64,000 bases of DNA from a virus: IMG/VR virus record IMGVR_UViG_3300021408_000004, positions 2,983 through 66,982 of that record. The stretch is one strand, 5' to 3'. Under the pieces are notes generated by a model. The model saw only the letters and a program-made list of their open reading frames with translations. It searched no databases and was not told the origin of the DNA. A program made the translations under genes and the position numbers. Shown here one piece after another: positions 1 through 64,000 of this stretch. Every line of letters begins with the position of its first letter. The stretch's first letter is position 1.

Positions 1-1
1 C

Positions 2-427
2 TCACGTGCGGATCCTTTCGTAGGGAGAACCAGGCTCGTCGGGCTCGGACTGGTAGGGGTGGCGGCCGTCGAACCAGTAGGTGACCAGGCCGGCGAAGAG
101 GAGCCGGCGCCACGCCTGGGCGATCGTGCCGCCCCACGGGACGACGAGCCCGAGGGCCTCGGCGTCGGCGCGGTCCATGTCCTCCACGAGCCCGTTGTGG
201 AACTCGCACAACGTGATGATGTTGCACGGGTGGTCGGGGCCACCCTGGCCCGACTTCCAGAGGTGATGCGGGGTCAGGCGCCCGAGGCACGGGCCGAGCA
301 GCGAGCCCGCCAGGCGGCACCGGCCGTCGCGCTGGAACACGGTGGCCTTGACCTGCTCGTAGTGGGAGCGAGCCAGGGCCCGGCGCGACGAGGTGCGACG
401 GATCCGGGTACGTCGGTCGAGGGTCAC
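2..427 (-). CDS. HNH endonuclease
   Basis: VFQRDGRC...TPHHLWKSGQGG...NIITLCEFHN is an HNH signature; GTG start at 427 overlaps the stop of the upstream gene. Confidence 0.8.
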   Translation of the reverse strand: MTLDRRTRIRRTSSRRALARSHYEQVKATVFQRDGRCRLAGSLLGPCLGRLTPHHLWKSGQGGPDHPCNIITLCEFHNGLVEDMDRADAEALGLVVPWGGTIAQAWRRLLFAGLVTYWFDGRHPYQSEPDEPGSPYERIRT

Positions 428-1050
428 AGCCGCTCCAGGATCAGGAGGGTGGAGTAGTTGCGGCGGGCGTGGACCTGCCGGCGGCCGGCGGGCTGGGACC
501 GGACCGGGCGCATCAGGTGCAGCATGTCGACCAGCCGGGCCCGGGGCTTGGTCATGTCGCCGGCCTCGGCCACGTAGCCCTCGGCGTGGGCGGCGAACTC
601 GCGGGTCTGCCAGCGCACCTGGCCCGAACAGACCTGGTCCTGGCACTTCACCCACAGCAGACCGCCCCGGGCCCGGCCAGCCCGAGGCCGGAGGAGCCGG
701 AGCCCCTCGTCGATGCCGTCGCGCAACAGCTGGTGCTTGGCCTGCCACGTCATCGGGACGTCGATCCCGTAGCGGGCGTCGAAGTCGGCCAGGTCGGGGG
801 TGCCGTTCAGCCGGTAGGGGCCGTCGAAGCACACCACGTCGAAGCTGCCAGCGGGGAGCCCGGTGGCCCGGAAGTCCATGGGCGGGGTCACCGGCACCAG
901 GTCCTCGGGGGCGCCCTTGCGCCACCAAGAGCCCCGCCCGTAGGTCAGGTCGACCACCCGGTCGTCGGGCCGGAGGTACCCGAGGCGGGTGGCAGCGTGG
1001 ACCAGCTCGACGTTCGTGCCGGTGACGATCGCGGGGACGGGACCGGTCAC
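424..1050 (-). CDS. Putative DNA amino-methyltransferase
   Basis: SAM-binding motif VVDLTYGRG and DPPY-like FDVVCFDGPY; GTG start at 1050 coupled to the upstream stop. Confidence 0.65.
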   Translation of the reverse strand: MTGPVPAIVTGTNVELVHAATRLGYLRPDDRVVDLTYGRGSWWRKGAPEDLVPVTPPMDFRATGLPAGSFDVVCFDGPYRLNGTPDLADFDARYGIDVPMTWQAKHQLLRDGIDEGLRLLRPRAGRARGGLLWVKCQDQVCSGQVRWQTREFAAHAEGYVAEAGDMTKPRARLVDMLHLMRPVRSQPAGRRQVHARRNYSTLLILERL

Positions 1051-1340
1051 CACCACTCCCGGGTGACGGGGAGCCCGTCGTAGACCACGAGGGCGCCATA
1101 GACGCTCACCGGGTCGGTGCCCTCGTCGGGGATGGTGACGAACAGGTGCCGGGCCGGGGGGCTGTCGGGGCCGTCGGGGTACAGGTCGCCGGCCCACAGC
1201 TCGAACTCGACGAGCTGGTGGGCGTGGTTGCGGACCCACCTGTCGGCGGCGCCCTTGCCCATCTGGCCGTGCTCGGCGACCCAGGCCACCAGCTCATGGG
1301 GAACGGAGAACGTCACGCGGATGTTCCGGGTGATGCTCAT
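1047..1340 (-). CDS. Hypothetical protein
   Basis: Protein-like composition; lies downstream of the promoter at 1377-1416. Confidence 0.6.
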   Translation of the reverse strand: MSITRNIRVTFSVPHELVAWVAEHGQMGKGAADRWVRNHAHQLVEFELWAGDLYPDGPDSPPARHLFVTIPDEGTDPVSVYGALVVYDGLPVTREWW

Positions 1341-1376
1341 GGGCGTCGGGGGGTGTCGGTGATGGGCACGAGGCCG

Positions 1377-1416
1377 ATGTTACCGCGCTCACACCCTCAG
1401 GTGCAAGCGCGGTAAC
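1377..1416 (-). promoter_or_regulatory. GTTACCG-box family promoter (variant)
   Basis: Minus strand GTTACCGCGC-TTGCAC-N18-TAACAT. Confidence 0.6.
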
Positions 1417-1546
1417 GGCCGGGTGCTGGTTCACGGGCCACCAGCACCACGAACAGATCCGGCCCACCTCGGGCTGCGTGTGGTCCGTCCACGAGATCGA
1501 CGCCGAGCAGTTCCCCACCGGGATCGACGGCGGCGCCCACACCCGG

Positions 1547-2089
1547 TCAGAAGGCATCGCGGTCGCCGGTCGCCCGATGCTGGCCGGCCACCGCGGCCTC
1601 CAACGTCTCGCGCGACAGCTGGAGCTGCGTCGGCCCACCCGTCGACGGGCCCCGCTTCGCCGCCCGGAACACCGGCAGTTTCTGCCGATGCTGCGTCAGC
1701 GGCGGCGTGCACCCCGACGGGCATTTCTGCACCCACCACTGGTGATCCTCGTCGTCGCCCAGGTCAAGCCACCCACCGTCACGGCACTGGAGACACGCCA
1801 CCGTCCCCGACGGAGACGCTGTCTCCGCCTCGTGCCGGCGCCGCCGATTCGCCGCGATCGTCGCCGCCCGGAACTGGGCCACCGTCGGGAACCGATCCAC
1901 CTTCTCGTCACGGAGAATGATGTCGAGCCCCGACACGACGTCCTCGATCGCGCAGCCACCGATCCCCGAGCGCCAGAGCGTCATCATGCCGTCGACCGTG
2001 TCGGCGTCGTCGAGCGGCCGGTTGTAGTTCAGGGCCAGCGCCGCGAGCACCCCAGCGATGTCGCCGTCCGTCACCGTCGAGCCGCTCAC
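1547..2089 (-). CDS. Replication accessory protein (helicase loader/inhibitor-like) with Zn ribbon
   Basis: Directly follows the initiator; RFPTVAQFR motif and C-terminal CLQCRDGGW...KCPSGC. Confidence 0.5.
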   Translation of the reverse strand: MSGSTVTDGDIAGVLAALALNYNRPLDDADTVDGMMTLWRSGIGGCAIEDVVSGLDIILRDEKVDRFPTVAQFRAATIAANRRRRHEAETASPSGTVACLQCRDGGWLDLGDDEDHQWWVQKCPSGCTPPLTQHRQKLPVFRAAKRGPSTGGPTQLQLSRETLEAAVAGQHRATGDRDAF

Positions 2090-2940
2090 GAACCCGCCCC
2101 CAGCTGACCGACACGGCCGGGGCGGGCACGGTCGAGGAGCAGCCGGTTCGACTCGGCCATACGACCACCACCTGACGGCGCTGTCGGCCGGCGGTCGGGC
2201 TCGGGCTCATCCAGCCAACCCTCCCCGTTCAGCCATGTGGCCGGGTTGCGCGTGAACCCAGGCTGACGGTTGGGATCATCGCGGTAGCGCTCGACGCCGC
2301 GGATGATCACCTCGGGGGCGACCCCCTTCCGGCGGGCGGACGCCCACGCCCTCCGCGCCTGGCCCTTCCCGGTCTTGTGCGGATACCGCTCCCAGAACGC
2401 CACGAAGGCCAGGTCTCGGTCGGTGCCCAGGTTCTGGCCGACAGCGAGGTGAGTAGCTCGGGGCGCCGCAGGCGTCTCGCCCCCCACCAACGTGAGTTGT
2501 TCGCGAGAGTTACTTAGGGGGTTGGGTGTCAACGGGGAGGAAGGGGATGATGGGGCGGGCGGTGTGCCCTCCCTGGCCGGACCGTGTGCCCTACCCAGGG
2601 CGGGCGAGTCGCCCTCCCTGCCAGCTGCCGGTTTCGGTGGCGTGGGGGCGGGCGGTGTGCCCTCCCCCAGACCGGGCAGGAGTAGGCGGTAGTCGGCCTG
2701 CTTGCGGCCGTCCCCGACCGTGATCACCTCGACCTCGCCCAGCTCGACGAGGGCGGTGATGGCGCGGCGGACGGTGCGGTCGTCGACGTTGGCTTTCTGG
2801 GCGAACCAGGATTGGGAGCGGCGGTAGGCGGTCACGTAGCCCTCGCGGCTTGCCTCGTCGGCCATGGCCAGGAGCACGAGCCGTGCGGCCCCGGTGCTGG
2901 CCGAGTGGTCGAACACGGCGGTGATGGCGTGGACACTCAT
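2086..2940 (-). CDS. Phage replication initiator protein
   Basis: N-terminal winged HTH (ARLVLLAMAD...VDDRTVRRAITAL), Pro-rich linker, C-terminal FWERYPHKTGK...NPATWLN. Confidence 0.8.
   Translation of the reverse strand: MSVHAITAVFDHSASTGAARLVLLAMADEASREGYVTAYRRSQSWFAQKANVDDRTVRRAITALVELGEVEVITVGDGRKQADYRLLLPGLGEGTPPAPTPPKPAAGREGDSPALGRAHGPAREGTPPAPSSPSSPLTPNPLSNSREQLTLVGGETPAAPRATHLAVGQNLGTDRDLAFVAFWERYPHKTGKGQARRAWASARRKGVAPEVIIRGVERYRDDPNRQPGFTRNPATWLNGEGWLDEPEPDRRPTAPSGGGRMAESNRLLLDRARPGRVGQLGAGS
2551..2666. repeat. Iteron-like direct repeats, probable replication origin
   Basis: GGGGCGGGCGGTGTGCCCTCCC exact at 2552-2573 and 2645-2666, degenerate copies with GCCCT core at 2588 and 2611, all in the initiator linker. 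Confidence 0.65.
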
Positions 2941-3506
2941 GCCGATCCGACCTTCGCCTTGTTCAGCGCGGGGTCCTCGTCGTTGATGGCCCGGGTCTCG
3001 GCGTCGAGCATGGTCTGGGCGTCGAGGTGCTCCTCCCACGTGACGTCGGCGATCAGGTGGCCCCACCGCTTGTAGTGGACCAGGAGCCGCGCCCGGAGAC
3101 GGGTCGACACGCCCACGTAGAGGAGCCGGCGCTCCGGCGACCAGAGCCGATAGAGGTGGAACCCTCCGTCCGGGACTCCATGGGGCACCCCCTCAGGGAG
3201 GACCGGGCCGCAGTGCTCGCACCCCTCAGGGGCCGCCCCCCGCTGGTAGGTCTCCAGCGCCCGGAAGATGAACGCCAGAAGGTCGTCGGCCCCGTAGCGG
3301 AACGTCAGCTCGGATGCCTCCCCGATCCACGCGAGCATGACGAACAGCTCGGGGTAGGACAGCTCGCGGTTCGCGTGGCCGCAGCCGCCGCACCAGTAAA
3401 GATCCGGGAACGGCCAGGTCCCGTCGGCGTGCCCGCTGCGTGCTCGCTCCAGAGCTTCACTGGCCCTGGCGGTGCGCACTGCGGTAACGTTTGCCTCGTT
3501 GGGCAT
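2937..3506 (-). CDS. GIY-YIG nuclease-domain protein
   Basis: C-terminal LYRLW...LLYVGVS...RLLVH...ETRAI...PALN; N-terminal Cys motifs. Confidence 0.75.
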   Translation of the reverse strand: MPNEANVTAVRTARASEALERARSGHADGTWPFPDLYWCGGCGHANRELSYPELFVMLAWIGEASELTFRYGADDLLAFIFRALETYQRGAAPEGCEHCGPVLPEGVPHGVPDGGFHLYRLWSPERRLLYVGVSTRLRARLLVHYKRWGHLIADVTWEEHLDAQTMLDAETRAINDEDPALNKAKVGSA

Positions 3507-3608
3507 GGAGCTATGACCTCCGTTGTCTGGAAGGGTCGGCCGTGGGGGCCGGCCCTTCTCGCGTCTGGTGGTCGGTGACCCTACGCCATACGTGACCGCG
3601 CTGCCACG

Positions 3609-3637
3609 TTGCACACCAGCGTGTTCCGCGGTAACGT
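3609..3637 (+). promoter_or_regulatory. Promoter of the recombination operon
   Basis: TTGCAC-N17-TAACGT containing CCGCGGTAAC; GGAGG RBS before ATG 3674. Confidence 0.6.
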
Positions 3638-3673
3638 CTGGTGTCCCGACAACCCCCACGGAGGTACATCCCC

Positions 3674-4381
3674 ATGACCGACACCATGGACGAGCCCACG
3701 GCGGACGACGTCGTCGCCCTGGTCGACATGATCGACTCGACGCCCGTCGACCACCTGCTCGACCGGTGGCTGGAGGAGTCGCTGGTAGAGATCGGCGACG
3801 AGCCCCGCGATCAGGAGCAGGTCGATCGGCTGCTGTGGGTGCTGCGCCGGCTGCGTCAGCGCCGGCAGGAGATCATCCAGGCTGGGCAGGCGCGGGTCCA
3901 GTTGATCAGCAACTGGGCGAACGACGAGACCGAGCGGGTCGACCGCCGGGCCGCGCACCTGGAGGAGACGCTGGAGGGCTGGGCCCAGTCCGACCACGAG
4001 GCCACCGGCCGGCGGACGTGGAAGCTGCCGGCGGGCACGCTGACGGTGCGGCGCCGGTCGGAGCGGGTGGTGGTCCTCGACGCGACGTCGGACGCCACAG
4101 TGGCCGCGGTCGGGGCGCTGGTGCCCGACGCGGTGAAGACCACGCACGAGGTGCAGGGCGGGAAGGTGAAGGCCGCCACGGTGGCCGACGCCGTGGACGC
4201 CACCGCGTGGGCCCGGGCCCAGGGTGTGGCGATCCCCGAGGGCTACGAGGCGCGTCGGGCGGTGATGGTCGAGATCGAAGGGCGCCCCGAGGTCGACGTC
4301 CGCGTCGGGGTCCCGGCGGTGGTCTACCTGGTGCCGGTCGAGGGCCGCGAGGGCCTCAAGTTCTCGGCGGTGACCGAGTGA
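3674..4381 (+). CDS. Mu Gam-like host-nuclease inhibitor
   Basis: Coiled coil followed by RRTWKLPAGTLTVRR; sits upstream of a recombinase; strong RBS. Confidence 0.65.
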   Translation: MTDTMDEPTADDVVALVDMIDSTPVDHLLDRWLEESLVEIGDEPRDQEQVDRLLWVLRRLRQRRQEIIQAGQARVQLISNWANDETERVDRRAAHLEETLEGWAQSDHEATGRRTWKLPAGTLTVRRRSERVVVLDATSDATVAAVGALVPDAVKTTHEVQGGKVKAATVADAVDATAWARAQGVAIPEGYEARRAVMVEIEGRPEVDVRVGVPAVVYLVPVEGREGLKFSAVTE

Positions 4382-4740
4382 GCGACCCCACCGAGCCCAC
4401 GGCGCCCCGGCGCACCACCCCAGCGGCGCTGGCGCGTGATCTGTCGACGGCGTTCCTCGGCCGCGAGGCCGTCGAGCGCGGCGACGCGATGGTCGCCCGC
4501 GTCACCGAACTGGCCGAGGCGGAGCACCGGCTGTCCATGGCCCGCGTCCAGGACGAGGCCGCGCAGCTGACGGCCCAGGCTGTCCACCGGGCAGCGATCC
4601 GGGCGGCGGCCGAGAAGGAAGCACGGGCCCGGGCCCGGCAGCAGGAGATCATCCAGGTCGGCATCGGCGTGCTCGTGGGACTCGGCGTCGTCGTTCTCCT
4701 CCTCGTGGCCATGCTGGTCGGGACGCTGGTGATGGCGTGA
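4378..4740 (+). CDS. Membrane protein
   Basis: C-terminal hydrophobic helix; GTGA coupling at both ends. Confidence 0.6.
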   Translation: MSDPTEPTAPRRTTPAALARDLSTAFLGREAVERGDAMVARVTELAEAEHRLSMARVQDEAAQLTAQAVHRAAIRAAAEKEARARARQQEIIQVGIGVLVGLGVVVLLLVAMLVGTLVMA

Positions 4741-6278
4741 CCGACGTCGCCACCACCGAGGCCATCACGGGGGAGCTGGTCAAGCGTGACGCCCCGGCCG
4801 AGCCGGCGGCGTCGACGGCGCTGGACCGGGCGGCCGAGGCCGCGCTGGCCATGCCGGGCGTCCCCGGCCGTGACGAGTTCCTGTCGCTCGCGGCGCAGGC
4901 GAAGCTGCTGTCCCTGTCGGGGGCGGCGCCGAAGCTGGTCCGGAACAATCCCCACATCGCGTTCCACGTCGCGATGGTCGGCCGCGACCTCGGGATCTCC
5001 CCGACCGCCGCGCTGGCCCTGATCGACGTGCTCGACACGCAGGGCGGCCCACAGCTGTCGCTGTCCCCCCAGCTCCTGAACGCCCAGATCGAACGTCTCG
5101 GCCTCGGGTCGGTGCGGCCGATCGTGCAGGAGCGCGACCGGTGCGTGGCCGGCGCCTTCCGTCCTGACGGCACGCTGCTCGGCGAGACGGAGTTCACGTG
5201 GCAGGACGCCCGTGACGCCACCCTGGTGGGCCCCGAGTGTCTGCCGGGTGAGCACAAGGTCGTCACCCGGGAGCGCAAGGGAGGCGGCAGCTACCAGGCG
5301 TGCGGGTGTAACCAGGGCTACAAGACGTACCCCAAGCGCATGATGTGGTGGCGGGCCGCTGGGTTCTGCGCGAACGACTGGTTCCCCTCAGCGTCGGTCG
5401 GCCTGTACTCCCCCGAGGAGCTGGGCTCTGTCGTCGATGAGCACGGCCGCCCGATCGACCCGGCCACCGTCGCCCTGCCGCAGGGCTACGACGACCCCAT
5501 CGCCATCCAGGCGGCGCGGAAGGCGGAGCAGCAGGCCACCGTCGACGCGCCGGCCCCGGCCGGGGAGCTGTTCGAACTCCAGCTCATGATCCGGGCGCTC
5601 CCCGAGGGGCTGCGCCAGGAACTGGCCGCCGTGTGGAAGGACCACGAGCGGCTCAAGCCCCACGCGGTGTGGAAGCTGCCGCGGCGTCTCCTCGCGACGG
5701 CGCGGGGCATGGCCACGGCCCGGTGGGCGCAGGCGGCCCAGCTCGGCGTCGACCGCGACTCGTCGATCCAGGGTCTCCGTGAGCGTCTCGGCGCCACCGT
5801 GGGGTCGCTCACCTGGGCCGGCGTGCCTGCTGGTGTGGAAGATGCCGGAAACTCGACCGGATCCGCGGCCCCAGCGGCCCCAGCGGCCCAGGAGAGCCCC
5901 GAGGAGCCTCCGGGCCCCGAGGTGCCCGCCGAACCCGCAGAGGAGCCCACAGCGCCTCAGGGCCCCGAACCCGACCCCGACGGGAACCCGGAGCCGGAGG
6001 TCATCGACTGGAAACCGATCATGCGCCAGACCTCGAACATGGTCATGGACCTCTGCCACTCGCTCCCCGACGGGATCGGCCACCGGATCTCGACGGCGGT
6101 CGAGGCCATGCACCACACCGTCGTGAACCGGCTCATTGCCGAGGGCAACGAGGCCGAGACCTTCCCGCCCAGCTCGCCGATCGGGCTCCGCCGCATGGCG
6201 GCCACCTACCTGCTCGGCGTCGCCTTCCAGACCACCGGGGCGATCCCGGCCGAGGTCACCGAGACCGAAGCGAAGTAG
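4737..6278 (+). CDS. RecT-like ssDNA-annealing protein with long C-terminal extension
   Basis: YPKRMMWWRA...FP...GLYSPEEL motif typical of phage annealing proteins. Confidence 0.65.
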   Translation: MTDVATTEAITGELVKRDAPAEPAASTALDRAAEAALAMPGVPGRDEFLSLAAQAKLLSLSGAAPKLVRNNPHIAFHVAMVGRDLGISPTAALALIDVLDTQGGPQLSLSPQLLNAQIERLGLGSVRPIVQERDRCVAGAFRPDGTLLGETEFTWQDARDATLVGPECLPGEHKVVTRERKGGGSYQACGCNQGYKTYPKRMMWWRAAGFCANDWFPSASVGLYSPEELGSVVDEHGRPIDPATVALPQGYDDPIAIQAARKAEQQATVDAPAPAGELFELQLMIRALPEGLRQELAAVWKDHERLKPHAVWKLPRRLLATARGMATARWAQAAQLGVDRDSSIQGLRERLGATVGSLTWAGVPAGVEDAGNSTGSAAPAAPAAQESPEEPPGPEVPAEPAEEPTAPQGPEPDPDGNPEPEVIDWKPIMRQTSNMVMDLCHSLPDGIGHRISTAVEAMHHTVVNRLIAEGNEAETFPPSSPIGLRRMAATYLLGVAFQTTGAIPAEVTETEAK

Positions 6279-6291
6279 CCCCCGGGCGCGT

Positions 6292-6330
6292 CTCGGGCCG
6301 CTCTCCCCCGACGGTCGAGCGGCCCGAGCA
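6292..6330. terminator. GC hairpin between convergent genes
   Basis: CTCGGGCCGCTC ... GAGCGGCCCGAG inverted repeat. Confidence 0.55.
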
Positions 6331-6394
6331 CTTCACCCCTGATCGACTGGAGTCCCCACGGGGCCTCTCGCGTCAGGGGGAACTCTACACCGGG

Positions 6395-6763
6395 TCAGCC
6401 GGTCCGGGCGTTGCTGGAGGCGTCCGGACCGGCGCCCAGTGCGGGCTCGGCCACCGTCTGGTGCTGGTCGATGGCGGTCACGAACTTGTGGGCGAACCCG
6501 CCGGTGCTGCCGATCATGATGGCGGCGTAGACCAGCGAGGCGGCGTCCATGTTCCCGAGCGCCGTCGAGAACCCGGGCAGCACCAGAGCGCTGGTGGCGT
6601 CGGCGCTGGCCCCGAGCCCGAGGGCCCCGAGCGCAGCGGCCCACGGGATGACCGCGTTCACGGCCCGCATCGGCTCGCTGCCGGCGATGAACCGGACGAT
6701 CGACGTGATCTGCGACGCGAGCAGCGCCAGAGCGGCCAGCGTGGTGAGCGATTCCTGTTCCAT
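6395..6763 (-). CDS. Holin-like membrane protein
   Basis: About three hydrophobic segments; near the endolysin; GGAGG RBS. Confidence 0.6.
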   Translation of the reverse strand: MEQESLTTLAALALLASQITSIVRFIAGSEPMRAVNAVIPWAAALGALGLGASADATSALVLPGFSTALGNMDAASLVYAAIMIGSTGGFAHKFVTAIDQHQTVAEPALGAGPDASSNARTG

Positions 6764-6826
6764 CGAACCCTCCCCTTGTCAGGTGTTACCGGGGGAGCGT
6801 AGACACCCCGACCCAGAGAAGGACCG

Positions 6827-7039
6827 ATGCCCCCGGCGACCACCACCATCCTGTTCTCCCCATGCGGCCACAGCGAGACCATGCCCGAGGTGGTCCTGGC
6901 CATCTACCGCCGCAACCGCGTCAGCTGCTGGTGCTCGCTGTGCGAGGAAATGCGCCCCTGGACCGAGAGCCGGCGCGTGCGCAGCCGACGGACCAGGTTC
7001 TCGGCCCGGCGCCGCGCCGCCTACGGACGGTCGCTCTGA
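6827..7039 (+). CDS. Small Cys-rich basic protein
   Basis: CGH...CWCSLC; GAAGGA RBS; GTTACCG box at 6785; strong hairpin at about 7043-7078. Confidence 0.5.
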   Translation: MPPATTTILFSPCGHSETMPEVVLAIYRRNRVSCWCSLCEEMRPWTESRRVRSRRTRFSARRRAAYGRSL

Positions 7040-7154
7040 CGCGGCCCGGCCCCCACCCCGAGGGATGGGGGCCGGGCCTTCATGGTGGTGTAGCGGTGGG
7101 CGCCCGATGTCACGCCCAGGTGATGGCTGGGCTCAGCGCCACGTGGCCCCGATC

Positions 7155-7640
7155 CTAGACGTCGGGGGTGACCTCGGTGGGCTCACCGGCGACGATGGTG
7201 AACCGCTCGCCGAGGCCGGCGACGACGACGATCTGGAGGTCGCCGGTGAGGGTCTGGCCGGCGCTGGTGGCCTCGGCGTGGACGTTGGCGGTGCCCAGCA
7301 CGCCGACGGCGGCGGCCACGGCCGTGCCGTCGCCGTTGTCGGTCAGGTTGATGATGGTCGGGTCGTCGACGGTGTAGACGACCGTCGCGTCGGCCGGCGC
7401 GGCGACGGGGTTGCCCACCTCGTCGGTCCACTGGCCCGAGAGCGTGACTTGCATGTCGGCGGCGAGATCCATGATGAGATCGACCTTCCCTGTGGGGGTG
7501 TTGTACGGCGGGCCCTTGACCACCCGGTCACCGGGTGATGTCGGGCGGGGGACGCTGGCCCGGAGGACGAATCCCCGTCGCTGGCAGCACCTGCTACGCA
7601 GCTCCAGGACCAGCTCGGCGTCACCGAGGTCCAGCTTCAT
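7155..7640 (-). CDS. Ig-like (Big) domain protein
   Basis: Beta-rich WTDEVGNP...YTVDDPTII...GTANV; TAGAGT -10 just before ATG 7640; alternative start near 7473. Confidence 0.55.
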   Translation of the reverse strand: MKLDLGDAELVLELRSRCCQRRGFVLRASVPRPTSPGDRVVKGPPYNTPTGKVDLIMDLAADMQVTLSGQWTDEVGNPVAAPADATVVYTVDDPTIINLTDNGDGTAVAAAVGVLGTANVHAEATSAGQTLTGDLQIVVVAGLGERFTIVAGEPTEVTPDV

Positions 7641-7732
7641 GCCCCGGACTCTACCCGTGGGGCCCGGGCGCGATCCGGCCCCTGCTCCAGAGGGTGAGCA
7701 GGGGCCGGACCGCTTCGTAGCAGGAGACCAGG

Positions 7733-8446
7733 CTACGCGAAGAGGAGCGAGTGCCAGGTGTCGGGGCCACCCACGCCGTCGCGCTTGAGCGGCGGGTGCG
7801 TGCGCTGCCAGTCGGTCAGGTTGGCCAGGGTGCCGGGCCCGAACACGCCGTCGACCGCGATGGCGTAGCCCCGCTGCCGCAGGACGTCCTGCCAGATCCG
7901 GACGCGTGCCCCGGTGTCGCCCCGGCGCACAGAACCCGGGTACGGCACCACCCTGGGCTTGCCCGCCGACGGCGGCGGCCCAGCAGGTCCACCAGCAGCA
8001 GCGAGGAACGCACGCAGCCGGGCCGCTGTGGCCCGGGCCTGGGCGGCGGTGCCCATGAACTCGTAATGCATGGCGTCCGGCCACGAGAACTCTCCGCCCC
8101 ACCGGAACCCGTGGTCCTTCCACAGCTGGGTCATCCACCGGGGCATGTCGGAGACGAGCCGGCGGTCAGCGCGCCGCGGGTTGCGCGGGGCGTTGATGTC
8201 GATGGCCGTGCCCTGGGAGTGGTTCGACGGCTGGGAGGTGCCGGCGATCGGCCGGCAGGCGTAGCCCCACGTCCACCCGGGGATGACGTCGTAGCCCTGG
8301 GCCTCGGTCAGGTCGATGAGGAGCCCGACGAGGTCGACGAGGTCGCGGTGGATGGGGAGCCGGAGCCCATCCTTGCGGGAGAGGGTGACGATGCGGCCGG
8401 CCCGGTCGCAGTTCGGCCACGCCGGCCCGAAGGTGCTACTCGCCAT
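7733..8446 (-). CDS. Endolysin: M15-type peptidase plus peptidoglycan-binding domain
   Basis: SNHSQGTAIDIN, FRWGG, DAMHYE; C-terminal VDGVFGPGT...DGVGGPDTW. Confidence 0.9.
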   Translation of the reverse strand: MASSTFGPAWPNCDRAGRIVTLSRKDGLRLPIHRDLVDLVGLLIDLTEAQGYDVIPGWTWGYACRPIAGTSQPSNHSQGTAIDINAPRNPRRADRRLVSDMPRWMTQLWKDHGFRWGGEFSWPDAMHYEFMGTAAQARATAARLRAFLAAAGGPAGPPPSAGKPRVVPYPGSVRRGDTGARVRIWQDVLRQRGYAIAVDGVFGPGTLANLTDWQRTHPPLKRDGVGGPDTWHSLLFA

Positions 8447-8924
8447 CGGAGAACTCCTCGATGATCCCGGGCACCCCGGTGCGGGTGCCGTCGGGCTCGA
8501 CGACGTGGACCGTCACGGCCTCCAGGCGCTCCTCGATGGTGGCCACGACGCCCTCCCCGAGCACGCCCACGAGGGCCTCTCGGTTGAGGGCTACGGCCAC
8601 GCCGGGGTCGGCCTCGACGAACTGGTGGCAGAGGCAGCCGTGCACCTGGCAGGGGCCGCCCTCGGGGTGGTCGACGGCGTCGTCGGCGCACGAGCAGGGC
8701 CGGCGGCGGGTCGGGGGGACCTCGGCCGGCGGGAACGAGGTGGCGAGCCCGAGGGCCTCGGCGGTCAGGTCGGCGTCGGAGGCCAGGTCGTCGCCGGTGC
8801 AGTCGGACGCGTACATGTCGGCGTCCGGGAACCGGCCCCGGTGCTCTCCGCCCTCCGGCGCGGCGTCGTCGGGGTCGAAGGGGCCCACGTACCAGCGTGG
8901 ATCCGTTGTCGGGGTGAGGGTCAT
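8436..8924 (-). CDS. Hypothetical Cys/His protein
   Basis: CSC...H...C...CLCHQF; TACGGT -10 seven nt upstream of ATG. Confidence 0.55.
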   Translation of the reverse strand: MTLTPTTDPRWYVGPFDPDDAAPEGGEHRGRFPDADMYASDCTGDDLASDADLTAEALGLATSFPPAEVPPTRRRPCSCADDAVDHPEGGPCQVHGCLCHQFVEADPGVAVALNREALVGVLGEGVVATIEERLEAVTVHVVEPDGTRTGVPGIIEEFSDGE

Positions 8925-8942
8925 GGCCCCGACCGTACCGCG

Positions 8943-9338
8943 CTATGGGCGGGCCAGCACTGCCTGCGCCGCGGGCAAGTCGCAGGTCGGAGCGGCGTAG
9001 CCCTCCAGGAGCCCGGCCACCTCGTCGTCGGACATGTCGGTCCGCTCACCGATCCGGCGGAGCAGCTCCTTGAGGCCGCCGTACCGGACGTGCGACTCGA
9101 CGCACCGGTCGGCCTGCTCGATCTCCTCCTCGACCGCCTCGGCGGCCTCCAGCATCGCGAGCTTCGCCGTCGTGGTGTGTAGCTCGGCGTCGGTGGCGTT
9201 CTGGTGGTCGTCGACCCGCTGGTCTTGCCAGGTGTCCCAGGCGAACAGCAGCCCGAACGCCACCACCATGACCACGAGCCAGCGGACGCCGCGGTTCAGC
9301 TGCTCGACCGCGGCCCGGGGCACCCCGACCTCGCTCAC
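8943..9338 (-). CDS. Membrane-anchored coiled-coil protein, possible lysis accessory
   Basis: One TM helix then helical region with two Cys; GTG start coupled to the small ORF at 9335-9430. Confidence 0.55.
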   Translation of the reverse strand: MSEVGVPRAAVEQLNRGVRWLVVMVVAFGLLFAWDTWQDQRVDDHQNATDAELHTTTAKLAMLEAAEAVEEEIEQADRCVESHVRYGGLKELLRRIGERTDMSDDEVAGLLEGYAAPTCDLPAAQAVLARP

Positions 9339-9426
9339 CAGCCGCACCTCGTGAGCAACGCCACGCAGAACCCGGCCACCAACATCACCGGAGCCGCCCG
9401 GTACGCCCAGTGCACGTAGCCGGCGA

Positions 9427-9642
9427 TCACCGCAGAACCCCACGGATCGTGCCCAGGACTCGCGCACCCACCGACAGGGTGAGCACCGACAGGATGAACG
9501 CGAAGGAGGCCGCCCGGGCGCCCAACACGGTGACCTCCAGCGTGCCCCACACGAGCGCCATCAGGATGATGACCGTCTGGAGCCACTGGGGCGGAGGCGG
9601 CCACGCTGCCGCCGGGGATTCGTCGGGGACCGGGTCGCTCAC
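9427..9642 (-). CDS. Small two-TM membrane protein
   Basis: Two hydrophobic helices; GTGA overlap with the glycosyltransferase stop. Confidence 0.55.
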   Translation of the reverse strand: MSDPVPDESPAAAWPPPPQWLQTVIILMALVWGTLEVTVLGARAASFAFILSVLTLSVGARVLGTIRGVLR

Positions 9643-10766
9643 TGGGCACCAGCCGTCACCTTCAACGCGCCCGCCGTCGAGAGCCCCCGCTGGTGATCGA
9701 CCGCGGCCTGCCAGGCCTCGGCCCAACGCCACGCGTTGCCCTCGATGGTGTTGACGCGTGCCGCCTCGCGCCCCGCTTCGGACATCTCCTGCCGGCGCTC
9801 GGGATCGTTGGCGAGCGCCCGCAGCAGCCCACCCCACTCCCGGGGCCGTCGCGCCAGCACCGTGCCGGCGCTCTCCGCAGCCCAGCCCGAGTAGTCGTCC
9901 GTCGGCGACGCCACACACGGCACCCCCACAGCGTTCAGCTCCAGGGGCTTGAGCCTGCTCTTGGCCGTGTTGAACCGGGTGTCGGCCAGCGGCGCGATGC
10001 CCACCCCGAACTGGGAGAGCGCCATGGGCCAGTCGTCGAGCCCCACCGGCCCGGGCCCGGGCGGGTCCTCGGCCAGGCCCAGCACCCGGCCGACCTCGTC
10101 GCGGCGGCCGACCGTTTCGAACCGGCCGCCGTCGGCCAGCAGCCGACCCACCGCAGGCCCGACCTGCTGGAGGTCATCGGGGTGCGAGTGCACCGACCCG
10201 CCCCACCCGACCAGGTCGCTGTCGACGTGCTCGACGTCGAGGTACCGGCCCGGGATGTAGTTGGGGACCACCACCGTGCCGGCGCCACCGGGGTTGGCGT
10301 ACACCTTCGCCAGCAGGGGCGTGGTCACCGTCACCAGCGTGGCCAGAGCGCACGCCCGGGCGGCGTTCGGGGCCGAGTGCGGGTTGTCCAGCCACACCCC
10401 GCTCTCCGGGTGCCGGATCCGCTTCGCCAACGTGGCGAACGCAGGGTTCGCCGGGTGGATGTGGCCCAGGTCGTCGTCCATGTCGACGATCACCGCGCAG
10501 CCCCGGGCCCGGGCCAGGGGGATCATGTCGGCCAGGAACTTGACGGTGGGCCGCTGGAGCACGATGGCGTCGGCGTCGGCCGGGAACTTCTCCTCGCACA
10601 CCTGGCCCTTGAAATTGAACCCGACGTGCACAGCCCGGGCCTCGGGGGCGACCACCTCGACGTGCCAGTCGGGCCGCAGGGCGGCGACGGCGGCGGCCGG
10701 CCAGATCATGCGGTAGGAGCCGCACCCCCACCGGTCCCCCGGGTAGAGGTATATCCGGTAGCTCAC
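9639..10766 (-). CDS. GT-B (GT4-like) glycosyltransferase
   Basis: GCGSYRM, VIVDMDDD, VGWGGS..H..DL, GIAPL...FN..KS.LK.LE...GVPCVAS. Confidence 0.85.
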   Translation of the reverse strand: MSYRIYLYPGDRWGCGSYRMIWPAAAVAALRPDWHVEVVAPEARAVHVGFNFKGQVCEEKFPADADAIVLQRPTVKFLADMIPLARARGCAVIVDMDDDLGHIHPANPAFATLAKRIRHPESGVWLDNPHSAPNAARACALATLVTVTTPLLAKVYANPGGAGTVVVPNYIPGRYLDVEHVDSDLVGWGGSVHSHPDDLQQVGPAVGRLLADGGRFETVGRRDEVGRVLGLAEDPPGPGPVGLDDWPMALSQFGVGIAPLADTRFNTAKSRLKPLELNAVGVPCVASPTDDYSGWAAESAGTVLARRPREWGGLLRALANDPERRQEMSEAGREAARVNTIEGNAWRWAEAWQAAVDHQRGLSTAGALKVTAGAQ

Positions 10767-10972
10767 GGCGCAGCTCGGAGCGTCAGGCCCCGGGCCAGCC
10801 CCATCGTTGTCCACACCGTGAGGAACTTATCCACAGCGATGATCGTGCGGCCTTCCTGGGTGCCGTCGGTGTAGGCGAAGTCGACCGTGCCGTCGGCGAC
10901 GATGCCGTGGCCCACCACGGTGCCAGCGTCGTCGACCGCTTCGAACATGCCCTCGTCGTTCGTGGGGATCAC
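10763..10972 (-). CDS. Small hypothetical protein
   Basis: Fills the operon gap with a coupled stop/start. Confidence 0.5.
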   Translation of the reverse strand: MIPTNDEGMFEAVDDAGTVVGHGIVADGTVDFAYTDGTQEGRTIIAVDKFLTVWTTMGLARGLTLRAAP

Positions 10973-10975
10973 CAG

Positions 10976-11569
10976 CTACTCCTCGGGCTTGCGGGCCAGG
11001 GCCTCGACGTTCAGGTACGCCTCCGCCGCAGGATTCCACCTGGTGACCTCGGGCGGGGGGATGATCTTGCACGGGTAGGTGTAGCCGGCGGACAGCACCA
11101 CCAGGCCGGCGTCTTCCATGAGCACCCGCAGCGCCTTGTCGGAGAACCGGAAGTAGTCCGACGGGTAGCCGTGGATCGGGAACGACTGGTGGGTCTGGAC
11201 GTACACCAGACCACCGGGGCGCACGACGTCGGCCGCTGCTTGCATCGCGAGCCACGGCCGCTCCAGGTGTTCGAACAGGGAGCACGCCACGTAGGCGTCG
11301 AAGGTGTAGCCCAGCTCCCGCTCCCGCTGGAACACGGCCAGGGTGTGGGCGTCCTCGACGACGTCGACGTCGGTGCCCTCGTAGGCGTCGACCTTTGTCC
11401 ACGTCCCGTGGGGGGCCCACGCGGTGTGGTGGGTCGGGTTGGCCTCTTCCGACCGGAGGGTGCCGACCTCGATGATCTGCGGGTGCTCGATGTCGGCCAG
11501 GGCCTCGACGAGGCAGGCGGCGCCGTCGGCCGGCGTGGCCCCGATGCGGGCGGGGTCGAGCGGGCTCAC
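10976..11569 (-). CDS. Class I SAM-dependent methyltransferase
   Basis: IIEVGT, VDVVEDAH, FEHLERPW...RPGG, HGYPSDYFRF. Confidence 0.85.
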   Translation of the reverse strand: MSPLDPARIGATPADGAACLVEALADIEHPQIIEVGTLRSEEANPTHHTAWAPHGTWTKVDAYEGTDVDVVEDAHTLAVFQRERELGYTFDAYVACSLFEHLERPWLAMQAAADVVRPGGLVYVQTHQSFPIHGYPSDYFRFSDKALRVLMEDAGLVVLSAGYTYPCKIIPPPEVTRWNPAAEAYLNVEALARKPEE

Positions 11570-12102
11570 GAGCGCACCAGCCCGAGCACGAACCCGAGGA
11601 CCTCGGCGGCGTCGGTGGCGGTGCACACGTACCCGCCCCGGACCGCCTCGACCTGGTCGCGCAACTGCGGGCGGAGCGCCCGGTTGTAGCGCAGGATGTC
11701 CTCGCGCTCCCGGCGCGGCTTGCTGTCCAGCCGCTGGTTCAGCCGCTGCCGGACGACCGACCATGGGGGGTCGAGCAGCACCCAGCTGACGTCATGGATC
11801 CGGTCCCCGACCTGACCCCACGCCGGGGACTCGATCACCCGGAACGGCCACGTGATCCCGGTGATCACGTACCGGAGGTCCGCCGTGGGCTGGTCGGCGA
11901 CGGCAAGCAGGTGCTCGGCGGCGCGCCAGCGGAGCCAGTCGAGCCACGCCGTGGCCGGTTGCGACTCGTCGGGGGCGTGCCGGTCGAGGTCCCACCAGCC
12001 GGCGGCCAGCTGGTCCTCTTCCAGAGCCTCGCCGACGTGGGACTTGCCGGCGCCCGACACACCGGTGACGAACAGGGCCCGGGGCTTGTCGATCACGCCC
12101 AT
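11566..12102 (-). CDS. P-loop kinase (NMP-kinase-like)
   Basis: N-terminal Walker A VTGVSGAGKS; lid-like RQRLNQR. Confidence 0.75.
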   Translation of the reverse strand: MGVIDKPRALFVTGVSGAGKSHVGEALEEDQLAAGWWDLDRHAPDESQPATAWLDWLRWRAAEHLLAVADQPTADLRYVITGITWPFRVIESPAWGQVGDRIHDVSWVLLDPPWSVVRQRLNQRLDSKPRREREDILRYNRALRPQLRDQVEAVRGGYVCTATDAAEVLGFVLGLVRS

Positions 12103-12139
12103 CAGGCCGCCCTCCGGGCGGGCAGGTCGAGAAGGTCCA

Positions 12140-13012
12140 TCAGACCGGTTGGTCCGTCACGATGGGCCAAAAGTACCCGCCCGCCTTGTGCTGGACGGGC
12201 TCGTAGCCAGCCCCGGCGAAGTCGCGGCGGGTGTTGATGCCGGAGAAGTGGGCGATGAGCGCCGGGCGGTAGGTGTTCCGGATCCGCGGCGCGCTGCCAC
12301 GGTGGTAGAGCCGGGGGTGCCACAGCAGCACGTCCCCGGCGTCGGGGAGCCAGTCGATCACCTCGGCGGTCCGGTCGACGATCTCCTGCTCGACCAGCTC
12401 GGTCAGCACGGCCTCGGTGTGCGCCGGCCAGGCGGGGTCCGCCATGTCGACGATGCCGGAGGCGGCCACACGGCTGTTGGTGAGCCGGTGCCAGCGGTGC
12501 GAGCCGGGGATGAACTGGAACGGGCCGGCGTCGGGCTCGACCTCACCCAGCGAGATCCACACGGCGGCGTACGCGTCGCCGACGTGGTCGGGGTTCAGGT
12601 AGCCGTCCTGGTGCCAGTTCCGCTGGGTCGACGTCCACCCGGTCAGGTTCAGGTGGAGCCCCATCGGCTCGCCGGTGGCGTCCTCCAGCGCTTTCGCCAG
12701 GTCGCCGTTCATGCACAGCTCCAGGAGGGCGGGCTGACGCATGTAGGGGCAGGCGTCGGGCCAGCCGCCGGGGCGTTCGGCGTCGACGGTGAAGAGGCGG
12801 CCGGGGTCGCCGGCCAGCTTCCAGGTCCCGTCGCCGCCCTCGACCACTGCGGGCTCCAGGCCGTGCCAGCCGTTGGCGACCATCCATTCGTCCTGGTAGG
12901 CCCGGATCTGGTCCTCGGGGATCATGGCGGAGAACGGCAACACGCCGTCCTCGCTCCAGTCGGCCGGGCCAGGGTCGGGGGCGGGTATCGAGAGGTCGTC
13001 GAGGGTGATCAT
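12140..13012 (-). CDS. PhyH-family 2-oxoglutarate/Fe(II) dioxygenase
   Basis: WHQD, AVWISL, GPFQFIPGSH, GDVLLWH..LYHRGS, distal R; TACGGT -10 six nt before ATG. Confidence 0.85.
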   Translation of the reverse strand: MITLDDLSIPAPDPGPADWSEDGVLPFSAMIPEDQIRAYQDEWMVANGWHGLEPAVVEGGDGTWKLAGDPGRLFTVDAERPGGWPDACPYMRQPALLELCMNGDLAKALEDATGEPMGLHLNLTGWTSTQRNWHQDGYLNPDHVGDAYAAVWISLGEVEPDAGPFQFIPGSHRWHRLTNSRVAASGIVDMADPAWPAHTEAVLTELVEQEIVDRTAEVIDWLPDAGDVLLWHPRLYHRGSAPRIRNTYRPALIAHFSGINTRRDFAGAGYEPVQHKAGGYFWPIVTDQPV

Positions 13013-13036
13013 GCGGACACCGTAGCCCGAGCAGGC

Positions 13037-13075
13037 GTTACCGCACTTGCCACAGGCCCGTTACCGTGGTACAAC
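13037..13075 (+). promoter_or_regulatory. GTTACCG-box family promoter
   Basis: GTTACCGCAC-TTGCCA-caggcccGTTACCGTGG-TACAAC. Confidence 0.6.
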
Positions 13076-13226
13076 CCGGGGTGACGCCTGCCGGGTGCCA
13101 GACACGAGACCCGGATGGTGCGCTCTCGGCCTCCAGCAGGAGGCCGACGGCCCGGTCCGCCACCCACCGGAAGACGTGGAAGTGCTGGTCGTCGCCGTTG
13201 CTGGCCGGCGGCGACCGGTGCGAACC

Positions 13227-13267
13227 GTTACCGGGGGCTTGCACGTCAGGCGTTACCGTGGTACGGT
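13227..13267 (+). promoter_or_regulatory. GTTACCG-box family promoter, leaderless
   Basis: GTTACCG...TTGCAC-gtcaggcGTTACCGTGG-TACGGT-N6-ATG(13274). Confidence 0.8.
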
Positions 13268-13273
13268 ACCCGC

Positions 13274-13522
13274 ATGGTCCTCACCGACACCCCGCAGAAC
13301 GTGATCAGCTCCGCCTCCAACCCCCGCGCCGCCCTGGTGTGCGAGGAGCACGGCCTCCAGCTGACCCGGGCCCGGTACTTCGTCGCCTCCCACCTGCCGT
13401 GGGATGCCCCGGGGACCTGCGTCCCCCTCGGCCTCACCGACGACGTCGAGCTGGCCCTCCGGGTGAAGGACGCCCTCACGCCCGTGGTGCCCGGCGAGAC
13501 CTTCTCCGTCCGCACCTGGTAG
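13274..13522 (+). CDS. Cassette (moron-like) hypothetical protein
   Basis: Starts MVLTDTPQ six nt after the -10; opposite strand to its neighbours; followed by a hairpin. Confidence 0.7.
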   Translation: MVLTDTPQNVISSASNPRAALVCEEHGLQLTRARYFVASHLPWDAPGTCVPLGLTDDVELALRVKDALTPVVPGETFSVRTW

Positions 13523-13537
13523 TCCGCCACCAGCCGC

Positions 13538-13576
13538 ACCGCCCCCGGATCTCGACGGACCGAGCCGGGGGCGGTT
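13538..13576. terminator. Hairpin between the cassette gene and the end of the tail operon
   Basis: ACCGCCCCCGG ... CCGGGGGCGGT. Confidence 0.6.
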
Positions 13577-13582
13577 GCGCGT

Positions 13583-15271
13583 CTACATCTCGTTGATGCG
13601 GAGCGGCCCGACCTGGAGGTTGTGGGGGAGCCCGTCGAACAGGCCTACGTGGGCGAACAGCTGACCGCACGGCGCGTAGCCCGCGTAGCCCCAGCCACCG
13701 GAGTCGACCCAGTCCATCGTGAAGTCGGGGTCGTCCCACTCGGGGGGATCCATGCCGAGCGGGTAGAACCGGCCGAGCATGTTGGTGCCGACCTTCTGGG
13801 TGTCGGCCCGGAACGGGTAGCACGACCCGAAGTCGGCCCAGGAGCCGGCGCCGCCGTTGGGGATGTCGACCCCAGCCTGGGGATACGTGATGTGGTTGGC
13901 GTCGGAGCGGGTCGCGCCCACCACGTTGTGGTTGCCGAGGGGCCCGGCGATGACGAGGTTCAGGGTGCGGGAGCGGAGGTTGCGGTCGAGGTCGTCGGCG
14001 TGCACCACCAGCGTCACCTGACCGCCGATGCGCTCGGAGGCCAGGACCTCACCACCAGCGGACAGGCGGAGCCCGGGGATCACCTGGTTCGTGTTCCCTG
14101 ACAGCACCAGGTCGTCGTCGTCGACGGTGCCCGACCACACCCCCATGTTCACGATCCACGGGGACACGCCGAAGATGTCGCCCCACACCATGTTCAGCAG
14201 GTAGGTGCCGGCCTCGATGTGGCCGGCGTGGACGTTGCCCTGCTGGCCGACCATCAGGCCGCCGTTCTGCTGGTACCAGGTGCTACTCACGTAGCTGTCG
14301 ACGGCGTTCAGCTCGCGCAGGAGGTAGACGTGGCGTTCGTTGCCGTCGGCGCCGGACAGCTTGTGGAACTCGCCCCGGCGGCCGCCCGGGTGGATGGCGG
14401 TGGTGACCTCGTTGACGTTGCGGAGCGCAGGGTTGGGATCCACCGTGGTGTTCACGACGTCGAAGCGGTCCCAGTCCGAGGGCTCCCACCCGACGTAGGC
14501 GGCGCGGCGGTCGCGGAGCGTCGCGAGGAGGAACGCTGCGACGACGTCGGAGGGCACGAGGTGCCGCTGGGCCTGGGTGCCGTCGAACTCGATGGCGGTG
14601 GCACCGGTCAGCTCGGCGAACGCCTGCACGTCGGACGGGTTGATCTGGGTGTCGGCGTCGCCGTACCAGAGCCCGATCTTGTGGGCGAACGGCCGGATCT
14701 GGTCGAGGTTGGCCATGGGGTCGATGGTGGGGAGCGCCGCCGTCCACATCGGGGCCCCACCCCATGCGGTGTTGATGGCGGTCTGCAACGAGGGGTTGTC
14801 GGTGTAGAAGGCGTCGGCGTCGACGATCGGGCCGATGAGCGCGACGGCCAGCACCAGCCCGGGGTTGCGCCACGCCCAGTTCAGGGCGTTTAGGGAGCCC
14901 ATGCCCACGCCGATGACAGCGACCTTGTCGGTGCGGGTGCCGATCCACACCTGGCCGGCGGCCCACGCCAGGGCGTCGTCGACCCAGCCACCCGACCCGA
15001 CGACCGCCGGGTTGGCCCACTGGGACAGGCCACCCAGCTGGGCGGCGAGCATCGGGTAGCTGGTCGAGGTGACAGCGGAGAAGAGGCCGTCCCAACCGCC
15101 GTCGAGGGTGTCCACGGCGGTCGCCTGGTAGTCGTGGAAGAACAGCACCGGGATGTCGCCCTGGGGGGCGTGGACGCGCCCGACGTGCAGGGCCACCTGC
15201 TCGCCCACAGCGGAGCTGTCAGGCGTGTAGCGGGTCCACCGGGTGTTCCCCAGCGGGGGGACGATGCTCAC
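13583..15271 (-). CDS. Tail-associated protein with N-terminal alpha/beta-hydrolase-like domain
   Basis: VLFFH, IGVGMGSLNALNWA elbow-like motif, WYGDAD; last gene of the tail operon. Confidence 0.55.
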   Translation of the reverse strand: MSIVPPLGNTRWTRYTPDSSAVGEQVALHVGRVHAPQGDIPVLFFHDYQATAVDTLDGGWDGLFSAVTSTSYPMLAAQLGGLSQWANPAVVGSGGWVDDALAWAAGQVWIGTRTDKVAVIGVGMGSLNALNWAWRNPGLVLAVALIGPIVDADAFYTDNPSLQTAINTAWGGAPMWTAALPTIDPMANLDQIRPFAHKIGLWYGDADTQINPSDVQAFAELTGATAIEFDGTQAQRHLVPSDVVAAFLLATLRDRRAAYVGWEPSDWDRFDVVNTTVDPNPALRNVNEVTTAIHPGGRRGEFHKLSGADGNERHVYLLRELNAVDSYVSSTWYQQNGGLMVGQQGNVHAGHIEAGTYLLNMVWGDIFGVSPWIVNMGVWSGTVDDDDLVLSGNTNQVIPGLRLSAGGEVLASERIGGQVTLVVHADDLDRNLRSRTLNLVIAGPLGNHNVVGATRSDANHITYPQAGVDIPNGGAGSWADFGSCYPFRADTQKVGTNMLGRFYPLGMDPPEWDDPDFTMDWVDSGGWGYAGYAPCGQLFAHVGLFDGLPHNLQVGPLRINEM

Positions 15272-16080
15272 GCCGCGACGGCCCGTAGGGAGGCCAGGCC
15301 CAGGACGGAGGCGGCGACCCGGGTAGTCAGGTTGCCGCCGATGCCGGTGCCGGCGATGACGTAGTCCCCGGCGGAGTGGGCGGCCAGGCGGGCGAACGGG
15401 TCGACGACCCGGTGGGTGGTGGTGTCCATGTCGGGCACCGGCACGCCGTCGAGCGCCGCGAAGATGCCCAGCGCGGCCTGCGGGTAGATCCCGAACGACG
15501 CCTCGGCCGGCCCACCGGAGGGCTGGATGCCGGGGATGTGGCCGATCAGGTACACCGGCCGGGAGAGGTCGGGGATGGTGACGAGCAGGCCCGGCACGGC
15601 CGCGGTGAACAGGCCGCCTCCGGTGCCGGTGATCGTGACCGTCGAGGAGATCGACGCGAACGCGATCTCCAGGCCACCCCCGTGCAGGGCCTGGTCAGCG
15701 GCGTGGGCGGCGAGGGCGGTGGGGGTGATCGATCCCAGGGGGTCGTCCTCCAGTTCGAAGGCGTCATAGGGGCCGCCGGTGACGGGCACCGTGAGGAACG
15801 ACACCGGGTAGATGCCGCAGCCGGGCACGGAGCGCTCCACGCGCCACGTCGTGCCGGGCGGCAGGATGTCGCTGGACGGCGGCAGGTCGAGCGACCAGAC
15901 ACCCGCGTTGTTGATGCCGTCCCCGGTAGTGAGGACGGTCTCCCCGACGATCGTGGTGTTGTTGGAGATCCGCTTGCCGACCACCGGCCGGCCCTGGGCC
16001 CCGGCGAGACGCACGGAGACCCGGGCAGGCCACGGGGTGCTCGTGTCGGGCTTGTCGAGGTCTTCCTGGACAACGGTCAC
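15268..16080 (-). CDS. Minor tail protein
   Basis: Position; GVWSLDL...PPGTTWRVE N-terminus seen in actinophage fibre proteins. Confidence 0.55.
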   Translation of the reverse strand: MTVVQEDLDKPDTSTPWPARVSVRLAGAQGRPVVGKRISNNTTIVGETVLTTGDGINNAGVWSLDLPPSSDILPPGTTWRVERSVPGCGIYPVSFLTVPVTGGPYDAFELEDDPLGSITPTALAAHAADQALHGGGLEIAFASISSTVTITGTGGGLFTAAVPGLLVTIPDLSRPVYLIGHIPGIQPSGGPAEASFGIYPQAALGIFAALDGVPVPDMDTTTHRVVDPFARLAAHSAGDYVIAGTGIGGNLTTRVAASVLGLASLRAVAA

Positions 16081-16098
16081 CGTCGGGCCTCCTCAGTC

Positions 16099-16731
16099 TC
16101 AGTCGGGGTTCTGGATGCGGGCAAGGTAGCTGACGCCGTCGAACACGGCCTCGGCCCCGCTCGCTACCGACACCATCCCCGTGGCGTAGTCGATCCCCAG
16201 CGACACGTGGGCCCCGAGGACGCCCTGGCCGGAGATCAACAGATCGTTGTCGGGCCAATAGGCCTCGGGGAGCGGGAAGATCGTCGTCAGGGCGCCGGAG
16301 GTGCGGGTGGCGCGGCCACGAAGCTCGACGCGCCCGGACCGCATCGTGAACATGACCTGCGCCGGCCCGTTCTGGCCGGGCGGGAGGGTGCCGGCGGAGT
16401 GGCCCCAGCCGGTCTGGAACACGGGCTCGCCGTCGCCTCCCACGACGTGCCAGTCGTCCCAGTCGCCCTGGCCGCGGCCGATGACGAGGCAGAGGGCCCG
16501 GTCGCCCATGTACAGGAGCTTGCACCGGTCCCCGGGCCGGAACGTGATGGGGGCGACGATCTCGGCGCCGTGCGCGTCGTTGGGGCCGTCGGCCTGGACC
16601 ATCGCGATGGTGTTGGTGGGGTCGGTCGAGACGATGACGCCGGAGATGATCGACGGGATGAGCTGGCGCGCTGCGGCGGCGCCGGCCTGGGCGGCGGCGT
16701 TGACCATCTCGCGTTGGACGGGGGTCAGCAC
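16099..16731 (-). CDS. Minor tail protein
   Basis: PGDRC..L N-terminal domain plus C-terminal GRVELRG...IFPLPEAYWP tail-tip motif. Confidence 0.65.
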   Translation of the reverse strand: MLTPVQREMVNAAAQAGAAAARQLIPSIISGVIVSTDPTNTIAMVQADGPNDAHGAEIVAPITFRPGDRCKLLYMGDRALCLVIGRGQGDWDDWHVVGGDGEPVFQTGWGHSAGTLPPGQNGPAQVMFTMRSGRVELRGRATRTSGALTTIFPLPEAYWPDNDLLISGQGVLGAHVSLGIDYATGMVSVASGAEAVFDGVSYLARIQNPD

Positions 16732-17840
16732 TACGCGGCCTCCTGGAGTAGGTCGGCGAACGCCTCGGCCCACACCCGGCGCAGCTCGTGCGTCATGTTG
16801 GCCCCGGCGGTCAGTGGCAGGGTCCACGACTGCTCACGGAACTTGTCGCCCTCCCAGCCGACCACGTCGAACGTGTCGTGGCGCGGGTCGATCGCGGTGG
16901 CGAAGTTGAGCCACCGGTAGGTGGCGAAGTCGGCCTGCCCGATCGCTTTCGCCATGGCCCGGGCCTGCGCGTTCGACCCGACGCCCTGCACGTTGTGGGT
17001 CTGGACGATGGCGCGGCCCCGGTTGGCCTCGGAATGCGGGGCCTCGGCGGGGACCTTCCACTCGCCCCAGATCGGGCCACCACCCATCCCCGTGTTGACG
17101 ACCAGGTAGACGTTCGGGGCGTCCAGGAGGTCGTCGGACTCCTTGATCGTGCCGGCGACCACGTTGCGGCGGGGCCCGTAGACCAGGGTGGGCTCGACGG
17201 CGGTCATCGACGGCACCGACCGGAGCACGGCCCGGCCCGTGTTGTCGAAGTACAGGGAGTAGAACCCGGCCATCGCGGCGAGATCGTTGATGATCGTCAG
17301 CCGGGTGGCCTCGGGTTTCCACACCACCCACTCGGACAGGGTGACGTCGGTGAACTCGATGTCGTGCTCTGTGACCCCGTTGGCCTCGACCTGCTGGATG
17401 AGCAGGTCGTAAACCCGGGCCCCGGGGGCGCCGAACGTGACGCCCCGCGATGCCTGGTCGAAGATGACGAGCTGATCGAGCAGTGACCCGCTGGTGGTCG
17501 ACCCGGGCCCCACGGAGGCCAGGTCGACGGAGCCGTACAGCTCGACGGATCGGGTGGCGTCAGCGAACAGGAAGACGCCCAGCGGCCACTCAGAGCCGTC
17601 CTGCAACACCATCCACGGGCGCAGCCGCTCGGTGAGCGTGTTGATCTCCGCCGTCACCGCGGGGGGCAGCGTCAGGCCGGTGAGGGACCGCTTCACCTTG
17701 CGGTTGATGTTGTTGGTGATCGACGACCCGCCGGTCTGGACGGTGAGGTCGCCCAGAAAGCTGTTCTGCTGGTCGAGCAGCTCGAAGCGGAACGACTCGG
17801 CCCGCTGACTCCAGCCGTCGAGGGTCAGCAGGTCGGTCAC
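16731..17840 (-). CDS. Minor tail (hub-like) protein
   Basis: EWPLGVF, LYFDNTG, PNVYLVV, DPRH; second gene after the tape measure. Confidence 0.7.
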   Translation of the reverse strand: MTDLLTLDGWSQRAESFRFELLDQQNSFLGDLTVQTGGSSITNNINRKVKRSLTGLTLPPAVTAEINTLTERLRPWMVLQDGSEWPLGVFLFADATRSVELYGSVDLASVGPGSTTSGSLLDQLVIFDQASRGVTFGAPGARVYDLLIQQVEANGVTEHDIEFTDVTLSEWVVWKPEATRLTIINDLAAMAGFYSLYFDNTGRAVLRSVPSMTAVEPTLVYGPRRNVVAGTIKESDDLLDAPNVYLVVNTGMGGGPIWGEWKVPAEAPHSEANRGRAIVQTHNVQGVGSNAQARAMAKAIGQADFATYRWLNFATAIDPRHDTFDVVGWEGDKFREQSWTLPLTAGANMTHELRRVWAEAFADLLQEAA

Positions 17841-20320
17841 GGCGTGGCCGGCCCGTCGACCTGGGCCACCGTGGTGTCGTGGATGGCCGGCGTGTCGGCG
17901 GCGTCGACAATCGCTATCTCCGCCGTCCACAGCTCGGAGCCCTGGGCGTCGCCGCGCCGGCACTCCCCCGAGGGCACCCGGAGCGACGCATACCAGCGGT
18001 TGCCTTCGCCGTCGCGGACGCACACGTAGGGGATCGGCGCCCAGGCCAGATCCCGGAGCGGCTGGAACAGGTCCATGGACGGGAGCGCCACCGTGCACCC
18101 GAACGAGAGGAGCACCGTGCGGGAGAACCCGTCGCCGCGCCGCTCCAGGGGCCGGAACGCCACCTCGCGGTTGCGGCCGTACATGCGCCGTAGCTCGACG
18201 TCGTCGAACTCCCGGAAGTCGAACCCGCGGGTGACCTCCCCACCCCACACCTCGGGGTAGACGCAGCCCATGCCGGTGGCGGCGTTCGACGAGAACGCCA
18301 GGGCCACCTGCCCGCCGGGCACAGTGTGGGTGACGATGTCGGACCAGTCGCCCACCACCGCGTCAGAGCGCAGGGCCCGCACCCGGTACTGGGACGCCAC
18401 CGCGATCCGGGGCTCCATGTCGTTCCAGGCGTCGGTCTCTCGGCCGTCAGCGAACGCGACCCGTTCCCAGTCGGGGGTGCGGTCGTCCATGCGGTCGATC
18501 TGGTAGCCGATCGTGTCGGGGGAGCTGGCCGGCACGGGGTCCCAGAACACCTGCACGAACGGCATGGTGTCTTCGGTGCAGCCGGGGCACGTGGCCTCCC
18601 CGGAGCAAATCTCGACGTGGTGGGCGGTCAGCGACCCGTCGGCCGTGCCCACACCGGTGACGGCGGGGGGGACCTCGACGAGCTGGGCCTGGATGTCGGA
18701 GGACCGCACCCCACCGGAGGTGAGCGGCAGCAGCGACCCCGACGACAGGAACGACCCGGACGCGAAGTCGATAGCGCCCCCGAACGTCTGGTCGTTCGTG
18801 GTGGCCTCGCCGATCAGGGCGGCGACGAACCACGGGCGGGTCTCGGTGCTGTCGGGGGAGCTGAACCGCAGCTCGTGGAGAGCGGAGGCGAGGTCGACGC
18901 CGTCGTCGAACCGGAGTTGGACGGTCTTGTAGACGACGCCCTGGTCGTCGACGTTGGACACCGGCGCGGACACGGGGAGCCGGTCGACGTCCGCCGCGGT
19001 GATCTCGACGGCCCCGAGCACCCGGGCGCCGGTGGCGGAGACGAACACCTCGGCCCGGAGCGGTGCGAGGGGGCGGCCGTCGAGCGGGCGCCAGCCGGCG
19101 ACGACGAACGCCTGGCCGTAGACCGTGGTCCCGGCGGGCACGGTGAGGGTCTGGGAGACGGTGTTCGCTCCCCAGCACACAGCACCTCGGGAGAGGGCGT
19201 AGGGCTGGGTGTCGGCGATGACGATCCCGCCGTCGAGGATCCGGGCCATGGGGACGCCGTCCAGCTGCGCCCCGGCGGCGCCCATGAGCCCCGCCTGGCC
19301 GTTGGCGGAGGTCTGCACGACCGGGTTGAACGGCTGGGCCCGGCGGATCCACGAGCCGTCCTCGGCGCGACCTCGGAGGTGACGCCACGGCATCACGATG
19401 TTGGCGACCTGGTCTTCGCCGTAGTCGATGATGCGGCGGGCCATCACGGTCAGGTCGTCGCCGATCGTCGAGGTCGGCGACCCGGTGCCGGCGGGCGTGT
19501 CCATCGAGAACGGGATCCACGACAGCGCCGTCGACGGGGACGCCACACCCACACCCTTGCGCCGCTCGGGGATAGAGAACACCCGAAGGAACGCCCGGTC
19601 GATCTTCCAGTATCCGGGGCCCGCCCGGCACTGAATGCGCACCTTCCGTTGCCCACCGGAGGCGAAGTCGCGGACCATGGACGGGGTCCAGGGGCGCCAC
19701 ACGGAGCCGCCGGGCTCGACGACAGCCTCCCCCCACCGCGCCACACCGTTTGCCCAGGTCGGCGTCCACGCCGGGTAGTCCCGGGCCCAGAGGAACGTCG
19801 TGGGCGTGTCGTAGCGGCGGATCGCCGTCGTCAGGTTGACCCGGAAATGGACCTCGACCGCGAGCACCTGCCGGTTCAGCGCGAACGCCCCGGTATTGAA
19901 CTGCACGTCGAGGAACGCATTCAGCGTCGACGACACGATGAACAGGCCGTCATCGAAGCTGTTCAGCCGCGAGATGGTCACCGGCTGGGACAAGTCCTCG
20001 TTGAACATGCCGGCGTGGCCGGTGACCGCGGTGACCGAGTAGTCGTTGTAGGTGAGGGCGCCCCACGCCTCGGCGCCGGAGTCCATCACCTCGACGATCA
20101 TGGGCCGGTTCAGGTTGTTGAAGATGGTCCCGAGCGGGCCGGCGATCGCGCCCGAGCCGGCGTACAGCTCGATGGTGTCCATGTCGCCGGTGGCCCGGGC
20201 GACCAGGTCGAGAGTCTCGACGTCGGACGCCGCGTCGATCACGCCGTGGGAGTAGCCCACGTCCAGCCGCTCAACCCCCAGCTTGCCGGGGCGGTGCAAG
20301 TTCCAGTCCGGGGCGCCCAT
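17837..20320 (-). CDS. Large minor tail protein
   Basis: 827 aa directly after the tape measure; FN3-like YQIDR...YRVRA and Dit-like C-terminus VCVRDGEG. Confidence 0.65.
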   Translation of the reverse strand: MGAPDWNLHRPGKLGVERLDVGYSHGVIDAASDVETLDLVARATGDMDTIELYAGSGAIAGPLGTIFNNLNRPMIVEVMDSGAEAWGALTYNDYSVTAVTGHAGMFNEDLSQPVTISRLNSFDDGLFIVSSTLNAFLDVQFNTGAFALNRQVLAVEVHFRVNLTTAIRRYDTPTTFLWARDYPAWTPTWANGVARWGEAVVEPGGSVWRPWTPSMVRDFASGGQRKVRIQCRAGPGYWKIDRAFLRVFSIPERRKGVGVASPSTALSWIPFSMDTPAGTGSPTSTIGDDLTVMARRIIDYGEDQVANIVMPWRHLRGRAEDGSWIRRAQPFNPVVQTSANGQAGLMGAAGAQLDGVPMARILDGGIVIADTQPYALSRGAVCWGANTVSQTLTVPAGTTVYGQAFVVAGWRPLDGRPLAPLRAEVFVSATGARVLGAVEITAADVDRLPVSAPVSNVDDQGVVYKTVQLRFDDGVDLASALHELRFSSPDSTETRPWFVAALIGEATTNDQTFGGAIDFASGSFLSSGSLLPLTSGGVRSSDIQAQLVEVPPAVTGVGTADGSLTAHHVEICSGEATCPGCTEDTMPFVQVFWDPVPASSPDTIGYQIDRMDDRTPDWERVAFADGRETDAWNDMEPRIAVASQYRVRALRSDAVVGDWSDIVTHTVPGGQVALAFSSNAATGMGCVYPEVWGGEVTRGFDFREFDDVELRRMYGRNREVAFRPLERRGDGFSRTVLLSFGCTVALPSMDLFQPLRDLAWAPIPYVCVRDGEGNRWYASLRVPSGECRRGDAQGSELWTAEIAIVDAADTPAIHDTTVAQVDGPATP

Positions 20321-23300
20321 CAGGCAATTCTCGCTTCCACGCGGGCCTCGCGCTTGTCCAGCACGTCAGCGGCAGCGTTCCCTACCCGGTCACCGAGGCG
20401 GTCGGCCTCGGCGTCGGACATGTTGCCGCTCACGTGCGTGTTGATGTTGATCACCGTCGCGCCCCCCGGTGCCCCAGCGCCGCTACGGCTGGTACCGGCC
20501 GGCGGAGCGAACGCCCCGGCGCGGTGCAGGACGTCGAACAGGCCCGACTCCTTCGCCAGGGCCAGGGTGCGGGCTGGGTCGGTGAGCGGTAGGAGCACTT
20601 CCTTGCCGGCCTCGCCGATGACCATGGCGGTGGGGTTCGTGAAGATGCCGCCGTCGGCGCCGCCGGGGAGCGCCCCGATGATGTCGCCCACGATCCCGCC
20701 GCCGGGGATGGACTCGATCTTGTCGATGAGGTCCTGGACCCAGCCGATGGCGTCGGAGATCCACCCGATGAGCGTTTCGATGGTGCCCGACACGATGTCG
20801 ATAGCGCCGCCCATGATGTCGAACGCGGTCGACACCACCCCGATCCAGAACCCGAGCCCCACCTGGAGGATGGTTGTCAGGGGCCCGATGGCGGCGGAGA
20901 TCAGGTCGCCGATCGCGCCGCCCACCACGCCGACCACGTCCGCGACGGTCTGGAAAGCGGCCTTTGCGATGTTGAGCGCTGACGAGAACGCCCCGGCCAG
21001 GTACCCGCCCAGCGGCACCAGGATGGTCTGCCAGAGGTACTGGGCCGTCGTGATGACCAGCTGGAAGGCGGCCGTCAGGATCCCGGACAGGAACCCGGCG
21101 ATGCTCGACAGGATCGGCCCGAAGAACCCGGCCAGGAAGTTGGCGAGGGGGACGAGCACGAAGTTCCACAGTGCGTTCGCGGCGATCGACACGGCGGTGA
21201 GGGCCACGGCCAGGGGGAGGAACACGAGCGCCCCGAGCGCGATGACGACGGGGGTGAGGACGGCCTGGACGAAGTTCAGGAACGGCACCAGGACCGTCTG
21301 CCACAGCCACGTGGCGGCGTCGATCAGGCCCTGGAAGGCGGGCACCACGATGTTGGTGAAGATGTCGGCGACGCCCTGGAGCGCGGCCATGAACGTGTCG
21401 GCCAGGAACTCCCCGAAGGGGACCAGCACGTCCTCCCAGAGGAACAGGAGGGCGGGACCGGCGTTGTCGGCGACGAACGAGATCAGGCCGGCGATCGCGG
21501 ACAGGACCTCAGCGAGGGTGATCGCGATGAACGCGAACGCCTTCGCCAGGGCCACGAGCAGGGGGGCGCCCAGCTCGACGATGAGCAGCGAAACCAGCTG
21601 GGCCAGCGGGCCGACCAGGGGCACGAGCGCTATCAGGATGTCGGCGAACGCCAGAGCGATATCCCCGAAGGCCTGGGACAGCTCGGGTAGGACCGGGGTC
21701 AGCTCGTTGAGCACTTCCAGGATGACGTCGGCGAGCACGGCGCCCAGCTCGCCCAGGATGGGCAGGATCGGGAGGAGCCCGGTGACCAGCTTGGCGAAGA
21801 CGTCGGCCATGATCGTCAGCTGGGAGGCGAGGCGGCCGACCAGGACGTTGGCCAGTTCGGTGACGATGGGGGCGAAGGCCTCGACGAGCACGCCGATGAC
21901 CTCGGCGAGCGGGGGCAGCAGCTCGGCCACGGCCCCGGCGATCGTGGTGAACACCTCCGCGACGATCGGCAGGATCGGCAGGAGGACGCCGGTCAGGACG
22001 TCGGCCAGGGCGCCGGCCATGATGCCGGCGAGGTCGGCCAGGACCGGGAGCAGGGCGGAGGCGACCGACAGCAGCTCGCCCCCCAGCTGCTCGACGACGG
22101 GGCCGATGGCCTCGGCCAGGGTGACGAACACGCCCGTGAACGTCTCGATGACACCGGAGTCGGCCAGGCCCTCGAATACGGAGGCGAAGACCTCGGCGAG
22201 GGCAGCGAGCTGGCCGGCGACGATGGCCAGGACGGGGCCGAACGCAGAGGAGAGCTGCTGGATGATCTCCCCGGCGACCGACAGGATCGGGGTCATAGCG
22301 ACGACCACGGAGCCGAGGGCGGAGATGACCGGGGGGATGATCGCGGCGCCCAGCTGGGCCAGCGTGGAGAGGATGGGCTGGAGAGCTATAGCGACCTGCA
22401 CCAGCAGCGGCCCGAGCGGAGCGAACGCCACAGACATCTGCTCGGCCACGAACCGGAGCGTGTTGCCCAGCACCCCGAGGCCTTCCCCGAGCCCTTCGAA
22501 GATGGCGGCTAGCCCGGGGGTGAGGCCGGCGAAGATGTCGAGCACGGCGGGGATGAGACTGGAGGCCACCGACGTGAGCGCCGGGGCCAGGATCCCGAGG
22601 GCGTCACCGACCACGGTGGTGGCCTCGGCGAGCGTCGTCTTGAGCAGCGGGATCAGGGGCTGGAACGCGTCGGTGAGCGCCAGCTGGATGGTGTCGGTGA
22701 ACGTCGACAGCAGGCCGGTGAGGGTCTGGGCCTGGGCGGCCATGGCCCCGGCGGCGCCCGGGAACTCCTTCATGCCGGCCAGGAGGGCGTCGATGCCTTC
22801 CTTCGCCGGGATGGTGCCCTTAGTGATCTGCTCTTGTAGCTCGGCGGTGGTGAGCCCGAGCCCGTCGGCCATGGCCTGGAACGGCGCGAACCCGGGGAGC
22901 GCCTCGCCGAGTTGCAGCATCTCCTCGCTGGTGACCTTGCCCCGAGACGCCATCTGACCGAGCGCCCTGACGACAGAGTCGATGGCCTCCGGCGGGGCGG
23001 CCAGCACGGCGGTGAGGTCGCCGATGGTGGTCACCACCGGGATGATCTCGTCGCGCGTGATGCCGGCGGCCTCGCCGATAGCCAGGAGGGAGCGGGCGTT
23101 GTTGGCCAGGCCCTGGAACTCGAACGGGGTGGTGGCCGCGAACTCTTGCATCTCGCGGATGAACGCGTCGGCCTCTTCGGCCGACCCGAGCAGGGCCGTG
23201 AACCCGATCTGTGTTTGCTCCAGCGCCGCGGCGCCCTTCACACCGAACGCGACGGCGGCCGCCCCGGCGATACCGAACCCGAGGGCCAGCGTCCCGAGGC

Positions 23301-24111
23301 TCGTCGTGAGGAGTCCGAACCCGCTCCCCGACGTCAGGCGAGACAGGGACTTGGAGCTGTCGTTCGCCGAGTCGCGGAACGAACGCTCGACGGCCTCGGC
23401 GGCCAGCTCGGCCTGCACCACCACCGGCCCGAAGGCGTCCGCGCCACCGATCTCGCGTAGCTCGGAGTCGATCTCATCGCCGGTGCCCGAGAACGTGTCG
23501 GTGAACGCCGACTCGACGGCCTCCGCTGCCACCTCAGCGTCACGGACGACGCTCCCGAAGGCGTCGACGCCACCGATGTCCCGTAGGTCTTCCTGGACGG
23601 CCAGAGCGGCCGCTTGGAACGCAGCCTCGACCGTGGACGCCACGCTCTCGGCGCGGAGCCCGGCGGTGCCGAAGTCATCAGCGGTGCCGATCTCCTTGAG
23701 GGCCCGCTTCGACGCGGTCTGTGCCTCACGGAACGCCGACTCGATGGCCTCGGCCGCCCGCTCCGCACCCCCCGGGATGTCGGCGAAGGCCTCGGCGCCG
23801 CCGATCTGTTCCAGGGCCAGCTCGGCGACTCGGCCGGCGTCCGAGAACGCGTCCTTGATGACGTTGCCGGTGGCCCGGGCGTCGGCCTCGGGGTCGCGCA
23901 GTGACTCGGAGATCGATCGCGACGCCTCCTTGAACGCGGCCTCGATGTCCTCCCCGACGTCGGTGAACGCCGACTCCAGGGCACGGGAGACCTCGTCGCC
24001 GACCCGCTCTACGCCTTCCAGCGAGTCGGCGACGTTGTCGATGTCCTGGTCGGCCTGCTTGGTGTCGGCCGTGACCTCTACGTGGGCCTCGGAGAGGGGG
24101 CCAGTCACCAT
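20320..24111 (-). CDS. Tape measure protein
   Basis: FAATTPFE...ALGQM...GK..EEMLQL tape-measure domain; long amphipathic repeats; C-terminal ADGG...IGEAG.E. Confidence 0.95.
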   Translation of the reverse strand: MVTGPLSEAHVEVTADTKQADQDIDNVADSLEGVERVGDEVSRALESAFTDVGEDIEAAFKEASRSISESLRDPEADARATGNVIKDAFSDAGRVAELALEQIGGAEAFADIPGGAERAAEAIESAFREAQTASKRALKEIGTADDFGTAGLRAESVASTVEAAFQAAALAVQEDLRDIGGVDAFGSVVRDAEVAAEAVESAFTDTFSGTGDEIDSELREIGGADAFGPVVVQAELAAEAVERSFRDSANDSSKSLSRLTSGSGFGLLTTSLGTLALGFGIAGAAAVAFGVKGAAALEQTQIGFTALLGSAEEADAFIREMQEFAATTPFEFQGLANNARSLLAIGEAAGITRDEIIPVVTTIGDLTAVLAAPPEAIDSVVRALGQMASRGKVTSEEMLQLGEALPGFAPFQAMADGLGLTTAELQEQITKGTIPAKEGIDALLAGMKEFPGAAGAMAAQAQTLTGLLSTFTDTIQLALTDAFQPLIPLLKTTLAEATTVVGDALGILAPALTSVASSLIPAVLDIFAGLTPGLAAIFEGLGEGLGVLGNTLRFVAEQMSVAFAPLGPLLVQVAIALQPILSTLAQLGAAIIPPVISALGSVVVAMTPILSVAGEIIQQLSSAFGPVLAIVAGQLAALAEVFASVFEGLADSGVIETFTGVFVTLAEAIGPVVEQLGGELLSVASALLPVLADLAGIMAGALADVLTGVLLPILPIVAEVFTTIAGAVAELLPPLAEVIGVLVEAFAPIVTELANVLVGRLASQLTIMADVFAKLVTGLLPILPILGELGAVLADVILEVLNELTPVLPELSQAFGDIALAFADILIALVPLVGPLAQLVSLLIVELGAPLLVALAKAFAFIAITLAEVLSAIAGLISFVADNAGPALLFLWEDVLVPFGEFLADTFMAALQGVADIFTNIVVPAFQGLIDAATWLWQTVLVPFLNFVQAVLTPVVIALGALVFLPLAVALTAVSIAANALWNFVLVPLANFLAGFFGPILSSIAGFLSGILTAAFQLVITTAQYLWQTILVPLGGYLAGAFSSALNIAKAAFQTVADVVGVVGGAIGDLISAAIGPLTTILQVGLGFWIGVVSTAFDIMGGAIDIVSGTIETLIGWISDAIGWVQDLIDKIESIPGGGIVGDIIGALPGGADGGIFTNPTAMVIGEAGKEVLLPLTDPARTLALAKESGLFDVLHRAGAFAPPAGTSRSGAGAPGGATVININTHVSGNMSDAEADRLGDRVGNAAADVLDKREARVEARIA

Positions 24112-24115
24112 GGGG

Positions 24116-24601
24116 CTATGTCACCTGTCCAGCTAGGGCTCCCGAACCGATCACCGGCACCGGAGGTTCGGCCATGGCGGCCGCTTCCCCGAGGTGCTGG
24201 CCGGCAGCGACCGACGAGCGGAACGCGTTGCGGTCACCACGCCACCAGGACGGCGGCGGGATGTTGTCGGGGGCCGTGCCGGGCACGTGCCGGCCATCCT
24301 TGCCCCGAGGGGCCCGGGTAGCCGGCGGCGCGGGACGGGTGCCGGGGCGGCGGCCGGCGGGGGAGTCGGCCTCCCGCTTCGCCGCGAGCGCCGCCAACAG
24401 GCTGTAGTCCCCATCCAGCGCCGCGTCGACAGCGGCACGGCCCTCGGGAGCCGCGCCGTCGAGCCAGCGGTGGTAGAAGAGGTTCAGCAGCCGAGGCGGC
24501 GCCAGCGTCATGGGATCTACCCCGCGGCCGGCGCACCAGCCGTCGAGGTCCCACCAGTTCCGCCGTCCCCATTCGAAGAGGAGGACGACGGCCCGGTAGG
24601 G
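24116..24601 (-). CDS. Tail assembly chaperone, frameshift (GT) extension
   Basis: W..LDGW...GVDP..L...RLLN motif; no good own start; overlaps the G gene in the -1 frame at CGC CCT ACC. Confidence 0.65.
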   Translation of the reverse strand, partial: PYRAVVLLFEWGRRNWWDLDGWCAGRGVDPMTLAPPRLLNLFYHRWLDGAAPEGRAAVDAALDGDYSLLAALAAKREADSPAGRRPGTRPAPPATRAPRGKDGRHVPGTAPDNIPPPSWWRGDRNAFRSSVAAGQHLGEAAAMAEPPVPVIGSGALAGQVT

Positions 24602-25023
24602 CGGCCGGCGTAGTGGGAGACGAGCGCCCGGAACACGGCGGCCATCTGCGGGATGGTGATCATCCCGTCGAGGTGCTGCTGACGCTTGGCCGGGGTCAGA
24701 CCCTTCGCCGGGCGGCGCATGTTGGCCTGCCACGTGGTCCACGAGTCGGGCTCCAGGACCTCCTCCAGGAACTGGACCATCTTGACCATCTGGGCGGCGC
24801 CTGAGCGGTCGAGCTTCGCCGCGGTGGCGGGGTCCAGGTTGGCGAGGTCGTCCATGGTGACGCCCTCGGGCAGAGCGGCGACGGCGTCGTCGCCCCCACT
24901 CTGAGGCACCAGGTCCAGGAAGGTGTCACCGGCGACCTCGGCGAGCCCGTGGTAGCGGACACCGTTGAGGGGGACGACCACCTTCTCCGTCCGCTTGAGG
25001 CCGGTGAAATCTTGTAGCTCCAT
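24517..25023 (-). CDS. Tail assembly chaperone (G)
   Basis: Ends YAGRPTGPSSSSS, typical of actinophage chaperones; upstream of the tape measure. Confidence 0.75.
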   Translation of the reverse strand: MELQDFTGLKRTEKVVVPLNGVRYHGLAEVAGDTFLDLVPQSGGDDAVAALPEGVTMDDLANLDPATAAKLDRSGAAQMVKMVQFLEEVLEPDSWTTWQANMRRPAKGLTPAKRQQHLDGMITIPQMAAVFRALVSHYAGRPTGPSSSSSNGDGGTGGTSTAGAPAAG

Positions 25024-25040
25024 CAGGGGGTTCCTCCCGT

Positions 25041-25385
25041 TCAGCCCCGCCCGGCGGGCAGGGCGTTGGTGAGGAATCTACGAGGTGGGATCACGTGGCC
25101 ACGAGCATGGGCTATGCGCCATGACCTGGGCGCCCAGATCGAACCCGACCCCTCGTGCACCGCCAGCGAATACTCGATGTTCGACCCGATCTCGATGACG
25201 AGCCCGTCGGCGACCACCATCGGCTCGGTGCGGTCCTGCGCGGCGCGGAGCCGACCGTTGTCGACGGGGCACAGCACCTTGGCTGCGTTGACCACCCGGA
25301 TGGCCCGCTTCACGAGGTCGCGCCCGACGGGCCCGTCAGGGCTACGGAGCAGGAAGTCGACCGCGGCGCTGTTCCGCTTCACCAT
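25041..25385 (-). CDS. HK97 gp10-like neck/tail completion protein
   Basis: CPVDNGRLR, NIEYSLAVHEG, PRRFL. Confidence 0.75.
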   Translation of the reverse strand: MVKRNSAAVDFLLRSPDGPVGRDLVKRAIRVVNAAKVLCPVDNGRLRAAQDRTEPMVVADGLVIEIGSNIEYSLAVHEGSGSIWAPRSWRIAHARGHVIPPRRFLTNALPAGRG

Positions 25386-25386
25386 G

Positions 25387-25920
25387 TCAGCAGCTCCCAC
25401 AGTTGAGGAGCCCGACGAGCACGTGCAGCTCGGACCCGACGCACTGGCCGCCCTGGCCGACCCCGAGGTGTTCCTGGAGCACCCGCTTGGTCTTGGCCCG
25501 GGCCGGATTGCCGTCGTCGAAGGGGCAGCACGACACGGCCCGGCGGACAGCGGCGCGGTCGGCGAAGTCGACCAGGGCCGCCGCGTTGATGTCGACGCCC
25601 GGCGGCGGGTGGCCCCGGCCGTCCTGGGTCGGCCCACAGCGCAGGACCGTGACCACGTACTCGACCACCGTGTACGTGGCCAGGCAGCTGGTCTCGGTGA
25701 GGAGCTGCGTCGGGAAGCTGTCGGCCGGATAGGCGGTACGGATGTGGACGGTGAGCTGGCCGCCGCAGTGGCACCAGTCCCAGGCCACCTGGCCGCCGGG
25801 CACGAGGTAGGCATGGGCCGGGGCCCCGGCCGGCGTGGCGGCGAGGGCCTCCGACGAGCACACCAGGAGCTGCTCGGCCACGTCGATCATGCGGCCGTCG
25901 GCCGGCGCCGGGCCGCCCAT
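25387..25920 (-). CDS. Tail terminator-like protein
   Basis: Cys-rich VAWDWC.CGGQL, VLRCGP, GGQCVG; position. Confidence 0.6.
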   Translation of the reverse strand: MGGPAPADGRMIDVAEQLLVCSSEALAATPAGAPAHAYLVPGGQVAWDWCHCGGQLTVHIRTAYPADSFPTQLLTETSCLATYTVVEYVVTVLRCGPTQDGRGHPPPGVDINAAALVDFADRAAVRRAVSCCPFDDGNPARAKTKRVLQEHLGVGQGGQCVGSELHVLVGLLNCGSC

Positions 25921-27917
25921 CATCCACCGCCCTGAGTCAGGGTGCGGGCCTCGCGGCCGAACGTGTCGGGGTTGTGGAACCGGGGCCGGTCCTGGAGCCG
26001 CCCAGGGTTGTAGGTGTCCAGGAACCGGTCCACCATCTGGAGGCCGGTCAGACCGTTCTCGGACAGCTCGATGATGCTGGGGAACGTCTGGTCGACGCCC
26101 TGCCGGGAGACGCCGGTGGTGTAGGCGGGGAGGCGGCACTGGCCGGTGGTGCAGAACGCGGCGTACTCGGCGGCCAGCTCGGCCAGAGCGAACGACCCGC
26201 CCGGCGGCACCGGCCGACCGAACACCGCGGTGACCGACCACGCCCCGGTGCCGGACACGGGCACGGTCCAGTCCTGGCACAGCGGCCAGCGTTCCCCGTC
26301 GCGCCGCACCAGCCTGAACCCGTCGTAGAGCACGTAGGCGTCGGCCGGGAGAACCACGCCGTCCACGATGATCTCGACGATCGACGCCGCGGTCTCGGGT
26401 AGCTCCAGGGTGTCGGCATCGTTGCACCCGCAGCCCTTGTGCCGGCAGCTGCCGCACACGGCGTTCCACCACAGCCCCGGGCCCCGCATCACGGGCCAGG
26501 TGATGCCGTCCCACCACGAGCGGGGCCGCCACCCCGAGGGGGTGCAGTCCTGCCGGCAGGGCCGGAGGGTGACGGTGCAATAGCCGTACTGCTGGCCGGA
26601 CCTCACCCACAGATCCGACGACGCGGCCATGACGGCCTCGGGGGTACCGGTGGGCGCTGCGCAGTTCTCCGGCAGCGGCCAGGGTTCACACAGCGGAACA
26701 CTCATGTCACCAGCATGGCCTACGGCCCCCCAGGTCAGAGCGGGCAGGGTGGCGCCCAGCTCGGCGTCTACGGTCGCGCTCGCTTCGATGTCGAGCCCCA
26801 GCGCCGGCAGGGTGACGGCCAGGTCACCTACCGGTGGGCCTTCGACGGTGCCCTGGAGGTCGGCCAGGAGAGCAGGAAGGACGCCGTCGAGCGTCCCCGT
26901 GCCGGCGCCAGCGGCGGCCAGCGCCACGTCGAGCGGCGGCAGCAGGCCGGCCAGGGCACCGTCGGCCGCCGCGGTGCCAGCCAGAACGCCGTCGAGCGCC
27001 GGCAGGACCGAGGCCAGATCGCCGGTGACGGCGGCCGACGTGGCGGTCAGCTCGACCACCAGCGCTGGCAGCGTCGCGTCCAGGGCGCCGTCACCGGCCG
27101 CCGTGCCGTCGAGGGAAGCGGCCAGGGGCGGCAGGGTGGCCCCCAGAGCGCCGGAGGTGGCCGCAGTGGCCGCCATGGCCACGGAGAGGGCCGGGAGGAC
27201 AGCCTGGGCCGCTCCAGCGGCTGTAGCGGTGCCAGAGGCCGCCACCGTCAGCGCCGGGAGCGTCAGAGCCAGCTCACCCACCACGGGGTCAGCAGCGGAC
27301 GGGCCCCGGTGTGCCCACGTCGTCACCGTGCGGGCCGAGGTCTCCGCCCCACCCGGCTGCCACGCCCCCGGGTTGACCGACCCGGCCGTGATCGTGTTGG
27401 TGCACGAATCGACCCGGGTCTGAGACGACAGGATCGTCTGCTGGGAGTTGGGGAGCGGGTCGACCGGATCCGGGAACGGGTCCTCGTGCGAACAGAACGT
27501 CGTCCCCACCAGGGTCTCCTCGGACCCCCACGGGAACACGAGGTTGGGCGGATCCGGGGTGTTCGACAGGAACGCCACCGCGGGCGGCGTCGCCGTGTCG
27601 AAGTTCGACAGCCGGCGGGCCACAGCGGAGAACCGGCAGGTGTTCACCGTCGTCACCGTGATGTTGGCCGGCGGCGTCGCCAGGTAGTCGCAGTACGCGA
27701 ACGAGCTGGTGACCCCACCCTCCGAAGGGGTGTTGTCCACCAGCTCGACCCACCCGGCCGGCCACGTCGTGCCGGGCGCCAGGTTGTTGCGGCCCGTGGC
27801 CATCTCGACCGTGACCCGAGACCCGATCACGGTCCCAGCGGGCAACACCACCACGTGGCTGGTGGCAGCCGTCGACCGGAAGCTGGTCTGAACGGCCTCG
27901 ACGACGGGCGCGGTCAT
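25920..27917 (-). CDS. Virion protein fusion: beta-rich domain, repeat stalk, head-to-tail adaptor
   Basis: C-terminal part from Met 26705 (LW..SG.QYG.C.VTLRPC, WPLCQD, CRLP, RQGV) is adaptor-like; nine roughly 21-aa LP(A/P)L repeats upstream. Confidence 0.65.
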   Translation of the reverse strand: MTAPVVEAVQTSFRSTAATSHVVVLPAGTVIGSRVTVEMATGRNNLAPGTTWPAGWVELVDNTPSEGGVTSSFAYCDYLATPPANITVTTVNTCRFSAVARRLSNFDTATPPAVAFLSNTPDPPNLVFPWGSEETLVGTTFCSHEDPFPDPVDPLPNSQQTILSSQTRVDSCTNTITAGSVNPGAWQPGGAETSARTVTTWAHRGPSAADPVVGELALTLPALTVAASGTATAAGAAQAVLPALSVAMAATAATSGALGATLPPLAASLDGTAAGDGALDATLPALVVELTATSAAVTGDLASVLPALDGVLAGTAAADGALAGLLPPLDVALAAAGAGTGTLDGVLPALLADLQGTVEGPPVGDLAVTLPALGLDIEASATVDAELGATLPALTWGAVGHAGDMSVPLCEPWPLPENCAAPTGTPEAVMAASSDLWVRSGQQYGYCTVTLRPCRQDCTPSGWRPRSWWDGITWPVMRGPGLWWNAVCGSCRHKGCGCNDADTLELPETAASIVEIIVDGVVLPADAYVLYDGFRLVRRDGERWPLCQDWTVPVSGTGAWSVTAVFGRPVPPGGSFALAELAAEYAAFCTTGQCRLPAYTTGVSRQGVDQTFPSIIELSENGLTGLQMVDRFLDTYNPGRLQDRPRFHNPDTFGREARTLTQGGG

Positions 27918-27922
27918 GCCGG

Positions 27923-28339
27923 TTACCCGGCGGGCATCGTCAGGGTGCCGCTCGTGATCTCGACTTCCAGCCCCACGGAGATGGTGGTGGTGTTGAGGGT
28001 CAGCTGGCCCCCACCACCGGTCACCGTCACGGCGCCGTCGAGCACGGTGGCCCCGGTGCTGTCCTTCGCCCGGAACCAGCCGGCCACGCCGTCGTCGACA
28101 CCGGTGGCCGTCGGGATGGGGGTCACGTCGAGCGTCTTCACGCCGGTGACGGCCGCCGCGAAAGCGGGGTCCGACAGCGTGAACGTGAGCAGCAGGTCAC
28201 CGGTCTCGGCGTCGTTCGCGTTGGCGGGCTGGGCACCCGTGAACACGTCGATGGTGCCGGGGCCGGCGCCCGCGTCCAGGCGCAGACCGACAGCATCGGC
28301 GGCGACGTTCCTGGACGCGGTCGGGATCCGGGTGGCCAT
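27923..28339 (-). CDS. Virion structural protein
   Basis: FTGAQPANA...LL.FTL...GVAGWFR...DGAV; located in the structural operon. Confidence 0.65.
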   Translation of the reverse strand: MATRIPTASRNVAADAVGLRLDAGAGPGTIDVFTGAQPANANDAETGDLLLTFTLSDPAFAAAVTGVKTLDVTPIPTATGVDDGVAGWFRAKDSTGATVLDGAVTVTGGGGQLTLNTTTISVGLEVEITSGTLTMPAG

Positions 28340-28342
28340 GGC

Positions 28343-29002
28343 CTACGCCGCGGGCAGCGTCACGGCGCCGCAGCCGGTCTCGGCCGGCAGGGGGAGCCGC
28401 GTGATGTTGAACCCGCGGTGGGCGTCGGCGGGCACCTGGTTGATGAACTTGGTCGCGCCCGGCCCCGCCCCCCACAGCAGGTTCGCCTTCTCCGACCGGG
28501 CCAGGATCCGCCACTCGATGACGTCGCCGGTGATCGTGAAGTCGTTCAGGCGCCCGGAGGCCACGTGCGGCCACGCCCAGTACGCCGTGCGCGGGTCGTC
28601 CTCGGTGCACGTGTCGGAGTCGGCCTGCCACACCTCCAGGCCGAAGCGGGCGTCCACCGAGCCCTCCTTGACCCAGAACCCGGTGCCCGTCGCCGGGGTG
28701 CCGGTGACGATGATCTCCTGACCGGTGGTGATGGCCACCAGGTCGGGGTCGATCGCGCAGAGCCGGATGTTCAGCTCGTCACGGAGGAACTCGTCGTTCC
28801 CTCGGCGGTTCACACAGAACCGGCCGTCAGCCCGGCGGAGCTGGTAGGTGATGCCGTCCTCGTACTGGGGCGACACCTGGACCTCGACGAACCCGGCCGA
28901 CACGATCAACGAGCCCACGCCCGTCACGGGAGCGCCGCACTCGTCGAGCCGGATCAGACGGAACAGCGAGCCCTGGATTGGGGAGATGCACTCAGCTACC
29001 AC
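28343..29002 (-). CDS. Major tail protein
   Basis: RLDECGAP, GFVEV, ADGRFC, LCAIDPD, FGLEVW motifs of actinophage tail tubes. Confidence 0.75.
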   Translation of the reverse strand: MVAECISPIQGSLFRLIRLDECGAPVTGVGSLIVSAGFVEVQVSPQYEDGITYQLRRADGRFCVNRRGNDEFLRDELNIRLCAIDPDLVAITTGQEIIVTGTPATGTGFWVKEGSVDARFGLEVWQADSDTCTEDDPRTAYWAWPHVASGRLNDFTITGDVIEWRILARSEKANLLWGAGPGATKFINQVPADAHRGFNITRLPLPAETGCGAVTLPAA

Positions 29003-29399
29003 GGTCGGCCTCCACAGCCTTGTCGACGGCCACGACGATCTCGTCGCGGCCCATGGTGTCGGTCACAACCACCGGTAGCCCGGCGGCGGTCAGTCGTGCG
29101 GCGTAGCCCGCCCAGGCGTCCCGGGAAGAACCCTGGCCGGCCCTGGGCGGCGCTTCGCCCACCACCGAGACCGCTTCGGTGGCGTCGTCGGCCGTCACGG
29201 GAGGGTGAACGGCCGTCGAGCCGGGCAGCGGATCGCGCACGAGCTTGCTCAGCTCGCCCCGCTGCTCGTCGTCGAGGGCGTCGAGCCCCTCCACTTCGAT
29301 CTCGTTGGCGCCGAACGGGCGCCACACCAGGCCCGCCTCGGCGAAGATGCCCGCGCCCACCAGGAGCTTGGCCTGGCCCCGGAACCGGAGCCGGATCAC
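28992..29399 (-). CDS. Hypothetical virion-associated protein
   Basis: C-terminal SSRDAWAGYA...MGRDEIV helical motif; coupled GTG start. Confidence 0.55.
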   Translation of the reverse strand: MIRLRFRGQAKLLVGAGIFAEAGLVWRPFGANEIEVEGLDALDDEQRGELSKLVRDPLPGSTAVHPPVTADDATEAVSVVGEAPPRAGQGSSRDAWAGYAARLTAAGLPVVVTDTMGRDEIVVAVDKAVEADRGS

Positions 29400-30301
29400 G
29401 GCGCCTGCTCCAGAGCGACCTCGGCCGCTGCCAGGCAGCAGTCGAACGTCACCGAGTAGAGCCGGTACACCAGGTAGAGCGTCGTGTTCTGCTCGCGGCC
29501 CACGATCTCGCCGGGCTGGGAGCCCAGGTCCTGGAGCTGGCCGCGCTTCACCTGCACAGCCCCGGTGGCGTAGAACCAGCCGGTGCCGGCGCCCGGCGCG
29601 ACGCCGTCGGGCCCGGGGTAGGCGCCACCGGAGTAGGCGGCCACCCGGTTCCCGGCGAGCGTGCGGAGCTGCTCGCCCTCGCGGCGCACCACGTAGGCGT
29701 TGTCGAGCAGCGCCAGCGCCGCCCGCGGAACGTGGATGACGCCCTCGCCCCCGTAGCACTCGCCCAGGTAGCCCTCCAGCAGCGCCACCGCCTCGGCCGG
29801 CGTCACCGCGGAGCTGGTGACCTCGGTGGCCGCGAGCTGCTTGGTGGGCGTCACCGCGCCCTGAGGCAGCCCGGAGACCACAGCATCAGCGGCGAGGTGC
29901 GGGTACACCGTCGTCGCCGGCCCATCGGTCGGGTGCCCGGTCCAGAACACCCGCTCGACCGCCCGGGCCTCGCCGTCGGTCAGGCGCTGCTCGGCCCGGC
30001 GCTTGAGGTCCGCGAGGTCGTCACCGAACCCGACCGGTGAGCAGGGCTCCCAGCCGTAGACCCGGAACACGTCCTCGGTCCAGACGTCGATCCCGTCGCC
30101 CGTGGGCTCCCCGGTCACCGGGGTACCCGAGCACGGGATCATCGCCGTGGAACTGGCCGGGCCACAGACCCGCGTCACCCGCATGGTGCCGTGCGTCCAC
30201 TCCCGAGGGAGCGTCGCCGGCAGCTCGGCCGCGGTCAGCAGACCGAACCGCAGGGGGGTGAACGACGGCCCACCCTCCACTAGTGCGTACTGGTCAACCA
30301 T
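29396..30301 (-). CDS. Major capsid pentamer protein
   Basis: FGLL, CSPVG, E.RAVERVFW, LLEG, GVIH, GAYPG, WFYATG; directly after the main capsid gene. Confidence 0.65.
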   Translation of the reverse strand: MVDQYALVEGGPSFTPLRFGLLTAAELPATLPREWTHGTMRVTRVCGPASSTAMIPCSGTPVTGEPTGDGIDVWTEDVFRVYGWEPCSPVGFGDDLADLKRRAEQRLTDGEARAVERVFWTGHPTDGPATTVYPHLAADAVVSGLPQGAVTPTKQLAATEVTSSAVTPAEAVALLEGYLGECYGGEGVIHVPRAALALLDNAYVVRREGEQLRTLAGNRVAAYSGGAYPGPDGVAPGAGTGWFYATGAVQVKRGQLQDLGSQPGEIVGREQNTTLYLVYRLYSVTFDCCLAAAEVALEQAP

Positions 30302-30332
30302 CGTTCACCCTCCCCTCGTCTTCCCCGTGGAC

Positions 30333-32150
30333 CTAGGCGCCCACGGTCCCGGCCACCTGGGCACCGGTGGTGCCGGCGGCGAACATGTTGGCGAAGTTGA
30401 TGCGCAGCGCCCGGTTGCCTCGGGCACCGATCATCGACGCCTCCTCCGACCACGCGGCCGTGAAGTCGTTCTGTGCGTTCAGCACGCTGTCACGCACCAC
30501 GCCCAGGTTGAGGTTCATGCCGCCACCGCGAAAGAAGTGCCCCGGGGGGTACATGCGGACGTAGAACGACGACGGCCACGCCACGGGGGCCGTGTCGGCA
30601 CCCATCGTCCCGGCGGGAGCGGCCCAGCCGGTCGCGTGCTGCCAGTCCTCCGTGAACACGCCCCGGAGGTTGCGCAGGTCGAGCTGCCGCATGATCCAGC
30701 TGTCGGCCACCGACAGGTCGTCCCAGGCGTTGCGCTTGGCCAGGTCCGACCGCAGCAGGCCCCGGAGGAACACCGGGATGTCCACCTGCATGACGGCGTT
30801 CTCGGGCATCCCGAGGCGCAGGCGCTCCGACGTGGCGGCCAGCTCCAGCGCACCCAAGAAGTGGGTCGTGGCGGAGCTGGAGGCGCCCATGGTCGGGGTC
30901 TGGGCCACGATCGTCGGGTGGGCGTCCATCAGGGCGCCGTGCCGGCGGTTCATCACCCGGGCGTGCGCCACCTGGACCAGCGCCAGGTAGTGCCGGATGA
31001 CCTCCGGGTACGCGTCCTGGGTCAGGTTGCCGGCCAGGACGCAGATGCCCAGGAGCCACAGCCGCTCCTCGTTGAAATCGGGGCACGGCGGGCGCAGGCA
31101 GCTCTTGACCGGGGTGTCACCGGTCGCGGCCAGGATGTCGTCGGTCTCGGTCCACAGCCACGGCATCGTGGCGTTCGTCGCCACACCGGAGGCGGCGACA
31201 CCCGACAGGCCGAAGAACTGGGCCAGGTCGAGCGACTCGGGCCAGCGGAGACCACCGCGCCGGATGCCGACGGTCGGGATCTCGATCTGGCCGGTCGGCG
31301 GGCCGGTGACGTCCCAGAACGAGTAGTCGATCTCGCTGGGGGCGCACCAGCCACCGGCGGCCACGAGGGCCTCCATGCCCGAGCGGGTGGCCGGGGCACG
31401 GGTCAGCTCGGCGAACGCAGCCTCGACCTCGGCCAGGGACGCGCCCTCGCCGATGACGTGCTCGTAGTTGCGGGCGATCGACGCCACCGGCATCGGCGAA
31501 CCGTTGCCGGAAGTGACGGCCATGGTGCGGGCCCGCTCACCGAAGGCGGCCACGAGGTCGTTCAGCGACTCCAGGCGCTGGCCGCCCCGGGTGGGGAGGT
31601 TGCCGGCGGCGGTGATCACCAGCTCGGCCATGTCGGGCCGGGCGGGGACGTCGGGGGCCGGAGCGTTGCGGGCGATGTCGGCCATCGACATCGCTGGGTT
31701 CATGGTGCCGGCCCGGGGGCGGGCGGCGACGGTGAGCGGGGCGCGGCGGGCGGCGGCGGCCACGGCCTCGACGGGGGCCTCTTCGGCCGGCGCCTCGACG
31801 GACTCGGCGGGGGCGGGCTCGCCCTCGGCGGGGGCGGGGTTCTCCTCGGGCACCGGCTCGGGCTCGGTCGCCACGGTGCCACGGGCGTCGAGCACGGCCT
31901 GGACGTGGCCGGCCTGGACGGCCTCGCGGCTTTCGATCTCGGTTCCCAGGGCGGCGATGGCCCCGGCCAGCTCACCGGCGCGGGCGCCGTCCTCGGCGGT
32001 CACGCTCGACGGGTCCGTCTCGGCGGCGTTGGCCAGCTCGTCGAGCGCGGCCTGGCAGCTCTCGCGGAGCGTCGTCAGCTCGGCGGGCTCCAGCGTGGAG
32101 AGATCCTCGGGGACGGTCAGGTTCGCGGGGGCCTCGGTGGGCTCGGGCAT
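30333..32150 (-). CDS. Major capsid (hexamer) protein with N-terminal scaffold-like region
   Basis: LVAAGGWCAPSE..Y, RGGLRW, K.C...CP.F.E.R, GNL...YPE, LGVVRDS.LN..ND. Confidence 0.85.
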   Translation of the reverse strand: MPEPTEAPANLTVPEDLSTLEPAELTTLRESCQAALDELANAAETDPSSVTAEDGARAGELAGAIAALGTEIESREAVQAGHVQAVLDARGTVATEPEPVPEENPAPAEGEPAPAESVEAPAEEAPVEAVAAAARRAPLTVAARPRAGTMNPAMSMADIARNAPAPDVPARPDMAELVITAAGNLPTRGGQRLESLNDLVAAFGERARTMAVTSGNGSPMPVASIARNYEHVIGEGASLAEVEAAFAELTRAPATRSGMEALVAAGGWCAPSEIDYSFWDVTGPPTGQIEIPTVGIRRGGLRWPESLDLAQFFGLSGVAASGVATNATMPWLWTETDDILAATGDTPVKSCLRPPCPDFNEERLWLLGICVLAGNLTQDAYPEVIRHYLALVQVAHARVMNRRHGALMDAHPTIVAQTPTMGASSSATTHFLGALELAATSERLRLGMPENAVMQVDIPVFLRGLLRSDLAKRNAWDDLSVADSWIMRQLDLRNLRGVFTEDWQHATGWAAPAGTMGADTAPVAWPSSFYVRMYPPGHFFRGGGMNLNLGVVRDSVLNAQNDFTAAWSEEASMIGARGNRALRINFANMFAAGTTGAQVAGTVGA

Positions 32151-32264
32151 CGGGTCGGTCCTCTCATGGACGCAAGGTGTGCGTGTAGGGAGTCGACCAG
32201 GTCGAGCACTGCGGGCCTCACCGGCGGGGACCAGGTCCCTGACCGAGCGGTGGCTAACTGCGGA

Positions 32265-32295
32265 GAGTATGCGCCCGCCACGGACGGGGTGTCAA
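32265..32295 (-). promoter_or_regulatory. Candidate capsid promoter
   Basis: TTGACA-N18-CATACT about 115 nt upstream of the capsid start. Confidence 0.5.
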
Positions 32296-32426
32296 CGCGG
32301 CCCCGACGCGCAACCGCCCCCCGGCGGCAGGTGTGCCAGGGGGCGGTGCGGGCCCGGAGAGGCCGATCAGGCGGGCAGAGTAGCCGCCCCCTGGGGAGAG
32401 GGGGCGGCCCCTGCCGGCGGGGGGAG

Positions 32427-32648
32427 TCAGGCCAGGGCGGCGCTCTCGGCCAGCTGCTCGTGGTGGGCCAGGTCGCGGTGGGCGGTGTCCAGCTTGACGG
32501 CCAGGTCGACGGAGAACATGCGGTAGTCGTGGTCAGTGATCAGGCCGCGCTGCGAGCGGAGGACGTTGGCGATGCGCTCCAGGCCGTTGACCCGCATGGC
32601 GGCCTTGCGGTGGGCGGTGGTCTTGTTGGTGGTGGTCGGTGAGGCCAT
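32427..32648 (-). CDS. Cassette hypothetical protein (MASPTTT...)
   Basis: ATG six nt after the -10; hairpin GCCGCCCC...GGGGCGGC at about 32383-32408. Confidence 0.7.
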   Translation of the reverse strand: MASPTTTNKTTAHRKAAMRVNGLERIANVLRSQRGLITDHDYRMFSVDLAVKLDTAHRDLAHHEQLAESAALA

Positions 32649-32654
32649 GGACAG

Positions 32655-32683
32655 ACAGTACCACGGTAACGGGTGACGTGCAA
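32655..32683 (-). promoter_or_regulatory. GTTACCG-box family promoter, leaderless
   Basis: TTGCAC-gtcacccGTTACCGTGG-TACTGT-N6-ATG. Confidence 0.8.
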
Positions 32684-33045
32684 CTACTCGGGCCCGGAGC
32701 CGCCCGGGTAGCCGGAGTCGGGCGGGGTCTCGGTCACCCACACGTCGTAGCGGTGGACGGGGGTGTCGGGGTCGTTCGGGTCCTCGTTCTCGTGGACCGA
32801 GGCGATGCCCCAGCCCATCGCGCACGTGTGGCACCAGGCGTAGAACTCGGGGTGGACGGAGCGGGCCAGCGGGCCAGGGGGCCGTGGCCCTGAGGGCAAA
32901 ACCCCTCGGACAGCATCACCTCGGCGATCCGTTCGTGGCCGGCGGCCACGAACCACTCGTCGGGGCCGGAGGTGAACTCGCGGCCCAGCGGGGCCCACGG
33001 CACCGGCCCGGGGTCGAGCCCGGGCCGGTCGGAGCCGGCGGTCAT
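32684..33045 (-). pseudogene. Zn-binding hypothetical gene frameshifted by an 8-bp tandem duplication
   Basis: CGGGCCAG twice at 32862-32877; removing one copy joins ...FCPQGHGPLAR to SVHPEFYAWCHTC... giving 117 aa. Confidence 0.6.
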
Positions 33046-33983
33046 CCCCAGGGGAGCCCGCGCTTGGCGGCGCAGACCGGGCCGTAGCCGACGGCGGTCG
33101 ACTCGGGTGTGTCCAGCGCCCGGGTGCAGAACACGCAGGCGTGGTACATGGCACCAAAGCGGGCGGCGTCCTCCGCCGTGGCCACCGTGGCGGTGGTGCA
33201 CCGGCCCAGGGCGCCCCGGGCGAACTCCCAGCCGGAGCCGTCCCACTGGCAGGCGTAGAACCGCTGCGAGCGCTGGCCCTTGTGGATCCGGTAGAACTCC
33301 CCGTCGATCACGTGCACGTCGCCCTTCTCCGGGGCGTAGGCGGGCGTGTCGTCGTTCGTGGGGTTGTCGTCGACCACCGGGGTGGTGCGACGGGGGAGGG
33401 CCAGCAGGCCGTCGATGATGACCGAGGCGCCCTGCTTGGGGTTGGGGAGGGTGTTGATGGCGGCCACGGTCGCGTCGGCGTCCATCGGCTGGGCGGTCTC
33501 GCGCTCGGCGATCAGGCGGCGCAGGAAGTCCTCTTGCGGGGCGGTCATGGCCGGGCCGGCAGCGGGCGCCACCGGGGCGGGCTCGACGACGGGGGTGCCC
33601 TGGGCGGGCGTGCCGACGGCGGGGCACTCGGACACCTTGTGCTCGACGGCCCAGGCCTCGCCCCGGCCACCGGCGTGGTTCTTCACGAGCAGGCCGGCCT
33701 CGGCCTCGACCCAGCCGGCGCAGCGCAGGCATTTGCCGGCGTAGCGGTTGGTGCGGGCCGGGCGGGCGGCGGGCGTCGCCGGGCGGCCGGTGGTCTCGTG
33801 GCGCTCGGGGGCGTCGATGTTGTCGGCCCGGTTGGTCGGGGGCCGGAAGTCGTCGAGGCCCCGGCCGATCGCCCAGGCGGGGACGACGTCGCACGGGTGC
33901 GAGAACACGTCGCCCAGGGTGGGGAACGTCCGGCCGCAGGCGCCGCAGTCGGCGGGGCGGTCGGTGGTGGTGCCGGTGAGCAT
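33042..33983 (-). CDS. DUF6011-like Zn-finger protein
   Basis: C-terminal CVFCTRALDTPESTAVGYGPVCA; also NRYAGKCLRC and N-terminal CGAC. Confidence 0.7.
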   Translation of the reverse strand: MLTGTTTDRPADCGACGRTFPTLGDVFSHPCDVVPAWAIGRGLDDFRPPTNRADNIDAPERHETTGRPATPAARPARTNRYAGKCLRCAGWVEAEAGLLVKNHAGGRGEAWAVEHKVSECPAVGTPAQGTPVVEPAPVAPAAGPAMTAPQEDFLRRLIAERETAQPMDADATVAAINTLPNPKQGASVIIDGLLALPRRTTPVVDDNPTNDDTPAYAPEKGDVHVIDGEFYRIHKGQRSQRFYACQWDGSGWEFARGALGRCTTATVATAEDAARFGAMYHACVFCTRALDTPESTAVGYGPVCAAKRGLPWG

Positions 33984-33989
33984 GGACAG

Positions 33990-34028
33990 AGCGTACCACG
34001 GTAACGGCCCACCAGCAAGCGCGGTAAC
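33990..34028 (-). promoter_or_regulatory. GTTACCG-box family promoter, leaderless
   Basis: GTTACCGCGC-TTGCTG-gtgggccGTTACCGTGG-TACGCT-N6-ATG. Confidence 0.8.
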
Positions 34029-34134
34029 GTCAGGGGAACCGCGAGGACAGCGACATACGACTCCCTACAACGCAGCAGGCCGACCCCCGGAGGGACCGGC
34101 CCACTCGCACCGTCCTGACGAACCCGTGCAGAGG

Positions 34135-34404
34135 CTAGACGGTGCGGAGCTTCCCCGGGTTGGCCTGCTGGTACGAGAACGCGCAGGCGTGGTCACCGAA
34201 GTACGCCACCTGCCCGTCGAGCACCACCCGGTACTTGGCCCCAGCGGGGATCTCCTCGACGCCGTCGCCCTGGACCACAGCGAGGGGCTCGCACGGCGGC
34301 GTCCCCCGGTGGGCGATCCCGGTCATGCCCTCGGCGACGACGTCACCGGAGGTGCGGATCCCGCGCCCGGCCCGTGCCGCCCGTCCACCGCAGCCGCAGC
34401 CCAT
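34135..34404 (-). CDS. Small MGCGCG-type protein
   Basis: Coupled to the protease stop; an MxCxCG start is common at this position in actinophage head modules. Confidence 0.65.
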   Translation of the reverse strand: MGCGCGGRAARAGRGIRTSGDVVAEGMTGIAHRGTPPCEPLAVVQGDGVEEIPAGAKYRVVLDGQVAYFGDHACAFSYQQANPGKLRTV

Positions 34405-37400
34405 CAGGTCCGGCCCCGTCGAGCAGCGGCCAGCACCCGGGCGGCCGGCGTGCGGCCGACCGACGCGGCGAGCCGGGAGATCGTGAGCGCCCGGAGGCGG
34501 GCGGCGTCGGCCTCGGCGGTGGCCACGTGCATCACCGGCACCGCGGAGGCCACGAGGGCGTCACCGCGGTAGCTGGTCGACGCGTGGGGCATCGCGAACC
34601 CGGGGACGGGCACGAGGAGCGCCGCTACCAGCTCCTGCCAGCCGGAGCGGTCCGGGTGCGACTGCCAGTCCCCGGAGCAGGTGCAGGCGAGCGCCCGGGC
34701 GATCGTGGCCGCGCTGGTGCCGGGGAGGACGTGGCCGGCCATCCAGACGCCACCGAGCCGCTTGGACTCGCCGACCGCGACCATGCCGAACACGGAGCAC
34801 GAGTTGTCGTAGTACTCGGGCGCGGTCTCGTGGCTGTTGCGGGCCATCGTGGCGTGGCCGCAGCCCATGGTGACGGGGCCGGCGGGTACCGGGCCCTCGG
34901 CGGCGACGGCCCACTTGCCCATGAACCGGGCGTAGTCGACGTTCCCCTCAGGGGCGAACTGGGTGCGCCCCGCCTTCGCGTAGGCCCGGTGGTTGGTGCC
35001 GAACGGGGCGACAAGCCCGTACAGGCGGCCCTCGTCGGTGATCGACAGGGCGCTGGTGATCTCGACGTCGGTGGGCTCCTGGAACCAGAAGGCCGGCGGG
35101 AGATCGGTCAGCGTGATGGCGTACGCCGCGGCGGTGAGCGCCGCAGCCTGGGCGCCGGCCATGACCTCCTCGACGTGCCGATCTTGCCCGCACCCTCCGC
35201 AGGAGCCGCCGCAGCCGCAGCCCTCGCCGATCCGGACGTGAGCGGCCACGGCCGGCGGGAGGAGGCCTCCGGTGGCCAGGACGACCTCACCAGCGGGCAG
35301 CTCGGCCGGCGCCGGAGCGGCGTCGGCGAACATGGCCACCAGCTCGGCCGTGGGCTCCAGCACGGCGTCGGCCTGGGCCGGCGTCGACACGGAGGTCAGC
35401 TCAGCCACGTTGACGCCGTCGAGGATCACCTTCTCCGGCTCCAGCAGGACCTCCTCGAACGGGCTGTCGGGGTCGATCTCCAGCATCGGGTCGGCGGCTT
35501 CGCCCGGCGCCGGCCACACGAGGGTGACCTTCGGCGCGGTCTCGTCGCCCCCGATGCTGACCCACCGGTCGAACCCGGCGACGGCCCGGCGGGCGTGCTC
35601 CATGGCGTCGGGGTTGTCGAGGTCGAGGCGGACGAACCCGTAGTCGGCGGTGGGGGTCTCGACGATGCGGGTCACCAGGCCGACGGGCACAACGCGGGGG
35701 GTGCCGCCGTGGGCGGAGCTGTTCACCTGGGAGTGGTAGGCGAACGGGGGCTCCCGGTAGGTCATGTTCGTGAACACCCGGCCCGAGTCGCGCAGGCCGG
35801 TCGCGACGCCCTGCCGGTGCATGATCGCCCGGAGATGCTCGCCCGGCTGGGCCGGCGGCCCGTCGTCGGTCTCGGCGCTGGCCGAGGCCGGGTCACCCGA
35901 GGCCGGAGCCCCAGGCTCGACGGCGGCGGTCAGCCCGTGTCGGACGAACGCAGCGTCGATCATCGCTGCCAGGTCGGCGCTGTCCATGTCGATGTCCTCC
36001 TCCGGCAGGGCGCCGGCCAGGGTGAAGTCGTAGGCCTCGGCGCCGCGCGTCACGCGGAGCCGGTCGAACGTGATGGGCCCTTCGAACTGCTGGGCCACCT
36101 GCTGGACAGTGCCAGCGGGGTCGGGCTGGTAGGAGAGGCACACGTGCGCCACCCACGGGGAGTGCTGCTCGGGCGGCATCCACAGACCCGCCTCACCGTT
36201 GGCGACCCCAGCCCGCTGGACCGTGACCCAGGTAGCCGCGTGGAGGGGCTCCAGGTCGGCGCCGCCCACGGACAGGACCAGACAGCTCTCGGGCCCGGAC
36301 ATGTTCCAGACCGCGGCGCCGAAGACGTTGGCCTCGACCGGAGGCCGGTCGGCGGCCAGCTGCTCGGCCTGGGCCAGCAGGGCGTCGAAGGTGGCGTCGG
36401 GGATCTCGGCGCCGTCGCCCAGGTAGGCGAGGGTCAGGTGGATGGCCTCGGGCGGTTCGCCCTGGGCGACCGCCCACGCCTCGGGGTCGGCCGGCACCAG
36501 CGCCACCATGGCGCCGGTGTGGGGCTCGCCGGTGGTGGTGTCCACCTGGGGCGGTCCGGAGACGGCGGCGGCGGCGAGGGGCTCGGTGGCGACGTCGTCG
36601 ACGATGCCACCCTGCTGACGGCCCTCGGCCAGGAGCGGATCAGCGGACTCGGTAAAAATGACAGTACACCTACAATTCCCGGTGACTAGGTTGTTGGCGA
36701 TGTACCACCCCGCCCCAGTGTCGAGGTTGTAGACCTCGTGGCCGCCCGGAAGCACCTCGACCTCAACGACCTGCGTCGGCGCTACGAAGAGGGCGACCCC
36801 GTGGCGACTATGGCCGCCGACCTCGGGGTCTCCCGACCGGTCATCGTCCGGCGCCTCCAGGAGCTTGGCCTTTCGGTTCGCTCGCGCGGTCAGGCCCAAC
36901 AGCTGCGTATGGATCGACTCGGGCCGGCCGAGCGCCTGGCATTGGCGGAGGCCGCCCACGCGGCCAGGCGGCGCCCCCTCGTCCCAGCCGGCCCCCGGAG
37001 CCCAGGAGCGGAAGCACGCGCCGTCGCCACCGCGGTCGGCCGCAGCCGCTGCGTGGGCCACGGTGAGGCCGAACTGATCGACCTGCTCCGGGGTCGCAGC
37101 CTGGACGTCGACCCCCAGGCTCCCGCTCACGGGTACAACATCGACGTGGCCGTAGGCCCCGTCGCCGTGGAAGTCCACTGGAGCGCCAGCCACCCGCTGA
37201 GGGGAGCCCGCCAGCGCCGCAAGCTCGTAGACCTCTGCGATCTCGGGTGGTGGGTCCTGTTCGTGTGGCTGTCCGGTCAGCTCCCCACGGAGCACACCGC
37301 GGACGCAGTCGTCGCCTACCTGGAGTGCGCCCAGCGTGCGCCAGCCGGCCACAGTCAGTATCGGGTGGTTCGGGGTTCCGGTCAGCTCGTCACCGGAGGC

Positions 37401-38231
37401 GAACCGGATCCGGAACAGCTCGCCGTCGTAGCGCCGCGCCGTAGCCGCCCGTAGCCCGGGCCACTGCACCCGCGTGGAGCCCACCAGGCAGTTGACGACC
37501 TCGCGCGCCGGCCCGTCGGGGTCGCCCGGCACCATGAGAGCGGAGCCACCGACGTCGAACGCTGTGCCCCGAGGCTGGACCTGGCCGTCGGCGGCCCGGT
37601 GCGTCGGGCGGGTGCGGTTGTCCATCGTCGAGAGCCACTGCCGGTACGGGGGGGCGCTGTCGCCCATCAGGTCGATGCGGGCCTGGGCGCCCATGTTGCT
37701 CGCGGCGATCACCTCGGTCCGGGCCAGGGTCTCGGCCTGACGGGCGGTCAGGTCGGTGACGTCACGGATCCGGGCCCGCAGGGCGCTGACGCCTTCGCCC
37801 TCGGAGAACCCCTCGACCAGCTCGGCCCGGGCCTTGCCCCACGCCTCTTCCCCGAGCGGGTAGAACCGGTTCTCGACCCCCTGGAGGTACGTCGCGGCGG
37901 CGTGGTTCATCAGGGCGTCGTCGACGTCCAGGACCGCGATCCCGAGCCCCAGCACCTGCTCGACCGCGGCCTGGCCGCCGGTCTCGTAGACGTGAGCGAA
38001 CCAGGGGAGGACCTCGTCATGCACCGCGGCCCGCCACTGGACATCGATGGCGGAGAGGTCGTCGAGGCTGGCCCGAGCCTGGGCCTCCTCACCCCCGGCC
38101 GCGGTGACGGCGGCGACAGCGAACCGGGAAGCGACGCCGGCCATGATCGGCCCGAGGGCGTCGAGCATGACCGAGGTGGCCTCGGCCTCCAGGGCCTCGA
38201 CCCGGGCCCGGTGAGCGGCCCTCCAGTCCAT
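34404..38231 (-). CDS. MuF minor head protein (intein-containing), 2H phosphoesterase and capsid maturation protease fusion
   Basis: LARTE, WLSTMDNRTRPTH..ADGQ, PGDP...VVN/CRC (MuF); HLT and HVC (2H); C-terminal GRLYG, G..TMGCGHA, GVWMAG, SGDW, VPVPGF; ATG 38231 overlaps the portal stop. Confidence 0.85.
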   Translation of the reverse strand: MDWRAAHRARVEALEAEATSVMLDALGPIMAGVASRFAVAAVTAAGGEEAQARASLDDLSAIDVQWRAAVHDEVLPWFAHVYETGGQAAVEQVLGLGIAVLDVDDALMNHAAATYLQGVENRFYPLGEEAWGKARAELVEGFSEGEGVSALRARIRDVTDLTARQAETLARTEVIAASNMGAQARIDLMGDSAPPYRQWLSTMDNRTRPTHRAADGQVQPRGTAFDVGGSALMVPGDPDGPAREVVNCLVGSTRVQWPGLRAATARRYDGELFRIRFASGDELTGTPNHPILTVAGWRTLGALQVGDDCVRGVLRGELTGQPHEQDPPPEIAEVYELAALAGSPQRVAGAPVDFHGDGAYGHVDVVPVSGSLGVDVQAATPEQVDQFGLTVAHAAAAADRGGDGACFRSWAPGAGWDEGAPPGRVGGLRQCQALGRPESIHTQLLGLTARANRKAKLLEAPDDDRSGDPEVGGHSRHGVALFVAPTQVVEVEVLPGGHEVYNLDTGAGWYIANNLVTGNCRCTVIFTESADPLLAEGRQQGGIVDDVATEPLAAAAVSGPPQVDTTTGEPHTGAMVALVPADPEAWAVAQGEPPEAIHLTLAYLGDGAEIPDATFDALLAQAEQLAADRPPVEANVFGAAVWNMSGPESCLVLSVGGADLEPLHAATWVTVQRAGVANGEAGLWMPPEQHSPWVAHVCLSYQPDPAGTVQQVAQQFEGPITFDRLRVTRGAEAYDFTLAGALPEEDIDMDSADLAAMIDAAFVRHGLTAAVEPGAPASGDPASASAETDDGPPAQPGEHLRAIMHRQGVATGLRDSGRVFTNMTYREPPFAYHSQVNSSAHGGTPRVVPVGLVTRIVETPTADYGFVRLDLDNPDAMEHARRAVAGFDRWVSIGGDETAPKVTLVWPAPGEAADPMLEIDPDSPFEEVLLEPEKVILDGVNVAELTSVSTPAQADAVLEPTAELVAMFADAAPAPAELPAGEVVLATGGLLPPAVAAHVRIGEGCGCGGSCGGCGQDRHVEEVMAGAQAAALTAAAYAITLTDLPPAFWFQEPTDVEITSALSITDEGRLYGLVAPFGTNHRAYAKAGRTQFAPEGNVDYARFMGKWAVAAEGPVPAGPVTMGCGHATMARNSHETAPEYYDNSCSVFGMVAVGESKRLGGVWMAGHVLPGTSAATIARALACTCSGDWQSHPDRSGWQELVAALLVPVPGFAMPHASTSYRGDALVASAVPVMHVATAEADAARLRALTISRLAASVGRTPAARVLAAARRGRT
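36675..37490 (-). mobile_element. Intein (272 aa) in the MuF NCRC motif
   Basis: Block A CLVGSTRV, block B LTGTPNHPIL, block F VYNLDT, terminal TGN followed by +1 Cys; removal restores EVVN-CRC. Confidence 0.9.
36738..37454 (+). CDS. HTH plus DUF559/Vsr-like endonuclease encoded antisense inside the intein
   Basis: RYEEG..VATMAADLGVSRPVIVRRLQELG (HTH); GEAEL...Q....YNIDVA...VAVEVH....H...R..L...GWWVLFVW (Vsr/DUF559-type PD-(D/E)XK); GAGG at 36723. Confidence 0.8.
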   Translation: MAARKHLDLNDLRRRYEEGDPVATMAADLGVSRPVIVRRLQELGLSVRSRGQAQQLRMDRLGPAERLALAEAAHAARRRPLVPAGPRSPGAEARAVATAVGRSRCVGHGEAELIDLLRGRSLDVDPQAPAHGYNIDVAVGPVAVEVHWSASHPLRGARQRRKLVDLCDLGWWVLFVWLSGQLPTEHTADAVVAYLECAQRAPAGHSQYRVVRGSGQLVTGGEPDPEQLAVVAPRRSRP

Positions 38232-40261
38232 CAGGACGCCCTCGACATGGCGGCGGCGGCCAGCACCTGCTCGGCCGGCGACAGCGTCGGAGCGGCGGCC
38301 ATGTAGGCCTCCAGGAGATCCCACGAGTGGACGGTGGCGTTGCGGATCACGTGCCGGGTGTAGTCGTCGAGCGTCGCGGCCAGCGACGTCGGACAGACCT
38401 GGAGGCGGGCGGCGACCTCGGGCACCCTGTCCCACGCCCCGTCGAGGAGACCGTCGATGGGCTTGGCCCACACGGCCCCGGCGTTGCAGACCGTGTGCAT
38501 CAGGTGCGGCTGGGCGTCGAGGCGGGGGTCGAGGTCGCGGGCGCGGCGGGTGGCGTTGCGGAGCCGGTTCCCGGCCCGTTCCAGGGCCCGGTGCACGAGA
38601 CCGTCAGCGGCGGCCACGAGCGCCTGGTCGACCTGCGCGGCCCGCACACCAGCCGGGCGGATCGGGGACGGGTCGGCGGCCTCGGACGGTGCGTCGTCGT
38701 CGGGCCCGGTGTCGGGCTCGCCCCCGACCTCGGGTGTGGCCGGTTCCTCATCGACGGGCCCCGGCGCACCCGGCGCCTGGCCGGGCGGGGCCGGCGCCAC
38801 GGGGGCGGGCAGCTCGGCCTCGGTGAACACGTTCAGCTTGATGAGCGCCGCTCGCTGGATGGCGGCATCGCCCCCAGGCTCGGCGGCCTTGATGAGCAGC
38901 CGGCGGTCGACCTCGGCCTGCTCGGGCGGCTCGGCCTCGGACAGCCCGGTCTCCGCCCGCAGGGTGTCGCCCCCGACTTCGAACCGGTCGTACGCCAACA
39001 CGGTGTCGTCGGAGCGGTCGGGCTTGGCCGTCGAGTCGGACAGGTCGTACCAGGCGATGATCTCGGCGCCGTCGGCGTCGCGGATGTCCTGGGCCTCGAC
39101 GGCCTGGGCCAGCAGCGTCCCGCCGTCGGGCAGGTCGAACGCCATGCCCTGCGCCTGCGCCTCGGTCACCAGGCCCGGCAGCAGGTACCCGCGGGTGATG
39201 CCGTCGCACACCAGCTCCAGGTTCGGGCGCACGTGCAGCTTCACGCCCTCGTCCTGGGTGATCGCCTTCCCCCAGTGGTTCTCCTGCTCACCGGTCAGCG
39301 CCCGGGCCGGCATGTCCATCGCCGTCGCGAGCCGGCGGAGCAGCTCATCGCGCAGGGTGACCGAGTGCTCGTCGAACGGCGTCCCAAACGTGATGTGCTT
39401 GAGCTTGTCGATGTGCTCGCCCTTCGCCTGGAAGACGAAAGGCACATAGGCCGCCGCGCTCGACCGGTCAGCGATCGGGGCCGTCGTGTTCTCCATGAAC
39501 TCCTGGAGCCACTCGTCGAACCCGGTCACCTTCCCGTCACGGTGAGGGAACTCGATCTCGGTGGGGACCGCGAACACACCGGCGCCGGCCAGGCGGGAGA
39601 CGGCGGCGGCCTGGATGGCCTGCGTGAGGGTGAACAGCTCGGAGAGGATCCCGAGGGCGCCACGGACGGGGCTGTCGGGGCGCCAGTGCCGCTGGGGGTC
39701 GGGCTTGTGGACCTTGACCACGATCCCGCCGTCGAGGGGGAGCCAGTCGTTCGCGGCGTCGCCGGTCTGGACCTCGTACATGGGGCGGCCGTCGTGGCCC
39801 AGCTGCGGGGACAGGCGGATCTCCTCGGCCGAGCGCACCTGCCACGAGAACCCGCCACCGTTACGCGGGTCGAACCCGCACATGAACCCCACGCCCGGGG
39901 TCATCAGGTAGACGCCCCACTGGCGCAGCAGGGCGGCCTGGCCGCCCACGCCACCAGCGAGCTGGGCCATGAGCACCTGCGCCGGGTGATCGTCGGGCAG
40001 CGGCACCGGCTCGGAGCCGGGCGCCTCGCGCTTCGCCGCGATCAGGCGGGCGCCGCCCATGCTGTTGCCCAGCCACGTCTCAGCGTGCCGTAGCTCACCG
40101 GTGTTGTTCCGCATGAACCAGGCGTCGGCGTGCCACGCCGCGGGCATCGGGGCATCCACCCGGGTGGCCGGCAGGATCTTGGCGGAAGCGGTGAGTGACC
40201 TCGGTGGCGGACCCGCCCCGCGGCGCCGTTGGCGGGTGCGGAGCCGGAGGCGGTCGGCCAC
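38231..40261 (-). CDS. Portal protein
   Basis: SLTASA, GELR...W, RLIAA, PDP...DSPVR, SRLAGAG, RLA..MD.P..LTG...NHW; position before MuF. Confidence 0.85.
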   Translation of the reverse strand: MADRLRLRTRQRRRGAGPPPRSLTASAKILPATRVDAPMPAAWHADAWFMRNNTGELRHAETWLGNSMGGARLIAAKREAPGSEPVPLPDDHPAQVLMAQLAGGVGGQAALLRQWGVYLMTPGVGFMCGFDPRNGGGFSWQVRSAEEIRLSPQLGHDGRPMYEVQTGDAANDWLPLDGGIVVKVHKPDPQRHWRPDSPVRGALGILSELFTLTQAIQAAAVSRLAGAGVFAVPTEIEFPHRDGKVTGFDEWLQEFMENTTAPIADRSSAAAYVPFVFQAKGEHIDKLKHITFGTPFDEHSVTLRDELLRRLATAMDMPARALTGEQENHWGKAITQDEGVKLHVRPNLELVCDGITRGYLLPGLVTEAQAQGMAFDLPDGGTLLAQAVEAQDIRDADGAEIIAWYDLSDSTAKPDRSDDTVLAYDRFEVGGDTLRAETGLSEAEPPEQAEVDRRLLIKAAEPGGDAAIQRAALIKLNVFTEAELPAPVAPAPPGQAPGAPGPVDEEPATPEVGGEPDTGPDDDAPSEAADPSPIRPAGVRAAQVDQALVAAADGLVHRALERAGNRLRNATRRARDLDPRLDAQPHLMHTVCNAGAVWAKPIDGLLDGAWDRVPEVAARLQVCPTSLAATLDDYTRHVIRNATVHSWDLLEAYMAAAPTLSPAEQVLAAAAMSRAS

Positions 40262-40560
40262 TAGTTCTCCTCGGTGTCGTGCGTCTCGGAGGCGACGATC
40301 CAGGCCGCTACGTAGGCCGAGGCCGGCCACACGAGGAGCGGGGCCGGGAGCCCGTAGTGGACGTCCGCGGCGAGCGTCACCAGGCCGGCGACCCACACGG
40401 ACATGCACCAGGGGCAGGAGGTCAGGTACTCCTGCCAGTCGCCCCGAGCGGCGACCCAGGAGCGGGCCCGGGCAACGGGCGGGAACGCGTCGGCCACGAG
40501 GAGCCGAGTTGCTCGCGCCACCGCGAGAGTGAGCAGCACCAGCAGCAGGAACACGTTCAC
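40261..40560 (-). CDS. DUF1360-like membrane protein
   Basis: ARATRLL..D, LTSCPWCMSVW; TACGCT -10 seven nt before GTG. Confidence 0.7.
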   Translation of the reverse strand: MNVFLLLVLLTLAVARATRLLVADAFPPVARARSWVAARGDWQEYLTSCPWCMSVWVAGLVTLAADVHYGLPAPLLVWPASAYVAAWIVASETHDTEEN

Positions 40561-40683
40561 GGCGGCGAGCGTACAGTGCGCCCCGGTCACGGTGGGTGTA
40601 CGTCAGCCCCGGCGGTCACTGGGGACAGAACCGCCGGGGCCTAGACGTAGCCATGCGCAGCTCTCGCAGGACGGGACCCTAGC

Positions 40684-41136
40684 TCAGAACGCGAACACGC
40701 TCTCGGTGATCCAGTAGGCCACGAGCGGCGGCATGGCGGCCAGGAGCTGACGGGGGTCGAGCACGTGGGACCGGTAGGGGTGGTCGAGCGTGAACATGGT
40801 CAGGTGGGGGATCGGGGCGCCGAAGGTCTCGGCGGGCCGGAGCACTTCGGTACGCCAGGCGGACCACCTCGGGCTCGTTCCGCCTGACGGCATGGCGTCG
40901 CTGGTGTGCCGCCACAGCACGTAGGTGACGCCCTCGTGGACCAGGTGGTGGCTTTCCGACCCGTTCCCGAACCGGTGCCAGGCGACGTCGAGGGGCTCGG
41001 GCCGGGCGTGCTGGTCGATCCCGTCGACGTCGGGGCACGGCCGGACCAGGCCGGCGCAGTGGACCCAGGTGTTGCCCTGGAGCTGGATCAGGTAGCCGCA
41101 CCCGGCGCAGCGCAGCTCGTGCACATCGACGGCCAC
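40684..41136 (-). CDS. Hypothetical protein
   Basis: GGAGG RBS before GTG; N-terminal CAGC...WVH. Confidence 0.55.
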   Translation of the reverse strand: MAVDVHELRCAGCGYLIQLQGNTWVHCAGLVRPCPDVDGIDQHARPEPLDVAWHRFGNGSESHHLVHEGVTYVLWRHTSDAMPSGGTSPRWSAWRTEVLRPAETFGAPIPHLTMFTLDHPYRSHVLDPRQLLAAMPPLVAYWITESVFAF

Positions 41137-41137
41137 G

Positions 41138-41638
41138 TCAGTCCTCCCCGCGGGCGTGGGCATGGTCGAGCTGGGCCACCAGCGCCGTGGCGTTCGGGAC
41201 GTCGAGCTGGATGGTGACCTTCCCCAGCTGGTCGCGGCCCACGGAGGCGGTCACCCGGAGCGGGGCGATTCCGGCCCGCTGGAACGCGATGTCCAGGAGG
41301 TCGGCGGCCGAGTCGCTGTCGGCGTCGGCGACTCGCCACCGCTCGTGGGTGGTGCGGGCGGAGTCGAACGGGGCCAGCTCGGCCGGCAGCATGAACCGGC
41401 CGGTGCGGGAGAACCGGGTGTGGGACTCGCCCGGGGCCTGGACCTCGACGTAGCGGGGGATGATGGCGCCGGTCTCGTAGTCCAGCTCGTCGATCAGCAC
41501 GTGGCGGACCAGGCGCCGGCCTCCGGTCAGGGTCTGCCGGCGGACGATCTCGACGGCCCGCCAGCGCGGGGGACGGCACTCGACCGCCACGTCGTCGATG
41601 GTGTAGTCGTCGCCGATCACGATTTCGGACAGCAGCAT
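41138..41638 (-). CDS. Hypothetical protein
   Basis: GAGGAG RBS; protein-like composition. Confidence 0.6.
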   Translation of the reverse strand: MLLSEIVIGDDYTIDDVAVECRPPRWRAVEIVRRQTLTGGRRLVRHVLIDELDYETGAIIPRYVEVQAPGESHTRFSRTGRFMLPAELAPFDSARTTHERWRVADADSDSAADLLDIAFQRAGIAPLRVTASVGRDQLGKVTIQLDVPNATALVAQLDHAHARGED

Positions 41639-41723
41639 GGGGATGACTCCTCGGGGTGGGTTCGGTGGGGGTGGTGGTCGAGCCCGGGCGGGGCGGCGTC
41701 CGCCCGGGCTCTGGGGGTGGGGA

Positions 41724-42020
41724 TCAGGCCTCGGTGACCAGGACGGTCACCGAGGGCTCGGGGGGCATCGGCACGGCCCCGAAGCGGGTCCGGCTCGTGC
41801 CGCCCTCGGTCCGGCGCTGCGCCTCGCGCTCGGCGTCGGCGGCGCTCTGCCGGCACATCACCTTGGGGGCCTTCGCCCCCTGGTCGACCACCAGCACGGC
41901 GGCCGCTCGGGCGGCCCGGGCGCCGCTCACGGTCTGGGCGGGCCAGCCGGGGAACGAGACCGTGACGGTGGCGGTGCCGTTCTTCCAGGTGCGGGTGGCG
42001 GTGGGGGCCGTGAAGTTCAT
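41724..42020 (-). CDS. Cassette hypothetical protein (MNFTAPTAT...)
   Basis: ATG six nt after the -10; hairpin GAGCCCGGGCGG...CCGCCCGGGCTC at 41680-41711. Confidence 0.7.
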   Translation of the reverse strand: MNFTAPTATRTWKNGTATVTVSFPGWPAQTVSGARAARAAAVLVVDQGAKAPKVMCRQSAADAEREAQRRTEGGTSRTRFGAVPMPPEPSVTVLVTEA

Positions 42021-42026
42021 AACCGA

Positions 42027-42065
42027 AGTGTACCGCGGTAACGCTCTCTCGTCAAGCGCGGTAAC
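42027..42065 (-). promoter_or_regulatory. GTTACCG-box family promoter, leaderless
   Basis: GTTACCGCGC-TTGACG-agagagcGTTACCGCGG-TACACT-N6-ATG. Confidence 0.85.
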
Positions 42066-42135
42066 GCTCGGGCTGGACGCGGAACCGCCCCCGAGCCGGC
42101 GGCGGACCGGGCTCGGGGGCGGCGACCTGGGCGGG

Positions 42136-42333
42136 CTACCGCTCGGCGCGGCGCTTGCGCGCCGCGGCGACGGCCAGCCGGTTGGCCATGATGGTGAGCC
42201 GCTGGGCGGACGCCATGCGGCCACGAGCCTCGGCCTGCCGCACCTGCCGGAACAGCTGGTCGGCCTTGACCGACAGCTCGTCGGCGGTGTAGCCGTGGCG
42301 GACGGGGCGGGTGGTGGTGCCGGTGAAGGTCAT
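42136..42333 (-). CDS. Cassette small basic protein (MTFTGTTT...)
   Basis: Leaderless start; hairpin GCCCCCGAGCC...GGCTCGGGGGC at 42088-42120. Confidence 0.7.
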   Translation of the reverse strand: MTFTGTTTRPVRHGYTADELSVKADQLFRQVRQAEARGRMASAQRLTIMANRLAVAAARKRRAER

Positions 42334-42339
42334 GTAGGA

Positions 42340-42378
42340 ACAGTACCACGGTAACGCCCATCGGTCAAGCGCGGTAAC
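42340..42378 (-). promoter_or_regulatory. GTTACCG-box family promoter, leaderless
   Basis: GTTACCGCGC-TTGACC-gatgggcGTTACCGTGG-TACTGT-N6-ATG. Confidence 0.85.
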
Positions 42379-42399
42379 GGTCGGCCTCGGGGTTCGTCC

Positions 42400-43095
42400 T
42401 CACTCGTCGGGCTCCAGGTCGCCCCCACAGACGTCGCACTCGGCCTCGGCGGGCGGCGGGCCGCCCAGAGGCCACGGCCACCCGCACTCGACGCAGAACC
42501 AGCGCATCACTGGCCCGGCCCCTGGAGGAGGGCCAGGACGGCGTCGGCCAGCTCGTTGCACGTCGACGTCGACAGGCCGAACCCGTCGACCACGTCAGCG
42601 GCGGCCGGCGACCGGTACAAGGCGGCGGCGATGTCGCCTCGGGTCGGGACCGGGGTGGGCTGGGGACCGGAGCCCGGCCGGCGGTAGACCCGGCCGGGCT
42701 CGACGTTGGCGCCCATCACTTCCACCCGGGCCCGCCGGAGCGGGGATCGTTGTCGCGGCGGCGGGTAGCGGCCCGGACCTTGCGCAACAGGGCGGAGTCG
42801 TGGCGGTCGGCCCAGATCGCGACCTCCTCCAGCGTCCGCATCTTGCAGGAGCGCCACAGGATTTTCTCGCCGGCCCGATGGGCGGCCACGACGTCGTCAG
42901 GGGTCCAGTAGCCGGTAGGGCCACCCTCGTGGGCGTAGGCCATCACCCGACCACCAGGAAGCACGGCCACTCGGCCTCGCAGGCCAGGCACACCGGGGCC
43001 TCTTCGACCTCGCAGCCGCAGCGGTAGCGGCCCGAGGCCGGGTCCCAGCCCTCGCCGGGATCGTGGCAGGGCTCGTGGCCCTCGGGGGCCGGCAT
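42400..43095 (-). other. Four tiny coupled ORFs (42400-42507, 42507-42716, 42716-42943, 42943-43095), two of them Cys-rich
   Basis: TGATG stop/start overlaps chain them behind the 43095-43328 gene. Confidence 0.55.
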
Positions 43096-43328
43096 CAGCA
43101 CGGCTCCCCGGCGGGGCACCGGCCGGCGGCCAGGCAGGACAGGGTGTGCGAACGGGCCGGGTGCCGGGGCGCCTCGGCCTGGTCGAGCCACGCGTGGAGG
43201 GCCGCCGAGTCGGTCGGGACCATCATCGGGCGGGTCGGGTACAGCGAGTAGCCGTCGGCCTGCGCCTGGGCCTCGTCGGAGGCGTCAGCGTCGACCCAGT
43301 CGGTGGGAGTGGTGCGGGTGATCTCCAT
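43095..43328 (-). CDS. Cassette lead gene (MEITRTTPT...)
   Basis: ATG six nt after the -10 of a box promoter. Confidence 0.65.
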   Translation of the reverse strand: MEITRTTPTDWVDADASDEAQAQADGYSLYPTRPMMVPTDSAALHAWLDQAEAPRHPARSHTLSCLAAGRCPAGEPC

Positions 43329-43334
43329 ACCCAG

Positions 43335-43373
43335 ACCGTACCACGGTAACGGCCCACGTGCAAGCGCGGTAAC
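43335..43373 (-). promoter_or_regulatory. GTTACCG-box family promoter, leaderless
   Basis: GTTACCGCGC-TTGCAC-gtgggccGTTACCGTGG-TACGGT-N6-ATG. Confidence 0.85.
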
Positions 43374-43469
43374 ACGCTGCCGGGGCCCGGGTGCGGGCAA
43401 GCCCCGAACCCCGACAGCGCGATCTGTACAGCAGGTGCTCGTTCAGCCCGGCGGGCCAGCGGCACCCAG

Positions 43470-43772
43470 CTAGTCAGGTTGTCCACCGAACGGCACGATC
43501 TCGACCAGGGGACGGAGCGTCCCGTACCGGTCGGGATCGTTGGCCACCAGGTCCCCCTGCTCCTGGAGGCGCACCAGGTGGGAGTGGACGGTGGCGAAGT
43601 GGCGTCCGCGGCGGGCGGCGACCGCTCGGACCGTGGCCCGGCCGGTGGCAGTGTGCTCGGCCAGCAGGGCCAGCATGGTGGCGGTGCGGGCCGGGGTCAC
43701 GTAGTCGGGGTGGCGGGCCAGGGACGGGGCCCAGACGGTGCCAGGGGCCACGGGCTCGGGGTCAGAGGGCAT
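43470..43772 (-). CDS. LexA-type winged-helix DNA-binding protein without peptidase domain
   Basis: ATVRAVA..RG...ATVHSHLVRLQEQG.L. Confidence 0.6.
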   Translation of the reverse strand: MPSDPEPVAPGTVWAPSLARHPDYVTPARTATMLALLAEHTATGRATVRAVAARRGRHFATVHSHLVRLQEQGDLVANDPDRYGTLRPLVEIVPFGGQPD

Positions 43773-45658
43773 GGTGGGCGCTCCAGGCGCGCAGCCGGCG
43801 GGGTAGCTCGTGGAGAGCTGCACGGTCGATGACCCGCTGGGGGTCGTCGTGGTCGAGCCCGGCATTGTGGAACCCGTGGGCGGCCACGTTGCCCAGGTGG
43901 GTCCACATCTCGGGGAACATGTCGTCGATGTAGCCGGGCCAGATCGTCAGGAACGGCTGGGCGCCGGGCCCGAGGCGGGCGCCGCGGATCACGTAGGCGT
44001 TCTCGCGGTTGTCGTGCGGGTGGCCGGCGGCCACGTCCCACTCGTGGCCGGGGTCCAGCTCGGCCAGCTTCGCCACGGCGGCCTCGACGATGGTGGCGCC
44101 GCGGTACCGGGCACGGGCCTGCTGGGCCTCGGCCACCGACCTGTCGAGGGCGGCCATGAGATCGCCCAGGCTCTCCGGGTCGCCAGGTCTCATCTCCGCC
44201 ACCGGTGCCGGGGCTCGACCGGGATCAGGAGCACCTCGGGGTGGGGCGGTGGGGCCGAGACCTGGACGTGGATGTCGCCGGGCCGGGCCGGTCGGGTGGG
44301 CCAGTAGCCCAGCGTCTTGCACAGCCGGTCGACCAGCGTGCGGCCGTCCTCCGGTGACATGGACAGGCTCTCGGTGTCGGCGGAGTCGGGCTCGCCGTGG
44401 TGCCAGATGTCGAGGTCGTCCAGCTCGATCTCGACATAGCCGGGGCGGACGTCGTCAGCCGGCATCTCGGGCCTCCAGGTCGCAAGCCATGTCGTGCAGG
44501 TCCTCCAGCAGCACGGACTCTCCGCCCGGCGCCGCCACCTTCATGCCGTAGTGGTGGACCTGGCCACCGAACTCCAGGTGCTGGTACGTGGGCGGCGGGT
44601 CGATGCGGCCCAGGCCGAGCCCGTAGGGGCCCGGGTAGAGGTGGACGGTGTGGGCCCACACGAACGTGGGCCGCGGCAGCACGAGCCCCACGGCACGTTC
44701 GCCCAGCTCGGGCTGCCCGGGGGTGGTGATGTAGACGCGGCAGGGCGCCAGGTTGAACGCCTGGCCGCCGATGGCGTCGACCTGGTCGGTGGGGCGGCCC
44801 TGGGGCCGGCAGTCGACGACGCGTGCGTCGGGGCGGCGGCCGGCCAGGAGCTGGCGGGCCACGGTCGGCATGTCCTGGCCGTCGGCGACGATGTCGACGA
44901 CGAGGTGCAGGCGCTCGACCTGGGGGACGTGCTCACTGGCCACGGTCGACCGCCCCGAGGTCGCGCAGGACCCGCATGACCCGTCGGCCCGTACGCCAGG
45001 CCCTGTAGCTCTCCCACGCTTCCCAGCCGGCAGCGAGGACCAACGGGGCCGCCAGCACGGCAGCGGCCACCAGGGGAGCAACCACGCCCCTCTCGGGCGC
45101 CTGGAAGTCACGAGGCACGAACCCCGCTGGGGCGGGGACGGTGCCCTGGCCATGGCAGTCCGGGCACATCTCGTTGCGGGAGTAGCCGTAGCCGGCGCAG
45201 TCCGGGCACACCACGACGTGGCGGTCGGCGGCGAAGCGGCGGACCGCCTCGGTGCGGACCGCAGCGCGCTGGTCGGTCTGGAGGTCGGAGCGGGCGATCC
45301 ACTCGGCCAGCTGCTCGTCGGTCAGATCCCGCAGCCCTCGCTTCCAGGCGTCGAAGCGGGCGGCGTCGGTGCCGTCGACCACCCGGCGCTCGGCGTGCTG
45401 GAACCGCTCGACGTCGTCAGCGGTCGGCTCGACCGTGTCGGCGGCCAGGCGGCCGACGGTGACGGCGGGGCTTGGGTGCAGGGTGAACCCAGCGGCGGCG
45501 GCGGTACCGGCGTGCTCGTAGCAGAGGTGGAACTGCATCGCGCCGTCGGGGTCGTCGAGCCGGGCCGAGTGGAGGACGTCTCGGGGGCAGCTACCCACGG
45601 GGTCGAGGGTGGTCACCTCGTAGACGTAGCGCTGCCACTCGCACGTGGGCTCACCCAT
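43762..45658 (-). other. Four coupled hypothetical genes (43762-44193, 44190-44465, 44455-44943, 44933-45658)
   Basis: Overlapping starts and stops; the last has DnaJ-like CPDC.G.G twice and a TM segment. Confidence 0.55.
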
Positions 45659-46262
45659 TGGAGGGCACCTCGCCGTCGGTCAGGAGCTGCCACACGGCTA
45701 GAGCGATGGCGCTCTCTTTGGGGCCGGCGCCCACGATGGTCTCGCACACCTCGGCGAACATGACCGGGGTGGGCTGGAAACGCTCGGGATCGGCGGCCAC
45801 GAACACCTGGTCGCCGGGCACGGGATGGCGGCGGCGGGTCTGCGCCCATTGGGCCTCGGACCTGCCATCAGAGCCGGTCGTCCAGCCGTGGGCGTCAGCG
45901 GTGCGCCACTGGTAGCCGGCGGGGACGTCGGCCACCTGGCAGAACCAGGTGGGACGGCCGCCGACCTCGGGGCCCGGGAACAGGCGGGGCTCGGGCTCGA
46001 CGGGCTGGTGGACCTGGGCGCGGGTCGACAGGGCGCAGAACTCCACCTTGCCCTCCTCGACCACGACGGCCCGGCACGAGGAACTGGCCTCCGCGTAGCC
46101 GGCGTCGAAGTCGTGGGGCTGGTCGAAGGGGATGGCGTGGACCAGCGACAGGCGGGGGCGGCCGCAGCGGTCAGGGGTCGTTGACGGGTTGTCCAGATCG
46201 TCGGCGGTCAGCAGGGTCATGCACTTGTCGTCGGTCGGGTGAGGGGTGAACGGGTGGGTCAT
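45651..46262 (-). CDS. His/Cys repeat protein
   Basis: Two H-x-F...C...C...H units; GGAG RBS. Confidence 0.6.
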   Translation of the reverse strand: MTHPFTPHPTDDKCMTLLTADDLDNPSTTPDRCGRPRLSLVHAIPFDQPHDFDAGYAEASSSCRAVVVEEGKVEFCALSTRAQVHQPVEPEPRLFPGPEVGGRPTWFCQVADVPAGYQWRTADAHGWTTGSDGRSEAQWAQTRRRHPVPGDQVFVAADPERFQPTPVMFAEVCETIVGAGPKESAIALAVWQLLTDGEVPSNG

Positions 46263-47344
46263 GTCGGGGGCTCCTGTTCGTCGGGGGTTCCCCCTGACGT
46301 TACCACGGTCACGGTGTGGCGTGGGTCCTCCGCTGGCAGCCCGCACCGGCGGCACTCCGACCCACCAGGCCTGCCGTCGCGGTGCTCGTAGGTGTGCGGC
46401 CGCAGGTCGCCCATTCGGGCCCCCGGGTAACACGAGGGCTCCAGCTGGGAGGCGTGGCCCGAGCAGGACGCGTGACCGCAGTTGTACCGGTGGTGGGTCG
46501 GGTCGTCGGCCGGGCGCCGACACGCCGTGCGGTTGCAGAGGTCGTCCGGGCCGCGCTCGTAGTAGTGGGGCTGGCGGGCCTCGTGGTGGACCTCGTCGGA
46601 GAGCGGCCGGCGGCACAGCGGGATCGCGCACATCGGCGTCGCGCCATCGTTGATGAACCCGTGCTCGGCGACCTCACCGGCGTGGGTCGGATGGTCGGGG
46701 GGCAGCTGGCAGCACGGCACCCGTTCGGTGTCGACCGTCCACGGGTGGGTGTGGATCTCGTGGTCGAACGGGAACCGGCCCTCGCACGTCGAGCAGCGGT
46801 CGAGCTGCGCGGCGTCCTCACCCCAGGGGTGGGGCATGACGTGGCAGCGGCAGAGGCAGTGCTCACACGCCCCGGTGAGGGGGACACGGACACCGGGCCG
46901 GGCGCCCTGGACGCGGCGCCGGCAGACCGGGTTGTCGTGCGGGTCGGGGTCGACGACGTCCCACAGCGCGCTGGTGGCCTCGGCGGCAGCGTCGAACGTA
47001 CGGCCGGCGGCGGCCAGCTCGCGGGAGGCGGCGGCGCGGGCGCGGTCGATCATGTCGTCGGGGATGGTGTGGCCGGCGACCAGCTGGGCGGCGGCCTCGG
47101 GGGACAGGATCATCGTCCCGAACGGTGCCCGCTTCATCTCCTCCAGGCGCCTGGCCTCTTCGGCGTCGACGACGGCGGCCTGGGCGGCCAGGGCCTGGAC
47201 CCAGCCGGGGAGCCACGAGGAGAGCGTGTCGATGGCGTGGTGAAACGTGGTGCTGGTGGCGTACTGGGCGCGGTGCTCGATACCGACGAGGGCACCGCGG
47301 AGGCGCTCGACGCGGTAGCTGGGGTCCTCGGGCTGGGTGGTCAT
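46259..47344 (-). CDS. Protein with tandem H-x-aromatic...C..C...H repeats
   Basis: At least five units in the C-terminal half. Confidence 0.65.
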   Translation of the reverse strand: MTTQPEDPSYRVERLRGALVGIEHRAQYATSTTFHHAIDTLSSWLPGWVQALAAQAAVVDAEEARRLEEMKRAPFGTMILSPEAAAQLVAGHTIPDDMIDRARAAASRELAAAGRTFDAAAEATSALWDVVDPDPHDNPVCRRRVQGARPGVRVPLTGACEHCLCRCHVMPHPWGEDAAQLDRCSTCEGRFPFDHEIHTHPWTVDTERVPCCQLPPDHPTHAGEVAEHGFINDGATPMCAIPLCRRPLSDEVHHEARQPHYYERGPDDLCNRTACRRPADDPTHHRYNCGHASCSGHASQLEPSCYPGARMGDLRPHTYEHRDGRPGGSECRRCGLPAEDPRHTVTVVTSGGTPDEQEPPT

Positions 47345-48625
47345 GGGGTCGGCTCCTGGGGTGGGGGCTGAGGCCAGAGGTGCCAGCCCTGGGCGGCGAG
47401 GCGGTCGACGATGTCGGCGCCCGCCTGGGAGCCAACAGCGGGCAGCGTGGCGTGGTGGGCGTGTAGCTCGTGCTCACAGAGGTGGTCGGAGACGGCGTCG
47501 CCCATGGCCTCGGCGCGGTTGGTGGTGGTGCAGGCCCAGTAGGCGGTGGCGTGGGTCCAGCCGAACCGGCCGGGGGCTTGCATCCCGAGCGCGGCCAGGA
47601 ACTTGGTGGGGTCGAGGCCTTCGGCGGAGTCGGGCATGTCGAGGGTGATCACGAGGCGGCGCATTAGCCAGCGCCCCCTCGACGGGTGACGGGCGGGGCC
47701 ACGATGTCGGGCGGCCCGGGCCAACCGCCACCCAGGTCGACCTCGGGGGCGTCGCACGGCGGCCGGACGCAGGGCACCAGGCCGTCGTCGGGCTCGGGGA
47801 GCATGTCGCCCCAGTGGGCGGAGACCAGCTCGTGGGGTTGGTCTCCGTGGAGAACGCCCCCGGCGGCGTCGAGGGGCAGGTCTTTGGCCCCGGGGTCGCG
47901 GTCGTGGATGTCGACGACGATGGTGAGGCGGGCCATCAGGTCGGGACTCCGTAGCGGTCGGCGACCCAGGTGGCGACGCGGCGGCGGGTGTCGTCGTCGG
48001 GGAGGTCGCGCATGGCCTCGGCGATGTTGGCGAGGGTGGTCAGCTCCTGGTCGTCGTCGACCTGGCAGAGATGGAGGTCGGGGGCGTAGACGCGGTTCAG
48101 GCGGTCGGGGGAGTCAGGGTCCAGGTCGACGAGGGAGGGTCCCTGGCCGGTGCCGGCGAGGCCGGCGACGGTGGCGGGGTCACGGGTGAGCGTCCAGCCG
48201 TGGCGTGCGGCGTCGGGGGCGTGCTCGTCGCACACGGGGACCGAGTAGGGGTTGTTGTTCTTGGCCAGGTAGGCGGGGTGGGGCTGTCCGCAGGGGGTGA
48301 CGGAGACGCCGGCCAGGTAGGCGGTGACGCCGTCGGGGTCGGCGGGCCAGTCGCAGGTGGGGGCGGCGGCCTGGGCGAAGGCCTCGTCGAGGGTGGGGAG
48401 GGGTTCGACGAGGGGTTCGACGGTCCAGCGGTTGCGGCCGCGGGCGACCGAGGCGTGGCGGTCGCAGACGATGACTTCGGTTCCTTCGCCGTCGGGGTCG
48501 TCGTCGGTGGCCTTGTAGCTGGGGGCGTGGACGCCGCAGAGGACGGTGGCGCCGTTGCCGGTCATCCAGTCGTTGTAGTCGTCGGTGTGGGTGGGCCAGC
48601 CGCAGGTCAGCTCGGTGGTGGGCAT
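47341..48625 (-). other. Three hypothetical genes (47341-47664, 47664-47936, 47936-48625)
   Basis: Coupled ORFs; 47936-48625 has a duplicated TCxWP...CG...VCDxHA...WT domain; box-like promoter at 48671-48700. Confidence 0.55.
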
Positions 48626-48706
48626 GGGTGGGTCTCCTGGTCAGGGGGTGTGTGGGCAGGTGACGGTTTCACTGTACCACGGTCACGTTACCACGGTCAC
48701 GCTTGG

Positions 48707-48949
48707 TTAGCCGGGTGTGATGGTTTCGCAGCCGGTGCCGTCGTCGTCGGTGTCGAGGCCGTGGGGGTCGCCGGGTGGGACGTCCATGTTGGGGTGGGTG
48801 CCGGGGTCTCCGCAGTTGAGGTCCTCGGGTGTCGACGTGGTGGTGGGGAGCACGGTCGTGGTCGAGCCCGGTGGGGTGTCGGTGCCGGGGTCTCCGCACG
48901 CGGTGAGCGCGAGGACTACCGCGAGGGTGAGGGCGTGTCGTGGGTTCAT
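48707..48949 (-). CDS. Lipoprotein with Excalibur-like Ca-binding domain
   Basis: Lipobox LTAC; DLNC.D...DPHGLDTDDDGTGCE. Confidence 0.75.
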   Translation of the reverse strand: MNPRHALTLAVVLALTACGDPGTDTPPGSTTTVLPTTTSTPEDLNCGDPGTHPNMDVPPGDPHGLDTDDDGTGCETITPG

Positions 48950-49761
48950 GGGTCCTCGGGGGTGCAGAAGTTGGGGAGGTGCGGGGCGTAGCTGTCGGGG
49001 TCGTCGGCGCAGTCGAGGTCGGAGCGGTGGTCGTCGAAGAGAGCGACCCAGGCGAAGCACGCGAGGATGCCGGCAGCGAGGAGGAGCCCGAGGCGGAGCG
49101 GCCAGGACACGCGGCGGCGGGGGTACCGGCGGGGGATCAGGTAGACCGACGGGCGCGAGTGGTAGTCGGTGATCTCCCCGCAGGCGCACTCACGCCAGTA
49201 GGCGAACAGGCGGTGGCCTGACAGCCCCTTCTCGGCGAAGACGTGGACGTGGTCGGGGTCGGGGTCGGTCATGGGATCAGGTAGCCGGGGCAGGGGCAGC
49301 GCTTGGGGGAGCAGACACCGGCGGCGCACCCGAGACGGCCGTTGCACCCCTGGTGGATGTCGCGGTGATGGTGGCAGTCGGCGCAGCGGGGGACCTGGTA
49401 GCGGCCGCGCCAGCCGTCGAGTGCCCGTTCCAGGGTGTGGCGGATCAGGGCTGGGAGACCGAGCACGGCCAGGAACGCTGTCGTCAGGTCGGCGCCGGTC
49501 ATCGGCCTGGCCACCAGCGTCGGCGGCCGGCGGAGCGGCGGGCGGCAGCATGGCGGCGGGTAGTGGCCGGAGGGTGGTTGGGCACCCGGGCCCACTGCAC
49601 GTAGACCTCGTTGAGGATCCGATCGACCTCGTCGTCGAGGCGGCGCTGACGTTGGGTGCGGAACGCGGTGACGGGCTCGATGGTGCGGCGGTGGAGTCCG
49701 GAGGCGGTGGTGCCGACGACGGCGCCCGGGAAGTAGATCCGCTCCGTGGGGTCGGGGTCGG

Positions 49762-50463
49762 TCATGCGAGGCCGTCTCCGCACATCCACTCGGCGGCCTC
49801 CAGCACGGCCCGGCGGCCGGCGGCGTCGACGGCCATCATGGCGACGGGGATGTCGCCGGCCCGGCGGTTGGGGGCGGTCAGCCACTGGTTCACGCCCCTC
49901 GGGGTGCAGGTGCCAGCGAGGACCGCGACGACGTCGGCCAGGTAGCGGAGCCGGACGTAGGTGGCGCCGTTGGGGGAGCGGTTGCCGTACTGCCAGTGGC
50001 GGACGGTGGCGGGCTGGACCGCGCAGGCGCGGGCGATGGTCTGGAGGGGGAGCCGTGCCCGCTTGGTGAGGAGCTTCACGATGCGGTCGCAGCCCTGGTC
50101 TCGGACGGTCAGGTCGGTGGACAGGTTGTCGTCGAGGCCGGTCACGAGACGGCCCCAGGGGATGCCGGTGAGGGCCCCGAGGAGGACGCGCATGGTCTCG
50201 GTGCGGAGGTGGAAGATGCCGGCGGTGTCCAGCTCGACGGTGCCCGAGTTGCGGGCGCCGGGGCCGTTGCAGCGGCGGACCAGGCCCATGGTGACCATGC
50301 GGCGGAGCGGGCCGGTGACGTCGCGGCCGTCGTCGTGGGCGTAGGTGTAGCCGCGCTGGCGGCCGGAGGAGGCACGGGCCCAGTCGACTTGCTCGGCCTC
50401 GACGTCGAACATCAGGGCCAGCATGTCGGGGTGGGCCATGGAGACGGGGCCGGGGCCGGTCAT
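49762..50463 (-). CDS. Xre-HTH plus MbcA/ParS-like antitoxin-domain protein
   Basis: IARACAVQPATVRHWQYG.RSP then VNQWLTAPN...P.....VLEAA. Confidence 0.6.
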   Translation of the reverse strand: MTGPGPVSMAHPDMLALMFDVEAEQVDWARASSGRQRGYTYAHDDGRDVTGPLRRMVTMGLVRRCNGPGARNSGTVELDTAGIFHLRTETMRVLLGALTGIPWGRLVTGLDDNLSTDLTVRDQGCDRIVKLLTKRARLPLQTIARACAVQPATVRHWQYGNRSPNGATYVRLRYLADVVAVLAGTCTPRGVNQWLTAPNRRAGDIPVAMMAVDAAGRRAVLEAAEWMCGDGLA

Positions 50464-53050
50464 GAGTCGGCCGATCGGATCAGGTGGCGGGCGTGGTTGG
50501 TGAGGGCCTCGGCGATGTGGAGGGCCTCGTGGGCGTTGAGGCGGGACACGGCGTCGGTGTGGCCGTCGGCGGCCGAGTCCTCTTCCTGGGGGACGGTGAG
50601 CACGATGAGCGGGTCTCCGCCGGTGGGCTCGGTCTCGATGGTGATGGGCTCGTAGCCGGCGACGGGGACCATCACGGGGTCGGGGCGGATCATGGGGTCG
50701 GGGTCTCCTGGGCGGCGTAGCAGACGGTCGGGGGCGGGGGGAGGGCGGGGCCGTAGTCGGCGCACACCACGTTGACGCTGGTGGTGGTCTCCGGGTGGGG
50801 GTCGAGGACGGGGACGGGGATCGCGGGTGGGGTCACGATCGGGTCGATGATCTCGACGCCGGTAGTGGGGACGGTGTCGGGGACCGTCGAGCCCATCACC
50901 CACATGGCGAGGGTGAGGCCGACGGCGCCCGCGATGACGTCGATGGTGGTGTCGAGCAGGGGTTTACTCATGCGACTGCCTGGTGCTCTCCGGTCGGTGA
51001 TGTCGGGGTTTGGGGGCGGAACACGGGCCGGTTGGGGCTCGTGAACGTGCCGATGGTGTGCATTCGGGCCTGGAGCCGGACGGGCGGGGGGTTGTAGGGC
51101 TCGACGGCGCGGTGGCCGAAGATGGTCGGGTCGCCGGGCGGAGTGGTGTGCCACGGGTAGCCGTAGCTGTTGAGGTGAGCCCGCTCGTGCAGGACCATGC
51201 GCAGCCCCTCGGGACGGGCCGGCGCGGGGACGGGGGAGATCGAAGCGAAGGCGTTGACGCCTCCGGCGACGGTGACCACGAGGGTGAGGAGGGGGATGTA
51301 CTCAGCCACGGCGGGCCTCCCCGATGACCATGAACGGGGCCAGGACGATGACGAGGGCCACGAGCCCCTGGGCGACCGGGCGGCCGTCCAGGAGCGAAGC
51401 GGCCTGGGCGATCCAGCTCACCCGGTGGTGTCCCGACCGGTGATGGAGCCGACCGAACGGTTGGCGCTGGCGCCCAGGACCTGGGCCTTGTAATCCGAGA
51501 CGTGGGGGATGGTGACGGTGTGCCCGCGCTCGGGCTGCTCGGTCGGTGTGGCCATGGCGGTCAGGTCTCCTTGTTGGGCTGGGGGTTGTCGGTGCGGCCG
51601 GTGACGTGGGCTCGGGCGTTGATGGTGGGGTCGTGCTGCGGGTCGTAGGGGTTGGTCTTCGGGTCGTAGTGGACCTGGAGGGGGACCATCTGGCCGCGGG
51701 GTTCGCTCATGCTGGGGTAGGTGCTCCTGGGGTCGGGAGCTGCTGGCGCAGCTCTTGGATGCGGCGGTAGTGGGCGGCGATGCGGGCCTCCGGGTTGGTC
51801 AGGTCCTGGCCGACGCGCATGGCGTCGACCATGCCGAGCAGCTCGGCGGCCAGCTCGGCCACGTCGTGGTCGGCCATGTAGGCCCGGCACCGGTAGACGA
51901 GATCGGCGGCCGTGGCCACCATCTCGCCGATGTGGCGAGTCAGGGCCAGCTCGGCCAGCTGGGCGGGCTCGTCGTCGCCGTCGGCCGCGGCGACCAGGTC
52001 GGCGGTGAGGCCGGCGATGCGGGCCCGCTGGGCGTCGAGCGACTGCGGGTAGTGCCCGGTCGCGGCGGCGAGGGCGTCGACCAGGTCGCGGGCGTTCTCG
52101 TCGTCGAGCTGGGCGTGGGCCGCCCCGTCGACGGCGGACGAGGCGGCGGTGCGCACGGTGCGGACCATGGCCGAGCCCGTGGCGTAGACCGACAGGGCCC
52201 GGCGGTGGGGGAGCACGTTGAGGTGGTAGATGCGCTCACCCACGACGGATCCGATGCCGGTTGGAGAGCTGGTGGGTGTCGGTGTTCTTGCACCGCGGGC
52301 AGCACGAGCGGTCGGCGAACGACTCGCGGATCGCCTTGTTGCATTCGTCGATGGTGGCCCCGCAGCTCTCGCAGTCGACGCCCACCGGGCCGTCAAGGAT
52401 CGGGGACTGGCGGACCAGGTCGGCCACGGGGACCGGGCGGCCGGCGGGGGCGTCGACGATGTCCAGCGCCCGCTCCAGGGCATCCCAGTCGCCGGCCAGG
52501 TAGGCGGCCCGGGCGGCCTCCAGCTTGGCGGCGATGCCGGCGGCGGTCATGCCGTCACCAGCTCGGGGATCGGGCGGGCGGTGATGGGGGTCTCGACCCG
52601 ACCGTCGGCGAACACCTTCGCCGCGCCCCACGGGCGGGGGAGCGAGATCGTGATGGACAGGCAGCCGAACCCGGCGCGGGCCGACCGCAGGGTCTCGGCC
52701 ACGGCCCGGCGGGCGCCGGCCAGGTTGCGGGCGGCCTCGTCGTCGGCGGCCAGCTCGGCGGCCACGTCCTCGGTCGAGCGCAGGCAGACCACGAACCCGC
52801 GGCGGAACCCCATGCCGTGGGCCTCGGTGTTGCGGAGGCGGCCGGCGTCGAACACCAGCAGGTACTCGGCCACGGTGGCGCCCGGGGCGGCGTCGCGCCG
52901 GCAGTCGGCGACCTGGTGGGTGACCACCCGGAGGAGAGCGGCGCCCAGGTCAGCGACGAGCACGTCCAGGTTGGGGGTCACGCCAGAGCGGCCGGGGCCG
53001 AAGTCCATGGCGGAAAGAACCTGGACGTTGGTGGGGGTGGTGTCGGGCAT
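50460..53050 (-). other. Run of small hypothetical genes, some membrane or secreted
   Basis: Coupled minus-strand ORFs such as 50460-50693, 50690-50971, 50968-51309, 51707-52243, 52236-52550, 52547-53050. Confidence 0.5.
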
Positions 53051-53087
53051 GTCGGCCTCCGGGGTCGGGGTTGAGGTGACAGCCATC

Positions 53088-53116
53088 ACGTTACCGCGCT
53101 AACAGGTGACGTGCAA
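53088..53116 (-). promoter_or_regulatory. Box-family promoter variant immediately after terL
   Basis: TTGCAC-gtcacctGTTAGCGCGG-TAACGT. Confidence 0.65.
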
Positions 53117-53119
53117 GGG

Positions 53120-54541
53120 TTACGTCGGGATTCTCTTCGCCGCGAGCCCCTTAGCGAACGACGCCGGGGGCAGCGCAAGGTCGGGGATCAGGTACGTGAC
53201 GCCCCAGACGAGAGCGTCCATGCGGTCGGGGGAGTCAGGGTCCAGCGGCGTCCAGAAACACATCTGCTCCTCCAGCTGGGGGAGCACCCCGACGTGGTGG
53301 GCGCGGTGGCCGTCGGGCTTGCGCGAATAGAGCATCGCGACGGGCTCGGCGCGTACCCGCTTGCCGCGGCTGGCCCGGACCTCTTCGACGGGGACGGTGT
53401 GGTCCTGGACCGCGATGATGTCCACCACGAGCTTGGCGCCGAAGTTGGTTTCGGCCACCACCACGTCGGCGTTCCAGGCGCGGTAGGCCTCGATGACGAC
53501 CTGGGACCACACCTCGGGGCGGTTCGGTACGGAGAGGTCGTCGAGGACCCAGACGTGCTGGAGGCCTCGGGCGTCGCGGGTCGACTGGAGCCCGACCACC
53601 ACGATGCCGCACTCATCCCGGTTGTCGGAGCCCGACGGGTCGACCGCCACCACGATCCGGGAGAGCTGCGGGACCTGATCAGGGGTGCGGCGCCCGGCCT
53701 GGATCTGGTCCTGGTCCCACAGCGCGCCCTCGACCGAGTCGATGACCTGCCCGTGGATCTCCTGGGCGGCCAGCCGGGTGCCCTCGTACTTCCCGAGGAT
53801 CGACGTCAGGAACTGGAGCGGCAGGTTGGTGCGGTTGTCGAGCATCGACCCACGGGTGACGTGGGTGGTGCCGTGCTTGCCGGCCAGCAGGTCACGGATG
53901 ACGGGGACCGGTTTCGGGGTGGTGGTGACCACGCCCTGGGGCACCATGTCGGGGGGGCACTGGCCACGTAGGGCCAGCTCGGCGTTTGTGAACACCGTGT
54001 TTCCGACCGCGTCGACCTTGTGCTTATAGGCGGCCAGCTCATCCACCCACAGCGTGTGGAAGTTCCGGCCCCGGGGCCCCTCCGGCTCGATGGCCGTGTG
54101 CACCTCGAACACGGAGACGTGCTCGACGCCGTCCGGGCCGGTGATCCCCACCCGGGGCTCCAGCGTCGAGTCGGCGCCGATCCACCGGTGGCCCCGGCGG
54201 CGGACGACCTCGCGCAGGCCCGACACGCCACCGATCTGGAGGGCCTTCACGTCATCGTTGTTCTGGCCGATCAGGCCGACCAGGTGCGGGATGGCGGCGG
54301 CGGCGAACTGCTCGCACCGGTCGATGACCCACTCCGCGCCGGTGCGGTTCTTCCCCCAGCCGCGGCCGGTGACGATCACCCACCAGGTCCACAACCCGAC
54401 CGGGGCCATCTGCTCGGGGCGGCCGTGGAAGTGCCAGGAGCGCCACAGTGCGTCCAGCTCGGCCTCGGTCTGGGCCCCGAGGATCTCGGTGAGCTGCTCG
54501 GGCGTGAGGTCGGCCAGTTCCTCGGCCATGCTCATGCCCAC
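53120..54541 (-). CDS. terL: Terminase large subunit
   Basis: Walker A GRGWGKN, Walker B LWVDE, TTTP coupling motif, VAVDPS and SPDRMDA nuclease motifs. Confidence 0.95.
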   Translation of the reverse strand: MGMSMAEELADLTPEQLTEILGAQTEAELDALWRSWHFHGRPEQMAPVGLWTWWVIVTGRGWGKNRTGAEWVIDRCEQFAAAAIPHLVGLIGQNNDDVKALQIGGVSGLREVVRRRGHRWIGADSTLEPRVGITGPDGVEHVSVFEVHTAIEPEGPRGRNFHTLWVDELAAYKHKVDAVGNTVFTNAELALRGQCPPDMVPQGVVTTTPKPVPVIRDLLAGKHGTTHVTRGSMLDNRTNLPLQFLTSILGKYEGTRLAAQEIHGQVIDSVEGALWDQDQIQAGRRTPDQVPQLSRIVVAVDPSGSDNRDECGIVVVGLQSTRDARGLQHVWVLDDLSVPNRPEVWSQVVIEAYRAWNADVVVAETNFGAKLVVDIIAVQDHTVPVEEVRASRGKRVRAEPVAMLYSRKPDGHRAHHVGVLPQLEEQMCFWTPLDPDSPDRMDALVWGVTYLIPDLALPPASFAKGLAAKRIPT

Positions 54542-54783
54542 TACCTGGCCTCCCAGCGTTCGACGTCGGTGGCCGACAGCGGGCGGGGGAGGGCGGCCGT
54601 GATGCCGGGCACGAGGCGGAACCCGAGGGCGGTCAGGTGGGCCTCGATGACGGCCCGGACGTACTCGGACACCGAGGGGGTGCCGCTGGTGGCCACCACG
54701 TAGTCGAGGAGGCGTCGCGTGTCCTCGCTGACACGGAAGGCCACCGGCGCCGTGGGGCGGTCATACCGCGGCGCCTGGGCCAT
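54541..54783 (-). CDS. Ribbon-helix-helix DNA-binding protein
   Basis: VAFRVS...LLD.......SVSEYVRAVI. Confidence 0.6.
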   Translation of the reverse strand: MAQAPRYDRPTAPVAFRVSEDTRRLLDYVVATSGTPSVSEYVRAVIEAHLTALGFRLVPGITAALPRPLSATDVERWEAR

Positions 54784-54964
54784 CAGCAGTGCCGGCAGGG
54801 GCGGGGGCCACCCGGTGGGTTCTGGCGGAGGACGGCGATGGTCTCGCGGTGCCGGCGGCGCTTGGTGGCCTGCCGTGACCGGTACCAGCCCAGCGGGGGG
54901 AACAGGCACCAGAGGAACCCGCGCCAGCACGAGCCCATCAGGCGGACGACCCAGGAGGCGAGCA

Positions 54965-55390
54965 CTACGCCCCCTCTCGGAGGCGCTCGATGGGCGTCCG
55001 GTGGTCCTCGGTCGAGGGCGGGGCGGAGCACGGGTGGCCGGTAGGCATCGGGGCGGGGACACGCTCCAGGAGCCGCTCGACGTCGCGCTGAGTGTCGTAC
55101 TGGCGGTGCATCTCGGCGATGGCGTCCGGGTCGGTCCAGTGCCAGCTGCCGGGGACCGTCAGCCACTCCTCGGGGAGGTCGAGGCCGGCGGCCAGCTTGC
55201 GGGTGAACGACGCGCGCGCGGCGTCGAAGTCCCCATCGGACATCGGCCGGGGCTCCCACAGCGGGGAGCGGTCCATCACCAGGTCCAGCTCGGGCTCGGG
55301 GCCCGGGCCGCCGTCGAGCGCAGCGAGCGCGTCGACGTCGGCGGCCGGCAGCAGCCATCCCACGATGCGACGCAGCCGGTCACTGATCAT
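54965..55390 (-). CDS. Hypothetical protein
   Basis: ATGA-coupled to the AAA gene. Confidence 0.5.
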   Translation of the reverse strand: MISDRLRRIVGWLLPAADVDALAALDGGPGPEPELDLVMDRSPLWEPRPMSDGDFDAARASFTRKLAAGLDLPEEWLTVPGSWHWTDPDAIAEMHRQYDTQRDVERLLERVPAPMPTGHPCSAPPSTEDHRTPIERLREGA

Positions 55391-56775
55391 GACCGGACAC
55401 TACCGGCGACGGCCAGGCGCGGGTGGGTGTCGACGGTGGCCGCGGCCGTCCACCGTTCGGTCAGCAGGTCGACGGCGGCCTGGCCGGCGGCGTCCATGTC
55501 GTCGAGGTTGCGCATCACGCACCCGACGATCTCCCCGGCCGTGACCTCGGGCCACACCGGGGCGGCGCCGGAGAGCTGGAGCTTGCGGCCGGTGAGCTGG
55601 TTCACCAGGCGTTCGAACTGGTCGGGGGTGAGCGGGCCCATCTCCAGCTCGTAGTCCACCCGGCCGTCACGTAGCAGGGCCTCGTCGAGGACGTCGCGCC
55701 GGTTGGTGGTCATGCCGATGACCAGGCCGTGGGGGGTGACCATGCCGTCTAGGGCATTGAGGAGCCCGGCCAGGGTGAGACCTTCGCGTTCGGAGTCGTC
55801 GCGGGTCTTCGCCGCGTGGACCACGTCGATGTCCTCCAGCAGCAGCAGGGCCCGTTCGGGCACGTTGGCCAGGAGGTCGTTCAGGTTTGCGTCGGCGGCC
55901 AGGTCCGACAGCGAGAGGGCGTAGACGTCGAGGCCGAAGTGGCCGGCGACGGCCCGGAGAGCGGACGTCTTCCCGGTGCCGGGCGGGCCATGGAGGAGGT
56001 AGCCGCGGTGCCACGGCACCCCGAGGAGCCCGTACTGGTCCTCGGCCCCCAGGAAGCGGGCAAGGTCGACGACGAGGCCGTCCAGGTGCCCGTCGGGGAG
56101 CACGACGGAGTCGAGGGCCCGGAGGGGGAGCGGGCGGCGGGAACCCCAGTGGCCCCAGCGCGAGGCGATCACCAGACGGGGGACGCGCTTCCCGGAGATC
56201 AGGCTGTCGGCAATGCCCTGGAGGAACCCGACGACAGCGGCGCGGCCGGCGAGGGAGCGGGCCGTGAAGACCACCCGGTGCGGGGCATGGAGGTACGAGG
56301 TGCGGCCCTCGGCGTCGCGCCCGGGCCGGTAGCTCGACTCGTCTTTCTCGACCTGCACGGTGATCGTGTGGCCGTCCAGCTCGACGTCGTGGCGGCGGGC
56401 GCCGTCGTAGGCCAGGACCACCCGGCGGCGGATCGTCTCGGCGTTCCAGTCGTCGGAGACGGGGGCGGAGCCGTCGAGCTTGTGGGGCTCGTCGCCCCGG
56501 TAGGTGCGGGTGGTGGCTGTCAGGGCGCGCTGGGCCTCGTCGGGGAGCTTGGCCAGGAGCCACTCGTGGACGTGGTCGTAGCTCTCGTCGCCCTCGTTCA
56601 CAGTGATCGTGAAGGTTCGGGCGCCCTGCCAGTTCCGGTAGTGCTGCTGGGCCTGCTTGCCCATGTGGTACATGGCCAGGGCGGTGGCGAGGCGGGCGCC
56701 CCACTTCCCGGAGGGGCGCCCGACGGCCTGGGTGGCGGCGGCGGAGTGGTCGAGGACCTCGGCGGGAGGGCTCAC
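55387..56775 (-). CDS. BCS1-like AAA+ ATPase
   Basis: PWHRGYLLHGPPGTGKTS, LLLEDID, TLAGLLNALDG, MTTN...LDEALLRDGRVD. Confidence 0.9.
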   Translation of the reverse strand: MSPPAEVLDHSAAATQAVGRPSGKWGARLATALAMYHMGKQAQQHYRNWQGARTFTITVNEGDESYDHVHEWLLAKLPDEAQRALTATTRTYRGDEPHKLDGSAPVSDDWNAETIRRRVVLAYDGARRHDVELDGHTITVQVEKDESSYRPGRDAEGRTSYLHAPHRVVFTARSLAGRAAVVGFLQGIADSLISGKRVPRLVIASRWGHWGSRRPLPLRALDSVVLPDGHLDGLVVDLARFLGAEDQYGLLGVPWHRGYLLHGPPGTGKTSALRAVAGHFGLDVYALSLSDLAADANLNDLLANVPERALLLLEDIDVVHAAKTRDDSEREGLTLAGLLNALDGMVTPHGLVIGMTTNRRDVLDEALLRDGRVDYELEMGPLTPDQFERLVNQLTGRKLQLSGAAPVWPEVTAGEIVGCVMRNLDDMDAAGQAAVDLLTERWTAAATVDTHPRLAVAGSVRS

Positions 56776-56962
56776 GGGTCGGGGGACTCCTCGGGCTCGT
56801 TGGCGGCGATGCGCTGGAGGTAGTCCAGCTGCTGGGTGAGGTCGAGGACGGGCACCCCGACGTCGGCGCGGGCGTTCGCGATGTCGATCGCGGAGGCGCC
56901 CGAGCAGAACGAGCAGCCGTCAGGCGAGAACGAGCAGGCCTCGCACCCGAGGGGGTCGGCCA

Positions 56963-57280
56963 TCAGAACGCCACCCGGAGGAGGGCGGCGCACGCTGCCA
57001 CCACCAGGCACACGAACAGCGCCGTGGCCCCGGCCCCGCCCAGGAAGATGATCGCCTTCGACGGGATCGGCAGCTCGGCCCAGGTCGGGCGCTTGGTGCG
57101 GCCGGCGGCCAGCGCCCGGGCGCCGCTGGGGTTGGCATGGGCTGCGACGTCCTCGATGAGGATGGCGGGCCCGACGTTCTGGTGGATCTCGTTGGCGGCG
57201 AGGTAGCCGCACGAGTCGCCGTGGGAGTCGCCGTGCCGGCACGGGCCGTTGGCGGGCCCCTTGAACAGGTGCTTATCCAC
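56963..57280 (-). CDS. Membrane protein with N-terminal His/Cys motif
   Basis: HLF...C...CG.....IH and a C-terminal TM helix. Confidence 0.55.
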   Translation of the reverse strand: MDKHLFKGPANGPCRHGDSHGDSCGYLAANEIHQNVGPAILIEDVAAHANPSGARALAAGRTKRPTWAELPIPSKAIIFLGGAGATALFVCLVVAACAALLRVAF

Positions 57281-57875
57281 AGCGGGTGGCCTCCTGGGTG
57301 ATGAGCTGGCCGTAGGCGGCCCGGCCGGTCGGGGTGAGGTGGACGCCGTCGGCGCCGATGTACTCGGGCCGGGCGACGGTGGCCCAGTCCGCGACGTGCT
57401 CGCCGCGGCCGGCGGCGAACGCCGTCAGCCACTGACGGAACCGGGTGATGCCGGCGGCGTAGGCCGGGTCGGTGCCGTAGTAGGCGGGCAGGATCCAGCA
57501 CACGGTGGCATCGGGGTGCGGGGTGTTGGCCAGGCGGGTGACCTGCTGGGCGTCGGTGGTGGTCCAGCCGTCGCCGATCAGGGTGGGGTCGGTGTGGTCG
57601 GCGGCGTCGTTCTGGCCGAGCACGATGACGACGGTTCGGGGGGAGCGGGCCGGGTCGGCCACGCGCTGGTCGAGGCCGGGCTGGGCGTCTTCGGCCTGCC
57701 ACCCGAGCATGGAGTGGACGTCGTAGCCGGGGAGGTGGCCGTCGAGGAGGGTGGTCATGGTGAGGCTGTCGCCCACGATGGTGACCACGTTGGCGGGCGG
57801 CGGCGGGGGGTCGCAGGCGGTCGACCCGAGGGCGGTGGTGGCCACGGCCATGACGATGGAAGCGAAGCGGCGCAT
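57273..57875 (-). CDS. SGNH/GDSL hydrolase lipoprotein
   Basis: Lipobox STAC; GDSL, LGQND, DGVHL blocks. Confidence 0.85.
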   Translation of the reverse strand: MRRFASIVMAVATTALGSTACDPPPPPANVVTIVGDSLTMTTLLDGHLPGYDVHSMLGWQAEDAQPGLDQRVADPARSPRTVVIVLGQNDAADHTDPTLIGDGWTTTDAQQVTRLANTPHPDATVCWILPAYYGTDPAYAAGITRFRQWLTAFAAGRGEHVADWATVARPEYIGADGVHLTPTGRAAYGQLITQEATRCG

Positions 57876-58802
57876 CAGTCGGTGCCGCCGTCGATGCGGT
57901 CGGCGAGAGCGCGGATGCGGTCGCCGAGGTTGTCCTGGATGCGACGGATGACGCGCTGGTGGTAGGGCGGTCGGGGGTAGCGGGAGACCGCCAGGGCGTT
58001 GGCGCAGTTGTCGATGGCGTCGACCAGGGCCGTCGAGAAGTCGACGCCACCGCGCCGGACCTGCACGCTGGGGAACAGGTCGTCGTCGGCCTCGTCCCAG
58101 AGGTCGGCGGCCCTACGGAGGCGGGCAATGAACGCCGGGATGTCGCCGGGGATGCCGTCGTCTTCCAGGGCTATGACCGCGGCAGCGGAGCGCAGCAGGT
58201 CGGCGACGGGGTCCGTCATGATGGTGTACAGGGCGGCGTCGGCGGGCGCCGACAGTCCGCCCTCGGCGGTCAGGGTCTGGGCCTCGGTGGGCTCGGTGGG
58301 GTCGTCAGGCATCGGGGGTTCCGTAGATGGTGCCGGCGGAGTGGCCGTAGAGGCGGGCGTGGGCGGCGTCCAGGCAGGAGTCAGCGGCGGCGCCCAGCTC
58401 GGCGCGCTGGTCGTCGGTGAGCTGGCAGCCGTTGAGGGCGTCCACCACCATCGGGAGGATGCGGACCAGGGTGGCCTCCAGCTCGACCGGTGAGCCGGCG
58501 GGGACATCGGTCGGCCCCGGGTCGCGGACCGGGGGCATGGCGGCGTCCTGGCCGGGGAGCAAGGCGTAGCTCGTGCGGTCCAGAGCGGCCGTGAAGGCGC
58601 CGCCCCAGGCCTGGAGAGCGTCGGCCGGGGGCTGGGTGGTCACGGTGAGGTTGGGGACCATGCCGGGGATCACCAGCAGGTTGACGGCGGCGGTGGTCGC
58701 GGGGTCGAGCCCCAGCGCGGTGATGAGCGCCAGGTTGAGCTGCTCGACGTCGTAGCCGGCGTCGATGTGCTCGCGGTCGGCCGGGGTGGGCGTGGTGGAC
58801 AC
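57875..58802 (-). other. Two hypothetical genes (57875-58312, 58305-58802)
   Basis: Protein-like composition, RBS and overlap. Confidence 0.55.
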
Positions 58803-58890
58803 GTGGTCTCCTGGGTCGGGGGTTGAGGGTTGGCCCGGCGCCGCCCCGGGGGGAACCGGGCGGGGGCGCTCGGGCCAACCAGCGGGTACG

Positions 58891-59295
58891 TTACCGCGGT
58901 ACCGCGGTCAAGTCCAGTATTTCGCCCACGAGCTGGTCGAGGTCGTAGGCGACGACGACCGCTGACGCGTGGTCGTCGACGGTGCGGCGCACATCGGACC
59001 AGGTAGCCACCCAGCTGACGTCGGAGCCGCCGGTGATCATGGCGTAGCCCCGGCGCGGCGGGTCGGCCTGGACGGCCAGGGCGGCGTCAGCGAGCGCCGG
59101 GAACGGGGAGCCGCTGCGCCCGGTGCCGGGGTAGGCGGCGGCCAGCTGGAACGCGAGCGCGAGGCGGACGACCTCGGCCGGCGACCACATGCGCCGGTGA
59201 CCCGATCCGTGCGAGTCGCCCCGGACGCGGGCGGCGTGATCCAGCTGCCGGTAGGTGCAGCCGACAGCCTCGGCGGTCTGCGGTGTCGTCATCAC
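58891..59295 (-). CDS. MerR-like HTH regulator
   Basis: TAEAVGCTYRQLDH..R.....GSG.RR.WS..EV..L; TAACGT -10 seven nt before GTG. Confidence 0.7.
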   Translation of the reverse strand: MMTTPQTAEAVGCTYRQLDHAARVRGDSHGSGHRRMWSPAEVVRLALAFQLAAAYPGTGRSGSPFPALADAALAVQADPPRRGYAMITGGSDVSWVATWSDVRRTVDDHASAVVVAYDLDQLVGEILDLTAVPR

Positions 59296-59327
59296 GTGAT
59301 GAACGTTACCGCGGTGCCTACCGTGGG

Positions 59328-60044
59328 TTACGGATGGTGACCATTTCCGCCCTCGCCGTTGCCGGCAAGAGCAGCGGTGAGGCGGGCCGGGTCGGTCTCG
59401 GCGCGGGCGGCGCGGATGGCGTCGAGGTGCTGGGTGATCTTGTCGATCGCGGGGGTCGCGTCGATCACGATGGGGCCGCCGTCGGCGCCGGTGACCTCGA
59501 CGCGGGTCGAGCCGAAGTCGGCCGGCCACCGGTGCGCGAGGAGCCACTGCACCATGCGCCCGTCGGGGGCCTCTTCGATGGTGCGCGTGACGCGCTCGAC
59601 CTCGACCGGGTCAGCGACCGCCACCTTGTCGACCGTGGGGGTGATCGTCTTCACGGTCACCTCGGTGCGGGTCAGGCCGCCGGAGGCGAGACCGTCGGCG
59701 ATCCCGAGGAGCTTCATGCGGGCGTCGGTCTCGGCCCGATCCATGCGGGCCGTCAGCACCATGCACAGCTTCACGTGACGGGACATCTCCGAGCGGCGCC
59801 GGGTGCCCTCGGTGATCTCGTACAGGCCTTTGCTGCCCTCTTGGCGCCAGCGGCGGAGCGTCTCGACCGACACGCCGACCTTTGCGGCGGCGTCGTGCAG
59901 GAACCCGCCCATGCCCATGGTCTCGACGACGACGTCGATCACCGTCCGGCGCACCTGCTCGCCTTCGACGAGGTCATAGCGGACGATGGCGTTGAGGTTC
60001 GTGGGTGGCGCCCCAGCTCCTGGTCGTGCTCCCCCTGCCGGCAT
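59328..60044 (-). CDS. Probable terminase small subunit
   Basis: GGARPGAG start, HTH AAAKVGVSVETLRRW, WLLAHRWP..FG and VEVTGADGGPI motifs. Confidence 0.7.
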   Translation of the reverse strand: MPAGGARPGAGAPPTNLNAIVRYDLVEGEQVRRTVIDVVVETMGMGGFLHDAAAKVGVSVETLRRWRQEGSKGLYEITEGTRRRSEMSRHVKLCMVLTARMDRAETDARMKLLGIADGLASGGLTRTEVTVKTITPTVDKVAVADPVEVERVTRTIEEAPDGRMVQWLLAHRWPADFGSTRVEVTGADGGPIVIDATPAIDKITQHLDAIRAARAETDPARLTAALAGNGEGGNGHHP

Positions 60045-60140
60045 GAGCTGGAGGGTAGCCCCGCCCCCGGGCGGGTTCACGCCGAGGCAACGACGGAACA
60101 CGCACCCCGGGGGCGTTGACGGTGGCCAGCAGGGGACCAA

Positions 60141-60251
60141 CCCTGCGTAGGGCACACGAACCGCTGCCGGGCTCACCGACTCCCACCGGAGTCCCGAAGG
60201 GGCTACAGCATCCCCAACGGTTGACCCTCTGCTCGTGTGCCCTACGCAGGG
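60141..60251. repeat. 19-bp perfect inverted repeat enclosing nested hairpins
   Basis: CCCTGCGTAGGGCACACGA at 60141-60159 and its reverse complement at 60233-60251. Confidence 0.8.
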
Positions 60252-60292
60252 CCCGGACCGGTGGCTGACGGCCCGGGCAGCCTGCGCGTGCT

Positions 60293-61322
60293 CTAGATGA
60301 TCTTGCCGTCGCGGGGCTCGTCGCGGTTGGCCCGCTCCTGCTCCTCCGGCGTCATCTCCTCTTCCTGCTCCTCGTACCAACGGCGCTTGTTGGTCTTCTC
60401 CTGCTCCTTCGACGGCCGCGGCTTGTGGTCGCGGACGTTGTCGTTGCCACCGTTGCCGTTGCCCTTTGGGGGGGGGTCGGGCAGACCCATTGCCTGACGG
60501 AGAAACCCCATGGCTACTTGCCTTTCTTGCCCTCTTCGCGGACCTTGTGCCGGTCAACGGCGGCGTTGATCTTGCCGAGCCAGCCGCGGGTCTTGTCGTC
60601 GTTCGCTGGGTTCTTCGCGGCACCGCTGGCCAGGTAGCCGAGCCCCTTCGCCACGGTCTCGTCGTCCTTCGCCTCCGTGGGCTCGTCCCCGGCGGCCTTG
60701 AACACCCCTTGTCCCATGGCGGTGCCCTACTCGCTCGGGGCCGGGAGCGGGGACGTGGGCTCGGGGAGCACGTCCAGCTCGACGTCGTCGGGGCCGTGCT
60801 CCGACTCGCTGTTGACCAGCGTGTAGCCCTCCACGCGGTACAGGGCCTCGCCCGGGCCGTTGCCGGCGTCGACGGTCTGGCCGTCGAGGAGCTGGAAGTA
60901 GCCGATGTCGGCGACGCGCTCGGGGTCGTCACGGCCGGTGCCCTCGACGTGGCCCAGCTCCAGCTCGATGGTGATCTTCATGCGCGACTCCTGGGGTGGG
61001 TGGTGATGCGGGGAACCTCCCCGTGTGGGCGACACCAGCGGTAGGGCCTCAACGGTTTCCTGACGGCACCCATAGCTGGAGTGGCCCACACGGGGCCCGG
61101 ACGGCTAGCACCACGCCCGGGCCCTGCGTGTGGCGGTCAGTCGGCTGCGACGGTCGTGAAGGCCGCCCACTCGCCGGGCTGGTAGGTGGTCTCGATGGCG
61201 CCCGACTCGTCGACGATGACCAGCTGGTGGTCGTCTCCGACGTTGCCGGAGCAGTCGGGGAACTCGTCGGTGTCGTCGGGGTCGCCGTTGTTCGGCGGGT
61301 TGGGGTGAACGCTGGTGCGCAT
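60293..61322 (-). other. Four small hypothetical genes (60293-60511, 60514-60717, 60727-60981, 61137-61322)
   Basis: RBSs, tight packing, charged compositions. Confidence 0.55.
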
Positions 61323-61358
61323 GGTCGGGGCCTTTCGGTGGGGGTGGATGATGGGGGG

Positions 61359-61757
61359 CTAGAGCTGCCGGCGGGCGGCGGCCAGGAGCTGCTCGGGGTC
61401 GGTGTGGCCCATGGTGCGGAGGCGGGCGGCGGCCAGCGGGCGGGACACCGGGGCGGCGCCGTCGATGCTGTAGGCGTAGCCGTCGCCGGCCCGCACGGTG
61501 GGCATGGTGTCGACCGTGGCGACGACGTCGGGGGCTGCGAGGAGCCAGGCGACAGCCTCGGGGACGGTCAGGGTCTCGCGGAGCCATTCCCAGGTGGCGG
61601 GGTCGGCCAGCTCGGAGAGCGGTACGCCTGGCAGCTCGCGGGCCAGGTCGATCTCGGCCGCTTGGTACCAGTCGGCGATCCCGTCGCCGACTACGGCGGC
61701 GACGGGTCGGGCGATGGCGGCGAAGATGTCGTCGGTGGGTGTGGTCGGTGAGGCCAT
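61359..61757 (-). CDS. Cassette hypothetical protein (MASPTTP...)
   Basis: ATG six nt after the -10 of a box promoter. Confidence 0.7.
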   Translation of the reverse strand: MASPTTPTDDIFAAIARPVAAVVGDGIADWYQAAEIDLARELPGVPLSELADPATWEWLRETLTVPEAVAWLLAAPDVVATVDTMPTVRAGDGYAYSIDGAAPVSRPLAAARLRTMGHTDPEQLLAAARRQL

Positions 61758-61763
61758 ACGGAA

Positions 61764-61802
61764 AGAGTACCACGGTAACGCACCGCGGTCAAGCGCGGTA
61801 AC
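61764..61802 (-). promoter_or_regulatory. GTTACCG-box family promoter, leaderless
   Basis: GTTACCGCGC-TTGACC-gcggtgcGTTACCGTGG-TACTCT-N6-ATG. Confidence 0.85.
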
Positions 61803-61813
61803 GCTGCCGGGGT

Positions 61814-62110
61814 TCAGTAGCAGCGGTTGAGGACGCCTATCCAGGTCTCGCCGACCTGGCAGGAGCGGTACTCGTCGCGGTCGACCTGGACCCACTTGTG
61901 GGGCAGCTCCGTGGCCCCGTTGACGCGCAGGTAGTAGAAGGAGATGTACTCGGGGCCGTTGGGGTCGTCGTAGCGGTTGACGCGGCGGTCGAGGACGATG
62001 CCGGCGGTCGGGGGGCGCTCGCCCGGGGGGATCGGGGAGCGGGGGTCGGTGCAGGCGCCCAGGAGGAGGGCGGTGGCGAGAGCCACGATGGCGGTCAGGC
62101 GTGCGGTCAT
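61814..62110 (-). CDS. Lipoprotein
   Basis: Lipobox LGAC; G.VLDR...WVQV....Y..CQVG. Confidence 0.7.
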   Translation of the reverse strand: MTARLTAIVALATALLLGACTDPRSPIPPGERPPTAGIVLDRRVNRYDDPNGPEYISFYYLRVNGATELPHKWVQVDRDEYRSCQVGETWIGVLNRCY

Positions 62111-62135
62111 GGGGTCAGCGTAGGCCGGACCACAG

Positions 62136-62405
62136 CTAGGCCAGTTCGGCGTCGGCGGCCACTTCCTGCTCGGCGTCGGCCAGGTCGGCGGCGTCGGCGA
62201 AGGCCCGCATGGCGTGGCCGGCGGCCGTAGCGGCACTGGCCACGGAGATCCCGAAGGCGTCGGCCAGACGCTGGCAGTTGCGACGGAACGTCCAGGAGCG
62301 CACCCAGGCGGCGGCCTCGCTGTGGCGGTAGGCCACGGCGTCGGCCAGGCGGACGTCGTCGAACACCGGCGGCGCCGGCAGCAGGTCGACGATCCGGCGG
62401 GCCAT
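62136..62405 (-). CDS. Hypothetical protein
   Basis: TGATG-coupled start at 62405. Confidence 0.5.
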   Translation of the reverse strand: MARRIVDLLPAPPVFDDVRLADAVAYRHSEAAAWVRSWTFRRNCQRLADAFGISVASAATAAGHAMRAFADAADLADAEQEVAADAELA

Positions 62406-62722
62406 CACCCGACACCCCAGCGGGAGCCGACCGGGTGCCGGTCGTAGTCGGCCTCGGTGACGTCGTGCCACTCGGTGCGCTCCTTGCCGTCGTCGCCGTA
62501 GCCCCGGATCTGGAGCGTCCAGTTGGCGGGCTCGGTGTGGTAGCTGGTGAACCACTGGCGGCACCACCCGTTCGGGTCGTAGCTGACGCAGTATTGGTCA
62601 GCGACCTGGTCGGGGTCGTCGTAGTCGCGGCCCACGACGGTGCCGCGGTCCAGCTGGTTCGGTTCCCCGCAGGCGGCGAGCGCCAGGAGAGCGGCGAGTA
62701 GGAGGCGTCGGAGGCGGGTCAT
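62405..62722 (-). CDS. Lipoprotein, probable paralogue of 61814-62110
   Basis: Lipobox LAAC; G.VVGR...WHDV....Y...PVG. Confidence 0.7.
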   Translation of the reverse strand: MTRLRRLLLAALLALAACGEPNQLDRGTVVGRDYDDPDQVADQYCVSYDPNGWCRQWFTSYHTEPANWTLQIRGYGDDGKERTEWHDVTEADYDRHPVGSRWGVG

Positions 62723-64000
62723 CGGTCGACTCCAGCGAGCAGGCGGCGGATGGGCTGGCAGGTGGTGACGTCGAGGTGGTGGGTGGCCCGGGTCGCCGCG
62801 ACGTACAGCAAGCGCAGCTCGGGCGGTGGGACAGGCTGGCCGTCGTAGTCCTGGAAGTCGGGGCCCAGCTGAACTGTGGCCCACTCGCGTCCCTTCGACT
62901 TGTGGGCGGTGGAGATCACGACGTCGGCGGCCTCCTCGGCCACCAGCCCGGTGAGCGCGTCGATCACGATCTGGGGGCCGTACTCGTCCAACATCTTCAC
63001 CATCACCCGCAGGTCGGAGCCGCCCGGGTCGTCCTCGACGTACTCCTGGACCTCGCGCCAGTCGTCGAAACACGCCAGGTCCCGGTGGCCTGACTTCTCG
63101 CCCGCCTGGAGCTTCACGGCGGCGTGGGCGAAATCGACGATGTCGTCGGTCCCACCCACCAGGTGTGGGTGCAGGCCCTGGGCCTGGAACCCGAGCAGGG
63201 CGTTGACCGCGGCGCCGTTGGAGCGGCACAGCACGGCGTCGGGGCGGGGGCAGCCCGAACGGGTGAGGTGCACCCGGGTGTCACGCCCCGGGTTGCCCTC
63301 CAGGCGCAGGGGGGCATCCAGCTCGTCGAGCAGGACGTTCGCGAGGTCGGCGAGCGCCGGCCCGAACCGCCACGACTGGGTCAGGTTGGTGCGGGGGAAC
63401 GACTCGTTCACCCGGTCGAGGGCGTCGACGGCGCCGCGCCACTCGTAGATTTGCTGGGAGCCGTCGCCCACGTAGATGACCTGCTGGCCCTGGCCGGCGG
63501 CGTGGTCGAGGGCGTCGAGCATGACCGGGCTTGCGTCCTGGGCCTCGTCAAACAGGATGTAGTCGCCGGGGATGCCGTAGCGGCTGAGGTGCCAGAGCTT
63601 CACGTAGATGTCGTGGGTGAACCGCAGCACGCCGGTGGGGCTCGTGAGGTCGGCCCAGGCGGCCTGGAGGGCGGGGAGCAGGTGCTGGGCCAGCTGCCGG
63701 TTGTTCACATAGGTGCGGCGGCCGGCGGCGTCGCGGGGGTCGATGCCGTCGAGGTACGGGAAGTGCTGGGGCCCGGGCTCGGGGTCGGCGGAGTTGCAGA
63801 ACACGCCGACGGCGCGCATGACGTGCGACGCCTGCTGGTTCGGCTGGATGATCTTGTTCCGCGGGGCGCCCTCGGGGGTGGGGATCTGGATGGACAGGGC
63901 GCCGTGGTTGAGGCCGAGGTGCTTCGCTGTCTGCCAGGGGGACACCCGGTTGTTGCCCGTGCGAGCGAGGAGGGCCCGGCCGTCGGGGTGGCCGGGCCCT
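62719..64000 (-). CDS. UvrD-like (SF1) helicase, 5' end outside the window
   Basis: ILFDEAQD, VGD..QQIYEWRGA, QSWRFG, LCRSN, TAHKSKGREW, LYVAATRA. Confidence 0.9.
   Translation of the reverse strand, partial: GPGHPDGRALLARTGNNRVSPWQTAKHLGLNHGALSIQIPTPEGAPRNKIIQPNQQASHVMRAVGVFCNSADPEPGPQHFPYLDGIDPRDAAGRRTYVNNRQLAQHLLPALQAAWADLTSPTGVLRFTHDIYVKLWHLSRYGIPGDYILFDEAQDASPVMLDALDHAAGQGQQVIYVGDGSQQIYEWRGAVDALDRVNESFPRTNLTQSWRFGPALADLANVLLDELDAPLRLEGNPGRDTRVHLTRSGCPRPDAVLCRSNGAAVNALLGFQAQGLHPHLVGGTDDIVDFAHAAVKLQAGEKSGHRDLACFDDWREVQEYVEDDPGGSDLRVMVKMLDEYGPQIVIDALTGLVAEEAADVVISTAHKSKGREWATVQLGPDFQDYDGQPVPPPELRLLYVAATRATHHLDVTTCQPIRRLLAGVDR

Follow-up and report, generated by a model that had tools for sequence, protein, structure and literature searches.

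A MuF-gene intein with a probable Vsr-like homing nuclease encoded antisense to it in a soil-metagenome virus

Introduction

Can one stretch of phage DNA encode a splicing intein on one strand and the nuclease that mobilizes it on the other? The question is raised by a MuF-family gene in the window analyzed here, a 64,000-nucleotide stretch of the virus record IMGVR_UViG_3300021408_000004 (positions 2,983 to 66,982), in which an intein on the minus strand and a long ORF on the plus strand share the same bases. We examined which frame is under selection, what each protein is predicted to be, and how the pair is distributed among phages.

Results

The intein and its host gene

The features of the locus are as follows.

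34404..38471, minus strand: MuF-family head-morphogenesis/minor capsid gene (longest ORF, 1355 codons)
36675..37490, minus strand: contiguous class-1 intein, 272 aa (Cys1 at 37488–37490, Asn272 at 36675–36677)
37302..37490, minus strand: N-terminal Hint lobe, residues 1–63 (blocks A, B and N4), pLDDT 77–97 for residues 1–70
36741..37301, minus strand: central "passenger" stretch, residues 64–250, the antisense reading of the nuclease gene
36675..36800, minus strand: C-terminal Hint lobe, residues 231–272 (blocks F and G; HEVYNLDTGAGWYIANNLVTGN), pLDDT 81–97
36738..37454, plus strand: antisense homing-endonuclease-like gene, 238 aa (GTG start, TAG stop at 37452–37454)
36747..36899, plus strand: N-terminal helix-turn-helix (HTH) DNA-binding module, residues 4–54
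37050..37400, plus strand: Vsr-like (EDxHD-type) nuclease domain, residues 105–221
37356..37376, both strands: dual-coding core, block B TPNHPIL (minus) against nuclease residues Q207–G213, QYRVVRG (plus)
36723..36740, plus strand: translation-start region of the nuclease, GAGG at 36723–36726, 11 nt before GTG at 36738–36740

The 1355-codon ORF matched Pfam Phage_Mu_F with 47.4 bits (cutoff 29.6) over residues 215–298, together with phrog_15127, phrog_2468 and other families labeled as head morphogenesis. It is 100% identical to the database product P0156 (1275 aa), the length of which places the MuF start near 38231. The minus frame reads EVVN/CLVGSTRV…TGTPNHPILT…HEVYNLDTGAGWYIANNLVTGN/CRCTVIF, where the +1 Cys of the intein is part of the NCRC motif of MuF. 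The class-1 hallmarks (C1, T39-P-N-H42, N272 and the +1 Cys) are all present, and columns C1, T39, N41, H42, P43, V253, N255 and N272 are invariant among 20 intein sequences. The preliminary description of this locus, which had a 272-residue intein splitting the VVN–CRC motif, proved correct in each element and coordinate. Gly and not His precedes the terminal Asn (TGN), likewise in the nearest relative, L022; the inteins of other relatives end in HN, SN or RN. A penultimate His is common in inteins but is not known to be obligatory.

Pfam Intein_splicing (PF14890) scored 21.4 bits on the window intein against a cutoff of 35.8 (E = 2.4e-4), and the family is present in the precomputed annotation of several homologues. 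In the central stretch, the Pfam search returned no family other than Intein_splicing. An AF2 run on the intein frame with the 20-sequence alignment predicted folding only at the Hint lobes, leaving most of the center without a confident fold: pLDDT was below 50 at residues 119–131, 135–137 and 141–230, and intermediate at residues 80–118. In Foldseek, the best matches of this model were intein splicing domains, led by the Mtu RecA mini-intein 5i0a (E = 6e-4, probability 1.00).

The plus-strand ORF, a probable nuclease gene

The plus ORF lies wholly inside the intein and uses identical triplets (register offset 0), just as had been proposed for a 238-codon frame at 36738–37454. HTH_58 matched it above the Pfam cutoff, and REase_MTES_1575 matched with an E value of 0.002, below the curated cutoff. 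The AF2 model (pLDDT 77.3, pTM 0.68) gave a nuclease and an HTH fold, in line with the N-terminal HTH and Vsr/DUF559-type nuclease suggested earlier. Its Foldseek match to Vsr (E = 0.038) is not significant alone. Of the profile and structure matches that had been anticipated, HTH_58 and the Hint fold (by Foldseek) were thus obtained, while REase_MTES_1575 and PF14890 stayed below their cutoffs. The predicted nuclease domain has the Vsr-like catalytic fold. The motif residues read Y133-N-x-D136, A143-V-E145, H147/H152 and G170-W171. D136 is invariant, and H152 stands 16 residues past it. An enterobacterial and Vibrio clade has Ala or Ser in place of the GGxWH His, so that, judged from sequence, not every member of the antisense ORF family need be an active nuclease.

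The two genes are interlocked at both ends. The nuclease GTG is antisense to the His codon that opens block F, the nuclease stop codon is antisense to intein Leu13, and intein residues 14–63 double as the 3' end of the nuclease gene. The dual coding with block B that had been described (QYRVVRG over TPNHPIL, 37356–37376) was found as such. R209, V210 and G213 of the nuclease are invariant, and the AF2 model places the residues opposite block B in a beta-hairpin (strands 208–212 and 217–221; pLDDT of the block 82–92). The plus-frame motifs AVEV and YRVVRG exactly mirror DFHGD and TPNHPIL in the minus frame.

GAGG and GTG both derive from the reverse complement of block F codons (His…Asn-Leu). 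In 20/20 loci, the start codon is antisense to a His codon that is located at block F or immediately ahead of it, and 8–11 nt further upstream there is a motif containing AGG (GAGG in 12, AAGG in 4, TAGG in 3 and CAGG in 1). Because this Shine-Dalgarno-like motif is partly forced by the conservation of block F, it is weak as independent evidence. Sigma-70 scans detected no promoter in the window, nor a correctly oriented one upstream in Salmonella phage PK2; a Vibrio phage has one good site, which is within chance expectation. No RNA run matched the window DNA.

Homologues across phages

With the plus ORF as query, tblastn found 103 phage records, 102 of them matched nearly full length, and a profile search found 1405 cluster representatives at E ≤ 1e-30. 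All 40 tblastn matches listed lie under one long CDS on the phage genome, labeled head-morphogenesis, minor capsid, structural, hypothetical or NAD+--asparagine ADP-ribosyltransferase. The nuclease is seldom annotated: a word-indexed search found only 7 database proteins, and among the matches listed only PK2 and vB_StyS-sam have an extra overlapping CDS under the match, which in PK2 is a 269-aa antisense ORF. By tblastn, the unit is present in phages infecting Salmonella, Escherichia, Pantoea, Vibrio, Pseudomonas and Idiomarinaceae, and it also occurs in those of Aggregatibacter, Haemophilus and Klebsiella.

Both frames were open and in register in 20/20 loci from actinobacterial and proteobacterial phages with a GC content of 0.43–0.73 (the register of one locus, L004, was confirmed from its CDS coordinates). 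Stops in the homologues would have spoken against the plus ORF; we found none in the 20 loci, phages of 43–54% GC included, where the plus frame is open across 233–303 codons.

Selection and stop-codon avoidance

The window has a GC content of about 73% and contains 157 ORFs of at least 150 aa, one of them a 771-aa plus ORF antisense to the MuF gene. From this window alone, the openness of the plus ORF does not exceed chance. That the ORF is real rests on homology, fold, codon-position substitution patterns, and stop avoidance in low-GC relatives.

In the central ~190 codons, substitutions fall mostly at plus third positions; the exteins and Hint blocks show the opposite. Variable sites of the center at plus positions 1/2/3 numbered 57/28/102 in the Entero lineage (9 sequences; p = 1.7e-14), 40/20/81 in GordA (3 sequences; p = 3.5e-8) and 47/15/71 in GordB (3 sequences; p = 1.9e-10), by a Fisher test of position 1 versus 3 in the center versus the exteins. 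The Entero exteins gave 164/50/74 (N-extein) and 91/16/25 (C-extein). Conservation in the center was 0.69, 0.68 and 0.76 in the minus frame versus 0.84, 0.85 and 0.85 in the plus frame. The window itself follows the same course against L022, with 46/28/65 differences in the center and an identity of 0.69 (plus) versus 0.59 (minus). In the N-terminal Hint lobe, the differences were 13/4/11 and the identities 0.75 (minus) versus 0.67 (plus); over the Hint parts, 27 differences lay at position 1 and 16 at position 3, and set beside the center this gave p = 0.02 for this single pair. Amino acid selection acts on the plus frame in the center; in the Hint blocks it acts on the minus frame. The comparison of both strands that had been proposed as a check thus favored the plus ORF in 3/3 lineages and in the window–L022 pair.

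TTA, CTA and TCA, whose complements are stops, are absent from the nuclease gene, and this avoidance keeps the intein frame open. Antisense stops numbered 0 versus 13.7 expected in the nuclease gene of the Vibrio phage (43% GC; P = 4.6e-8), 0 versus 12.1 in that of an Idiomarinaceae phage (P = 4.3e-7) and 0 versus 5.9 in that of PK2 (P = 0.0012).

Intein-less alleles

The PK2-type MuF gene occurs in 348 phage records and at its full 1860 nt in 58. Among the matches listed, 46/60 were two-piece matches covering 52–57% of the gene. SETP13 reads PPAHPN/CRSS and is 97.1% identical to PK2 minus the 272 residues; precise intein-less alleles therefore occur in Jersey-like Salmonella phages. Our searches for an intein-less allele or close relative of the window's own lineage found none.

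Discussion

A probable two-strand mobile unit

With these results in hand, we consider it probable, with good confidence, that the MuF gene carries a two-strand mobile unit composed of a splicing intein on the minus strand and an antisense Vsr-like homing nuclease on the plus strand. The intein would be translated as part of MuF, and its Hint lobes (residues 1–63 and ~231–272) would splice it out at the N/C junction of NCRC, restoring MuF. The ~190 central residues correspond to the nuclease gene read on the opposite strand. The plus strand would encode a free-standing 238-aa HTH and Vsr-like nuclease of the I-Bth0305I (EDxHD) kind, its start and Shine-Dalgarno-like motif mirroring block F and its C-terminal hairpin mirroring block B. 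In co-infection, the nuclease would cut intein-less MuF alleles, and repair would copy the whole intein–nuclease unit into the cut allele. An antisense transcript for the nuclease could conceivably uncouple homing from late expression.

The antisense gene may instead be real but a former homing endonuclease, now decaying or serving another job (DNA binding, regulation, inter-phage competition) in a vertically inherited intein. Most VSR-like cases look vertically inherited according to a preprint on such elements (bioRxiv 10.1101/2025.01.02.630785), the enterobacterial and Vibrio clade that has lost the motif His is still under purifying selection, and the searches gave no intein-less close relative of the window. 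However, the window ORF has kept D136, E145, H147/H152 and G170-W171, plus-frame constraint is seen against L022, and the precise and frequent presence or absence of the intein in Jersey-like phages is what active or recent homing predicts. We regard loss of homing as improbable, though worth weighing.

We also considered that the in-frame insert is a new endonuclease or another functional domain, with the plus ORF as its passenger. F107-H108-G109-D110 is indeed invariant in the 20 intein-frame sequences, but FHGD mirrors the AVE active-site strand of the nuclease. The insert shows no fold in AF2 (pLDDT 26–53 across residues 101–230) and no Pfam domain, and the center is less conserved in the minus than in the plus frame. 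A functional insert is very unlikely on these grounds. A conserved folded insert had been named earlier as the finding that would overturn the antisense reading; pLDDT below 50 over most of the center speaks against it. The description of the center as filler-like agrees with the low AF2 scores, the lack of a Pfam domain and substitutions that follow the plus frame. It is hardly credible that the plus ORF is an artefact of GC-rich antisense sequence, with a conservation that mirrors selection on the intein frame: the GC content of the window, its many long spurious ORFs and the exact mirroring of DFHGD and TPNHPIL by AVEV and YRVVRG would allow it, but the frame stays open for 233–303 codons at 43–54% GC, the plus third-position excess recurs in 3/3 lineages, a nuclease and HTH fold is predicted with confidence, and the profile search reached 1405 cluster representatives.

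Beyond the two-strand mobile unit itself, we tentatively suggest that the endonuclease and the intein are one old, obligately co-evolving, interlocked two-strand module that spreads among phages from two or more bacterial phyla and is no actinophage peculiarity, which is possible though doubtful. The enterobacterial/Vibrio branch, without the predicted general-base His and with its ORF still constrained, may have an altered or non-cleaving role, going by its residues. In the portions of the literature available to us, we found no account of a co-evolving module, interlocked signals, codon policing or a His-less branch.

Here, two proteins are encoded on opposite strands of the same ~700 bases, and one of them escapes standard gene callers. 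This arrangement lends support to the idea that inteins gain mobility by capturing free-standing endonuclease genes, and it offers a natural case of splicing and homing by separate polypeptides. Isolates with and without the intein are both numerous among the Jersey-like Salmonella phages, a ready system for testing antisense-endonuclease homing.

Comparison with known systems

In canonical bifunctional inteins such as PI-SceI and PI-PfuI, the intein polypeptide includes the endonuclease as one of its own domains, in frame. The window intein resembles them in that mobility functions interrupt its Hint domain between blocks N4 and F, whereas its endonuclease is a separate polypeptide from the opposite strand.

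In inteins of the Ssp DnaX type, a LAGLIDADG endonuclease is encoded out of frame or anti-sense (Phillips et al., bioRxiv 10.64898/2026.09.14.751524; Gorbalenya 1998, as cited in the preprint on VSR-like cases). They share with the window a homing endonuclease in a frame other than that of the intein, and frame-specific selection that marks the overlapping ORF as the constrained one. They differ in nuclease family (LAGLIDADG), host gene (dnaX) and occurrence in cellular genomes.

In "fractured genes", a free-standing Vsr-like or GIY-YIG endonuclease gene lies between the halves of a split intein (Dassa et al. 2009, PMC2677866). The same kind of endonuclease is made there as a separate protein, with its gene sitting in an intein's endonuclease slot. 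Host gene and intein are each split over two genes in that system, and the endonuclease has the same orientation; in the window-type loci, by contrast, the minus frame is unbroken in 20/20 cases and the endonuclease is on the other strand.

I-Bth0305I, a Vsr-like nuclease of the EDxHD type with conserved catalytic D196 and H213, is encoded on the sense strand within a recA group I intron (Taylor et al. 2011, PMC3239194; for the family also Dassa et al. 2009), while the window nuclease is antisense to an intein. The window nuclease also differs in its DNA-binding part, which is an HTH (HTH_58/GcrA-like), and in the HD of the EDxHD motif, which reads HP. Sequence similarity to the I-Bth0305I family is marginal (profile E = 0.097). 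Counted along the sequences, D136 and H152 of the window, the candidate counterparts of D196 and H213, are 16 residues apart, against 17 in I-Bth0305I.

The closest system is that of Gosselin, Arsenault and Gogarten (the bioRxiv preprint cited above), who described contiguous inteins in the minor capsid proteins of actinophages, with VSR-like endonucleases encoded anti-sense. The architecture, which the preliminary description had taken to be undescribed, is already laid out there; the window element is a further example of a described, rare layout, and its specific gain is small. In both cases the intein is contiguous and lies in a minor capsid (MuF-like) gene of a phage, the endonuclease ORF is antisense to the endonuclease slot, and the in-frame insert is without a recognizable fold. 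Codon-position or stop-avoidance tests of the VSR-like class were not seen in the available part of the preprint. Their phages come from PhagesDB and the window from a soil-metagenome virus record. Their survey covered actinophages only, whereas the unit described here is also found in proteobacterial phages.

Layout of the intein locus

The window is the greater part of a virus record of 66,982 bases (completeness estimate 93%). The sequencing runs found to contain its DNA were all DNA runs of soil metagenomes, which may be its source, and no RNA run was among them. The intein lies in a long series of minus-strand ORFs, with the following features.

38231..40408, minus strand: portal ORF, adjoining the MuF ORF
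34404..38471, minus strand: MuF ORF, 1355 codons; database product P0156, 1275 aa
36675-37490, minus strand: intein, 272 residues, with Cys1 (CLVGSTRV), TGTPNHPILT and HEVYNLDTGAGWYIANNLVTGN, followed by the +1 Cys
36738..37454, plus strand: nuclease ORF, GTG start, 238 aa, TAG stop at 37452-37454

The MuF ORF carries a Phage_Mu_F domain (47.4 bits, cutoff 29.6, Pfam) and has many PHROG head-morphogenesis matches. The 272-residue intein of the preliminary description is present at 36675-37490; it splits the MuF motif EVVN/CRC (slash, insertion point), and CLVGSTRV, TPNH and the +1 Cys can all be read. The nuclease ORF is located entirely within the intein, and its triplets are identical to those of the intein frame. 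Its start is complementary to the His codon that opens block F, and its stop to the codon of intein Leu13. The proposed dual coding of the 3' end holds, block B (TPNHPIL) being complementary to nuclease residues QYRVVRG. The exact codon register was likewise confirmed, and both the intein and the nuclease frames were open in 20/20 loci.

The MuF gene (34404-38471, minus strand) is a very large fusion. A LigT/2H-phosphoesterase-like region follows MuF and the intein at residues ~650-820 (PF13563, E 3.4e-5, under the cutoff; phrog_2659 'RNA ligase', 3.1e-21), and the C-terminal ~330 aa match PHROGs labelled portal, head maturation protease and virion structural protein. Where inteins usually end in His-Asn, the one in the window (36675-36683) and that of its nearest relative, L022, end in Thr-Gly-Asn; HN, SN or RN occurs in other relatives.

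Homology and fold of the antisense product

The window has ~73% GC, and 157 of its ORFs reach 150 aa or more. Among these, a 771-aa plus ORF (34374-36689) lies beside the nuclease gene, antisense to the MuF C-extein; it reads Gly/Arg/Val-rich and is probably a high-GC artefact. ORF length by itself is thus uninformative here, being no more than chance would give, and the case for the nuclease gene rests on comparative evidence.

An HTH and a nuclease domain had been proposed for the plus ORF, and the profile searches agree with both: residues 4-54 matched HTH_58 above the Pfam cutoff, and residues 110-177 matched REase_MTES_1575 with an E of 0.002, under the curated cutoff. A tblastn search of 50,697 phage records matched 103 at 26-37% identity, and in 102 of these the match was nearly full length; 62 were from phages of Salmonella, 15 of Gordonia, 14 of Pseudomonas and 3 of Vibrio, and the rest of other hosts. 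All 40 matches listed from the 103 records lay under one long CDS, named head-morphogenesis, minor capsid, structural, hypothetical or NAD+--asparagine ADP-ribosyltransferase. A second tblastn of the phage collection gave 113 records; the 40 listed were under head, minor capsid, intein-annotated or hypothetical CDSs. The nuclease ORF was on the strand opposite the annotated gene in all 20 annotated regions examined (19 distinct phages). A profile of eight sequences, searched against 1.84 billion entries, retrieved 14,271 cluster representatives with an E of 1e-3 or lower, 1405 of them at 1e-30 or below, and many of the matched proteins have additional N-terminal HTH repeats. As a single protein query, the plus ORF found no relative in the viral or genome contig collections; the intein protein found one, L022.

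A Foldseek search of the nuclease model against the PDB returned nothing at E<=0.001; it placed 1vsr at E 0.038 (prob 0.99), which is not significant on its own. Unlike Foldseek, VIA-align ranked the matches of the model clearly and related its N-terminus to the HTH domains of GcrA, resolvase and transposase. Judged by these comparisons, the plus ORF encodes a genuine protein that has been conserved.

In some Jersey-like phage GenBank records, the intein-bearing MuF gene is labelled 'NAD+--asparagine ADP-ribosyltransferase', and two database proteins, P0157 and P0160, carry PF03496 in precomputed annotation. In Salmonella phage PK2, the antisense ORF is annotated with an ATG further upstream as its start, which makes it a hypothetical protein of 269 aa.

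Selection on the two frames

Position 3 of a plus codon coincides with position 1 of the minus codon, and the frames can therefore be told apart by where substitutions are in excess. We compared the central stretch, bounded by the nuclease ATG and the end of block N4, with the exteins in gap-free alignments of three lineages.

Variable sites in the central stretch by plus codon position, with amino acid identity in both frames; Fisher tests compare centre with exteins
Lineage; sequences; positions 1/2/3; identity plus vs minus; Fisher p
Entero; 9; 57/28/102; 0.84 vs 0.69; 1.7e-14
GordA; 3; 40/20/81; 0.85 vs 0.68; 3.5e-8
GordB; 3; 47/15/71; 0.85 vs 0.76; 1.9e-10

The exteins had their excess at plus position 1 (Entero N-extein 164/50/74, C-extein 91/16/25), and the N-terminal Hint lobe, which is read in both frames, was intermediate (28/8/17, 10/2/10 and 9/0/4 in the three lineages). 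The lineage of the window itself agrees with this. Compared with L022 (64% identity in the intein frame), the window differed at 46/28/65 sites of the centre, with an identity of 0.69 in the plus and 0.59 in the minus frame. The Hint parts had 27 differences at position 1 vs 16 at position 3 (p=0.02), where the bin for the N-Hint overlapped by the 3' part of the nuclease gene counts the stop codon as its last codon, with immaterial effect.

The intein frame has a constraint of its own. For an antisense stop to occur, the nuclease gene must contain TTA, CTA or TCA, and these codons were absent from it in the phages below.

Avoidance of TTA, CTA and TCA in the nuclease gene
Phage; Leu/Ser codons; observed; expected; probability of none
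Vibrio 1.113.A (43% GC); 16/26; 0; 13.7; 4.6e-8
Idiomarinaceae 1N2-2; 16/21; 0; 12.1; 4.3e-7 (small local codon-usage sample)
Salmonella PK2; 18/15; 0; 5.9; 0.0012 (small local codon-usage sample)

Genome-wide in Vibrio 1.113.A, 43.5% of the Leu codons and 25.8% of the Ser codons are among these three. Selection also maintains the openness of the intein frame.

An AF2 model of the intein frame, calculated from a 20-sequence alignment, bore out the expected Hint fold: pLDDT values were 77-97 for residues 1-70 and 81-97 for residues 231-272, and the best Foldseek matches were intein splicing domains (Mtu RecA mini-intein 5i0a, E 6e-4). The values fell below 50 at residues 119-131, 135-137 and 141-230. 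The intein frame is thus predicted by the model to fold at its ends only, and its invariant FHGD mirrors the invariant AVE strand of the nuclease.

Two other readings were weighed. A functional in-frame insert was rejected: AF2 gave no fold in the centre, the minus frame is less conserved there, and no Pfam domain was found in that stretch. The low pLDDT over most of the centre and the substitutions, which follow the plus frame, fit the earlier view of the insert as antisense filler. A GC artefact was dismissed on the fold, the profile matches, the third-position excess in the plus frame and an ORF that is open in phages of 43-54% GC.

Start signals and expression

In 20/20 loci the nuclease start (ATG 18, GTG 2) is complementary to a His codon located at block F or immediately ahead of it, and an AGG-containing motif lies 8-11 nt upstream in all of them (GAGG 12, AAGG 4, TAGG 3, CAGG 1). 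Both are suggestive of nuclease start signals, to a limited degree, because the conservation of block F forces part of the arrangement. The promoter and terminator scan of the window gave none, and in PK2 no plus-strand promoter was found upstream of the nuclease ORF. Vibrio phage L005 has a promoter-like site at 1227-1254 on the plus strand (TTGAGC, 16 nt, TATAAT, with TG; 10/12 matches), which lies antisense to the intein/C-extein junction, 46 nt ahead of the nuclease ATG (1300); 6 such sites were counted in the region, vs 2.9 expected. The scan results carry no evidential weight. We infer that the nuclease ORF would be transcribed and translated.

Mobility and splicing

The PK2 MuF gene (1860 nt) matched 348 phage records, 58 with at least 80% coverage. 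Among the 60 matches listed, 46 were two-piece, covering 52-57%. The intein-less allele has 1044 nt, that is, 1860 minus 816. In the intein-less phage SETP13, the site reads PPAHPN/CRSS, and the protein is 97.1% identical to the PK2 protein minus 272 residues. Such a pattern, with the insertion precisely present in some phages and precisely absent from their close relatives, is expected of a homing element. No intein-less relative of the window's own lineage was found in the viral and genome contig collections. Within 24 nt on either side of the insertion site, PK2 and SETP13 differ at 5/24 positions on the N-side, all synonymous, and at 4/24 on the C-side; these differences could reflect target-site divergence or co-conversion.

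The nuclease would cleave the empty site, the intein would splice, and the antisense layout may offer a timing advantage. P0165, which is 1305 aa long and carries the Pfam domains UDG and DNA polymerase A, contains an intein relative (30% identity over all 272 residues), which suggests host-gene switching by the intein family.

The nucleases of ten enterobacterial and Vibrio phage loci (L001, L002, L005, L008-L014) have VEVFGGGW(A/S) as the motif after AVEV; the corresponding reading is GGxWH in metagenomic relatives and HWSASH in the window. These phage nucleases lack the predicted general-base His, but purifying selection acts on the ORF all the same, and they may differ in activity or mechanism.

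Comparison with known systems

The preliminary description knew of no earlier account of the layout, but one exists. Anti-sense VSR-like endonucleases in actinophage inteins are already reported by Gosselin, Arsenault and Gogarten (bioRxiv 10.1101/2025.01.02.630785), whose Supplemental Table 1 lists phages with VSR-like endonucleases (clusters 60 and 91). The window element belongs to a known, rare kind and is not a new layout. Novelty and the proposed effect on regulation apart, the observation is borne out and its interpretation supported. In Dassa et al. 2009 (PMC2677866), the same kind of nuclease is a free-standing same-strand gene between split-intein halves, and I-Bth0305I was characterised by Taylor et al. 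2011 (PMC3239194). Relative to the accessible part of the preprint, our analysis may add the presence of the unit in proteobacterial phages too, the codon-position and stop-avoidance statistics, the interlocking of the nuclease start site with block F, and the loss of the motif His in the enterobacterial and Vibrio branch.
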